Position numbers and translations under genes: made by a program. The notes below the pieces were generated by a model. That model ran no database searches and had not been told where the DNA came from. It worked only from the letters and a program-made list of their open reading frames with translations. This document shows, piece by piece, positions 1 through 32,000 of a DNA stretch of 32,000 bases. The DNA is taken from positions 630,001-662,000 of the forward strand of contig OZ007020.1 in assembly GCA_963931495.1 (NCBI GenBank), in the 5' to 3' direction. This DNA comes from an uncultured Alphaproteobacteria bacterium. Lineage in GTDB: Bacteria; Pseudomonadota; Alphaproteobacteria; Rs-D84. How positions within the stretch are numbered: position 1 is the stretch's first letter; every line of letters begins with the position of its first letter.

Positions 1-3
1 ATG

Positions 4-32
4 TTGACTTTTTTATTTTTTACTGCATAATA
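4..32 (+). promoter_or_regulatory. sigma-70-type promoter upstream of rpsP
   Basis: TTGACT (4-9), 17-nt spacer, TAATAT (27-32). It lies ~140 nt upstream of the rpsP ATG and close to the window edge. Confidence 0.45.
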
Positions 33-173
33 TCCCGTGCAAATCCCATAAAAGATTGCCATTGTTGTAAATCCAGTGCGCGGTGCGCATGGTGCATCAT
101 CCGACGAGTATTCGTCCTTGATGGCGGTTTTCTTTGTGGGCAAACAGTTATATGAAGTTTAAGGAGCAAAATT

Positions 174-644
174 ATGGCAACTGTTATCAGATTGGCGCGT
201 TTCGGTGCAAAAAAGCGTCCGTATTATCATGTCGTGGTTACAGATTCACGCAATGCGCGTAATTCTGGAAATATTTTGGCAACTGTGGGAAAATATAACC
301 CGATGTTACCACGCGATAATGAAAATCGTGTTGTGTTGAATGTTGATGAGGTCAAGTCTTGGTTGGCCAAGGGTGCAAAACCATCAGATCGTGTATATCG
401 CTTTTTGGCGAATGCCGGATTGGTTGCAGCGCGCGTTGTCCCGAACCAAACGAAAAAGAATCAACAGTCTGAAAAGACATTGATGAAAATCAAAGATAAA
501 CAAGAAAAATTGGCAAAAATAGCCGAAGAAAAAGCAGCCGCCGAAGCAGCCGCCAAGGCCGCTGCCGAAGCGCCAGCCGAAGAATCGGCACCGGCCGCCG
601 CAGAAGATGCGCCAGCCGAAGAATCTGCGCCAGTTGCGGAATAA
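174..644 (+). CDS. rpsP: 30S ribosomal protein S16 with Ala/Glu/Pro-rich C-terminal extension
   Basis: N-terminus MATVIRLARFGAKKRPYYHVVVTDSRNARNSG is the S16 signature. SD AAGGAG precedes the ATG. The C-terminal tail repeats APAEESAP. Confidence 0.95.
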   Translation: MATVIRLARFGAKKRPYYHVVVTDSRNARNSGNILATVGKYNPMLPRDNENRVVLNVDEVKSWLAKGAKPSDRVYRFLANAGLVAARVVPNQTKKNQQSEKTLMKIKDKQEKLAKIAEEKAAAEAAAKAAAEAPAEESAPAAAEDAPAEESAPVAE

Positions 645-652
645 TTTTGCGT

Positions 653-686
653 ATGCCCGGGGGTAACCCGGGCATGGTTTTCTGTT
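653..686 (+). terminator. GC-rich hairpin plus U-tract immediately after rpsP (terminator or attenuator)
   Basis: ATGCCCGGG (653-661) pairs with CCCGGGCAT (667-675) around a 5-nt loop, followed by GGTTTTCTGTT. Confidence 0.6.
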
Positions 687-706
687 GAATAAAGGATTGT
701 GTCAAT

Positions 707-895
707 ATGCCAAAATGTCCGGTGAATCCTGATATAGAATGTGAATATTCTTTTCGTGCGTGGGAATGTCGTCGTCAAATTGATTTTGCCGCCGCGCGTA
801 ATTATGAATACTATATTTATGAAAATGACGGTTGCCCTGCTATGCCGGAATATTGCAGTCGTTTGTACAAATTAAAGAAACAGCAGCAGAGGTAG
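707..895 (+). CDS. hypothetical small cysteine-rich protein (ORF A, 62 aa)
   Basis: Open frame fills the rpsP-rimM gap on the operon strand. It has 5 Cys and two Cys-Pro motifs, and shares MPK..CP..DI and E-x-C-S-R-x-Y with ORF B. No family recognised. Confidence 0.55.
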   Translation: MPKCPVNPDIECEYSFRAWECRRQIDFAAARNYEYYIYENDGCPAMPEYCSRLYKLKKQQQR

Positions 896-898
896 ACG

Positions 899-1141
899 AT
901 GCCAAAGAATAACAATCTTTGTCCATATGATATACTCGGTTCGTTGGCGTGTGATATGATATATCGTGACCAAGAACTGTATCGGCAAATGGATGTGCAA
1001 TTGAAGTCAGGGGCAAAAATAAATATGTTTTTCAGTGCGGATTTATGCGCATGCGCGTGCAATTCGGAATTGTGTTCGCGGTATACAGAACATTTGATAC
1101 GTAATTTGCGAAACTGTAAGAATCATTCAAATGGCCGATAA
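899..1141 (+). CDS. hypothetical small cysteine-rich protein (ORF B, 80 aa)
   Basis: Starts 3 nt after the ORF A stop and overlaps the rimM start by 11 nt (ATGGCCGATAA). It has 7 Cys including CACAC. The N- and C-terminal motifs are shared with ORF A. Confidence 0.55.
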   Translation: MPKNNNLCPYDILGSLACDMIYRDQELYRQMDVQLKSGAKINMFFSADLCACACNSELCSRYTEHLIRNLRNCKNHSNGR

Positions 1142-1595
1142 TAAAAAAATCTTGGTTGGTAAAATTGTCGCACCCCAGGGAATCCGTGGCGAGTTGCGCG
1201 TGAATACATATACAGCAAATCCAACAGATATGCGCGATTTGCGTGTCATGTCGTCGCATTTTGCCGATGGTGCATTCCATTTTGTGCGCGTGGTTCCATC
1301 GTCGTCGGTTATCATTGCGCACGTTGATGGTGTAAATGATCGGAATGCGGCTGAATCATTGCGTGGTACAGAATTGTTTATAAATCGTGATGATTTGCCA
1401 CAACTTGGTCCGGGGGAATATTACCAGGCGGATTTGGTTGGTATGCGGGTCATGCGAAATGGCGCGCAAATTGGTGTGGTGGATAATGTACAAAACTATG
1501 GTGGCGGTGATATCCTGGAACTGGATAGTGGTGATTTGATTGCGTTTAACAGTGTTGATGTAGATACAGAAAATAAAACAATTTATATTCGGTGA
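1131..1595 (+). CDS. rimM: 16S rRNA processing protein RimM
   Basis: ILVGKIVAPQGIRGELRV N-terminal motif and a PRC-barrel-like C-terminus. It sits in the expected position between rpsP and trmD. Confidence 0.9.
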   Translation: MADNKKILVGKIVAPQGIRGELRVNTYTANPTDMRDLRVMSSHFADGAFHFVRVVPSSSVIIAHVDGVNDRNAAESLRGTELFINRDDLPQLGPGEYYQADLVGMRVMRNGAQIGVVDNVQNYGGGDILELDSGDLIAFNSVDVDTENKTIYIR

Positions 1596-1978
1596 TGAAT
1601 ATGAAACAGAAAATGCAAGGTTTGCCAAGAACTTTTATATCGGAATCCGAGAATTTTATTTATGCGTATATTCCGAAATTGCCGGTTGTTTGCAAGGATG
1701 GCAGACGATATGCGTCGTGCGTATTTGTGTGCCCACAGTTTATGAATTATGATGTGGATAAATATGGACGGCGGATTATTCCGAATTATGCGGTTTGTCC
1801 GTATGCCACCGAATTGACGGGACGTCCGGGCCAATGCGATGGCAAACGTGTTTGTTTGAATGGCGAAATTATAAGTGCGCTGTACAGATATAATCCTGTG
1901 AAACAAATAGGTGTTCCGGTACATGAATGGCAAATGATTAAGGCGGATTTAGCAAAAAGGAATCAAAATGGCAGATAA
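1592..1978 (+). CDS. hypothetical cysteine-rich protein (ORF C, 128 aa)
   Basis: A 128-codon open frame in AT-rich DNA. GTG 1592 or ATG 1595 overlaps the rimM stop. It has 6 Cys and two Cys-Pro motifs (VCPQ, VCPY). No family recognised. Confidence 0.6.
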   Translation: MMNMKQKMQGLPRTFISESENFIYAYIPKLPVVCKDGRRYASCVFVCPQFMNYDVDKYGRRIIPNYAVCPYATELTGRPGQCDGKRVCLNGEIISALYRYNPVKQIGVPVHEWQMIKADLAKRNQNGR

Positions 1979-2234
1979 AAAATCAGGTATTCAAGTGTTT
2001 TTCAAATTTGGTGATTATGGTTATAATGATTTGGTCGCAACGTGCGGCGATGATGCAGCGTGCCCGATATTTGGTTTATTGGATGCGTGTAAAACACACT
2101 ATACAACATATCGGCACATTCCAGGTAAATTGCGCGCTGTCAGTGTCGCGGCGCTGAAAGATAAAGACGCAACAAACAGCATGATAAATTTATCTGAATA
2201 CTTATGCACAAAATGCAAAAATCGGATTCGTTAA
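1968..2234 (+). CDS. hypothetical cysteine-rich protein (ORF D, 88 aa)
   Basis: Overlaps the ORF C stop by 11 nt (ATGGCAGATAA) and ends 1 nt before the trmD ATG. It has 5 Cys including a terminal CTKC (CxxC). Confidence 0.55.
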   Translation: MADKKSGIQVFFKFGDYGYNDLVATCGDDAACPIFGLLDACKTHYTTYRHIPGKLRAVSVAALKDKDATNSMINLSEYLCTKCKNRIR

Positions 2235-2235
2235 A

Positions 2236-2922
2236 ATGCACTTTAATATACTGACCATTTTTCCAGAAATGTTTCCGGGCACGTTGGGCGGCGGGGTTGT
2301 TGGTCGCGCTTTGTCTAATGGAACATGGTCATATGATGCAATAAATATTCGTGACTTTGCGCATGATAATTACGGCAGTGTTGATGATGAACAATTTGGC
2401 GGTGGTGTTGGCCAGGTTATGCGCCCAGACGTACTGGGTGATGCAATTGATTCAATTAAAAATCGTGGCAAAATTATATATTTTTCACCGCGTGGACCGC
2501 AACTGACGCAAAAAAAAGTACGCGAATTTGCCGCCGATAAAAATGCAAATTATACATTACTGTGTGGACGGTACGAAGGAATTGATCAACGAATCATTGA
2601 TGAATATGATATAATGGAATTATCTGTTGGCGATTACATACTGTCGGGCGGCGAAATCGCCGCGCAAGTTTTTATTGACAGTGTCGTTCGCGTGATGGAT
2701 AATGTGCTGGGCGGTGGCGCAGATGCCACGCGTAATGAAAGTTTTGAAATCGGGGGGTTAGAATGGCCGTTGTATACCCGCCCGTCGGCATGGCGTGGAC
2801 GTAATGTCCCAGAAGTCCTGCTGTCCGGTCACCACGGCAATATTGAACGGTGGCGGAAACAACAATCGGACGAAATAACAAAACAACGTCGTCCGGATTT
2901 AATAAAGGAAAATGAAAAATGA
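2236..2922 (+). CDS. trmD: tRNA (guanine37-N1)-methyltransferase TrmD
   Basis: [15 protein letters not shown] start, and the GRYEGIDQR and [16 protein letters not shown]/TrmD motifs. Confidence 0.95.
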
Positions 2923-3314
2923 GCATTATTAAAAAAATTGAACAGGCGCAAGTTGAAAAATTGCGTGGCGATAAGAAAATCCCTGCTTTCAAGTCTGGGG
3001 ATACTGTCAAGGTGCATGTCCGCATCAAAGATGGTGATAAATTCCGTATCCAGGTTTTTGAAGGTGTCGTAATCGCACGCGATGGTGGCAATGGTAATAA
3101 TGCGTCGTTCACAGTACGTCGTGAATCATATGGCGTCGGTGTAGAACGCAAGTTCCCACTGTACAGCCCGGCGATTGCCAAAATTGAAAAAGTGCGCACC
3201 GGTAAGGTACGTCGTGCAAAATTGTTCTTCTTGCGCGGATTGTCCGGCAAAAAGGCGCGCATCGTAGAAGATTTGTCTGCGGTGGCGGCGGATAAAGCAG
3301 CAGAAGCAAAATAA
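2919..3314 (+). CDS. rplS: 50S ribosomal protein L19
   Basis: [33 protein letters not shown] is typical of L19. There is an ATGA overlap with trmD. Confidence 0.95.
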
Positions 3315-3337
3315 TGTAAAATCAGGGGGCGGAAAAA

Positions 3338-3691
3338 ATGCGATTCTTTGGAATTTTATTTTTGATGCCCCTGGTTTCTTTGTTGCCGGTTCATGCAAAT
3401 GCGTATGTTAATCGTAATAATGCGGTTGTTCGCGTTATGGACAAGGCGGCGGGAAAAGTTCAAACAGTTAATATCCCCGTCGGGCAAAGTGCACAAATAG
3501 ACAAGTTGGGGATAACAATTCGTGCATGTAAACAGTCTGATCCGTTTGATGCCCAAGATTTTTTCGCATTCATAGAAATTTCAAAATTGGATGAAGGATT
3601 GATATTCAGTAATTGGATGACCGCAAATGAGCCAGGCGATAATCCATTACAAAATGCTGACTATGATGTTTGGTTGGTCAAATGTGAATAA
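3338..3691 (+). CDS. secreted DUF2155-like protein (alphaproteobacterial family)
   Basis: Signal peptide MRFFGILFLMPLVSLLPVHANA. The pattern VRVMDKAAGKV...IRACKQSDP...DYDVWLVKC resembles DUF2155, assigned from memory only. Confidence 0.55.
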   Translation: MRFFGILFLMPLVSLLPVHANAYVNRNNAVVRVMDKAAGKVQTVNIPVGQSAQIDKLGITIRACKQSDPFDAQDFFAFIEISKLDEGLIFSNWMTANEPGDNPLQNADYDVWLVKCE

Positions 3692-3717
3692 TTGTGTAAT
3701 ACAGGGGGATTCGCACA

Positions 3718-4023
3718 ATGAAAGTTATAAAAAAATACTTAAAGTTCATCATTGGAATTGCCGTGTTATTGGTGGTAATTGTGGTGTTTATGTTGGTAAT
3801 GCAAACCAGTGATTTAGAAAATGGGAATTTGAAAAAATGGCGCGCCGCAGATTTAGATGCACGTATGGCGGCGGCGCAAATTCTGTCCGCATCAGACGAA
3901 AATCTTGAACTGTTGGTACAATGTGTTGATAAAATGGCCAGTTTGCCAGATTCTGGGGAAATGGCGGTGCGTGATGCAATGTCTTTGTGCTATACCGGAA
4001 TTCAATTAAAGGCCAATAATTAA
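3718..4023 (+). CDS. hypothetical membrane-anchored protein (101 aa)
   Basis: One N-terminal TM helix (FIIGIAVLLVVIVVFMLVM). Same strand as its neighbours with tight spacing. No family recognised. Confidence 0.5.
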   Translation: MKVIKKYLKFIIGIAVLLVVIVVFMLVMQTSDLENGNLKKWRAADLDARMAAAQILSASDENLELLVQCVDKMASLPDSGEMAVRDAMSLCYTGIQLKANN

Positions 4024-4028
4024 AACAT

Positions 4029-4718
4029 ATGAAACGTTTGGCGATTATTCTTGTTTTATTGTCGGGATGCGCCGGTAATAACGCCGAATATATCGGTCAA
4101 GAATACGTCGGTGCGAAATACCAGGCGGATGCACTGGGCGAAGCCGTGGCCCCAGATACAGATCCCTTGATACGTACAGATGTGTTTGATTGTGTGACGT
4201 TCGTGGAAACTGTGTTGGCCAACGGAAATCGGGAAAAATTAAATAAAATCAGATACAAAAACGGAAATATTGATTTTCTGAATCGTAATCATTTTATTGA
4301 AACAGATTGGTTGAAAAATAACAGCGATTTAGTGGAAAATGTCAGTTCTGAATACGCCCCGACAAAAAATCGTCATGTTGTAATTGATAAACAAAATTGG
4401 TTGCGTGTTGTACATAATCTTGAATCAGATTTTGCCCCGCAATTTGCAGATTTAGAATATATTCCGTATGAATATGTGTCTGGGGTACACGTATCGGAAC
4501 CAATGATTGTATTATTTATTTCTGGTAAATCAGAAAAAAGTGATAAAATAGGTACTGATTTAGCGGTTGGGCATATGGGGTTCTTGTTGCCAGATGGCGT
4601 ATTACGTCATGCGTCGTCACAGTATGGATGTGTAATGGACACCGATTTTTACGAATATGCATCAAAGCGTATGGAAAACAAAAATAATATCGGAATAATG
4701 TTGGTGAAAATAAAATGA
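4029..4718 (+). CDS. lipoprotein, DUF1460-like (amidase-like / papain-like fold family)
   Basis: Lipobox LLSGC at residues 10-14. The FDCVTFVETVLA motif resembles DUF1460, assigned from memory only. Confidence 0.55.
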   Translation: MKRLAIILVLLSGCAGNNAEYIGQEYVGAKYQADALGEAVAPDTDPLIRTDVFDCVTFVETVLANGNREKLNKIRYKNGNIDFLNRNHFIETDWLKNNSDLVENVSSEYAPTKNRHVVIDKQNWLRVVHNLESDFAPQFADLEYIPYEYVSGVHVSEPMIVLFISGKSEKSDKIGTDLAVGHMGFLLPDGVLRHASSQYGCVMDTDFYEYASKRMENKNNIGIMLVKIK

Positions 4719-5839
4719 ATGATGAAAATATAATTCGTATGGATATGGGACAATCAATTGGGGCCGAACATGATTCTGGGCGACCGATTGTTTGTATGGG
4801 GATTGAATCGTCGTGTGATGAAACCAGTGCAGCAATTGTTGATTCGCATAAAAATATTTTATCGCATATTATATATTCACAAATCCCAGAACACCAGAAA
4901 TATGGCGGGGTTGTGCCAGAATTGGCGGCGCGTGCGCATATATTGGCAATTGATGACGTTATTCGCAGAACACTGGATGCGGCAAATATGAAAATATCAG
5001 ATGTGGACGTTATCGCGGCAACCGCTGGTCCGGGGTTAATTGGCGGTGTGTTGGTTGGTTGGATGGCGGCGGTTGGTATTGCACAATCAATGGGTAAACC
5101 GTTGATTGCGGTTAATCATCTGGAAGGTCATGCCTTGGTTCCACGTTTGCGTGCATCGGCGGCCAGTGGCGCCGATGTTGCCGTTGATGTTCAATTTCCA
5201 TACTTGCTGATGTTGGCATCGGGTGGCCATTGCCAGATTCTGTTGGTGCGCGGTGTTGGTGAATACGAAATGATTGGGCAAACACTGGATGACAGTGCGG
5301 GCGAAGCGTTTGACAAAGTTGCCAAGATGTTGGGCTTGGGATATCCTGGCGGACCAGTCGTTGATAAACGGGCCGCAATGGGTAATCCGCATGCATTTAA
5401 TTTTCCACGACCATTGTGTGATAAACCAGGATGCGATTTTTCGTTCAGTGGAATCAAAACGGCCGCGCGGACGTTCCTGGGGCGGGCGGCGGTGCCCTGT
5501 TCTGACGAGTTTATAAATGATTTTTGTGCGTCGTTCCAGGCTGCGGTCGTAGATTGTATTATTAATCGTTTGGGGAATGCGTTGCGTGACGAACGCGTTG
5601 TGGCGGCGGCGCCACGTACGTTGGTCGTCGCCGGTGGTGTGGCGAAAAATTCGGCTGTTCGTTCCGGAATGGAAGAACTGGCCACCCGGCATAACATGAT
5701 TTTTGCGGCCCCGCCGATGAATTTGTGTACTGATAATGGCGCAATGATTGCCTGGGCTGGGTTGGAAAATTATAAAATTGGCAATGTCGTAACGGAACCT
5801 GTGGCGCCCCGCCCGCGTTGGCCATTGACAGAATTGTAA
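4715..5839 (+). CDS. tsaD: tRNA N6-adenosine threonylcarbamoyltransferase TsaD
   Basis: GIESSCDETSAAIV, NHLEGHAL and GGVAKN motifs of the Kae1/TsaD family. ATGA overlap with the upstream gene. Confidence 0.95.
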   Translation: MNDENIIRMDMGQSIGAEHDSGRPIVCMGIESSCDETSAAIVDSHKNILSHIIYSQIPEHQKYGGVVPELAARAHILAIDDVIRRTLDAANMKISDVDVIAATAGPGLIGGVLVGWMAAVGIAQSMGKPLIAVNHLEGHALVPRLRASAASGADVAVDVQFPYLLMLASGGHCQILLVRGVGEYEMIGQTLDDSAGEAFDKVAKMLGLGYPGGPVVDKRAAMGNPHAFNFPRPLCDKPGCDFSFSGIKTAARTFLGRAAVPCSDEFINDFCASFQAAVVDCIINRLGNALRDERVVAAAPRTLVVAGGVAKNSAVRSGMEELATRHNMIFAAPPMNLCTDNGAMIAWAGLENYKIGNVVTEPVAPRPRWPLTEL

Positions 5840-5851
5840 ATATAAAAACTG

Positions 5852-6436
5852 GTGAAGCAAATGTCACGTACAATGCAAGACAAAATAAATGCGTATGATG
5901 CCGCCACGCGTGTATTAGAACACCAGGTTGATTTTATGCGTACGCCGCCAGAATTCAAACCGCTGTACAATATGTCGGATATCGTTCGTAAATTTCGTTC
6001 GGCGTTTTTAATCCCGGATTTGCGTAATGCGGTGCTGGCGAAAAAATATGAACGCGAACGTATTAATGCGGGGCGATTTTCTGCGGGATTTTGCGGCATT
6101 GCCAGTTATACGTGGGCGCATTTGTTTCGGATGCCAAATGGTGATGCGTTGTGGCGGATAAAGCACTATAAAAATAATCGTACACGGTATGGATTGTCGG
6201 ATCATGTTTGGATGGAAAGTAAATTTGATGGGTCGGTGCTGGATTTGGCGTTTGACCAGTCGGTTGACGAATCTGGCACATTTGTTGAAATACCGTACGA
6301 TTTGGGCGTTGATGCGGACGAATATTTTGAATTCGGTCGGGCATATAAATTTGCAGAATATTTGGGTATGAAAATAAATTTTCCAGATATTGTGCGTGAA
6401 AATATGGCATGGCACATGCGTGCGGGACGTGATTAA
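5852..6436 (+). CDS. hypothetical protein P1 (194 aa), paralog of the next gene, with a Cys-His-Asp pattern
   Basis: Shares I-x-Y-x-x-ATR, GFC, GDA-x-W, H, AFD and PY-x-LG blocks in the same order with 6475..6966. Confidence 0.6.
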   Translation: MKQMSRTMQDKINAYDAATRVLEHQVDFMRTPPEFKPLYNMSDIVRKFRSAFLIPDLRNAVLAKKYERERINAGRFSAGFCGIASYTWAHLFRMPNGDALWRIKHYKNNRTRYGLSDHVWMESKFDGSVLDLAFDQSVDESGTFVEIPYDLGVDADEYFEFGRAYKFAEYLGMKINFPDIVRENMAWHMRAGRD

Positions 6437-6438
6437 AA

Positions 6439-6467
6439 TTGATATTTTTATAAATTTATGCTACAAT
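6439..6467 (+). promoter_or_regulatory. promoter in the P1/P2 spacer, 7 nt upstream of the P2 ATG (leaderless arrangement)
   Basis: TTGATA (6439-6444), 17-nt spacer, TACAAT (6462-6467), then 7 nt to ATG 6475. No SD. Confidence 0.5.
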
Positions 6468-6474
6468 TTCCCGC

Positions 6475-6966
6475 ATGGATGAATATATTAAAAATTATAA
6501 TGTGGCAACAAGAAAAGTTCTTGATTTGGCGCGCGAGATAGATGGCTTTGCACTGCAACAATTTGATGCAGAATATTCTTTGTATGATATTACATCTGTC
6601 TTGCGGCAAAAATACGCGGATGTGTCGTTTCGTAAAAAATATGTTGGTAATTTGCCGTTTCGCGGGTTTGTTCCGTATACCAAGGGATTCTGTGCATTGA
6701 CGACGATTTGTATATATGAATTGTATGGTGGTGATGCAATATGGACGCCGTCGGCGATTAAAATGGGGGCGTGGGAACATGCGCCGGTTGTGTTCTTGCG
6801 CGATAATATATATGAAATTGCATTTGACCCAACCGGGGACCAGTTTTCACCACTGCGTGTGCCGTACGAACTGGGGACACCGATTAATAAAAGAATGCGC
6901 GATATGAAAACGCCGAACAAGGCGCAATTTATCGCGGAAATAAAAAAAGAACTAGACAGACGTTAA
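6475..6966 (+). CDS. hypothetical protein P2 (163 aa), paralog of P1
   Basis: Collinear motif blocks with P1: GFCALTT..., WEHAPVVF..., EIAFDPTGDQ, VPYELG. Confidence 0.6.
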   Translation: MDEYIKNYNVATRKVLDLAREIDGFALQQFDAEYSLYDITSVLRQKYADVSFRKKYVGNLPFRGFVPYTKGFCALTTICIYELYGGDAIWTPSAIKMGAWEHAPVVFLRDNIYEIAFDPTGDQFSPLRVPYELGTPINKRMRDMKTPNKAQFIAEIKKELDRR

Positions 6967-6973
6967 GATAGTT

Positions 6974-8209
6974 ATGATGGAAAAACCACAACCGTTTGTT
7001 CAACCAGATATGGTATTCAGTGTTTCTGATGCGTCGGCACTGTTAAAAAAAGTTGTTGAAACTGCGTTCCCAACAATCCGGGTGCGTGGCGAATTGTCGC
7101 AAATTACGCGCGCAACGTCGGGGCATATGTATATGACAATCAAGGATGCAAATGCGGCAATATCTGTCATTATTTGGCGTGGAACGCCGGTTCCGTTCAA
7201 AATAGAAGATGGGATGGAGGTTATAATTACCGGACGCTTTACAACATATCCGGCACGCAGTAATTATCAAATTATTGCCAGCGAAATTGAAATGGCGGGC
7301 GTTGGGGCCATTTTGAAAATGCTGGAAGAACGCAAGCGGAAATTGGCGGCCGAAGGGTTGTTTGATAATGCACGTAAAAAGCCACTGCCCCGCTTTCCAC
7401 AGCGTATCGGAATTGTGACCAGTCCAACTGGGGCCGCATTCCAAGATATTCAAAACAGGTTGCGTGAACGTTTTCCAGTGACGATTGTTTTGTATCCTGC
7501 CACTGTTCAGGGTACAACCGCCGCCGCCGAAGTTGCCGCCGGTATAGAATACTTTAATCGTGTTAAAAATGTAGATGTTATTATTGTGGCGCGTGGTGGC
7601 GGCGCATTGGAAGATTTGTTGCCGTTTTCCGAAGAAATTGTTGTGCGCGCGGCGGCGGCCAGCGAAATACCGCTGGTGTCGGGCGTCGGGCATGAACCAG
7701 ATTGGATGTTGATTGACTATGCGGCGGACGTACGCGCCCCAACACCAACCGGTGCCGCGGAAATTGTTGTGCCAACAAAATTATCATTGATCCAGGAACT
7801 GGATAATTTATGGCATCGGTTGTCTGGGAATTTTGCAACACGTCTGGTAAATGCAAAATCACGCATGGAATCAATCGTCATAAAAAGTCCACACCAGATG
7901 GTGATGGAACGTATGCAGCGTTTGGATGATATTGCGCGAACTATGGATATAATTATAAATGGTAAATTTGTTGCCACACATCAAAAGATGACACTTGTAT
8001 CACAGTTTCCGAACATATTGGCAAACAAAATTGCGATACTGAATCAATCTGTGGCGCATATGGGACATATGTTATCATCGCTTGGTTATAAAAATGTTTT
8101 ACAACGCGGTTATGCAATTGTGCGTGGCGCAGACAATAAAATCATCAGTCGCACTGACAGTGGTACACCGGCAACAATTGAATTTGCAGACGGCATAGTG
8201 CATTTGTAA
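6974..8209 (+). CDS. xseA: exodeoxyribonuclease VII large subunit
   Basis: N-terminal OB-fold (VRGELSQITRATSGHMYMTIKD), PQRIGIVTSPTGAA and ARGGGALEDL motifs. Confidence 0.9.
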   Translation: MMEKPQPFVQPDMVFSVSDASALLKKVVETAFPTIRVRGELSQITRATSGHMYMTIKDANAAISVIIWRGTPVPFKIEDGMEVIITGRFTTYPARSNYQIIASEIEMAGVGAILKMLEERKRKLAAEGLFDNARKKPLPRFPQRIGIVTSPTGAAFQDIQNRLRERFPVTIVLYPATVQGTTAAAEVAAGIEYFNRVKNVDVIIVARGGGALEDLLPFSEEIVVRAAAASEIPLVSGVGHEPDWMLIDYAADVRAPTPTGAAEIVVPTKLSLIQELDNLWHRLSGNFATRLVNAKSRMESIVIKSPHQMVMERMQRLDDIARTMDIIINGKFVATHQKMTLVSQFPNILANKIAILNQSVAHMGHMLSSLGYKNVLQRGYAIVRGADNKIISRTDSGTPATIEFADGIVHL

Positions 8210-8217
8210 AATTCGTA

Positions 8218-8757
8218 TCAAAATTTTATACGAAATCCTAATCTGAAATTTTCAGGGTCTGCGGAAACTTCCAGTCCTTGGTATTTATCAACTAATAACC
8301 AAGTAAACAATGCACTGACTGCTGCGCCGGCTAATACATCGTGCCAATAATGCGCCCGCGCATGTACGCGTGACCATCCGGTAACCAATGCCATCGCATA
8401 TGGAATTAAGGCAGGTTTCCAGCCATAGCGTTTGTGTACAAACATTGCGCCACTAAATACACCCGCAGAATGACCACTGGGTAAAGATTTCCAGTCGGAT
8501 CCATTGGGGCGTTGTTCTATTTCCAGCATTTTTATACCTTCGGTCAGCAGTTGCGCAGCAACAATGCTTTCTGCCAGTTGGATTGTGCCATCCCAATCTT
8601 TTTCCATTACAGTCATGCCCAATGCGTATGCAGGTGCCATAACCATCATCAAATCGCCCAGTTTATTTGGGTCTGTGAATGGCCCAGCGAATGCGCTGTT
8701 GGAAAGCGTCAATGTCGCCCCAACGGAAAATATGGCAAACGTTCTAAGTTTTGACAT
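8218..8757 (-). CDS. PAP2-family (type 2) lipid phosphatase with signal peptide
   Basis: The tripartite PAP2 motif is present: K-x6-RP (KMLEIEQRP), PSGH (LPSGHSAG) and SR-x5-H-x3-D (SRVHARAHYWHD). The N-terminus is hydrophobic. Confidence 0.85.
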   Translation of the reverse strand: MSKLRTFAIFSVGATLTLSNSAFAGPFTDPNKLGDLMMVMAPAYALGMTVMEKDWDGTIQLAESIVAAQLLTEGIKMLEIEQRPNGSDWKSLPSGHSAGVFSGAMFVHKRYGWKPALIPYAMALVTGWSRVHARAHYWHDVLAGAAVSALFTWLLVDKYQGLEVSADPENFRLGFRIKF

Positions 8758-8775
8758 AATTCCTATCCCTTGATT

Positions 8776-8803
8776 AAAAAAAAGACCACATATTTCAGTG
8801 GTC
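8776..8803 (-). terminator. intrinsic terminator 18 nt upstream of the PAP2 start codon
   Basis: The minus strand reads GACCAC-UGAAAUAU-GUGGUC followed by UUUUUUUU. The PAP2 SD and ATG follow directly. Confidence 0.7.
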
Positions 8804-8938
8804 GGGAGTTAGAACAGTCAAACATTGATGACCCCGCCGGTCTTGCGATGCGGCAGCATCCCGACCATTCGCAGTCGGGACAATATCAGCAGAATAAATC
8901 AATGTTTTGGTGTTCTAAGCCAATCCACTAAATATGTC
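8804..8938 (-). promoter_or_regulatory. structured 5' leader: candidate riboswitch/attenuator or stand-alone sRNA
   Basis: Nested long-range helices UUAGAACA/UGUUCUAA and AAACAUUGAU/AUCAAUGUUU enclose the hairpin UCCCGAC-N8-GUCGGGA and a CUGCCG/CGGCGG helix. A second UCCCGAC copy overlaps the terminator 5' arm. Confidence 0.5.
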
Positions 8939-8944
8939 GTTTTT

Positions 8945-8973
8945 ATTATCGGATAAATTATTTGAATTTGCAA
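8945..8973 (-). promoter_or_regulatory. sigma-70-type promoter just downstream of the recN stop, driving the structured leader and PAP2
   Basis: Minus strand TTGCAA (8973-8968), 17-nt spacer, GATAAT (8950-8945). Confidence 0.55.
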
Positions 8974-8978
8974 TATAT

Positions 8979-10631
8979 TTAATTTTTTATCAATGTGCGC
9001 GCAGTTGCCAATGATTCAGGTGTAATTTTGGCACCACTGATGATGCGCGCGATTTCGTTTATGCGTTCGTCACCACGGATTTCTGTAACATCTGTTGTGG
9101 TTGTATCGTTCGCAGTATGTTTGGAAATTTTGAAATGTTTGTCGGCGTATCCGGCGACCTGGGCCGAATGCGTTATAACCAATGTCTGGGACGATTGGGC
9201 CAATCTGTTTAATCGGTTGCCAACCGCTGATGCGGTTGCGCCGCTGATTCCGGTGTCAATTTCATCAAATACAAATGTATGTGCGTTGCCACCGTTTGCC
9301 AATACCACGCGCAGTGCCAGCATAAAACGTGCCAATTCGCCCCCAGATGCCGCGCGATTTATCGGCGCAAATGGCATGCCTGGGTTCGTCTTTATCATAA
9401 AAATAATGTCGTCACAGCCGTGCCCGGATGGTGCGGATTCGGTGCGTGATACCATGAAATCTGATGCGCCCAGTTTCAAGTCTGGTAATTCGGCCAGTAT
9501 GCGTTCGCGTAAAGATTCGGCCGCGGCGCATCGGGCATGGGTCAGTTTTTGTGCGGCGTCACGATATTCAGATTCTTTGATTGACAGTTCTTGTTCGGCG
9601 CGTTTGATTTCGGCATCTGAATTTTCAATTGTGTTTAGTTGTTCAGATAATTCATTCAATATTCGCGGCAATTCATCGGCCGGTACGCGATGCTTGCGTG
9701 CCGCCGCGCGAATTGCGAACAGACGTTCTTCTATGCTGTCAATGTCGTCCGTGTCTGTATCGGGCGGGGTTATTTGTTCGGATATATCCGACAACTGTTG
9801 CGCAATATCATACAGTGCGTCAATTTGTTCCGAATATGGATTAGGTTCTGTTTTTATGCGTTGCAATATGTGTGCAACAGAATATATCTGGGAATCCAGT
9901 GATGTACCGTTCGGATTTAATGCAGAAATCGCATCGGATAAAATAGCGGAATTTTTTTCTGCGTTCATTATTGCGGCGCGTTTTTCGGCCAATTCGCTTT
10001 CTTCGCCGATGCGCACATTCAGTGCAGACAATTCATTAAAGTTATGTGTTAAAAAATCGCGTTCTGATTCTGATTTTTCAGATATTTTTTGCAATTCGTC
10101 CAAGTGTTTTTTTGCATTGTTATATGTATTATATGCTGTATTTGTGGCGCGCAAAAACTGTTCGTATTCAGCATTATGCATTATACCGTACGTGTCCAGT
10201 GACGCACGATGTGTTGACGGGTCTAGTAAAGTATGATTGGCAAATTGGCCATGTATTTCAACCAAAGCGTCGCCGACGTGTTTTAATGTTTTGATGGATA
10301 CAGGGATGTCGTTTATCCATGCGCGGCTTTTTCCATCTGGTGACAATGTTCGGCGTAAAATTAAACTGTTGTCGTATTCAATTTCGTTTTCGTCAAGAAA
10401 ACTTTTTAATACATCATCTGTGTCATCAAATTCTGCGACGACGGTCGCCCTGTCGCATCCGGTGCGCACCAGTCCGGCGTCAGAACGCGCCCCCAGTGCC
10501 AGCGCCAGTGCATCCATTAATATACTTTTACCGGCGCCTGTTTCGCCAGTAAGCACGGTCAGTCCAGGACCGAATTCTAAATCCAGCCGTTCAATTAAAA
10601 CGATGTTTGAAATAGACAGACGTACCAGCAT
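8979..10631 (-). CDS. recN: DNA repair protein RecN
   Basis: SMC-like N-terminus (LTVLTGETGAGKSILMDAL), a coiled-coil middle, and a C-terminal ASGGELARFMLAL signature with Walker B (FVFDEIDTGISG). Confidence 0.95.
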   Translation of the reverse strand: MLVRLSISNIVLIERLDLEFGPGLTVLTGETGAGKSILMDALALALGARSDAGLVRTGCDRATVVAEFDDTDDVLKSFLDENEIEYDNSLILRRTLSPDGKSRAWINDIPVSIKTLKHVGDALVEIHGQFANHTLLDPSTHRASLDTYGIMHNAEYEQFLRATNTAYNTYNNAKKHLDELQKISEKSESERDFLTHNFNELSALNVRIGEESELAEKRAAIMNAEKNSAILSDAISALNPNGTSLDSQIYSVAHILQRIKTEPNPYSEQIDALYDIAQQLSDISEQITPPDTDTDDIDSIEERLFAIRAAARKHRVPADELPRILNELSEQLNTIENSDAEIKRAEQELSIKESEYRDAAQKLTHARCAAAESLRERILAELPDLKLGASDFMVSRTESAPSGHGCDDIIFMIKTNPGMPFAPINRAASGGELARFMLALRVVLANGGNAHTFVFDEIDTGISGATASAVGNRLNRLAQSSQTLVITHSAQVAGYADKHFKISKHTANDTTTTDVTEIRGDERINEIARIISGAKITPESLATARTLIKN

Positions 10632-10638
10632 GTTATGG

Positions 10639-10668
10639 ATTATAGTCGTAAAATATGGCGTGTTTCAA
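10639..10668 (-). promoter_or_regulatory. promoter 7 nt upstream of the recN ATG (leaderless arrangement)
   Basis: Minus strand TTGAAA (10668-10663), 18-nt spacer, TATAAT (10644-10639), then CCATAAC and ATG. No SD. Confidence 0.5.
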
Positions 10669-10671
10669 GCG

Positions 10672-11121
10672 CTAAATCACCTGGTCCAGGGTAAAATCAC
10701 TGGTCCATAAAATGTATCCGTGAATTGTATGATTTGGGTATATGTCGCGCAATAATTGCGCATATTCAGATAATTGAGATATGTACATATTGCGCATCAA
10801 TTCGTGATTCAGGTCGGTTTTGTAATCCATTATTTTTACAATGTTTTTGTCGTTGTCAACGATGATGCGATCTATGCGGCGACTGACGAATTTTTTATTT
10901 AGTATGCCGGCAATTGGAATTTCTGTACGGGCGTGTGGTGAAAAGAAATCGGCAATCCCGGGGGCGGATTTTATTTTTGCGACAAGTTCCCGGTCGCCAC
11001 ATGTGTCGCCATTTGGATAAATTACAATTTTTTGCATTTTTTTATGCAGTGCGCGCCCCGCAGATGTGGCAAATTCAAACTGTTGCGTGGCGGAAAGTAA
11101 ATCGCGTAAATTACTGGTCAT
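10672..11121 (-). CDS. addA: AddA C-terminal PD-(D/E)XK (RecB-type) nuclease domain as a separate reading frame
   Basis: Nuclease motifs IDRIIVD...IMDYKTD...YISQLSEYAQLL. It is in a different frame from the helicase ORF. A candidate ATG at 11121 overlaps the helicase stop by 11 nt, and the raw ORF extends to 11241. Confidence 0.7.
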   Translation of the reverse strand: MTSNLRDLLSATQQFEFATSAGRALHKKMQKIVIYPNGDTCGDRELVAKIKSAPGIADFFSPHARTEIPIAGILNKKFVSRRIDRIIVDNDKNIVKIMDYKTDLNHELMRNMYISQLSEYAQLLRDIYPNHTIHGYILWTSDFTLDQVI

Positions 11122-13717
11122 AAGATGTCCTGATGTTTTCTGTTGTTTGATTGTTTGCCAGAATTCGCCACAGTTGTGTATGCCATGCATTTTCTGGGGC
11201 GTTTTTATATGGCGTATATCCGTATATATACAATTGGTCACGGGCGCGTGTCATTGCGACGTATAGCAAACGATAATATTCCGATGTTTTGATTTTATTT
11301 AATGCCGCGGCGGCATCTGCGCGTTGTGCGTTGTTGTCGCTGTGTGGCACCCACAGCCACGGGGTCGGCATGTCTGTTTTTTTGCGGCATGGAATCGGGA
11401 CAATTTTTTCCGACGATGGTACACGTACCGTGTCTATTAAAAATACAATTGGTGATTCAAGGCCTTTGCTGCCATGTATTGTGACAATGCGGACGCCAGC
11501 AGATGCGTCCATGTCGCGCTTGATTTCACTGTTGCTGGTGATGAACCATTTAATAAAATGACGCATGGTGCCCGGTTGGGTGCGTTCGTATGCCAGGCAT
11601 ATGGTCATAAATTCTTCCAGTGGGTCAATGATTTGGTTGCCTAGTGCAGCAATCATGCTTTGACGAACGTTGTCTGTGTTCAATACATTTGAAAAAAATG
11701 TATACGGTGACATTTTCTCGCACCAACCGATATATCGGGTCAGTCGTGAATGTATATCCGGGGCAATGTCATGCAAAATGTCAAATATGCTTATCGGTGT
11801 TTGGTTGTGATTTTGTGTACGGTTGGCATTATTTTTGACTGTGCAAATATTAAAAATATCACGTTCATTCAATCTGAAAATTGGGCTTTTTAATACACAA
11901 CATAAACTGTAATCGTCGGATGTGTTTATGCAAAAACGGACCAGGTTTAACAGGTCGCGTATCGCGGGGAATTGTGGTAAAATGATTCTGTCACTGCCGG
12001 CGACGGGGATTTCGTTGCGCTTTAATTCTTTTACCAGAATTGGTACCATGGGGTGTCGTTTTTGTACCAGTATCATAATGTCACTTGGGGCACAGCCGGT
12101 CTTGACCATGGTGGTTATTTTTTCAACAATTGTTTTCAAGAAATCTGTTAATGATATATTGTCTGATTGTTGGGACATTAATTTGTGGATTTCAACCAAC
12201 CCACCGGTGTCGCGGCGAAAAGATGTGTGATTGTTATTGGAAAAGTCAGAAATTTTTATGACAGTATCGTCGTTGAACACCGCATCAACGGCGTGTAATA
12301 TCGGGGGCAGAGAACGAAAACTTTGCGCCAATGGTATTTCGCGTATTGTGCGTAAATTTTGCTTGATTTGTGATGCGATTGCGTCACGGCTGGTTGCGAA
12401 TGCGCGCGGATCGGCGCCTTGGAATCCGTATATTGATTGTTTGGTGTCGCCAACGACGAATAAAGAGTGTGGTGTGTTTTGTGTGTCACCATCCGTGAAA
12501 AAATCACCGGCCAGCATTTGTAAAATATCCCATTGTAATGGACTGGTGTCTTGGGCTTCGTCAACCAATATGTGTCCCAGGTGTATGTCCAGTTGTGACA
12601 GTATCCAGCCCATTGTTTCTGGGTCGGAAAATAATTTTTTTGTGTATAAAATTAAATCTTCAAAATCCAGCAAATTTTTTTGGTGCTTTAAGTCGCGGTA
12701 TATTTTTGCAAATGCGTCCGCCAGATCAAACATTGCAATTGTGTCGTCGTATATTTGTTGTGCGATATTGCGTTGATCTTGGGCATAGACGCGGTTTAGT
12801 TCAGCAACCAGATAGGCTTTTTTTGCCAAGTTTTTTTTGGGCGTTCCGTCGGACGTTAAATACAGTTTTTTGTATTCTTCAAAATCTATACTGTTGTTAA
12901 TGTATTGTTTGGTTAAATTTATAATGTCTGTTAACTGTTTTGCCGGCGGTTTCGCATGATTTAGCTCTTGGAACGCAAAATCAATGATTTTGTTTAACTG
13001 TTGCGGCGAAAATTCCGTTTGTATTGGTGTGTCAAGGTTCAAGAATTTTCGTGTCGTGTCAATAAAGTATTTACGATAATTATCACGATTTGTTATTTGA
13101 AAGAAGTCTTTGTATTGCGAACTTAAAAGTTCCAGCATGTCGTCCATAAAATATTCTGATACGCGATTTACAATGTGGGCAAAAGCAGAATTTACCCGCG
13201 CGTCGTTTGCCGAATTTATCAGACGGCGGAATGCATCTTGTAATAAAATGTGGCGCGTGTCGTCAGATATCAGTGTCCATGCAGGCGAAATACCGGCCTC
13301 AATCGGGAAACGGCGCAAGATTTCTTCGCAAAAGCCGTGAATTGTTTTTATTTTTAGTATATCTGGATTATCAATGTATGTGAAAAATATCTGGCGCGCA
13401 TGGGCGATGTCGGATGGGGTCACAGGGGTGTTTGTTGCGACGCCATTTAATATTTCGGCCAATTCTGTATCAGGCAATGTTGCCCATTGACGCAGTGATG
13501 ATAAAATTCTGTTCCGCATTTCACCGGCGGCGGCGTTTGTATATGTTAAACACAATATGCCGTTGTGTGATAAATTGTCGGTTCGGAATAAAATCCGTAA
13601 CAGACGTTGAATCAAGACACTGGTTTTACCAGTGCCGGCATTTGCCTGGACCCAGACGTTTTCCAGTGGGTTAGCCGCGGCGTCTTGGTCTGGTGAAAGA
13701 GTTCGCTTTTGTGACAT
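11111..13717 (-). CDS. addA: AddA-type (alphaproteobacterial) UvrD/Rep-family helicase, helicase portion only (868 aa)
   Basis: VWVQANAGTGKTSVLIQRLL Walker A, ILCLTYTNAAAGEM, ILVDEAQDTSPLQW, FVVGDTKQSIYGFQGA and LLYVAMTRARDQLYIYG motifs. The frame stops before the nuclease domain. Confidence 0.85.
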   Translation of the reverse strand: MSQKRTLSPDQDAAANPLENVWVQANAGTGKTSVLIQRLLRILFRTDNLSHNGILCLTYTNAAAGEMRNRILSSLRQWATLPDTELAEILNGVATNTPVTPSDIAHARQIFFTYIDNPDILKIKTIHGFCEEILRRFPIEAGISPAWTLISDDTRHILLQDAFRRLINSANDARVNSAFAHIVNRVSEYFMDDMLELLSSQYKDFFQITNRDNYRKYFIDTTRKFLNLDTPIQTEFSPQQLNKIIDFAFQELNHAKPPAKQLTDIINLTKQYINNSIDFEEYKKLYLTSDGTPKKNLAKKAYLVAELNRVYAQDQRNIAQQIYDDTIAMFDLADAFAKIYRDLKHQKNLLDFEDLILYTKKLFSDPETMGWILSQLDIHLGHILVDEAQDTSPLQWDILQMLAGDFFTDGDTQNTPHSLFVVGDTKQSIYGFQGADPRAFATSRDAIASQIKQNLRTIREIPLAQSFRSLPPILHAVDAVFNDDTVIKISDFSNNNHTSFRRDTGGLVEIHKLMSQQSDNISLTDFLKTIVEKITTMVKTGCAPSDIMILVQKRHPMVPILVKELKRNEIPVAGSDRIILPQFPAIRDLLNLVRFCINTSDDYSLCCVLKSPIFRLNERDIFNICTVKNNANRTQNHNQTPISIFDILHDIAPDIHSRLTRYIGWCEKMSPYTFFSNVLNTDNVRQSMIAALGNQIIDPLEEFMTICLAYERTQPGTMRHFIKWFITSNSEIKRDMDASAGVRIVTIHGSKGLESPIVFLIDTVRVPSSEKIVPIPCRKKTDMPTPWLWVPHSDNNAQRADAAAALNKIKTSEYYRLLYVAMTRARDQLYIYGYTPYKNAPENAWHTQLWRILANNQTTENIRTSYDQ

Positions 13718-13806
13718 TTATGCCCTTGCTTTATTGTTGGGATTTTAGTATAAATTCCATAGAACTGCAAGAATATATCCAATACGTATAAAAACGGGGG
13801 GATTTT

Positions 13807-15735
13807 ATGGAAAGTGTGCAAATTTTATGGATTGTCACCAGTGTGTTGGGCGGGTTATTATTGGTGTCGTTAATCGTGTCGTTTTTTGTGTCGCGGAAAT
13901 CGCAAAAAATTATGCAATCATTGGTTACATTGATGACGCATCCGGAACGGGCGCGTGTGCATGATGCGGTTCGGGTACTGGATACAATTTTGGCCGATGA
14001 AATGGCAAAACTGGAATCAAATTTTCAAACAATACGCGGTGAATTACAATCGCAAATCAATGCAGCAGACGAACTGCAAAAAGTATTGGGTGCACAAAAC
14101 GATAAACTGGTTGCGACCGCAGATGATGCAACAAAAAAGATTGCGCTGATGTCCCAGCGTTTGGATAATACGGTGTCTGATTTGCGGTCGGTTACCCAGT
14201 CGTCTGGGTGGCAAGACGTTGAATTGGTAACGGAAAAATTTACATCTGATATTAATGATTTATTGGGGCGTGTTGATAAAACATCTCAATCTGTGACGGA
14301 ACGGGTGTCAGATATCCAAAATCGTATAGATTCATGGATTGAATCTGATAAAAAATTGGCTGAACAAATAAAAACAGACTTTGATAGTAATGCCAGTCAA
14401 ATGAGTGCGATAAATTCAGAATATGAAAACATGCAACATCGTTTGTCTGAATTGGCACAATCAACAGCGTCTGGATTTGATGGGGTTAAACAATCTGCAA
14501 CAGATTATGAAAAACTGATGCGGGAAAATGACAAGTCGTTGGGCGATTATATTGAAAAAATGGACACGTTTACCCAGCAATCAAAAAAACATCTGACAAA
14601 TCATATGAATACGTTGACCAATACCGCGAATGTAATCGGCGGCCAGGTTCGTTTGGCAGAATCATCCATAGACAAACAAGTTCGCAAATTAACAGATGCT
14701 GTGGAAATTTTGATGACATCTGCGTCCGCGACCGAAGCGTCTGTGCGCGCAATATCCACAGAATTGGCAACATTGACGGGGCGTTTCAATGGCGAAATCA
14801 AGGAATTTGCCACAGCGGTTGTTTCAGAACTGAAAACAGTATCCGGGGTTGCAAATACAACACTGGAAAATACAAAGACTGCGGCGGGGGCGTTTTCAGA
14901 ATCTGTGCGCGCAATGGCGACCGGCGTGCGTGAAACGTTAATGGAAATGAATACGGCGCATACACAACTGTCGGGACAATCAGAGAATTTGATAAAAATG
15001 TCGGCCGAAACAACCGCACAGTTACAGCCGTTGTCGGAATTAATTGAAAAGTATTTTGCCGCCCTGCCCGATTTGGCGCGTGATTCTGTGGCCACAGGTG
15101 ATAATTTACAGAAAATTGTAACATCATTAAATGAAAAAATACAATTAATGAACTCTACGGTTGCGGAATCAACAGAATCTGTGGCGAATTCGGCGGTCAA
15201 ACTGGAAGATTTGGCCGATAAATCGCGCCAGCAAATGATTGACCTGATGGCAGATTATGCCAAGGCTGTAAATACAATGCAAACGTTGAATAAACAGATG
15301 ATGGTTGCGCGGGCAACCGCACCAATGGACGCAATCAGCACAGCGCCAACCGCACCAGTGTATGGCAACATCAGCAATCAAGACTTTTTGAAGCAAAGTG
15401 AACGTATGTTTGAAAAAATGCACGAGCAAACAATTGATTTAACACGCGCAACGGGTGTGGAAATTCCAGACGTCGTATGGAAAAAGTATCATGCGGGGGA
15501 TAAAACAATATTTTCTAAATGGTTGGCGAAAATAATGTCGGCGGCGGATAAAAAACAAATACGCGAAATGTTGAAAAATGACACAGTGTTCCGTTCGCAA
15601 TCGGCACAGTTCGTGCGCAGTTTTGATAAAATTTTAACCGCGACTAAACAGGCCGATAATTCTGATAAATTGGCCGCAACGTTGTTAAAAACGGATCTGG
15701 GTAAAATATATATTGCATTAAAGGGGCACGTGTAA
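13807..15735 (+). CDS. membrane-anchored long coiled-coil protein (642 aa), function unknown
   Basis: A GGGGGG SD and one N-terminal TM helix (ILWIVTSVLGGLLLVSLIVSFFV), followed by ~450 aa of Q/E/S/T/A-rich heptad-like sequence and a more globular C-terminal ~120 aa. Confidence 0.7.
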   Translation: MESVQILWIVTSVLGGLLLVSLIVSFFVSRKSQKIMQSLVTLMTHPERARVHDAVRVLDTILADEMAKLESNFQTIRGELQSQINAADELQKVLGAQNDKLVATADDATKKIALMSQRLDNTVSDLRSVTQSSGWQDVELVTEKFTSDINDLLGRVDKTSQSVTERVSDIQNRIDSWIESDKKLAEQIKTDFDSNASQMSAINSEYENMQHRLSELAQSTASGFDGVKQSATDYEKLMRENDKSLGDYIEKMDTFTQQSKKHLTNHMNTLTNTANVIGGQVRLAESSIDKQVRKLTDAVEILMTSASATEASVRAISTELATLTGRFNGEIKEFATAVVSELKTVSGVANTTLENTKTAAGAFSESVRAMATGVRETLMEMNTAHTQLSGQSENLIKMSAETTAQLQPLSELIEKYFAALPDLARDSVATGDNLQKIVTSLNEKIQLMNSTVAESTESVANSAVKLEDLADKSRQQMIDLMADYAKAVNTMQTLNKQMMVARATAPMDAISTAPTAPVYGNISNQDFLKQSERMFEKMHEQTIDLTRATGVEIPDVVWKKYHAGDKTIFSKWLAKIMSAADKKQIREMLKNDTVFRSQSAQFVRSFDKILTATKQADNSDKLAATLLKTDLGKIYIALKGHV

Positions 15736-16650
15736 ACGCCAGATTTGGCCGGGTAAATTACCCATAATGCGATTAATGCGATATATGGGGATGAAACTGG
15801 ATTGCTGTATGGGCCACCGGGACCGGGCAAAACAACATTGGCACACATCGTTGCAAATGAACTGGGGACAAATTTCCGTGCGACGTTGGTCCCGATGCCG
15901 GCAATGCAAGGCGATTTGGCGGCAATATTGACCGCGCCCGAACCAATGGACGTGCTGTTTATTGATGAAATACATCGTCTGCCAACGGCCATAGAAGAAG
16001 TTTTGTATTCGGCAATGGAAGACTTTAAGTCTGGGTATCATGTTGTGCGAATATGGCCAATGCGCAGATAAAAAATGCATTGGCGTGGCCGGCGAAAAAC
16101 GAATACACCAAATTTAACATATTCACGCTTTATTTACTTGAATATCTTCGGTTCCGAATACACCCTGTATCCCCCAGTCTGTACCGTATAATACCTGTTC
16201 GTGGGTGCCGAATCCGACCGAACAGACATATGATATACACAAGTCGTTCAGGGTTCTTGGGTAACGGACATATTAGTTTGCGCCTGGGGGGGGTAATTGA
16301 TAACGTTTCTTTGATGGGGTACGTGTATATTAAAAAACATGATAAATTAACTGTTGAAATAAAATCTTTCGCGGCGGTTGCGGACATGGTGGTACTTGTC
16401 CGGCACGTTATGAAAATGGCCGATGTTTTATTTGTGGATGTGTTCCGAATATTTTGCGCCATGACGTACGCAGGTATGAAACAGATTTATAAATTGTGCA
16501 AATTTTCAGTACTATCAGGATTTGATGTTGGGGTGGCGTGATGCTTTTCCGCCGGGCCCCAGTGATTACAGTGTGACGAAATAACCCAGCCGGACGGGTA
16601 TATTTTGCGCGTAATCTGCGCTTGCTGCGGTGGTGTGCCGGGGGCGTTAA
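15736..16650 (+). pseudogene. ruvB: degraded ruvB (Holliday junction helicase) remnant
   Basis: [22 protein letters not shown]...[11 protein letters not shown]...[11 protein letters not shown] is unmistakably RuvB. It is preceded by an in-frame stop (TPDLAG*ITH) and followed by frameshifts. Faint downstream traces are RGCRIRPNR (cf. RGTPRIANR) and FRRAPV (cf. FGGGPVG). The 3' boundary is approximate. Confidence 0.75.
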
Positions 16651-16678
16651 CAATATGTGATGCGGGGGCTGGTGTCTT

Positions 16679-17365
16679 TTATCGCACGTGCGCTGTTATT
16701 AACCTGTCAATTACTGGGCGCAGGTGCGAAAACACTTCATCAATACCCATGCGGGTACCATCTGGGCGCATTTCATCAACAACTGTCCACGTGTTGGGAT
16801 TGATATTGGCAATTTGACGATACACGTTTGATACATCGTACAGTAATTTGAAATCGCGTTCATGAATATCAGGGCGACCGTTTTGATATTGCTTTAATCC
16901 AGTGTTGCGCATGTTATATGAAATCTTTGGATCCAGATACAGATATATATTGTGATTTGGGCGAATAATTCCCATCTGGTTGAATTCCAGTTCTTCCATA
17001 AAAGCAATCTTTTCAGCCCATTTGTCACGCGGTGTTTTTGCCACAGAAAAACAATTGCTGTATGTATATCTGTCCAAAACAACCCATTTGCCATCGCGCA
17101 GCCATTCAGATATCTGGGGCTGGTGCTGTAACCGGTCCAGTGCATATGGTAACATTGTGTATTCCGCCGGCAAGTCACGTGTGGCGCCAAATTTTCCGTT
17201 CAAATAATCCCGCACCATACGACCAAAAAATGCGTTGTATTGTGGAAAATCTAATGTTTCGGCGGCAATTCCACGGGTGCGCAGGTAATCTAGGGTTTTT
17301 ATAACCTGGGTGTGTTTACCGGCCTTGTCGGTACCTTCTATGGCAATCATGTATCCTGGGGTCAT
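16679..17365 (-). CDS. tmk: thymidylate kinase (dTMP kinase family)
   Basis: P-loop IAIEGTDKAGKHTQ and a DRYTYS motif. The start is placed at ATG 17365 (AAGGA SD) because the longer ORF to 17401 would run through the rpoD terminator hairpin. Confidence 0.75.
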   Translation of the reverse strand: MTPGYMIAIEGTDKAGKHTQVIKTLDYLRTRGIAAETLDFPQYNAFFGRMVRDYLNGKFGATRDLPAEYTMLPYALDRLQHQPQISEWLRDGKWVVLDRYTYSNCFSVAKTPRDKWAEKIAFMEELEFNQMGIIRPNHNIYLYLDPKISYNMRNTGLKQYQNGRPDIHERDFKLLYDVSNVYRQIANINPNTWTVVDEMRPDGTRMGIDEVFSHLRPVIDRLITAHVR

Positions 17366-17386
17366 GCAAATATCCTTTTGTTTGTA

Positions 17387-17413
17387 TATAAAATCCCGCA
17401 TGACGCGGGATTT
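17387..17413 (-). terminator. intrinsic terminator after rpoD
   Basis: The minus strand reads AAAUCCCGC-GUCAU-GCGGGAUUU followed by UAUAUAC, starting 7 nt after the rpoD stop. Confidence 0.7.
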
Positions 17414-17419
17414 ATGATG

Positions 17420-19504
17420 TTAATCTTCCAAGAAACTGCGTAATTTGCGTGCGCGTGTTGGGTGTTTCAGTTTATTTAATGCCTTTTGTTCAATCTGGCG
17501 AATACGTTCGCGTGTGACCCCGATGTATTCACCAACTTCTTCCAAGGTGCTGGTTTTATTAGTACTCATTCCAAAGCGTTGACGCAGTACAGTTTCTTCC
17601 TTGGGATCCAGTTCTGATAAAATTTGTGTAACGATTTTACGCAAATTCTTTTGCGCGGCGGACACAAATGGATTTTGTGCGGTTTCGTCGGCGATTGTTT
17701 CTATGCGGCTGCTGTCATCTTCGGGGCCGACGGGTGCCTCTAATGATATTGGTTTCAGATTTACTTTCAATGCCTTGTGTATTTTATCCACCGGCAGGTA
17801 TATGATTTTAGACAATTCTTCGGGTGTTGGTTGACGTCCGTATTTATGCATAAATTGGCGTGTTGCACGCTGGATTTTATGAATATTGTCAATCATATGA
17901 ACCGGGATGCGAATTGTGCGTGCCTGGTCGGCGATGCTGCGTGATATACCCTGTTGTATCCAGTTTGTCGCATATGTTGAAAATTTATTACCCAAACGAT
18001 AGTCAAATTTATCAACCGCCTTCATCAGCCCGATATTGCCATCTTGGACCAGATCGGAAAAATCCAGCCCCAGTCCACGATTACTGGATTTTTTTGCAAA
18101 TTTAATAACCAGACGCAGATTGGCTTCTATCATTTCGCGCTTTGCACGGGCGGCTTCGGATTGACCGCGACGGACCAATTCAACGACTTTTTTATATTCT
18201 GCGGTTGGTTGACCGGTTTCTTGAACGATTGCGGTAATGTCTTCTTGGATTTTCAATATGTCTTTTTCATGTTTTTTTGCGAATGCCGCCCAAGCCGGAT
18301 TTTTATGTTTTATTAATTTTTTGACCCAGTTGTGGTTGATTTCGTTACCAACATATTCAGCCAAGAAATCTTCGCGTTTAATTTTGTTCGCCATGGCCAG
18401 ACGCAATAATTTGCCTTCCAGTCCCATTAACAATTGGTCGCGCTTTGTCAGTTGTTCCAGTATTTCTGCAATACGGTCGTCATTCAGGCGGATTTTGCTG
18501 ACATATTCAAATAATTCCAAGCGCATCTTGTTGTATTTCTTTTCCAATGCTTCATCAGGCTTGGACGATACAGACAAGTTTTCCAGACGTTTGGCCTGTA
18601 ATTTTTGCATGCTGTTAAATATGCGTTTGATTTTTCCAAACAGTTCCATAACCATTGGCATCAACGCTTCTTCCATCACAGGAATTGGAACACCAGACGT
18701 GCCACGTGGGGTATCTTCTTTTTTTATTCCATCTTCGGATTCGTCGTCTTCATCTTCTTCATCATCTTCATCAGATGTGGTTGATTCTTCCAGATCGTCT
18801 AAATCATCGTCATCCAGTTCATCAACGTGTTCAACACCCTTGGATTTTAATGCTTCGGACAATGCCGCCAATGATTTTTGTTCAGAATCACTGGAATACA
18901 TAACTTCCAGATTAACAATATAGCGTAATCTGATATCTTCATCTTGTAATTGCTGGTACCAGTCCAGCATTGCACGAATTGTCATCGGGCTTTCGCACAG
19001 CCCGTATACCATCAGACGTGATGCGGCCTCAATACGTTGGGCAATTGCAACCTCGCCCGCGGCGGTCAGCAATTGGACGGTGCCAATTTGCTTTAAGTAT
19101 GATTGAACAGAATCTTGGACACCAAGTACCAGGTTGCCTGTTTGGCTGCGTTCCAGTTGCTTTGCATAATGTTCATAATCGTCGTCGTTGACATCCACCT
19201 GTTCCGCGTCGGCATTTAATGGATTGCGCGTTTTGTCCAAGTTTTCATCGCTGTCGTCATCATAGTAACGGCCGATGTCTTGGGCAAAACTTTCTGTTTC
19301 CAGGATTTCCAGTCCCAAATCTTGCTGGAAAAAGTCCAAGACTTCTTCTTGTTCATTGGATGGAATTTCGTCCGCTTCGGTTGCCGCATTAAAATCCATG
19401 CGGGACAGATATCCCGCATCCACCGCACTGGTGGCCAATTTTTGCAGATTTTCCGGCAATGAATCAATCAACAATTTGGTTGCCGCGTCTAGTTTTTTCG
19501 CCAT
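17420..19504 (-). CDS. rpoD: RNA polymerase primary sigma factor RpoD (sigma-70) with acidic insertion
   Basis: Regions 2-4 are present ([35 protein letters not shown]; [21 protein letters not shown]). The start is placed at ATG 19504 (AAAGG SD); the ORF track begins at TTG 19510. Confidence 0.95.
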
Positions 19505-19540
19505 AAACAAACCTTTGTGTGTATATGTTTTGTATGGATG

Positions 19541-20074
19541 TTATTGTTGTTCTTGCTGTTTTTTTGCCTTGGCCACCGCGTCATGTAATGCGGATTCAGA
19601 GACCAGCCCCAGAACAATCGGACTTTGAATTTGAATCAATGAATAAGATTTATGTGTTTTATTACGCACAGATGCAACCGTTGGATTCGTGCTGCGCATC
19701 AGGCGTGCAACCTGGCCATCCGACAGTTCTGGATAATTTTTTATTATCCATAAAATTCCGCCCAGGCGATTTTGACGATGTAATTTCGGTGTATAACCAA
19801 CACCTTTTTTATTTTGTGCTTTTTGTGCAATGACAATTTCTTCGCGCAGTTGCAGGCGTGCATTCGGATCTGCTTCGCAACGTTCAATATCTTCGCGTGT
19901 CAATTGACCATTTAATATTGGATTTAAGCCCTGGATTTTATATGTTTCTGCGTCGGCGATGTTTTTTACTTCTAATTCATGCAGACCACAGAAATCAGCG
20001 ATTTGTTCAAACGTTAATGCAGTGTTTTCAATCAACCACAGCGCAGTGGATTTTGGCATATATGGGTAATTCAT
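19541..20074 (-). CDS. DUF1013 family protein (alphaproteobacteria-specific, TrcR-like)
   Basis: MPKSTALWLIENTALTFEQIADFCGLHELEV...GQLTREDIERCEADPNARL matches the DUF1013 pattern as I recall it. It ends 30 nt upstream of rpoD. Confidence 0.75.
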   Translation of the reverse strand: MNYPYMPKSTALWLIENTALTFEQIADFCGLHELEVKNIADAETYKIQGLNPILNGQLTREDIERCEADPNARLQLREEIVIAQKAQNKKGVGYTPKLHRQNRLGGILWIIKNYPELSDGQVARLMRSTNPTVASVRNKTHKSYSLIQIQSPIVLGLVSESALHDAVAKAKKQQEQQ

Positions 20075-20140
20075 GAACGTTCCTCTTGTTGCTGGGGGGA
20101 AATATACACCAAAAGCCCCCTGAATTCAAGACATTTTTGT

Positions 20141-20174
20141 ACAAAATTATGCATGGTATTCTACCACGCATAAT
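20141..20174 (-). terminator. 13-bp hairpin after cysS (probable terminator), overlapping the next promoter
   Basis: Minus-strand RNA AUUAUGCGUGGUA-GAA-UACCAUGCAUAAU followed by UUUGU. The single non-Watson-Crick position is G-U on the minus transcript but C-A on the plus strand. Confidence 0.5.
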
Positions 20175-20186
20175 TTGATTTGTCAA
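20158..20186 (-). promoter_or_regulatory. sigma-70-type promoter for the DUF1013-rpoD unit
   Basis: Minus strand TTGACA (20186-20181), 17-nt spacer, TAGAAT (20163-20158). Confidence 0.55.
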
Positions 20187-20198
20187 AAGATATAACTG

Positions 20199-21626
20199 TT
20201 ATGCTTTTTTGGTGATTTTTGTCCCGTCACGTGTATCAACAACAGTCCACCCGGCGGCATCAATTTGTGTACGCAGTTCGTCGGCGCGGGCCCAATCTTT
20301 AGCGGACTTGGCCGCGGCGCGTGCGTCCGCCAAAGCCATGATTTCCGCCGGGGCGGTTTCGGATTCTGTGTCGTTCATGCGTTTCGCCCGGCCAATAAAG
20401 TCCAGGCCCAACAAACGGTCAACAAATTCAAACAATGCAATTTTTGTTGATGCGTTAACGTCGTTCGTGCGCAGCAGTTCTTGAATCTGAACCAATGCTT
20501 CGGCTGTTTTCATGTTGTCAGATACTGGGGATAAAATCCGATTGTGCCATTCATCAAATTTCGCGTTATCCAGCGCGCCTGGTTCAGTATCCAACAGTAA
20601 TTCAGCAACACGGCGGACCAGGTTTTTATAACCATTTGCCGCAGCGTCCATTGCATCCCACGAAAACGCCAATTGTGTTTGATAGTGGCCCAGTAATATC
20701 AAATAACGGTATACCAGTGGATCATATCCGCGTTTGCGCACCGCGTCCAGCCCCAAGAATTCACCGCCAGATTTACTCATTTTGTCACCTGATTTATTAA
20801 CCAAAAAACTGAAATGCACCCAATAATTCACCCACGGTGCCCCAGTAATAGGTTCGCTTTGTGCGATTTCGTTTGTATGATGTATGCGTGATAAATCTTC
20901 GCCGCCAGTATGAATATCAAAGTGATTGCCAAGTAATTTCATGCTCATCGCGCTGCATTCAGCATGCCATCCCGGAAATCCGATGCCCCACGGACTGTCC
21001 CATTCCATTTGGCGTTTTTTGTCCTTGGGTGAAAATTTCCACAGTGCAAAGTCTGTGGGATTGCGTTTTGCGTCATTATATTCAACACGGGCCCCGGCAC
21101 GATTGCCGGCAACAGAACCACCGGTTAATGCACCGTATGCAGGAAATTTACTGGTATCATAATAAATGCCATCGCCCGAGATTTCATATGTGTATCCTAA
21201 ATCTTGTAATTTTTTGACCAAATCAATTTGTTCGGCGATATAATCGGTGGCACGAGGCATGTCTGTTGGGCGAATGTTATTCAAATCATCAAAATCACGC
21301 AGGAATTCATCAGTATAAAACTGGGCAATGTCCCAAACAGATTTATGATCACGTGCCGCGCCACGTTCCATTTTGTCATCGCCACTGTCGCTGTCGTCGC
21401 CGGTTAAATGACCAACATCGGTTATGTTCATAACGTGGTGTACAGTGTATCCGTTTTCAATAAACATGCGCTTTAATATATCATTGTGAATCATTGAACG
21501 CATGTTGCCAATGTGGGCATAATGATATACCGTGGGTCCGCACGAATAAAATCCCATCTTGCCAGGGACCAGTGGTTTGAATTCTTCTGTTTTACGGGTC
21601 ATGGTATTAAATAATCTTATTGTCAT
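20199..21626 (-). CDS. cysS: cysteine--tRNA ligase
   Basis: HIGN (YHYAHIGNMRS) and KMSKS (DKMSKSGG) class I motifs with typical CysRS length. AAAGGA SD. Confidence 0.95.
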   Translation of the reverse strand: MTIRLFNTMTRKTEEFKPLVPGKMGFYSCGPTVYHYAHIGNMRSMIHNDILKRMFIENGYTVHHVMNITDVGHLTGDDSDSGDDKMERGAARDHKSVWDIAQFYTDEFLRDFDDLNNIRPTDMPRATDYIAEQIDLVKKLQDLGYTYEISGDGIYYDTSKFPAYGALTGGSVAGNRAGARVEYNDAKRNPTDFALWKFSPKDKKRQMEWDSPWGIGFPGWHAECSAMSMKLLGNHFDIHTGGEDLSRIHHTNEIAQSEPITGAPWVNYWVHFSFLVNKSGDKMSKSGGEFLGLDAVRKRGYDPLVYRYLILLGHYQTQLAFSWDAMDAAANGYKNLVRRVAELLLDTEPGALDNAKFDEWHNRILSPVSDNMKTAEALVQIQELLRTNDVNASTKIALFEFVDRLLGLDFIGRAKRMNDTESETAPAEIMALADARAAAKSAKDWARADELRTQIDAAGWTVVDTRDGTKITKKA

Positions 21627-21653
21627 TATGCGCGTCCTTTTATGATATTTGGA

Positions 21654-21682
21654 ATATTATTCAAATGGGTGTTTTATTGCAA
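21654..21682 (-). promoter_or_regulatory. sigma-70-type promoter for cysS
   Basis: Minus strand TTGCAA (21682-21677), 17-nt spacer, TAATAT (21659-21654). Confidence 0.5.
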
Positions 21683-21963
21683 ACAAAAACGTTTGCCACG
21701 GCAAAGAAAATTATCTGCGACAGTAACAAGATATAAACTTTTTCATACAAAATATAGTATATTATATCATGTAAATTTGCAACTGGTATTTTTATGGAAT
21801 TTTATATGTAATTTTGTAATCTGGCGGCATGCCGTTTGGCGAATAAAAACTATTTAATTTTCATCCCGCGGAACCAGATTTCAGGCTGGGCTATAAAGCA
21901 CATAAATATGAACGGTTGTATAATGAAAATATTAAATATTTTGCGCGAAAAAATGCATCAGTT

Positions 21964-21991
21964 ATAAAAAACACCCCGCACTGTGCGGGGT
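21964..21991 (-). terminator. intrinsic terminator after tRNA-Ser(GCU)
   Basis: The minus strand reads ACCCCGCA-CAG-UGCGGGGU followed by GUUUUUUAU. Confidence 0.8.
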
Positions 21992-21998
21992 AAATTTC

Positions 21999-22087
21999 TG
22001 GCGGAGCGTATAGGACTCGAACCTATGGACCGCAAAAACACGGTCACAGATTAGCAATCTGCTGCATTACCACTCTGCCAACGCTCC
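21999..22087 (-). tRNA. tRNA-Ser (anticodon GCU), CCA encoded
   Basis: Hand-folded cloverleaf: acceptor GGAGCGU/ACGCUCC, 3-bp D stem, anticodon loop UUGCUAA, long variable arm GACCG...CGGUC, T arm AUAGG-UUCGAGU-CCUAU, discriminator G plus CCA. Confidence 0.9.
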
Positions 22088-22104
22088 GCGTGGTTGCGTG
22101 GGGT

Positions 22105-22133
22105 ATTATACATAATTGAAAAATTAAATGCAA
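22105..22133 (-). promoter_or_regulatory. consensus-like promoter for tRNA-Ser(GCU)
   Basis: Minus strand TTGCAT (22133-22128), 17-nt spacer, TATAAT (22110-22105). Confidence 0.7.
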
Positions 22134-22181
22134 GGTGAAATGCAGTAATAAGCCAGATAATTATGAATGCCGATGCGGAAT

Positions 22182-22211
22182 CAAAAAATCGCCCAAACGG
22201 GCGATTTTTTT
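22182..22211 (-). terminator. intrinsic terminator directly after the accDA stop
   Basis: AUCGCCC-GUUU-GGGCGAU is flanked by an A-run and a U-run, so it is bidirectional in form. Confidence 0.8.
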
Positions 22212-23960
22212 TTAATTGTCGTGATTTTCTGAATCGTGGGGTGGCGCATAGATTTCAACATCGCGCGTCATCGCCAAGAACTTTTCAGCACGCCGGGTTG
22301 GCAATTCATCCACAGGGATTTTTTGCAAATCTGTGATTTGTTCGGCAACAGCATTTGCCAACATTTCCATTGTCGTTTGCCAATCTGTGTGCGCGCCCCC
22401 GGCGGGTTCATCAACAATTTGGTCAATTATGTTCAAATCGGCCATGTCGCGCGCGGTTAATTTCATCGCAGCGGCGGCGGTTGCCTTGTATTTATTATCT
22501 TTCCACAAAATACTGGCACAAGATTCTGGGGCGATAACAGAATAAATTGTGTTTTCCAGCATTAATACGCGGTCGCCTGTACCAATTGCAATGGCGCCAC
22601 CACTGCCCCCTTCGCCGACATTAACGGCGACATATGGGGTTTTGATATCCAACCCGGTGGCAATAGATGATGCAATCGCTTGGGACTGGCCACGTTCTTC
22701 GGCGGCACTGCCGGCGAATGCGCCCGCGGTATCAAACAGTGATATTAACGGCAAGGCGAATTTTTCCGCCAGTCGCATCAGGCGTTGTGCCTTGCGATAT
22801 CCTTCGGGATTAGGCATGCCGAATCTGTGCAGTTGACGGGTTTCAATTGTGCGCCCTTTTTCTTGGCCGATAATTACGGACGGTATACCACGCCAATATC
22901 CAATACCGCCACACATGGCCGGATCTTCGCCAAATAAACGGTCGCCGGCCAGGTATGTCCAATCGTCTACGATGCCATTTATATAATCCAAAAAGTGTGG
23001 GCGGTTTTCGTTGCGCGCCAACAGAACCTTGTCATACGCATCGGTTTCGCCCATGCCACGAACTTTTTTATTGTCTGTGGATGGTGTCGTGACATTAATC
23101 GCACGCGGCGCACGCGGTTGTTTGGTTAATACGGCCAAGATTTTTTCCAGTTTTTCTTTTAGTTCCGCGCGCGGAACAACCATATCAACCATGCCGTGTT
23201 CATATAAATAATCGGCTGTTTGGAAATTAGACGGTAATTTTTCGCGTATATTTTGTTCAATAACACGACGACCGGCAAATCCAATACGGGCGCCTTGTTC
23301 GGCAATATTAATATCACCCAGCATTGCAAACGATGCCGTCACCCCACCGAACGTTGGGTCTGTTAACAGAACAATATACGGAATCCCGTTTGCGTGTAAT
23401 TTGTTTACGGCAACCGTTGTGCGGGCCATCTGCATCAAAGATAAAATATTTTCTTGCATGCGGGCACCACCACTGCATGTAACCATGATAAATGGCCGTT
23501 TTGATTCAATGGCATGTTCCATGCTGGCCACAATGCCGTCGCCAGCCGCGCGTCCCATTGACCCCAACAAAAAGTCACCATTCAAAATACAAATTGTCGT
23601 TGGAATACCACCAATAATTCCATCTGCGGATGTAACGGCATCATGATAGCCGGTTTCGGCACGTGCCTCTTCCAGACGATCAATATATGATTTGCGATCA
23701 ACAAAATTCAGTGGGTCGTCGGATACCGTTGGTAATGCAATACGCGACCATTCGTTGTTATCAAATAATAAATCAAATCTCTGTTTCGGGGTCATTATAA
23801 ATGCGCGTCCGCAACGGGGGCAAATGTAATGATTAGACTTATAGTCTTTGTAATACACCAGGTGCCCGCAAGATTCGCACTTAATCCACATCAGGCGGCG
23901 AATCCGGTCATAGCGTTCACGATTACGATTTTTTATGCCTGCTCTTTTTCCAAATAACAT
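22212..23960 (-). CDS. acetyl-CoA carboxylase carboxyltransferase, fused beta (AccD) + alpha (AccA) subunits
   Basis: The N-terminal half has the AccD zinc ribbon (CESCGH...CPRCG) and the GGARMQE motif. The C-terminal half is AccA-like (RPHFLDYI...GDRLFGEDPAM...FGMPNPEGYRKAQRLMRLAEKF...AEERGQSQAIA). It is one uninterrupted 582-codon frame. Confidence 0.9.
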   Translation of the reverse strand: MLFGKRAGIKNRNRERYDRIRRLMWIKCESCGHLVYYKDYKSNHYICPRCGRAFIMTPKQRFDLLFDNNEWSRIALPTVSDDPLNFVDRKSYIDRLEEARAETGYHDAVTSADGIIGGIPTTICILNGDFLLGSMGRAAGDGIVASMEHAIESKRPFIMVTCSGGARMQENILSLMQMARTTVAVNKLHANGIPYIVLLTDPTFGGVTASFAMLGDINIAEQGARIGFAGRRVIEQNIREKLPSNFQTADYLYEHGMVDMVVPRAELKEKLEKILAVLTKQPRAPRAINVTTPSTDNKKVRGMGETDAYDKVLLARNENRPHFLDYINGIVDDWTYLAGDRLFGEDPAMCGGIGYWRGIPSVIIGQEKGRTIETRQLHRFGMPNPEGYRKAQRLMRLAEKFALPLISLFDTAGAFAGSAAEERGQSQAIASSIATGLDIKTPYVAVNVGEGGSGGAIAIGTGDRVLMLENTIYSVIAPESCASILWKDNKYKATAAAAMKLTARDMADLNIIDQIVDEPAGGAHTDWQTTMEMLANAVAEQITDLQKIPVDELPTRRAEKFLAMTRDVEIYAPPHDSENHDN

Positions 23961-23975
23961 TTTAATGCCTGTACT

Positions 23976-24254
23976 TTATTCGTTCATTTTTTTTGTCAGT
24001 TCACGGCTGGGCTTGAATAATATCGTTGTGCTGGCGTCCAGATGCATTGGTTGCCCAGTACATGGATTATATCCAATTTTTGTTGCACGTGGCCGTGGTT
24101 GAAATGTCCCAAATCCACGAATTTCAATTCTGTTGCCGTTTGCCACGGATTCAATCATTTGTTCAGACACACTGTCCAATATCGCCGCCGCATCAGATGC
24201 GCGCATGTGTTTGAATTGAACCTGGATAGAACGTACAATATCAGAACGTTTCAT
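23976..24254 (-). CDS. ihfB: integration host factor beta subunit (HU/IHF family)
   Basis: RIEIRGFGTF, a NPxTG arm and LFKPSRELTKKMN. It is 92 aa with an AAAGGAA SD. Confidence 0.75.
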   Translation of the reverse strand: MKRSDIVRSIQVQFKHMRASDAAAILDSVSEQMIESVANGNRIEIRGFGTFQPRPRATKIGYNPCTGQPMHLDASTTILFKPSRELTKKMNE

Positions 24255-24422
24255 ATAATTTCCTTTTTTGTATGGTTACTATTATTTATATCTTAGCACA
24301 TTTTATCAAGAATAAAGTTTATATGTACAAATTTCAAGAATTATAATTTTATAAGATAACATGCCTGTTATATTTTGACCGATAATCTAATAAAATTTGA
24401 TTTGTAACCAAAAGGATTATAA

Positions 24423-25160
24423 ATGCATGATTGTATGTGTCCAGGACACGATGTCCATGATATGCCCCAAATGCCACTGATTGGTGATGTGGCACCAGAA
24501 TTTGTGGCAAATACGACAAATGGCACGGTAAAATTTCCGTCTGATTATGCGGGGCGATGGGTGATTTTGTTTTCACATCCGGCGGACTTTACACCCGTGT
24601 GCACCACAGAATTTATCGCGTTTCAAAATATGATTGATAAATTTCATGAACTGAATACCGATATTATCGGATTGTCTGTTGGAACACTGACGGGGCATCT
24701 GGCATGGATAGATGCAATTCGCAATATTAAATACAACAGCGAAAACGGTACAGAGATTACTTTTCCAATTATTGATGATATGAATATGGATGTTGCACGT
24801 AAGTACGGCATGATTCATCATAATGCATCTGATGCAAAAACAGTACGGGCGGTGTTTATAATTGATACACATGGAATCATTCGTGCGATTTTATATTACC
24901 CGTTAACCACAGGACGTAATTTTAACGAAATTTTGCGGATGGTGGTGGCATTGCAAACAACAGATGCGTTTCATATATCAACGCCGGCGGATTGGCAACC
25001 GGGCGACGATGTGGTCGTTTCTGCGCCATCAACAGTTGCGGAAATGCGTGCCCGTACAGGAAATAAACGCCCAGGAATGGATGTCAAAGCATGGTTTTTA
25101 ACGTTGCAAAAACTATCGGCTGATTCAATTATGAAAAAATTGATAAAAAAACAGAAATAA
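24423..25160 (+). CDS. peroxiredoxin (Prx6-like 1-Cys type, AhpC/TSA family) with short His/Cys-rich N-terminal extension
   Basis: WVILFSHPADFTPVCTTE peroxidatic-Cys motif. An AAGGA SD supports ATG 24423, which gives the extra MHDCMCPGHDVHD. Confidence 0.85.
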   Translation: MHDCMCPGHDVHDMPQMPLIGDVAPEFVANTTNGTVKFPSDYAGRWVILFSHPADFTPVCTTEFIAFQNMIDKFHELNTDIIGLSVGTLTGHLAWIDAIRNIKYNSENGTEITFPIIDDMNMDVARKYGMIHHNASDAKTVRAVFIIDTHGIIRAILYYPLTTGRNFNEILRMVVALQTTDAFHISTPADWQPGDDVVVSAPSTVAEMRARTGNKRPGMDVKAWFLTLQKLSADSIMKKLIKKQK

Positions 25161-25168
25161 AATTTGCC

Positions 25169-25513
25169 TTAAAATACCAATGGGAAATCGCGAATATCCA
25201 TCGGTACGCCGTCGCGTTCAGGATTCCATTGGTATTCATCCATACGAACGCGTTTGTCACGGGTGAATTTTACCCCTTCGGATTTCAGGGCCTTGTATTG
25301 TTGTTCAAAGAATCCGGGACCACACAGACTGCCATCTTTGAATACAACGCGATGCCATGGCAAATGCCAACTGTTTTTATTATTGGATGCATATCCCACA
25401 AATCGTGCCATGCGTGGCCGGCCAATCATACGTGCAATTTGACCAAACGTTGCCACCCGCCCCGCAGGAATTCGTGCAACAATATCATAAACTTGTTCAT
25501 TAAATGATTTCAT
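25169..25513 (-). CDS. alkyltransferase-like protein (ATL; MGMT-family DNA-binding domain without the acceptor Cys)
   Basis: RIPAGRVATFGQIA helix-turn-helix, and PWHRVV in place of the PCHRV active site, as in E. coli YbaZ/Atl. The start choice (ATG 25513) is uncertain; the raw ORF starts at TTG 25549. Confidence 0.8.
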   Translation of the reverse strand: MKSFNEQVYDIVARIPAGRVATFGQIARMIGRPRMARFVGYASNNKNSWHLPWHRVVFKDGSLCGPGFFEQQYKALKSEGVKFTRDKRVRMDEYQWNPERDGVPMDIRDFPLVF

Positions 25514-25590
25514 ATGGACAATATTGTACCGCATTACAGAAAAAATCAAATTCTTTTTGTTTTTGACGCCGCATATGAGTGAAATAAAAA

Positions 25591-26160
25591 CTAATATGAT
25601 GTTGTTCGGGCTGTCCAGCCGTGTCGCGCCGTTGGCCAGTTTGGCATTGTTTGTAATGATTGTATTCTGTTGTCTATCAGTGATTTCATGAAATCATTTA
25701 TTTTGCTGTCTGGAATTGCATTTAATGCAGTTATCGTTCGTTTACCCAAGTGTCCTGTTTCAGGTAATTCAGTGTGCATTTGTTCATTTAACGTTCGTTG
25801 GATTGTTTTTGTTGGAATGATTGGACCACTCATGACGCACATGTCAAATACAGCATTTCGTATACGTGGGTTGTTTATTTGCGGTATGTTCGTGTTATCC
25901 CAATATTCAGTCTTGTATATTTCGCGTGCTTGTTCTGGGGTTAAATTTTTTACGTCGGATGGCATATTTGATTCTGGGTGGTGTGCAGCATAACTGTTCA
26001 TGGTGCTTTGTGTAATGCCCATATTGGTTGGTTCGTCATCAATTTGATTGCTGCCATCGGTATAGCCACCTTCGCGTTCAGCAAGTTTTTTATAAGCAAT
26101 GTCAAAGTTTTTGTCGTTGATGGCGGAATCTGGACGGATGTTATTTTGGGTATTCATGGT
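25591..26160 (-). CDS. GH108-family muramidase with PG_binding_3-like C-terminal domain
   Basis: LAEREGGYTD (the catalytic EGG motif region), YKTEYWD and VFDMCVMSGP blocks. The start is placed at ATG 26160 (AGGAAAATACC-ATG SD); the longer ORF to 26241 would run through two terminator hairpins. Confidence 0.7.
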   Translation of the reverse strand, partial: TMNTQNNIRPDSAINDKNFDIAYKKLAEREGGYTDGSNQIDDEPTNMGITQSTMNSYAAHHPESNMPSDVKNLTPEQAREIYKTEYWDNTNIPQINNPRIRNAVFDMCVMSGPIIPTKTIQRTLNEQMHTELPETGHLGKRTITALNAIPDSKINDFMKSLIDNRIQSLQTMPNWPTARHGWTARTTSY

Positions 26161-26177
26161 ATTTTCCTGGTGTGAAT

Positions 26178-26200
26178 CAAAAAATCCCGCATTGCGGGAT
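26178..26200 (-). terminator. intrinsic terminator T2 in the leader of the GH108 gene
   Basis: The minus strand reads AUCCCGC-AAU-GCGGGAU followed by UUUUUUGA. Confidence 0.7.
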
Positions 26201-26225
26201 AAAAAACAGACGCAGTGCATGCGTC
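26201..26225 (-). terminator. intrinsic terminator T1 in the leader of the GH108 gene
   Basis: The minus strand reads GACGCA-UGCAC-UGCGUC followed by UGUUUUUU. Confidence 0.65.
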
Positions 26226-26240
26226 CGATTATTGTGGGCA

Positions 26241-26269
26241 ATTATATCATAAATCGGGCAAAGTTTCAA
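26241..26269 (-). promoter_or_regulatory. sigma-70-type promoter between the tRNA terminator and T1/T2
   Basis: Minus strand TTGAAA (26269-26264), 17-nt spacer, TATAAT (26246-26241). Confidence 0.5.
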
Positions 26270-26293
26270 TAAAAAATACCGCGGATGCGGTAT
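26268..26293 (-). terminator. intrinsic terminator after tRNA-Ser(CGA)
   Basis: The minus strand reads AUACCGC-AUCC-GCGGUAU followed by UUUUUUAUU, beginning 6 nt after the tRNA CCA end. Confidence 0.75.
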
Positions 26294-26299
26294 GATTCC

Positions 26300-26389
26300 T
26301 GGCGGAGACGAAGGGATTTGAACCCTTGATACGGTTGCCCGTATATACGATTTCGAGTCGCACGCATTCAACCACTCTGCCACGTCTCC
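26300..26389 (-). tRNA. tRNA-Ser (anticodon CGA), CCA encoded
   Basis: Hand-folded cloverleaf: acceptor GGAGACG/CGUCUCC, anticodon loop CUCGAAA, long variable arm AUACGG-GCAA-CCGUAU, T arm AAGGG-UUCAAAU-CCCUU, G plus CCA. Confidence 0.9.
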
Positions 26390-26400
26390 GAATGTGTGTG

Positions 26401-26428
26401 ATTATACAGATTTCGTTTTTATTTGCAA
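26401..26428 (-). promoter_or_regulatory. consensus-like promoter for tRNA-Ser(CGA)
   Basis: Minus strand TTGCAA (26428-26423), 16-nt spacer, TATAAT (26406-26401). Confidence 0.7.
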
Positions 26429-26616
26429 GTGATTTTGACCTTGCATAAAGCAATATATATTTTTGTAGTGGTAATGATATGACGAGTTGTCATATTGGGC
26501 TTCACAACCCTTTAACCAGCGTCGGTGACGACGATAATTATCTCCAATCGTACAGGTTGGAGTGCGGTTAATATATTGAATACCCGCGCAATTCTGGTTA
26601 ATTGTTGTGAAATTCC

Positions 26617-26650
26617 AACCACCAAATATTAATTGGTGGTTTTGTTTTTG
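26617..26650 (+). terminator. plus-strand intrinsic terminator with no annotated upstream plus-strand gene
   Basis: AACCACCAA-AUAUUAA-UUGGUGGUU (9 bp) followed by UUGUUUUUG. It ends 18 nt before the OMP gene ATG. The reverse complement has no U-tract. Confidence 0.65.
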
Positions 26651-26668
26651 TAACCAAGGGGGTATCAA

Positions 26669-27337
26669 ATGAAAAAAATAATATTAACCAGCATATGCGC
26701 ATTTGGACTGGTCGGAACGGCGTGGGCAGAAACGGCGCCAACATCGGAATTACCAATAAAGGTATTTGCTGGGGCAAATGTGGCAATGACAATGCCAGTA
26801 TGGTCAAACGATGTGAATGATATGATGGACCAAATAAACACAGAATTGCCAGGATTAAATTTGGGATTGGGTGCCGAAGCCGGTATAAAATTTGGCGTCA
26901 CCGATAAAATATATAATTTCGGATTAAGTATTGCGTATGATTATATGTTTGATTCTGCCGCAAATATTGGTTATCCATACAATCAATTAGTATCTGAAAT
27001 AAGCACCGGTTTTTCCGCCATCGGCATTTATTTTGATAATTATATCAAATTTGCTGATAACGCCGGAAAACGCAGTGATTTAGTTTTAGGAATTGGCTAT
27101 ACAAATGGTACGGAACGCATTCAAATGACCACAACACAATTAGGCTATACATATGGATTAAGCACAATTGATAGTGATGATTCTGGGTCATTTGTCGGGT
27201 TAAAAATCGGATACTTGCAACAAATTACATCAAACTTAGATTTTTCGGCTATGTTACGTATATTTATACCGACTGTAAGCGAAGGTGATTTAGATTCTAT
27301 ATTCAATGTAAGTGCCGGAATTAGATATAATTTCTGA
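26669..27337 (+). CDS. small outer-membrane beta-barrel protein (OMP_b-brl / OmpW-OmpA-like class)
   Basis: Signal peptide MKKIILTSICAFGLVGTAWA, alternating hydrophobic beta-strand pattern, and a C-terminal GIRYNF with terminal Phe. AAGGGGG SD. Confidence 0.75.
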   Translation: MKKIILTSICAFGLVGTAWAETAPTSELPIKVFAGANVAMTMPVWSNDVNDMMDQINTELPGLNLGLGAEAGIKFGVTDKIYNFGLSIAYDYMFDSAANIGYPYNQLVSEISTGFSAIGIYFDNYIKFADNAGKRSDLVLGIGYTNGTERIQMTTTQLGYTYGLSTIDSDDSGSFVGLKIGYLQQITSNLDFSAMLRIFIPTVSEGDLDSIFNVSAGIRYNF

Positions 27338-27338
27338 T

Positions 27339-27364
27339 AAACAACGCCCATTTGGGCGTTGTTT
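27339..27364. terminator. 12-bp perfect hairpin between the convergent OMP and amiC genes (no U-tract on either side)
   Basis: AAACAACGCCCA-TT-TGGGCGTTGTTT. It overlaps the amiC stop codon. Confidence 0.45.
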
Positions 27365-28514
27365 ATACATCAAAATTGTATGCCTTGACAGATTTGACGA
27401 TGGCGGCGACCAGTTTATCCTGGTGCGATGATGTTTTTAACAGTTTTTCTTCGCTGGCATTAGACAGGTGACCCAATTCAATCAATGCGCCCGGCACGGT
27501 TGAACGCAATACCGCAAATGGCGCATGGCGCACATCGGGCCCCGGTTGTTGCGTTATGTTGGCGCGCTTGAACGCCGACGCACAACCATTTGCATATTCC
27601 ACAGACAATTCGGCAACCGCGTGTTGCTGTAACGACGACAGTGCAATACGAATGTCTTTGTCAAATTGTTCAAATCCACTGACATCAATTTTATCGGCGG
27701 CGTTTTCTGCATCGGCCAGTTTGGCGGCCTCTTCATCTGATGCCTTTTCAGACAATGTGTATACTGAAAAACCCTTCATAGAACGGCTGGGGTTCGCATT
27801 GGCATGCAAAGACAAGAATAAGTCAGCATGTTTCTTTTCACCAATTGATGCACGTTGCGCCAATTTCAGATATGTATCATTACTGCGCGTTAAATATGTT
27901 TGGAATCCTGCGGCATCCAGTTTGTTTTTTAATTTCTTTGCAACCGATAATACGACCGTTTTTTCTTGGGTTCCGCCCTTGCCAATGCATCCGGGGTCCT
28001 TGCCCCCATGGCCGGCATCAATTACAACAACATATTTACGCGATGGCTGCGCGCTGGTTTGTTTTTGGGTTGTTGTTGTCGCCACTGTGCCAGATGCCGC
28101 CGTAAAATCCAGCACCAATCGGTATTCATTATCACCGTTTGGCGATAACAGCATTATGTTATCGCGTGGAATTTCATTTATTGGGCGTGCCAAATCAGCA
28201 ATTATCTTTAATGTGTCGCCGGATTGCACCTGGGTAATAGAGTTAATCAGGGTCCCCGATGCCATTTGTGGTGCCAATTTTGCATTTGCCGATGTATTAT
28301 TTAATGTAACAACGATTTGATTCGTCGGATACGATACAGAATATGACGGCCGTGCCGATGTTTCAATTACCAATCGCGTTTTGTTACCCGGCTGAATCCC
28401 GGTACGAACATTGCGTAATGCGTTGCGGGCGGCAAATGCCACACGCGGCAAAACCGCCACAATAACCGCCGTTAATCCGGATATTTTCAAAACATCGCGT
28501 CTGGTTAGTTTCAT
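27363..28514 (-). CDS. amiC: N-acetylmuramoyl-L-alanine amidase, Tat-exported, AMIN + Amidase_3 domains
   Basis: Twin-arginine signal MKLTRRDVLKISGL...AFA, then an AMIN-like N-domain, then VVVIDAGHGGKDPGCIG and LSLHANA amidase_3 motifs. Confidence 0.85.
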   Translation of the reverse strand: MKLTRRDVLKISGLTAVIVAVLPRVAFAARNALRNVRTGIQPGNKTRLVIETSARPSYSVSYPTNQIVVTLNNTSANAKLAPQMASGTLINSITQVQSGDTLKIIADLARPINEIPRDNIMLLSPNGDNEYRLVLDFTAASGTVATTTTQKQTSAQPSRKYVVVIDAGHGGKDPGCIGKGGTQEKTVVLSVAKKLKNKLDAAGFQTYLTRSNDTYLKLAQRASIGEKKHADLFLSLHANANPSRSMKGFSVYTLSEKASDEEAAKLADAENAADKIDVSGFEQFDKDIRIALSSLQQHAVAELSVEYANGCASAFKRANITQQPGPDVRHAPFAVLRSTVPGALIELGHLSNASEEKLLKTSSHQDKLVAAIVKSVKAYNFDV

Positions 28515-28522
28515 GTCAGTAT

Positions 28523-28551
28523 ATTATATCAAAAAATCGGATGGTATTCAA
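28523..28551 (-). promoter_or_regulatory. promoter 8 nt upstream of the amiC ATG (leaderless arrangement)
   Basis: Minus strand TTGAAT (28551-28546), 17-nt spacer, TATAAT (28528-28523), then AUACUGAC and ATG. No SD. Confidence 0.5.
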
Positions 28552-28563
28552 GCAATCCCAGGA

Positions 28564-28589
28564 ATAAAAATGCCCACCGCATGGTGGGC
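28564..28589 (-). terminator. intrinsic terminator after the 420-aa secreted-protein gene
   Basis: The minus strand reads GCCCACC-AUGC-GGUGGGC followed by AUUUUUAUU. Confidence 0.75.
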
Positions 28590-28596
28590 GTATGTT

Positions 28597-29859
28597 TTAT
28601 TGACTGATACAACTGGCAAACATTTGCGAAATCAAATTAGATTCTTGGGTTGTTAATTGTTGTACCGGTACGATATAGCATCGTGCACTGTCGCGGATAA
28701 TAAACACCTTGGTTCCGCGGGTGTACGCTGTTTGCATATTTGCCAATTGTGCCGTTGTTAAAAACGCATTTTGCGTTGTGGACGGGTTGCTCATTGCCGC
28801 CTGGACCAATTGATATGCCGTGGCATAGTCATATACATTGGACATGACAGATACATCCATATATAAACTCTGATTTTCATATGGATTTTCAACGACCGGT
28901 GCCGTGGATGGGAATGCCACGCCTGTTGCCAATGCAGCGACGGTTTGCAGTGTTGATGGCTGACCGCTGGATGACGATGTTGATTGCGACGCTGTGTTAA
29001 TTTGCAAGTCGTCACCACATGCCAAATTCATTCGGTTAGTATAACTGGCCAATACAGAATCAACCGCGGTTTGCCAATCTTCGCCCTTTTCATTCATTTC
29101 CAAGTTTAATATTTTTTCGGCCCATCCCCATATGTTTGCGCCAACGTTACCGGCGTTCGCGAAACGGGTTACCATTTCTGCCGATCCGCCCGGTACCCCG
29201 GCGCCACATGCGTCGGTTAACATCGTTGTTAACATGCTGGTTGTTTCATTGCCATATGCCAATGCCACAGAATGGCATGCCATGGCCGCTTCTAATTCTT
29301 GGCGGCGTTGCAGGCACAGGTCAGAATGTGATTTTGATAATTCATCGGCCATATTCGCCATGGACAGATACGACATCACTTCCTGTTGTACATATGGTGG
29401 ACACAGGCGTGCGGCCGTATTCTGGCCACCGGCCCCGGTACGTGTACCCGTGTTGTATTGTGGCAGCAACACCGATGTATCACGTTGCAGGCACAACATG
29501 GCATAGTTATACAATTCACTTTCTGTGGCGTATTGGCAACGGCCGGTACGTTGACCCGGCACAACCGTAACATCGCCACAGTATTCCACCAGGCAATTAA
29601 AAATCTTTTCCCGACACGCGGTGTCCACATCAGGTTGGGTCACCATGTAGTATGTATTACGCTGATTTGTTTGGTATGCATTTGCCAAGCTTTGGTATCC
29701 GCGACCCGCAGATGTCGTACTGGTGCCGGTGTTTGTGTACCCATTGGTTAATCCACGTTGCACAGAATCTGTGGCGGTTGTCCCCGCCGATACCGCCAAC
29801 GCCGGCGCAGCGCATGCAATCGCCGCCATAAAACCAAACGCAAAAAATACTTTTTTCAT
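28597..29859 (-). CDS. secreted cysteine-rich protein of unknown function (420 aa)
   Basis: Signal peptide MKKVFFAFGFMAAIACAAPALA, a T/S/G/N/Q-rich N-terminal region, and 12 Cys in the mature part. GAGAGGGAA SD. No family recognised. Confidence 0.7.
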   Translation of the reverse strand: MKKVFFAFGFMAAIACAAPALAVSAGTTATDSVQRGLTNGYTNTGTSTTSAGRGYQSLANAYQTNQRNTYYMVTQPDVDTACREKIFNCLVEYCGDVTVVPGQRTGRCQYATESELYNYAMLCLQRDTSVLLPQYNTGTRTGAGGQNTAARLCPPYVQQEVMSYLSMANMADELSKSHSDLCLQRRQELEAAMACHSVALAYGNETTSMLTTMLTDACGAGVPGGSAEMVTRFANAGNVGANIWGWAEKILNLEMNEKGEDWQTAVDSVLASYTNRMNLACGDDLQINTASQSTSSSSGQPSTLQTVAALATGVAFPSTAPVVENPYENQSLYMDVSVMSNVYDYATAYQLVQAAMSNPSTTQNAFLTTAQLANMQTAYTRGTKVFIIRDSARCYIVPVQQLTTQESNLISQMFASCISQ

Positions 29860-29983
29860 GGTAATATTCCCTCTCGTTTAGAAAAATTTTAACATATTGG
29901 TAAAAAAAAGGCAATCATTCATTTTACATTATAAAGTACAAAAATGTTGATTTAGACAAATATATCGGCAATAATCGCCTGTG

Positions 29984-31058
29984 ATGATTATGCCAAATGA
30001 ACTTTTAGCCCAGATTTCCGACGACATTTCTGCCGTCAGGGGGTTTCTTTGACCCAGAAAAATTACAGAATCAAATTGACGCATTGGTCGTTCAATCAAA
30101 TGACCCAGAATTATGGAGCAACCCTGACAATGCGCGCAGTGTGTTGCAAAAAAAATCTGGCCTGGAACGGTCGTTAAGCGAATTACGTAAACTAGAATCA
30201 GATTATGCAACATTATCTGAACTGTACGCGATTGCCCCAGATGATAAAGATGTAATTAATGAAATAGAAAATCTGGCCAATGCCGCGCACCAGGCGAAAT
30301 TCATAACGCTGTTTCGGGAACCGGCGGATGAAAATAATGCGTTCCTGTTTATCCAGGCGGGCGCCGGTGGAACCGAAGCCCAAGATTGGGCACAAATGCT
30401 GGCGCGTATGTATGCACGATGGGCCGAACGCCATGGATTTTCGTGTGATGTTATTGAAGAACATCCTGGCGATACGGCTGGTATTAAAAACATAACATAT
30501 CGTATTGTTGGAAATCGTGCATATGGGTGGTTAAAAAATGAAATTGGTGTTCATCGTCTGGTGCGTATTTCGCCGTTTAATGCAAATGGCAAACGTCAAA
30601 CAAGTTTTGCATCAGTGGATGTATGGCCGGATGTTGATGATTCTATACACATTGAAATAAATGACAAAGATTTACGCATTGATACATATCGGTCGTCTGG
30701 GGCCGGCGGACAACATGTTAACAAAACAGACAGCGCGGTGCGCATAACACATCTGCCAACGGGGGTTGTTGTTACATGTCAAAATGAACGCAGTCAAATT
30801 CAAAACAAAGAAATGGCGATGAAAATGTTGCGCAGCCGTTTGTATGAACTGGAATTACAGAAACGCGCCGAAGCAGAAAATGCCGCCCTGGCCCAGCAAA
30901 AGAAAATTGAATGGGGCAGCCAAATCCGCAACTATGTTTTATACCCGTATCAATTGGTCAAAGATGTTCGCACTGGTGTTGAAAAAACTGATTCTGGGGC
31001 GGTTTTAGATGGCGATTTGGATGATTTTATGTTGGCCTGTTTGCAACGAAATCAATAA
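29984..31058 (+). CDS. prfB: peptide chain release factor 2, with programmed +1 frameshift at 30050
   Basis: Frame 0 reads (M)MIMPNELLAQISDDISAVRGFL and stops at TGA 30050-30052. The +1 frame continues DPEKLQNQIDALVVQSNDPELW into the 324-aa ORF carrying SPF (RISPFNA) and GGQ (SSGAGGQHVNKTDSAV). The start could be 29981, 29984 or 29990. Confidence 0.9.
30038..30053 (+). promoter_or_regulatory. RF2 autoregulatory frameshift site
   Basis: AGGGGG-TTT-CTT-TGA-C has the same elements and spacing as the classical E. coli prfB site (internal SD, CUU slippery codon, UGA C). Confidence 0.9.
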
Positions 31059-31095
31059 TTCCTGCTTGTTAAATAAATAATAAAAATTAATCAGA

Positions 31096-31920
31096 ATGCG
31101 TTCACACATAAAAATGTCAAAAACAGAAAATATTTTTTCAATCGTTCGCAGTGTTATGCCGTATGCGTATGACATTCGTTATCCGAATATACCCGGATGT
31201 TTGAACAGTGTTGCTATTGCGCGTTCAAAACATGGTGAATTTGTGTTCAAGATAAATCATCATGACATGGCGAATAAAAATGCGGTGGTTTCGGAATTAT
31301 TGAACGATGGCGGAATACATGTTCCGCACGTAACTGTGCATACGTATAACGCAACGTGTTTTGAAAAGTACCGAATTATCCCAGGTCGCACATTATACGA
31401 ATGCATGGGTGACATGTCATATGAACAAATTCATGCGATATATGCCTGTGTCGTCAGAAACTTTGCCAAGATGTCGCGTATTGATTGGACAGCGGTAAAA
31501 GATATGCCGTGCAAATATATGCACCAGGTTGCGAAATATAATGTTTCTGATGTTAATAATCCTGTTATGGGAAAATTGTTTTCTGGGGCGGTTCGGGCCA
31601 TGAACATGGGGAACGCGGACGATATTGGATTGTATCATTGTGGGCTGACCCCGGAAAATATCATCGTTGATAACGATGGACATTTTTCCGGTATCGTTGA
31701 TTTAGACGAAGTCGCGATATCAAATCAAAATTATGCATTTGCAATTATGGCGGCAAAATATCAAAAAATGGGTTTTGATAGTTCTGAATTAATAGATTAC
31801 TATGAAAAAATCAGCAATAAAAAACTTAATCGTCATCATATTGATACCATGTGCAACATAACCAATGTTGGTAAATACTTGATGTGGCGCATGTCGCATA
31901 TTCGTGGCAATACGAAATAG
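31096..31920 (+). CDS. aminoglycoside/choline-kinase-like (APH/protein-kinase-like fold) protein with non-canonical catalytic loop
   Basis: FVFKI (beta3 Lys), catalytic-loop-like LYHCGLTPENIIVD and metal-binding IVDLDE. The start may be ATG 31111 (MSKTEN). Confidence 0.6.
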   Translation: MRSHIKMSKTENIFSIVRSVMPYAYDIRYPNIPGCLNSVAIARSKHGEFVFKINHHDMANKNAVVSELLNDGGIHVPHVTVHTYNATCFEKYRIIPGRTLYECMGDMSYEQIHAIYACVVRNFAKMSRIDWTAVKDMPCKYMHQVAKYNVSDVNNPVMGKLFSGAVRAMNMGNADDIGLYHCGLTPENIIVDNDGHFSGIVDLDEVAISNQNYAFAIMAAKYQKMGFDSSELIDYYEKISNKKLNRHHIDTMCNITNVGKYLMWRMSHIRGNTK

Positions 31921-31933
31921 CATGTTATAATTC

Positions 31934-31961
31934 TTGCATTCTGGTTGTATATATTTATAAT
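31934..31961 (+). promoter_or_regulatory. consensus-like promoter for the downstream tRNA
   Basis: TTGCAT (31934-31939), 16-nt spacer, TATAAT (31956-31961). The tRNA 5' end lies 11 nt downstream. Confidence 0.65.
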
Positions 31962-31972
31962 AGGTGTGTTTT

Positions 31973-32000
31973 GCACCCGTGGCTTAACTGGATAGAGCAT
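31973..32000 (+). tRNA. 5' part of a tRNA gene cut by the window end (Arg-like D arm; identity undetermined)
   Basis: GCACCCG-UG-GCUUAACUGGAUAGAGC has acceptor and D-arm architecture. The anticodon lies outside the window. Confidence 0.6.

Follow-up and report, generated by a model that had tools for sequence, protein, structure and literature searches.

Few bacterial gene clusters are as conserved as rpsP-rimM-trmD-rplS. In Firmicutes and Actinobacteria, the KH-domain protein YlqC and the protein YlqD are encoded between rpsP and rimM. No comparable genes are known between rimM and trmD.

Other described systems share single properties with the locus. Trm112 is a small protein that binds zinc and activates methyltransferases acting on tRNA, rRNA, and release factors; its partners are class I enzymes. 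TrmD is a SPOUT enzyme. The C+ ribosomal proteins have Cys-less paralogs, and their copy number or presence varies between genomes. Orphan immunity gene arrays adjoin toxin genes or are carried by mobile elements, and most of their products are not of the Cys4 type. The Trm112 family (COG2835 / PF03966) is a subject of the review PMC5372719. In Haloferax volcanii, the C(P)XCG zinc-finger mu-proteins are tiny and cytoplasmic, with two Cys pairs that often include Cys-Pro, and their binding functions are diverse and mostly unassigned. These proteins are a subject of PMC6562870 and PMC11241148.

The locus described here belongs to a Candidatus Enterousia-like alphaproteobacterium of the gut, in the order Rs-D84. 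Genomes of this kind are below 1 Mb (PMC12306168). Four small ORFs (A to D) occupy the two internal junctions of the operon, within a window that is the whole 32-kb stretch of DNA analysed.

Organization of the locus

The features of the locus are listed in Table 1. The ORFs, coordinates, and spacings of the initial annotation were re-checked and are correct as given, and its naming of the four core genes agrees with their Pfam matches. ORF B follows ORF A after a 3-nucleotide gap, and its last 11 nucleotides overlap rimM. The rimM stop codon (TGA, 1593-1595) overlaps the start of ORF C (GTGATG). Translation from the GTG gives 128 amino acids, and in-frame ATG codons are present at 1595 and 1601. 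ORFs C and D overlap by 11 nucleotides, ORF D is separated from trmD by a single nucleotide, and the rplS start overlaps the trmD stop (ATGA). The rpsP product has a C-terminal extension rich in Ala, Glu, and Pro. Family HMMs found no further copies of the A to D families outside the two junctions within the window.

Table 1. Features of the rpsP-rimM-trmD-rplS locus, in window coordinates.
Feature	Position	Strand	Evidence
rpsP (ribosomal protein S16)	174-644	+	Pfam Ribosomal_S16, E 3.2e-21; ORF list
GC-rich hairpin and GTTTTCTGTT, terminator- or attenuator-like	652-686 (stem 652-676)	+	Terminator scan
ORF A, 62 aa, family 1a Cys4 mini-protein	707-895	+	Orthologs, dN/dS, leave-out HMM
ORF B, 80 aa, second family 1a paralog	899-1141	+	Leave-out HMM, alignment, homologs
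rimM (16S rRNA processing / 30S maturation factor)	1131-1595	+	Pfam RimM, E 1.9e-15, and PRC barrel
ORF C, 125-128 aa, family C	1592-1978	+	Orthologs, dN/dS, invariant columns
ORF D, 88 aa, family D	1968-2234	+	Alignment of 60 members, orthologs, dN/dS
trmD (tRNA m1G37 methyltransferase)	2236-2922	+	Pfam tRNA_m1G_MT, E 9.8e-43
rplS (ribosomal protein L19)	2919-3314	+	Pfam Ribosomal_L19, E 3.1e-43

The hairpin after rpsP is composed of 10 pairs, 7 of them GC. In 56 of 76 related loci a hairpin of differing sequence takes this position, compared with 26% of control windows. It is followed by a T-rich tail at 14 loci only. An SD-like AAGGA lies upstream of ORF A. ORF B has an AGAGG 6 nucleotides upstream, within the 3’ end of ORF A, and ORF D has an AAAGGA 6 nucleotides upstream, within the 3’ end of ORF C. 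Inter-gene gaps are 15 nucleotides or less in 82% of cases, and 19% are overlaps. The four ORFs had been described as translationally coupled. This is correct for B, C, and D, each of which is coupled to its upstream gene, but not for A, which starts 62 nucleotides after rpsP, behind the hairpin.

Transcription of ORFs A to D would proceed by read-through of the hairpin. Each gene would be translated from its own SD-like site and be tightly coupled to rimM and trmD through overlaps or very short gaps of a few nucleotides. Expression is predicted to be constitutive, linked to growth, and probably modest. Since tight packing is the default in reduced genomes, the coupling is weak evidence of a physical partnership.

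Coding status of ORFs A to D

ORFs A to D are almost certainly genuine protein-coding genes. Ortholog pairs have dN/dS values of 0.08-0.29 (A), 0.19-0.39 (C), and 0.11-0.15 (D), and the D values rise to 0.37-0.55 when the comparison is with the divergent D of the related locus L004. The comparison value for rimM is 0.10-0.18. The test for purifying selection that the initial annotation had suggested thus gave ortholog values (0.08-0.39) near those of rimM.

Plus-strand ORFs of at least 60 amino acids cover 87% of the rpsP-rimM junction and 100% of the rimM-trmD junction, which was matched in 1 and 0 of 2000 dinucleotide shuffles, respectively. This coverage supports the earlier argument that the tight packing reflects real genes. 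A 128-codon ORF appeared in 0.45% of shuffles, so a frame of this length is indeed unlikely by chance. The exact A to D proteins were found again on 21-68 public contigs (68 for A and at least 23 for B, where gene finders predict it), and independent gene callers predict the same four genes on such contigs.

Family 1

ORFs A and B had been taken for tandem paralogs. Although a pairwise BLASTP between them gave no match, a family HMM built without A, B, and the close orthologs of A scored 46.9 bits for A and 51.7 bits for B, and their alignment has an invariant C/C/E/Q/C/C series in common, which bears out the paralogy. The conserved residues are C4, C12, E20, Q24, C43, and C50 in A, and C8, C18, E26, Q30, C52, and C59 in B. 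The Cys spacing of family 1a is C-x7-9-C ... C-x6-C. Families 1a and 1b are related with an hhalign probability of 93.8%.

Orthologs of A share 84% (L001), 62% (L004), and 46% (L002) identity. Homologs of B are present in L003, L005, and L034 at 34-42% identity. ORF B is missing from L001 and L007, and L004 keeps a 3’ remnant of it. Of 67 matches to the family 1 HMM, 65 lie within the rpsP-rimM junction. A metagenome scan with a family 1a subgroup returned four loci (L089-L092). In L089-L091 the match is directly 5’ of rimM, and L092 is a 1.1-kb contig on which the flank is undetectable. A search with an artificial 1b+1a+C fusion profile returned four C-family proteins only.

Family C

ORF C has four invariant cysteines (C43, C47, C69, and C82) in the spacing C-x3-C ... 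C-x12-C, together with the motif Y-x-V-D-x-[WY]-G-R-R-I-I-P. Its orthologs in L001 and L004 share 73-75% identity. Members of the family are present in 15 of 80 loci, and all 16 HMM matches lie within the rimM-trmD junction. A word-indexed protein search with C gave 16 matches at 68% identity or higher, from close relatives only. The exhaustive search with C gave only 33 clusters among 1.84 billion representatives, all of them short proteins or fusions of the same junction families.

Family D

The Cys pattern of family D is C-x5-8-C-P ... C-x2-C. In ORF D, C26, C32, and C83 are invariant, and C80 is present in at least 90% of members. Across 60 aligned members the mean column identity is 13%, with the four Cys columns conserved. 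Orthologs of D share 88% (L001) and 69% (L007) identity. The HMM places 69 of 71 matches within the rimM-trmD junction; the database members P0020 and P0028 likewise lie between rimM and trmD. A word-indexed search with the D profile gave 15 matches, from close relatives only.

AlphaFold2 models of C (17 sequences) and D (13 sequences) have pLDDT values of 40.7 and 48.5, respectively, and are therefore unreliable. Foldseek searches against PDB and BFVD gave no match at E < 0.3, and nothing significant was found in BFVD with the D model. For the D model, Foldseek listed YciH, eIF1, and aIF1 (E 0.6-3.5, TM 0.33-0.47, no match at E 0.001). The eIF1/SUI1/YciH fold is beta-beta-alpha-beta-beta-alpha-beta, and the low-confidence D model reads strand-strand-helix-strand-strand-helix. 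Pfam gave no SUI1 match in D. An eIF1/YciH-like topology for the modelled D protein is a lead only.

Searches against known families

Pfam gave no match for A to D at E up to 1, or for 60 D-family and 26 fused family 1/C sequences at E up to 0.01. NCBIfam and PADLOC gave no match for A to D, and PHROGs gave only a sub-threshold match for C (E 0.062). Searches of PDB sequences with the family profiles returned noise only at E up to 5. Viral contigs, scanned with a pattern from the C family only, contained no C-family relative. Profile searches and the exhaustive C search found no homologs of the junction families beyond this clade. The initial annotation had called the proteins lineage-specific with no recognised family, and none of these collections gave a usable match. 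Judged by sequence, ORFs A to D represent three previously undescribed, lineage-specific families of small, predicted cytoplasmic proteins. A single superfamily for all four was rejected, as hhalign relates only 1a and 1b and leaves C, D, and H unrelated. A known ribosomal protein or ribosome factor was also rejected, on the Pfam, NCBIfam, and PDB results.

Variation of the junctions among relatives

The two junctions were compared across 80 related species or loci, with architectures counted on 76 genomes. The rpsP-rimM junction holds 0-3 genes in 3-847 nucleotides, and the rimM-trmD junction holds 0-6 genes in -1-1789 nucleotides. At 40% identity the genes fall into 88 subfamilies, 68 of which are singletons, and they form 67 architectures in the 76 genomes. 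TrmD identity across the same relatives is 80-96%. The operon carries as many as nine additional genes. They represent five or more orphan families, which are mutually unrelated and are joined at the same two junctions by several singleton ORFs. Families H and S, also at these junctions in relatives, are free of cysteine. The rpsP-rimM junction is empty in 17 genomes and the rimM-trmD junction in 10. At least one such gene is kept in 74 of the 76 genomes; L011 and L073 have none. In genomes so reduced, this retention was counted as a sign of importance. The comparison of rpsP-operon synteny proposed earlier recovered conserved reading frames at both junctions, in sets that differ by species.

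Family position is strict. Family 1 is confined to the rpsP-rimM junction and families C and D to the rimM-trmD junction, and independent database and metagenome members agree. Best relatives of array members fall in other genomes in 97 cases and within the same locus in 6, by which an origin of the arrays in recent tandem duplication was rejected. Neighbouring genes diverge in a mosaic fashion: against L004, nucleotide identity is 55% for D, 80% for the flanking C, and 88% for trmD. Fusions and remnants of junction genes were seen and indicate ongoing turnover. The sets are anciently diverged paralogs that have been gained, lost, and replaced between species. Integron-type or mobile cassettes were rejected, because the recurring boundary sequences are SD and start regions only and there are no boundary repeats. 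Inspection of the ORF lists noticed no integrase-like ORF among the listed junction and flanking ORFs. The strict position and the lack of flanking recombination sites point to evolution in place rather than horizontal capture.

Turnover of this kind could mean that the ORFs are spacers or a nursery, arisen de novo and kept open to deliver ribosomes to rimM and trmD, with peptides of little or no function. Unrelated families and singletons at the same two junctions, the orphan status of all of them, the coupling throughout, and the fusions and remnants would fit such an origin. It is nevertheless highly improbable. The dN/dS values are well below 1, and the four cysteines and further motifs persist over deep divergence, which shows selection on the protein products. 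In L011, L073, L005, and L025, rimM and trmD abut or the rpsP-rimM spacer is short, so downstream expression does not depend on the ORFs.

The same variation could reflect an arms race, in which the proteins are inhibitors or immunity-type binders directed at variable foreign molecules. These would be phage proteins, host factors, or interbacterial toxins that act on the ribosome, rRNA, or tRNA. The operon would then supply promoter-free, constitutive, growth-coupled expression in a genome poor in regulators. Extreme diversity on a conserved scaffold, presence/absence variation with arrays of up to six genes, replacement of single genes between close relatives (as for D), the age and distinctness of the paralogs within arrays, and the near-universal retention of some genes although each is dispensable are all consistent with it. 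Several results weigh on the other side, namely the PADLOC, PHROGs, and viral contig searches, the lack of any toxin-like gene within ~5 kb in any locus, the strict position without recombination sites, and the ordinary purifying selection on close orthologs, for which dN/dS is not above 1. An arms-race repertoire is considered rather unlikely.

Cysteines and the predicted metal site

There are 5, 7, 6, and 5 cysteines in A, B, C, and D, respectively, for a total of 23 in 358 residues (6.4%). The S16, RimM, TrmD, and L19 proteins together have 1 in 669 residues. The Cys count and the Cys-Pro dipeptides listed previously are all present. Families 1a, 1b, C, and D each have four conserved Cys columns despite deep divergence, and 149 of 151 Cys4-family members have four or more cysteines. 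Because the four cysteines are conserved per family across very divergent members, a Cys4 metal site in A to D is predicted and is very likely. The metal would most likely be Zn, in a structural, tetrahedral Zn(Cys)4 site; Fe or Fe-S could conceivably take its place. The spacings C-x5-8-C, C-x3-C, and C-x12-C are not those of classical CxxC zinc knuckles. The proteins had been proposed to be metal-binding or redox-active. Metal binding is well motivated by the conserved cysteines, but the redox part found no support.

A role in metal homeostasis, as a Zn (or Fe) buffer or metallochaperone made in step with ribosome synthesis, would explain conservation of the ligand cysteines alone. In family D these are nearly the only conserved positions, a copy number of 0-6 could tune capacity, and the Cys content stands far above that of the core proteins. 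One site per 60-130 residues is, however, a poor buffer beside metallothioneins. The genes follow a hairpin and adjoin rimM and trmD, whose products are presumed to be of low abundance, so high expression is not expected. Residues other than ligands are also conserved (E and Q in 1a, GRRIIP in C), and the Cys-free families H and S occupy the same junctions. This role is very unlikely. A bacterial metallothionein was rejected as well, with no Pfam match and 4-7 cysteines per 62-128 residues, only four of them conserved.

Comparison with described systems

Like YlqC and YlqD, ORFs A and B are extra small genes at the rpsP-rimM junction. YlqC is conserved and single-copy, whereas A and B have no KH or other Pfam domain.

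Trm112 and the proteins described here are small, have a four-Cys metal site (predicted for A to D), and would be alike in acting by binding alone. The methyltransferase link of Trm112 is paralleled by adjacency only, as the D gene is directly upstream of and coupled to trmD. The Cys spacing of D differs. Trm112 is conserved, whereas D is hypervariable, with many relatives lacking it or having several copies. A to D were rejected as Trm112 / PF03966, with no profile match for them or for 60 D-family members.

As with the families of A to D, many C(P)XCG mu-proteins are lineage-specific. They have two knuckles of 2-residue spacing, and their genes are scattered over the genome. The genes described here form arrays at set junctions within a ribosomal operon and encode a single CxxC, in D only, with the other pairs 3-13 residues apart. 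Membership of 1a, C, or D in the two-knuckle C(P)XCG or zinc-ribbon class was accordingly rejected, D having a single classical knuckle.

The zinc-ribbon ribosomal proteins (C+ L31, L32, L33, L36, S14, and S18) are likewise small Cys4 proteins encoded in ribosomal-protein operons. Unlike ribosomal proteins, A to D are only mildly basic, become near neutral once the C-terminal tails are removed, and show far greater sequence turnover. Their charge is unlike that of typical rRNA-binding proteins.

The locus resembles orphan immunity gene arrays and the acquired interbacterial defence islands of gut Bacteroidales in having tandem, small, fast-diverging, individually dispensable genes and a variable repertoire. 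It differs in having no toxin or mobility genes or flanking repeats, and in that its families are fixed to their junctions.

Proposed function

The preferred reading, to which a probability of about 0.55 is assigned, is that the products are lineage-specific mini-proteins that are stabilised by metal and act as binders. From the alignments, each would be a tiny scaffold held by its Cys4 metal site, with the remaining surface evolving fast. It is proposed, weakly, that the proteins probably work through binding and not as enzymes, each of them a dispensable modulator in an accessory role. The preferred targets would be RimM or pre-30S for family 1, and TrmD or tRNA for C and D.

The target may be either the translation machinery or variable foreign molecules. 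That it is the translation apparatus is a tentative suggestion, and somewhat doubtful. The proteins had been proposed to be co-expressed with ribosome maturation factors. A link to ribosome maturation is suggested by the shared operon position, and the hypervariable repertoires speak against it. Such sets are hard to reconcile with a fixed housekeeping role as partners of conserved RimM and TrmD. Among the relatives, the sets of mini-proteins change from almost every species to the next, whereas RimM and TrmD stay conserved. The empty junctions count against this target as well, and the mild basicity of the proteins against the preferred reading.

A combined reading, thought unlikely, would make both junctions a dedicated diversity locus of metal-stabilised mini-binders with fast turnover, their expression tied to ribosome biogenesis. 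They would shield or adjust the translation apparatus when it meets changing threats from outside, such as translation-targeting toxins, phage, or host factors. If true, the locus would be a defence or interaction island of a new kind, one that lacks mobile-element machinery.

The locus shows unexpected variability in a highly conserved operon of reduced genomes, in which the sets differ by species and nearly all genomes keep some. It provides three new families of predicted Cys4 mini-proteins for structural and metallobiochemical work, and a natural system for the birth, diversification, and loss of small genes inside an essential operon. It may also lead to factors that assist 30S maturation or tRNA methylation, or alternatively to a new type of protective repertoire, in uncultured gut symbionts.

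Small genes of the rpsP-rplS operon

The operon holds four small cysteine-rich ORFs, with A and B between rpsP and rimM, and C and D between rimM and trmD. An ORF map reproduced the coordinates of the initial annotation exactly, together with all gaps and overlaps it quoted, and Pfam agreed with its identities for the four core genes. Its count of 23 Cys in the 358 residues of A-D and its list of Cys-Pro dipeptides were correct on recount. The core proteins (S16, RimM, TrmD, and L19) contain 1 Cys in 669 residues in total. Composition is uniform over the region. S16 has a low-complexity C-terminal extension of ~55 residues rich in Ala, Glu, Pro, and Lys (480-644). Short internal DNA repeats lie within it (602-637), and its length varies among relatives.

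Features of the window, of related loci (L), and of database proteins (P)
Feature	Location	Strand	Basis or remark
rpsP	174-644	+	ORF map, identity by Pfam
GC-rich hairpin, 10 bp, then U-rich tail	652-686	+	between rpsP and A
ORF A, 62 aa	707-895	+	ORF map
ORF B, 80 aa	899-1141	+	ORF map
rimM	1131-1595	+	ORF map, identity by Pfam
ORF C, 128 aa from GTG	1592-1978	+	ORF map; ATGs at 1595, 1601
ORF D, 88 aa	1968-2234	+	ORF map
trmD	2236-2922	+	ORF map, identity by Pfam
rplS	2919-3314	+	ORF map, identity by Pfam
Family-1-like and D-like Cys proteins	L041 7285-7554, 10466-10657	-	outside the junctions
Natural fusions of junction families	L032 3108-3515; L035 3821-4300; L027 1482-1919; P0046, P0059, P0063		

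A-D are real, selected, lineage-specific genes; that they are real had been proposed from their packing. Dinucleotide shuffles equaled or exceeded the observed plus-strand ORF coverage in 1/2000 cases for the rpsP-rimM junction and 0/2000 for the rimM-trmD junction. Orthologs of A, C, and D are 84%, 73%, and 88% identical in L001, 62%, 75%, and 38% in L004, and 29%, 50%, and 69% in L007. For dN/dS (Nei-Gojobori), a check that the initial annotation had suggested, A has values of 0.08-0.29, C of 0.19-0.39, and orthologous D of 0.11-0.15, compared with 0.10-0.18 for rimM and 0.05-0.08 for trmD. The exact proteins are present on 21-68 public contigs from many samples, named only ‘hypothetical protein’, and independent gene callers set the same gene limits. 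A and B are only ~23% identical, yet one public protein collection places them in a single ‘90% identity’ cluster; an artefact of clustering is the probable cause, perhaps via a fused or read-through gene call.

Families and conserved cysteines

Related loci were collected by a TrmD-based scan with one genome per species, giving 80 loci (L001-L080) whose TrmD identity is 80-96%. Every locus comes from a gut or rumen MAG labeled Alphaproteobacteria or Candidatus Enterousia. All plus-strand ORFs in both junctions were extracted and clustered. The rpsP-rimM junction contains families 1a (A and B), 1b, and H (Cys-free, helical), and the rimM-trmD junction contains families C, D, S (Cys-free, 48 aa), and rarer types.

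Pairwise BLASTP detects no similarity between A and B. Both match the family 1a HMM (46.9 and 51.7 bits), whose training set left out A, B, and close orthologs of A, and they align at invariant positions C8, C18, E26, Q30, C52, and C59 (B numbering). They are true paralogs, in agreement with the earlier proposal of a tandem pair. Family 1a is related to 1b (hhalign probability 93.8%), and hhalign found no relation of C, D, and H to one another or to family 1. A-D fall in three unrelated Cys4 families.

Families 1a, 1b, and C have exactly four invariant Cys each, and family C has a further motif, Y-x-V-D-x-W-G-R-R-I-I-P. Family D (60 sequences) has a mean column identity of just 13%, yet three of its Cys columns do not vary at all and at least 90% of the sequences keep the fourth. 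At least four Cys are present in 149/151 members of the Cys4 families (1a, 1b, C, and D). Since the four Cys are kept while other columns vary, the pattern probably marks a structural Cys4 metal site. The original metal-binding proposal is well motivated by these Cys, and both the site and the choice of metal are predictions from sequence.

Family H proteins (~80 aa) often abut rpsP and occur at the rpsP-rimM junction of L012, L024, L026, L050, L052, L053, L057, L062, L066, L068, L069, L071, and L078. Family S proteins (44-49 aa, basic) lie directly 3’ of rimM at the rimM-trmD junction of L012, L018, L024, L026, and L030. H and S occur together in L012, L024, and L026, and neither has a Pfam match.

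The fusion types are 1b+1a, H+1a, C-C-D (315 aa), and an uncharacterized 146-aa domain joined to C. This domain is also free-standing in L080 (4350-4790). The fusions suggest that neighboring junction products can work as a single polypeptide.

The initial annotation recognized no family for A-D, and A-D and 86 relatives had no match in Pfam, NCBIfam, PHROG, or PADLOC, nor the family profiles in PDB sequences. Among 1.84 billion representatives, just 33 clusters belong to family C, and its longer matches are junction-family fusions (for example, C-C-D in P0046). No viral-contig relative of family C was found, in a scan effective for that family alone. AlphaFold2 models were poor (pLDDT 48.5 for D and 40.7 for C), and Foldseek returned nothing significant. 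The D model, ordered strand-strand-helix-strand-strand-helix, weakly resembles eIF1/YciH (TM ~0.45, E 0.6-1.5), a lead only.

Position and variability of the junction genes

All loci and the whole window were translated in six frames and searched with the family HMMs. Matches fell at the rpsP-rimM junction for family 1 (65/67), and at the rimM-trmD junction for families D (69/71) and C (16/16). No further members were found elsewhere in the 32-kb window, and independently found database and metagenome members have the same operon context. The families sit at fixed operon positions. Synteny in relatives, another check proposed earlier, gave the same families at the same junctions in sets that differ between genomes.

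Junction repertoires are hypervariable. The rpsP-rimM junction is 3-847 nt long with 0-3 genes and is occupied in 59/76 loci; the rimM-trmD junction is -1-1789 nt long with 0-6 genes and is occupied in 66/76. Both are empty in only 2. The 185 junction proteins form 88 subfamilies at 40% identity (68 singletons), and the 76 genomes show 67 distinct architectures. Recent duplication as the origin of the arrays was rejected, because array members have their closest relative in another genome in 97 cases and within their own locus in 6. Divergence between neighboring genes is mosaic: nucleotide identity to the window is 80% for C and only 55% for D in L004, and 60% and 75%, respectively, in L007. 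B is absent from L001 and L007, with a 3’ remnant left in L004. Gene boundaries showed no repeats or recombination sites; only SD/start regions recur.

L041 is the sole place with family-1-like and D-like small Cys proteins outside both junctions. The pair flanks four minus-strand ORFs (140-325 aa) downstream of rplS, which have no Pfam match and only weak, sub-threshold PHROG matches. The site could be a hot spot that has moved, or a second one. The rpsP-rimM junction of L041 is empty (3 nt). A DUF2155 gene follows rplS by ~100-200 nt in the window and many loci, and lies ~1.1-2.7 kb further downstream in L002, L003, L009, L010, L014, L016, L025, L034, L053, L061, L068, L070, L072, and L080. 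This interval marks another variable insertion point directly after the operon.

Known systems and proposed function

Trm112 is a small Zn-binding activator of translation-related methyltransferases, and YlqC/YlqD occupy the rpsP-rimM junction of Firmicutes. The closest analogies to A-D are Trm112 (PMC5372719), haloarchaeal C(P)XCG zinc-finger mu-proteins (PMC6562870, PMC11241148), zinc-ribbon ribosomal proteins, YlqC/YlqD, and orphan immunity-gene arrays. A-D showed no testable defining feature of these systems, and their families are new. To our knowledge, hypervariable arrays with fixed positions within this operon are without precedent.

The proteins would be metal-stabilized mini-folds that act by binding. 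Co-expression, coupling, and position specificity favor the neighboring translation-maturation factors as the target, a tentative reading with roughly one chance in three. A repertoire against variable external targets would suit the extreme diversity, the dispensability of individual genes, the mosaic replacement, and the near-universal retention despite genomes of <1 Mb. Against it, toxin, phage, and mobility signals were not found, and this reading is somewhat less likely than the first. Enterousia (order Rs-D84) genomes are mostly <1 Mb and lack the TCA cycle and respiratory chains (PMC12306168). Two further readings, that the proteins only buffer metal or that the ORFs are spacers without function, are unlikely given the conserved motifs beyond the Cys ligands, the low dN/dS, and the existence of relatives whose core genes directly abut.

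Hairpin, spacing, and expression

The initial annotation held all four small ORFs to be translationally coupled. This applies to B-D, which are tightly packed, and not to A, which starts 62 nt 3’ of rpsP, beyond the hairpin. In the window, a good SD motif for B and for D lies within the preceding gene, and C starts at the rimM stop. Across the loci, 82% of consecutive-gene gaps downstream of the hairpin do not exceed 15 nt; overlaps make up 19%. The B/rimM (1131-1141) and C/D (1968-1978) overlaps are the identical 11 nt, ATGGCNGATAA. The N-termini of RimM (MADNKK) and D (MADKK) are similar, and a rimM-trmD junction gene of L042 also begins MADNKK. This likeness has two explanations: an efficient A-rich start reached by convergence, or a remnant of a duplicated rimM 5’ end. 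The C-terminal tails are rich in K, Q, R, and N because the initiation region of the next gene is A-rich.

In L001-L080, a strong hairpin occurs in the first 60-70 nt after rpsP in 56/76 loci, versus 26% of control windows. Its structure is conserved among loci and the stem sequences are quite different. It is missing where a family H gene abuts rpsP. Since a T-rich tail follows it in only 14 of the 56 loci, it may be an attenuator, a processing site, or an mRNA 3’-end stabilizer. Expression would proceed by read-through of this hairpin together with tight coupling. The operon-internal hairpin may set the ratio of S16 to RimM/TrmD.

Follow-up and report, generated by a model that had tools for sequence, protein, structure and literature searches.

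The PAP2 phosphatase gene on the minus strand of the window (the whole 32,000-nt stretch of DNA analysed here) is preceded by a structured leader RNA that probably acts in cis as a bistable transcription attenuator, controlling read-through of its own intrinsic terminator; we put the probability of this reading, which is drawn from sequence comparison, at roughly 60%. It is built on the sequence elements, their conservation and covariation, the mutual exclusivity of the alternative pairings and the location of the leader just ahead of the gene. We infer switching in vivo, the identity of the ON fold and an effector (an ion, a metabolite, a protein or the kinetics of transcription) that chooses between the folds. 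The original prediction had described a promoter, four helices, a second copy of UCCCGAC and a terminator; all of these are present on the minus strand where it placed them, and the helices covary. P0, H1 and H2 are three further elements that it did not contain. The elements of the leader, together with a second member of the family in the same window, are as follows.

8945..8973, minus strand: sigma-70-type promoter TTGCAA-17-GATAAT (-35 at 8973-8968, -10 at 8950-8945).
Near G8938/A8937, minus strand: predicted transcription start, conserved GACA.
8920..8937, minus strand: P0 5' strand, ACAUAUUUAGUGG-A-UUGG, which pairs with 8785-8805 in the minimum free energy (MFE) fold.
8923-8920, minus strand: 'X', UUGG, the final four bases of the P0 5' strand, with CCAA 8910-8907 as alternative partner, giving H1.
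8923-8920 and 8910-8907, minus strand: H1, short stem UUGG/CCAA flanking the P1 5' strand.
8918-8911, minus strand: P1 5' strand UUAGAACA, which is the H1 loop; the P1 3' strand UGUUCUAA is at 8816-8809.
8910-8907, minus strand: H1 3' strand CCAA, overlapping the P2 5' strand.
8907-8898, minus strand: P2 5' strand AAACAUUGAU; the P2 3' strand AUCAAUGUUU is at 8829-8820.
8859..8882, minus strand: P3 hairpin UG-UCCCGAC / GUCGGGA-UG, containing box1 (8880-8874) and box1' (8865-8859).
8834..8856, minus strand: P4 hairpin CUGCCG (8856-8851) / CGGCGG (8839-8834), with cap UC-GCAA-GA, a GNRA tetraloop.
8833-8829 and 8820-8816, minus strand: H2, short stem GGUCA/UGACU flanking the P2 3' strand.
8809..8833, minus strand: in order, H2 5' arm, P2 3' strand, H2 3' arm and P1 3' strand.
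8799..8807, minus strand: box2 UCCCGACCA, a copy of box1; the second UCCCGAC is 8807-8801.
8776..8803, minus strand: intrinsic terminator GACCAC-UGAAAUAU-GUGGUC-U8, -8.8 kcal/mol, also called by the terminator scan (GACCAC 8803-8798, 8-nt loop, GUGGUC 8789-8784, U8 8783-8776).
8218..8770, minus strand: Shine-Dalgarno (SD) region AGGGAUAGGA (8770-8761) and PAP2 gene (ATG 8757, 179 aa, signal peptide).
26476..26650 (about), plus strand: second family member, type C, upstream of a 222-aa signal-peptide protein (ATG 26669), with box1 26542-26549, box1' 26555-26562, box2 26613-26620 and terminator 26617-26641.

The promoter lies directly downstream of the recN stop codon (8981-8979), and recN has no terminator of its own ahead of the leader. 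Taken by itself the promoter match is ordinary (9/12; 11 sites in a scan against 7.9 expected); the -35 TTG.AA and the -10 ATAAT are unchanged in the syntenic relatives L001-L007 despite a diverged spacer, and the promoter is accordingly predicted, as it had been originally, to be the leader's own, and to be conserved. At the other end, only 18 nt separate the U-tract from the PAP2 ATG, which leaves no room for a separate PAP2 promoter. The best NCBIfam match of the PAP2 protein is the lipid A 1-phosphatase LpxE, at 47.6 bits and below the cut-off of 177. Within the leader, P0 is a long-range helix between 8937-8920 and 8805-8785, box2 can form 9 Watson-Crick pairs with UGGUCGGGA (8867-8859), and P4 reads CUGCCG-CAUC-GCAA-GAC-CGGCGG, without an internal loop. 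The entire window leader is a 155-nt imperfect palindrome.

Transcription from the promoter after recN would yield a leader of ~160 nt with two mutually exclusive folds. In fold R ('rod'), the 5' half would pair segmentwise with the 3' half (P1 and P2) and box1 with box1' (P3), with P4 capping the junction; box2 would be left free and the terminator could form. In fold K, the two halves would instead fold on themselves through X:Y (H1) and J4/2:J2/1 (H2), and box1' would swap box1 for box2, creating a closing helix that surrounds P4 and H2 and reproduces the Rfam consensus fold of sRNA-Xcc1. Box2 shares 5 of the 6 nt of the terminator 5' arm, so that occupation of these bases by box1':box2 in fold K would permit read-through into PAP2. 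Within the window clade P0 would extend the rod and would also capture the terminator 5' arm and loop, which would bias the window copy thermodynamically towards read-through; the controlled step in this clade may be the availability of the 5'-terminal strand. Instead of being alternatives, H1/P1 and H2/P2 could coexist as pseudoknots. At the sequence level, antiterminator and terminator exclude each other through box1':box2 in all leaders and through P0 in types A and A2.

The pairings on which both folds depend are conserved. Complementarity between box1' and box2 extends over 8-13 contiguous bp, nearly all Watson-Crick and often exceeding P3, in 36/36 leaders, and covers 3-6 nt of the terminator 5' arm in every one of them; the predicted ability of GUCGGGA to pair with either UCCCGAC, with the distal pairing entering the terminator, is thereby borne out across the family. 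Box2 is complementary to box1' beyond the segment that copies box1, and the three boxes co-vary between subtypes (UCCCGAC, UCCUGAC, CUCCAAC and CCUCCAA). The terminator is equally universal: the related leaders end in one, and it overlaps box2 in 25/25 non-redundant leaders. The fold R helices exist in many sequence variants (7 for P1, 9 for P2, at least 10 for P4), and cognate helices score far above non-cognate ones among 36 leaders (p about 1e-20, a value inflated by relatedness). X:box2, P1, P2, P3 and P4 were all recovered by MAFFT and RNAalifold without guidance, as was H2 by RNAalifold. An unfitted alignment pairs 97.6% of fold R cells, compared with 84.2% in shuffles (0/500) and at most 52% in slid controls, and 9 of its 13 P1 and P2 pairs show compensatory change; for P4 such changes are found in 6/6 pairs. 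Fold K reaches 95% paired in an unfitted alignment. In 41 sequences aligned with its own model, and so fitted to it and with p-values inflated by relatedness, 88.7% of fold K cells are paired versus 73.4% in shuffles, with compensatory changes in 16 of 20 pairs. At least four closing pairs are present for H1 in 22 and for H2 in 25 of 36 leaders, against 0/36 for control strands, and the helices include G-U pairs that are workable on one strand only. By these comparisons the two incompatible helix sets are both conserved and maintained by compensatory change, in keeping with the covariation expected of a genuine RNA structure by the original prediction. Counting pairs by column did not work on MAFFT alignments of mixed subtypes, in which P1 and H1 are offset by one column from one subtype to the next; alignment-free tests of cognate against non-cognate strands and within-group alignments were used in its place. 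A triple-box pattern run on metagenomes matched more than 120 stretches; ~14 of these were genuine members, and most were chance matches or tandem repeats unrelated to the family. As the pattern fixes the box sequence, it is uninformative on box covariation.

The energetics of the two conformers modify the proposed antiterminator switch. The 171-nt RNA folds at -67.3 kcal/mol, compared with -39.4 +/- 4.1 in shuffles (z = -6.8; 0/200 shuffles as stable). The alternative pairing that was predicted to act as antiterminator is conserved, but in the window copy the box1':box2 conformer lies 18.8 kcal/mol above the MFE, a structure without the terminator hairpin, and the thermodynamically dominant competitor of the terminator is P0. 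Across all leaders computed, fold K is less stable than fold R by 12-19 kcal/mol and would need strong stabilisation or kinetic trapping. The cognate P0 duplex has an energy of -17.4 kcal/mol versus -10.2 for non-cognate and -6.1 for shuffled strands (z = -4.9), and cognate P0 is specific in types A and A2 (z = -3 to -5). The cognate duplex test does not place P0 above chance in types B2 and C, and we therefore rejected P0 as a universal antiterminator; we also rejected it as a giant terminator stem, since it ends 4 nt ahead of the U-tract in most members. In the window clade, fold R with P0 and fold K both block the terminator; in types B2 and C and in the metagenome members, fold R leaves it free. 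Orthologous leaders thus show opposite thermodynamic defaults.

Approximately 45 related leaders were found, in 'Candidatus Enterousia' and in further uncultured Alphaproteobacteria from gut, rumen and termites. Every copy immediately precedes an envelope or secreted-protein gene and has the same orientation as that gene, with 18-45 nt between U-tract and ATG; the downstream genes encode LpxE-like PAP2 proteins, a putative outer-membrane protein, Cys-rich secreted proteins, glycosyltransferases and a subtilase. Neither the 222-aa protein nor the Cys-rich proteins have a match in Pfam. The leader is present at 34 of 52 species-level PAP2 orthologues, in at least three genomic contexts, and keeps its syntenic position across species whose PAP2 proteins are 79-98% identical. 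As the same family precedes other envelope genes, the idea of a PAP2-specific riboswitch is not supported, and nothing in particular speaks for a phosphate or lipid-headgroup ligand. P4 in types B and C and in the metagenome members is a longer arm with a AUACAAUAG...GAAAG internal loop. The repeat of CUUAGAAC that had been noted in PAP2 codons 4-6 (8748-8741) is present in the window, but its suggested pairing with the leader is not conserved: the repeat reads CGUAGAAC in relatives of 83% identity and is missing in type A2 leaders.

The second window copy scores 37.4 bits with model R1 (E about 2e-6) and folds with z = -4.8 into an MFE structure of rod plus terminator. Its box2 differs from box1 by one base, which is why an exact-match box scan misses it, and a repeat search of the window found no near-identical second leader copy. 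Two copies within a genome carry different boxes (UCCCGAC and CUCCAAU/UUCCAAC in the window, UCCCGAC and CUCCAAC in L021, UCCCGAC and CUCCUGA in L026), which supports action in cis. Throughout the 720 kb surveyed, each copy precedes an ORF on the same strand, and compensatory changes distinguish one copy from another. A pairing between box and SD was considered and dropped: GGGA/UCCC versus GGAG/CUCC seems correlated between subtypes, and the relationship is lost within type A (AAGGAUAGGA).

The positions that are conserved bear on whether the leader is a classical riboswitch, in which a small molecule or ion bound by a conserved aptamer would pick terminator or antiterminator, a reading we regard as possible but rather doubtful. 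The leader is a riboswitch-type 5' UTR domain, co-oriented with its gene and supported by strong covariation. It combines a multi-helix junction and a GNRA cap with a platform of terminator and antiterminator, recurs ahead of a functionally coherent set of envelope genes and matches no known Rfam riboswitch class. However, the invariant columns fall mostly in the boxes, H1 and H2, which are the switching helices, and the scarcity of invariant unpaired nucleotides across subtypes is atypical for small-molecule aptamers. Junctions are subtype-specific (GGUC, AUUC or ACAAU for J4/2, with J1/2 and J2/3 also varying). The window subtype has lost the internal loop that is best conserved in the family, AUACAAUA/GAAAG in P4, and the genes downstream define no metabolic pathway.

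It is unlikely that the element is a stand-alone, trans-acting sRNA gene, which with its own promoter and terminator would merely adjoin PAP2 and pair with distant mRNAs. The terminator would indeed give a short, very stable rod RNA of ~160 nt, and RNAs of the Rfam family RF02221 (sRNA-Xcc1), to which the leader is related, are detected at ~88-100 nt on Northern blots in Xanthomonas, where the founding member was reported to be a trans-acting sRNA (PMC2996969); the same claim is attributed to Chen et al. (2011), as cited in 10.1101/2025.06.18.660453, and family members are annotated as sRNAs in Xylella and phages (PMC12189769; 10.1101/2020.03.17.996009). Attenuation, however, would yield just such a short transcript, and the co-orientation of all ~45 copies so close to an ORF start means that a further promoter would not fit. 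Each copy has helix and box sequences of its own, even where two copies share a genome, so that there is no common seed for trans targets. Moreover, classical RF02221 copies are themselves found as leaders, of Q-ant in Aaphi23 and upstream of the antitermination gene in Stx phage P13374, and also upstream of symE and an ORF6N gene (10.1101/2025.06.18.660453).

A constitutive structured 5' UTR, serving as recN terminator or insulator or stabilising the RNA without any switching, is quite improbable. The missing recN terminator would agree with it, and a window MFE structure already free of the terminator hairpin suggests constitutive read-through in this copy; on the other hand, two incompatible helix sets are both kept by compensatory change, and the match of box2 to box1' past the box1-copy segment is hard to explain without selection on the alternative pairing. 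The leader is also found without recN, before PAP2 as well as before other genes, which disposes of the originally suggested long structured recN 3' UTR. That a mobile palindromic repeat (MITE, REP or Correia-like) lies by chance between recN and PAP2 is scarcely credible: the palindrome and the multiple copies per genome would fit, but the copies are not near-identical, their helices change in a compensatory manner and include one-strand-only G-U pairs, orientation relative to the downstream gene and syntenic position are constant, and terminal repeats or target duplications were not seen.

A wider interpretation of the attenuator is advanced here only tentatively: the leader and its ~45 relatives may constitute a new class of RNA switch that responds to a signal, as a riboswitch or as an attenuator dependent on a factor, and that governs a surface regulon, with sRNA-Xcc1 being the sensor half of a cis leader and not a trans sRNA. 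The proposed regulon comprises a lipid A/undecaprenyl phosphatase, an outer-membrane protein, secreted Cys-rich proteins and glycosyltransferases in uncultured, reduced-genome gut Alphaproteobacteria. Were this correct, a well-defined orphan RNA switch, unusually explicit in its two-fold design and with each fold kept by compensatory evolution, would control envelope remodelling in unculturable gut bacteria, and the nature of the downstream genes (LpxE-like phosphatase, outer-membrane and secreted proteins) would point to a cell-surface or host-environment signal. The sRNA-Xcc1 of Xanthomonas integrons, Xylella islands and lambdoid phages, annotated in many pathogens and phages, would be recast in a testable way as part of a cis leader, an attenuated product or sensor domain that sits before toxin, antirepressor and surface-protein genes.

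One of the closest known systems is RF02221, described from Xanthomonas integron cassettes, lambdoid/Stx phages, Aaphi23, APSE and Xylella. The 3' two-thirds of the leader are a divergent relative of this family, and the fold is therefore not wholly novel as first supposed, although the window copy (22.8 bits, E = 0.12) falls below the gathering threshold of 53 bits. A search at gathering thresholds of the window and 26 related loci gave, apart from tRNAs, a single match, L170 (58.9 bits), and none for the window copy; L087 scores 28.8 bits and the other 17 relatives have no RF02221 match, so that 18 of 19 fail and the current Rfam model overlooks most of the family. SgrS (10.8 bits), miRNA, Lig-thermometer and other sub-threshold Rfam matches were set aside as chance, most lying outside the leaders. 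Conversely, a family model built without L170 detects the Aaphi23 copy at its Rfam position (30.8 bits, E about 2e-6); with filters off, model R1 gives 30.8 bits for Aaphi23 and 9.6 bits (E = 0.38) for P13374, and neither is returned under default filters. The leader family is widespread, mostly unrecognised and a distant relative of sRNA-Xcc1.

From box1' onwards the leader and RF02221 share a ~9-bp closing helix (box1':box2), P4, H2, a 6-8-nt linker and ACC. In the RF02221 alignment of the window copy, GGUCGGGAU pairs with CUCCCGACC around P4 and GGUCA..UGACU, so that the architecture of a closing helix and two hairpins is present, and all three helices covary. The internal loop AUACAAUA...GAAAG is retained in relatives of types B and N, and the classical copies, like the leader, precede a gene at short distance and in the same orientation. 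The window leader differs in that P4 is reduced to a GNRA-capped stem without the conserved AUACAAUA / GGAAUA internal loop, in its true U-tract terminator, and in an additional ~80-nt 5' half (P0, H1, the 5' strands of P1 and P2, and box1) that is complementary to the Xcc1 fold and absent from the Rfam model and the literature. RF02221 has never been described as cis-regulatory, literature searches having found no prior description of such a role or of a PAP2 leader RNA, and the hosts here are Alphaproteobacteria with envelope genes as cargo.

The C4 RNA of phages P1/P7 and IsrK of Salmonella, which control ant/antQ, are likewise structured leaders: they precede antirepressor or antiterminator genes, and complementary boxes are repeated inside one transcript. 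In Stx phage P13374, C4 and IsrK are located ~900 nt upstream of the RF02221 copy. They differ in that neither their sequences nor their models match the window element, and C4 also in acting, as a processed antisense RNA, on downstream sites. The design is comparable, too, to the terminator/antiterminator platforms of transcriptional riboswitches and to trp-type attenuators with their 1:2, 2:3 and 3:4 pairings: box1, box1', box2 and the terminator 3' arm resemble segments 1-4, 1:2 with 3:4 would allow termination and 2:3 would prevent it, and the element occupies a 5' UTR whose U-tract is closely followed by the start codon. Unlike trp-type attenuators it has no conserved leader peptide; a leader-peptide mechanism was rejected, as the sole AUG-initiated frame, which starts in the P3 loop, is disrupted in relatives by a 1-nt indel, and L021 and L026 lack the AUG in this loop. 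It differs further in that segments 2 and 3 are separated by 50-70 nt, and the intervening P4, H2 and 3' strands of P2 and P1 would belong to a second long-range switch.

All of the elements in the original prediction (the promoter-like sequence, two long helices, UCCCGAC/GUCGGGA, CUGCCG/CGGCGG, a second UCCCGAC, the terminator and the PAP2 start) were found at their stated positions on the minus strand, between recN and the PAP2 gene. The terminator (GACCAC-8-GUGGUC-U8) is also called by a terminator scan, and the PAP2 start lies 18 nt past its U-tract. On folding, the leader reaches -67.3 kcal/mol versus -39.4 in shuffles (z = -6.8). In the minimum-energy fold, the 18 nt at the 5′ end of the transcript pair with the 5′ arm and loop of the terminator (helix P0), and with P0 the entire leader is predicted to form a single rod tipped by a three-way junction.

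8973-8945, minus strand: promoter-like TTGCAA-17-GATAAT (sequence reading)
8937-8920, pairing with 8805-8785, minus strand: P0 helix (minimum-energy fold)

The only Rfam matches in the window at gathering thresholds are two tRNA genes, 22002-22087 and 26303-26389 (minus strand); a 12-nt periodic GCAGCCGCCGAAG-type repeat at 521-624, within ORF 174-644, encodes an Ala/Glu-rich low-complexity stretch.

The gene 3′ of the leader encodes a PAP2 phosphatase of 179 aa that carries a signal peptide. Its closest named family, scoring under the cut-off, is the lipid A 1-phosphatase LpxE, whose enzymes also remove phosphate from undecaprenyl pyrophosphate (PMC6581854). Homologues form a graded series among uncultured Alphaproteobacteria, and the leader is present at 34 of 52 orthologous loci (one genome per species, chiefly MAGs from gut or rumen, including 'Candidatus Enterousia'). 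Relatives that keep the synteny (recN, leader, PAP2, xseA) have a near-invariant leader although PAP2 identity is just 79-83%, and helix P4 shows a compensatory change from CUGCCG/CGGCGG to UCGCCA/UGGCGA. A 69%-identical PAP2 has other neighbours (PBP1a, MraY, FtsW and MurG), and its leader keeps the architecture with changed helix sequences. The alternative of a structured recN 3′ UTR is ruled out, because the same leader architecture precedes PAP2 in neighbourhoods without recN.

Two Wolinella MAGs (Epsilonproteobacteria; L054 and L056) carry the same small PAP2 family at 57% identity without the leader, which fits an LpxE-like role and may also reflect horizontal transfer. A shared PAP2 promoter motif, TTGAyt-N4-5-TTCCTAT(T)TA, has TTCCTAT in the spacer after the -35 element and lies some 20-60 nt before the region where the transcript starts. 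It occurs at leaderless loci (L025, L028, L029, L041, L045 and L058) and also at L034, L048 and L053; the window promoter lacks the motif, which could be an operator for a regulator.

Across the family the leader reads, 5′ to 3′: an optional hairpin, the P0 5′ strand with its last four bases (X), the P1 5′ strand, segment Y, the P2 5′ strand, a variable J2/3, box1, box1′, P4, J4/2, the P2 3′ strand, J2/1, the P1 3′ strand, box2 and the terminator. The terminator overlaps box2 by 2-3 nt or more in 25/25 non-redundant PAP2 leaders. Sequence versions number seven for P1, nine for P2 and at least ten for P4, and the three boxes covary across subtypes (UCCCGAC, UCCUGAC, CUCCAAC, CCUCCAA). An alignment-free comparison of 36 real leaders with chimeras joining different subtypes found P1 and P2 to be cognate-specific (p about 1e-20, a value inflated by relatedness). 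Unguided MAFFT and RNAalifold recovered X:box2, P1, P2, P3 and P4 from eight divergent members; in this unfitted alignment 97.6% of cells are paired versus 84.2% in shuffles (0 of 500) and at most 52% in slid controls, and 9 of the 13 P1 and P2 pairs change on both sides.

Just 3′ of the terminator at L008 (9958-9995), L022, L023, L055, L018, L034 and others, the A-tract that directly precedes the SD is complementary to the terminator U-tract, e.g. GUGUUUUGU...ACAAAACA. In read-through RNA the two tracts could pair as a hairpin close to the SD; in the window copy their complementarity is weak or missing.

The complementarity behind the proposed alternative pairing of GUCGGGA (box1′) with the second UCCCGAC (box2) is present in every leader, over 8-13 contiguous and nearly all Watson-Crick pairs. 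It is often longer than P3 (11 vs 8 in L018, 13 vs 8 in L057, 11 vs 6 in L019), and it continues past the box1 copy within box2, entering the terminator 5′ arm by 3-6 nt. Selection clearly acts on this pairing. Two short helices accompany it: H1 (X:Y), whose loop is the P1 5′ strand (UUGG/CCAA, GGGG/CCCC, AGGG/CCCU, UGGG/CCCA, GGAC/GUCC), and H2 (J4/2:J2/1), whose loop is the P2 3′ strand (GGUCA/UGACU, AUUCA/UGAAU, GACAAU/AUUGUU, ACUAU/AUAGU, CAAUUU/GAAUUG) and which RNAalifold proposed unprompted. At least four closing pairs are found for H1 in 22/36 leaders and for H2 in 25/36, against 0/36 in an opposite-strand control. On a model-fitted alignment of 41 sequences this set, fold K, is 88.7% paired versus 73.4% in shuffles (0 of 500), with compensatory changes at 16/20 pairs; on the unfitted alignment A10 it is 95.0% paired but hardly varies, because the search pattern fixed the boxes.

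Since P1 and P2 use up the H1 and H2 loops and 0-2 nt separate box2 from the 3′ strand of P1, the rod (fold R: P1, P2, P3) and fold K (H1, H2, box1′:box2) are most simply read as alternative helix sets, although the two could conceivably coexist as a pseudoknot.

Computed energies of representative leaders (kcal/mol; MFE, minimum-energy fold)
Window (type A): rod with P0, no terminator, -64.8 (MFE); terminator, -58.3; box1′:box2, -46.0
L018 (type B): rod with P0, no terminator, -69.5 (MFE); terminator, -68.5; box1′:box2, -57.8
L022 (type C): rod with P0, not applicable; terminator, -68.7 (MFE includes terminator); box1′:box2, -56.9
L170 (metagenome): rod with P0, not applicable; terminator, -62.2 (MFE includes terminator); box1′:box2, -49.0

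By these computed energies the thermodynamic default differs between clades. P0 is cognate-specific in types A and A2 only, and weakly in B. When the window transcript ends just before the terminator 3′ arm, 6/6 bases of the 5′ arm are predicted to be paired in P0; at the same point in L022 the count is 0/9. A bistable attenuator is the best account of these sequences and folding models: fold R without P0 would permit termination, whereas fold K and, in the window clade, P0 would prevent it, with fold K requiring 12-19 kcal/mol of stabilisation or kinetic trapping.

A metagenome scan using the triple-box signature alone returned about 14 genuine members, preceding genes for another PAP2, an RgpF-type rhamnan synthesis protein, a GT10 fucosyltransferase, an S8 subtilase, an ankyrin-repeat lipoprotein and several small Cys-rich secreted proteins. 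Tandem arrays on metagenome contigs L156, L171, L182, L154, L148 and L140, with TCCCGAC...GTCGGGA in their units, also fitted the search pattern and were rejected as members; those at L156 and L171 resemble tRNA-derived repeat units. In Enterousia-type genomes second and third leader copies precede Cys-rich secreted proteins, and the window holds a second copy just downstream of the tRNA gene at 26303-26389.

About 26476-26650, plus strand: second leader copy, type C (match to model R1, see below)
26669-27337, plus strand: ORF for a 222-aa signal-peptide protein ending ...IRYNF

This protein has no Pfam match and is possibly an outer-membrane beta-barrel. The riboswitch/attenuator proposal is partly supported: the leader, terminator and alternative-pairing architecture are real and conserved, ligand sensing is putative, and PAP2-specificity is lost, because metagenome and same-genome copies precede other genes. 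Box and helix sequences differ between copies of one genome, which argues for pairing in cis and against a shared trans factor that recognises them.

Although the leader has no Rfam match at gathering thresholds, the fold is not as unfamiliar as first supposed. The only notable sub-threshold match is sRNA-Xcc1 (RF02221; 22.8 bits, cut-off 53), and fold K is the RF02221 consensus structure. One metagenome relative, L170, passes the RF02221 model (58.9 bits, E = 1.4e-8), in a match that takes in the P4 internal loop of types B and N, AUACAAUA...GAAAG; 18/19 relatives fall short of the threshold. Model R1, built from the 3′ domains of 27 leaders without L170, recovers L170 at 57.8 bits and picks up new copies, including the second in the window. 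Run without filters, R1 also detects the sRNA-Xcc1 of Aaphi23 where Rfam places it (30.8 bits, E about 2e-6) and scores the Stx-phage copy at just 9.6 bits.

sRNA-Xcc1 is an 88-nt RNA, Northern-validated in Xanthomonas campestris (PMC2996969). In the integron cassette that is most widespread in Xanthomonas it lies upstream of symE, in the same orientation (10.1101/2025.06.18.660453); in APSE phages it precedes an ORF6N gene (10.1101/2020.03.17.996009), and Xylella has seven copies (PMC12189769). The literature treats it throughout as a trans-acting sRNA, and we found no proposal there of a cis-regulatory role. Annotated phage records again place it within 5′ leaders, between Q and ant in Aaphi23 (86.1 bits) and upstream of an antitermination gene in Stx phage P13374 (79.6 bits). 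Both copies have an upstream segment, different in sequence, complementary to the second hairpin (z = -3.9 and -3.0); as a lead, such a 5′ 'anti-strand' may be a general feature outside the current sRNA-Xcc1 model. A terminator-like hairpin (CCGC...GCGG-U7) lies about 50 nt upstream at the phage loci (L183 1395-1445, L184 1430-1475), and P13374 carries C4 (RF01695) and isrK (RF01394) about 900 nt upstream (L184 463-650).

With its truncated P4 and its 5′ extension, the window element is best classed as divergent from but related to RF02221, and not as a formal member. On sequence grounds, it appears to be the sRNA-Xcc1 fold in an extended form that acts in cis, ends in a true terminator and would control envelope genes in uncultured gut Alphaproteobacteria.
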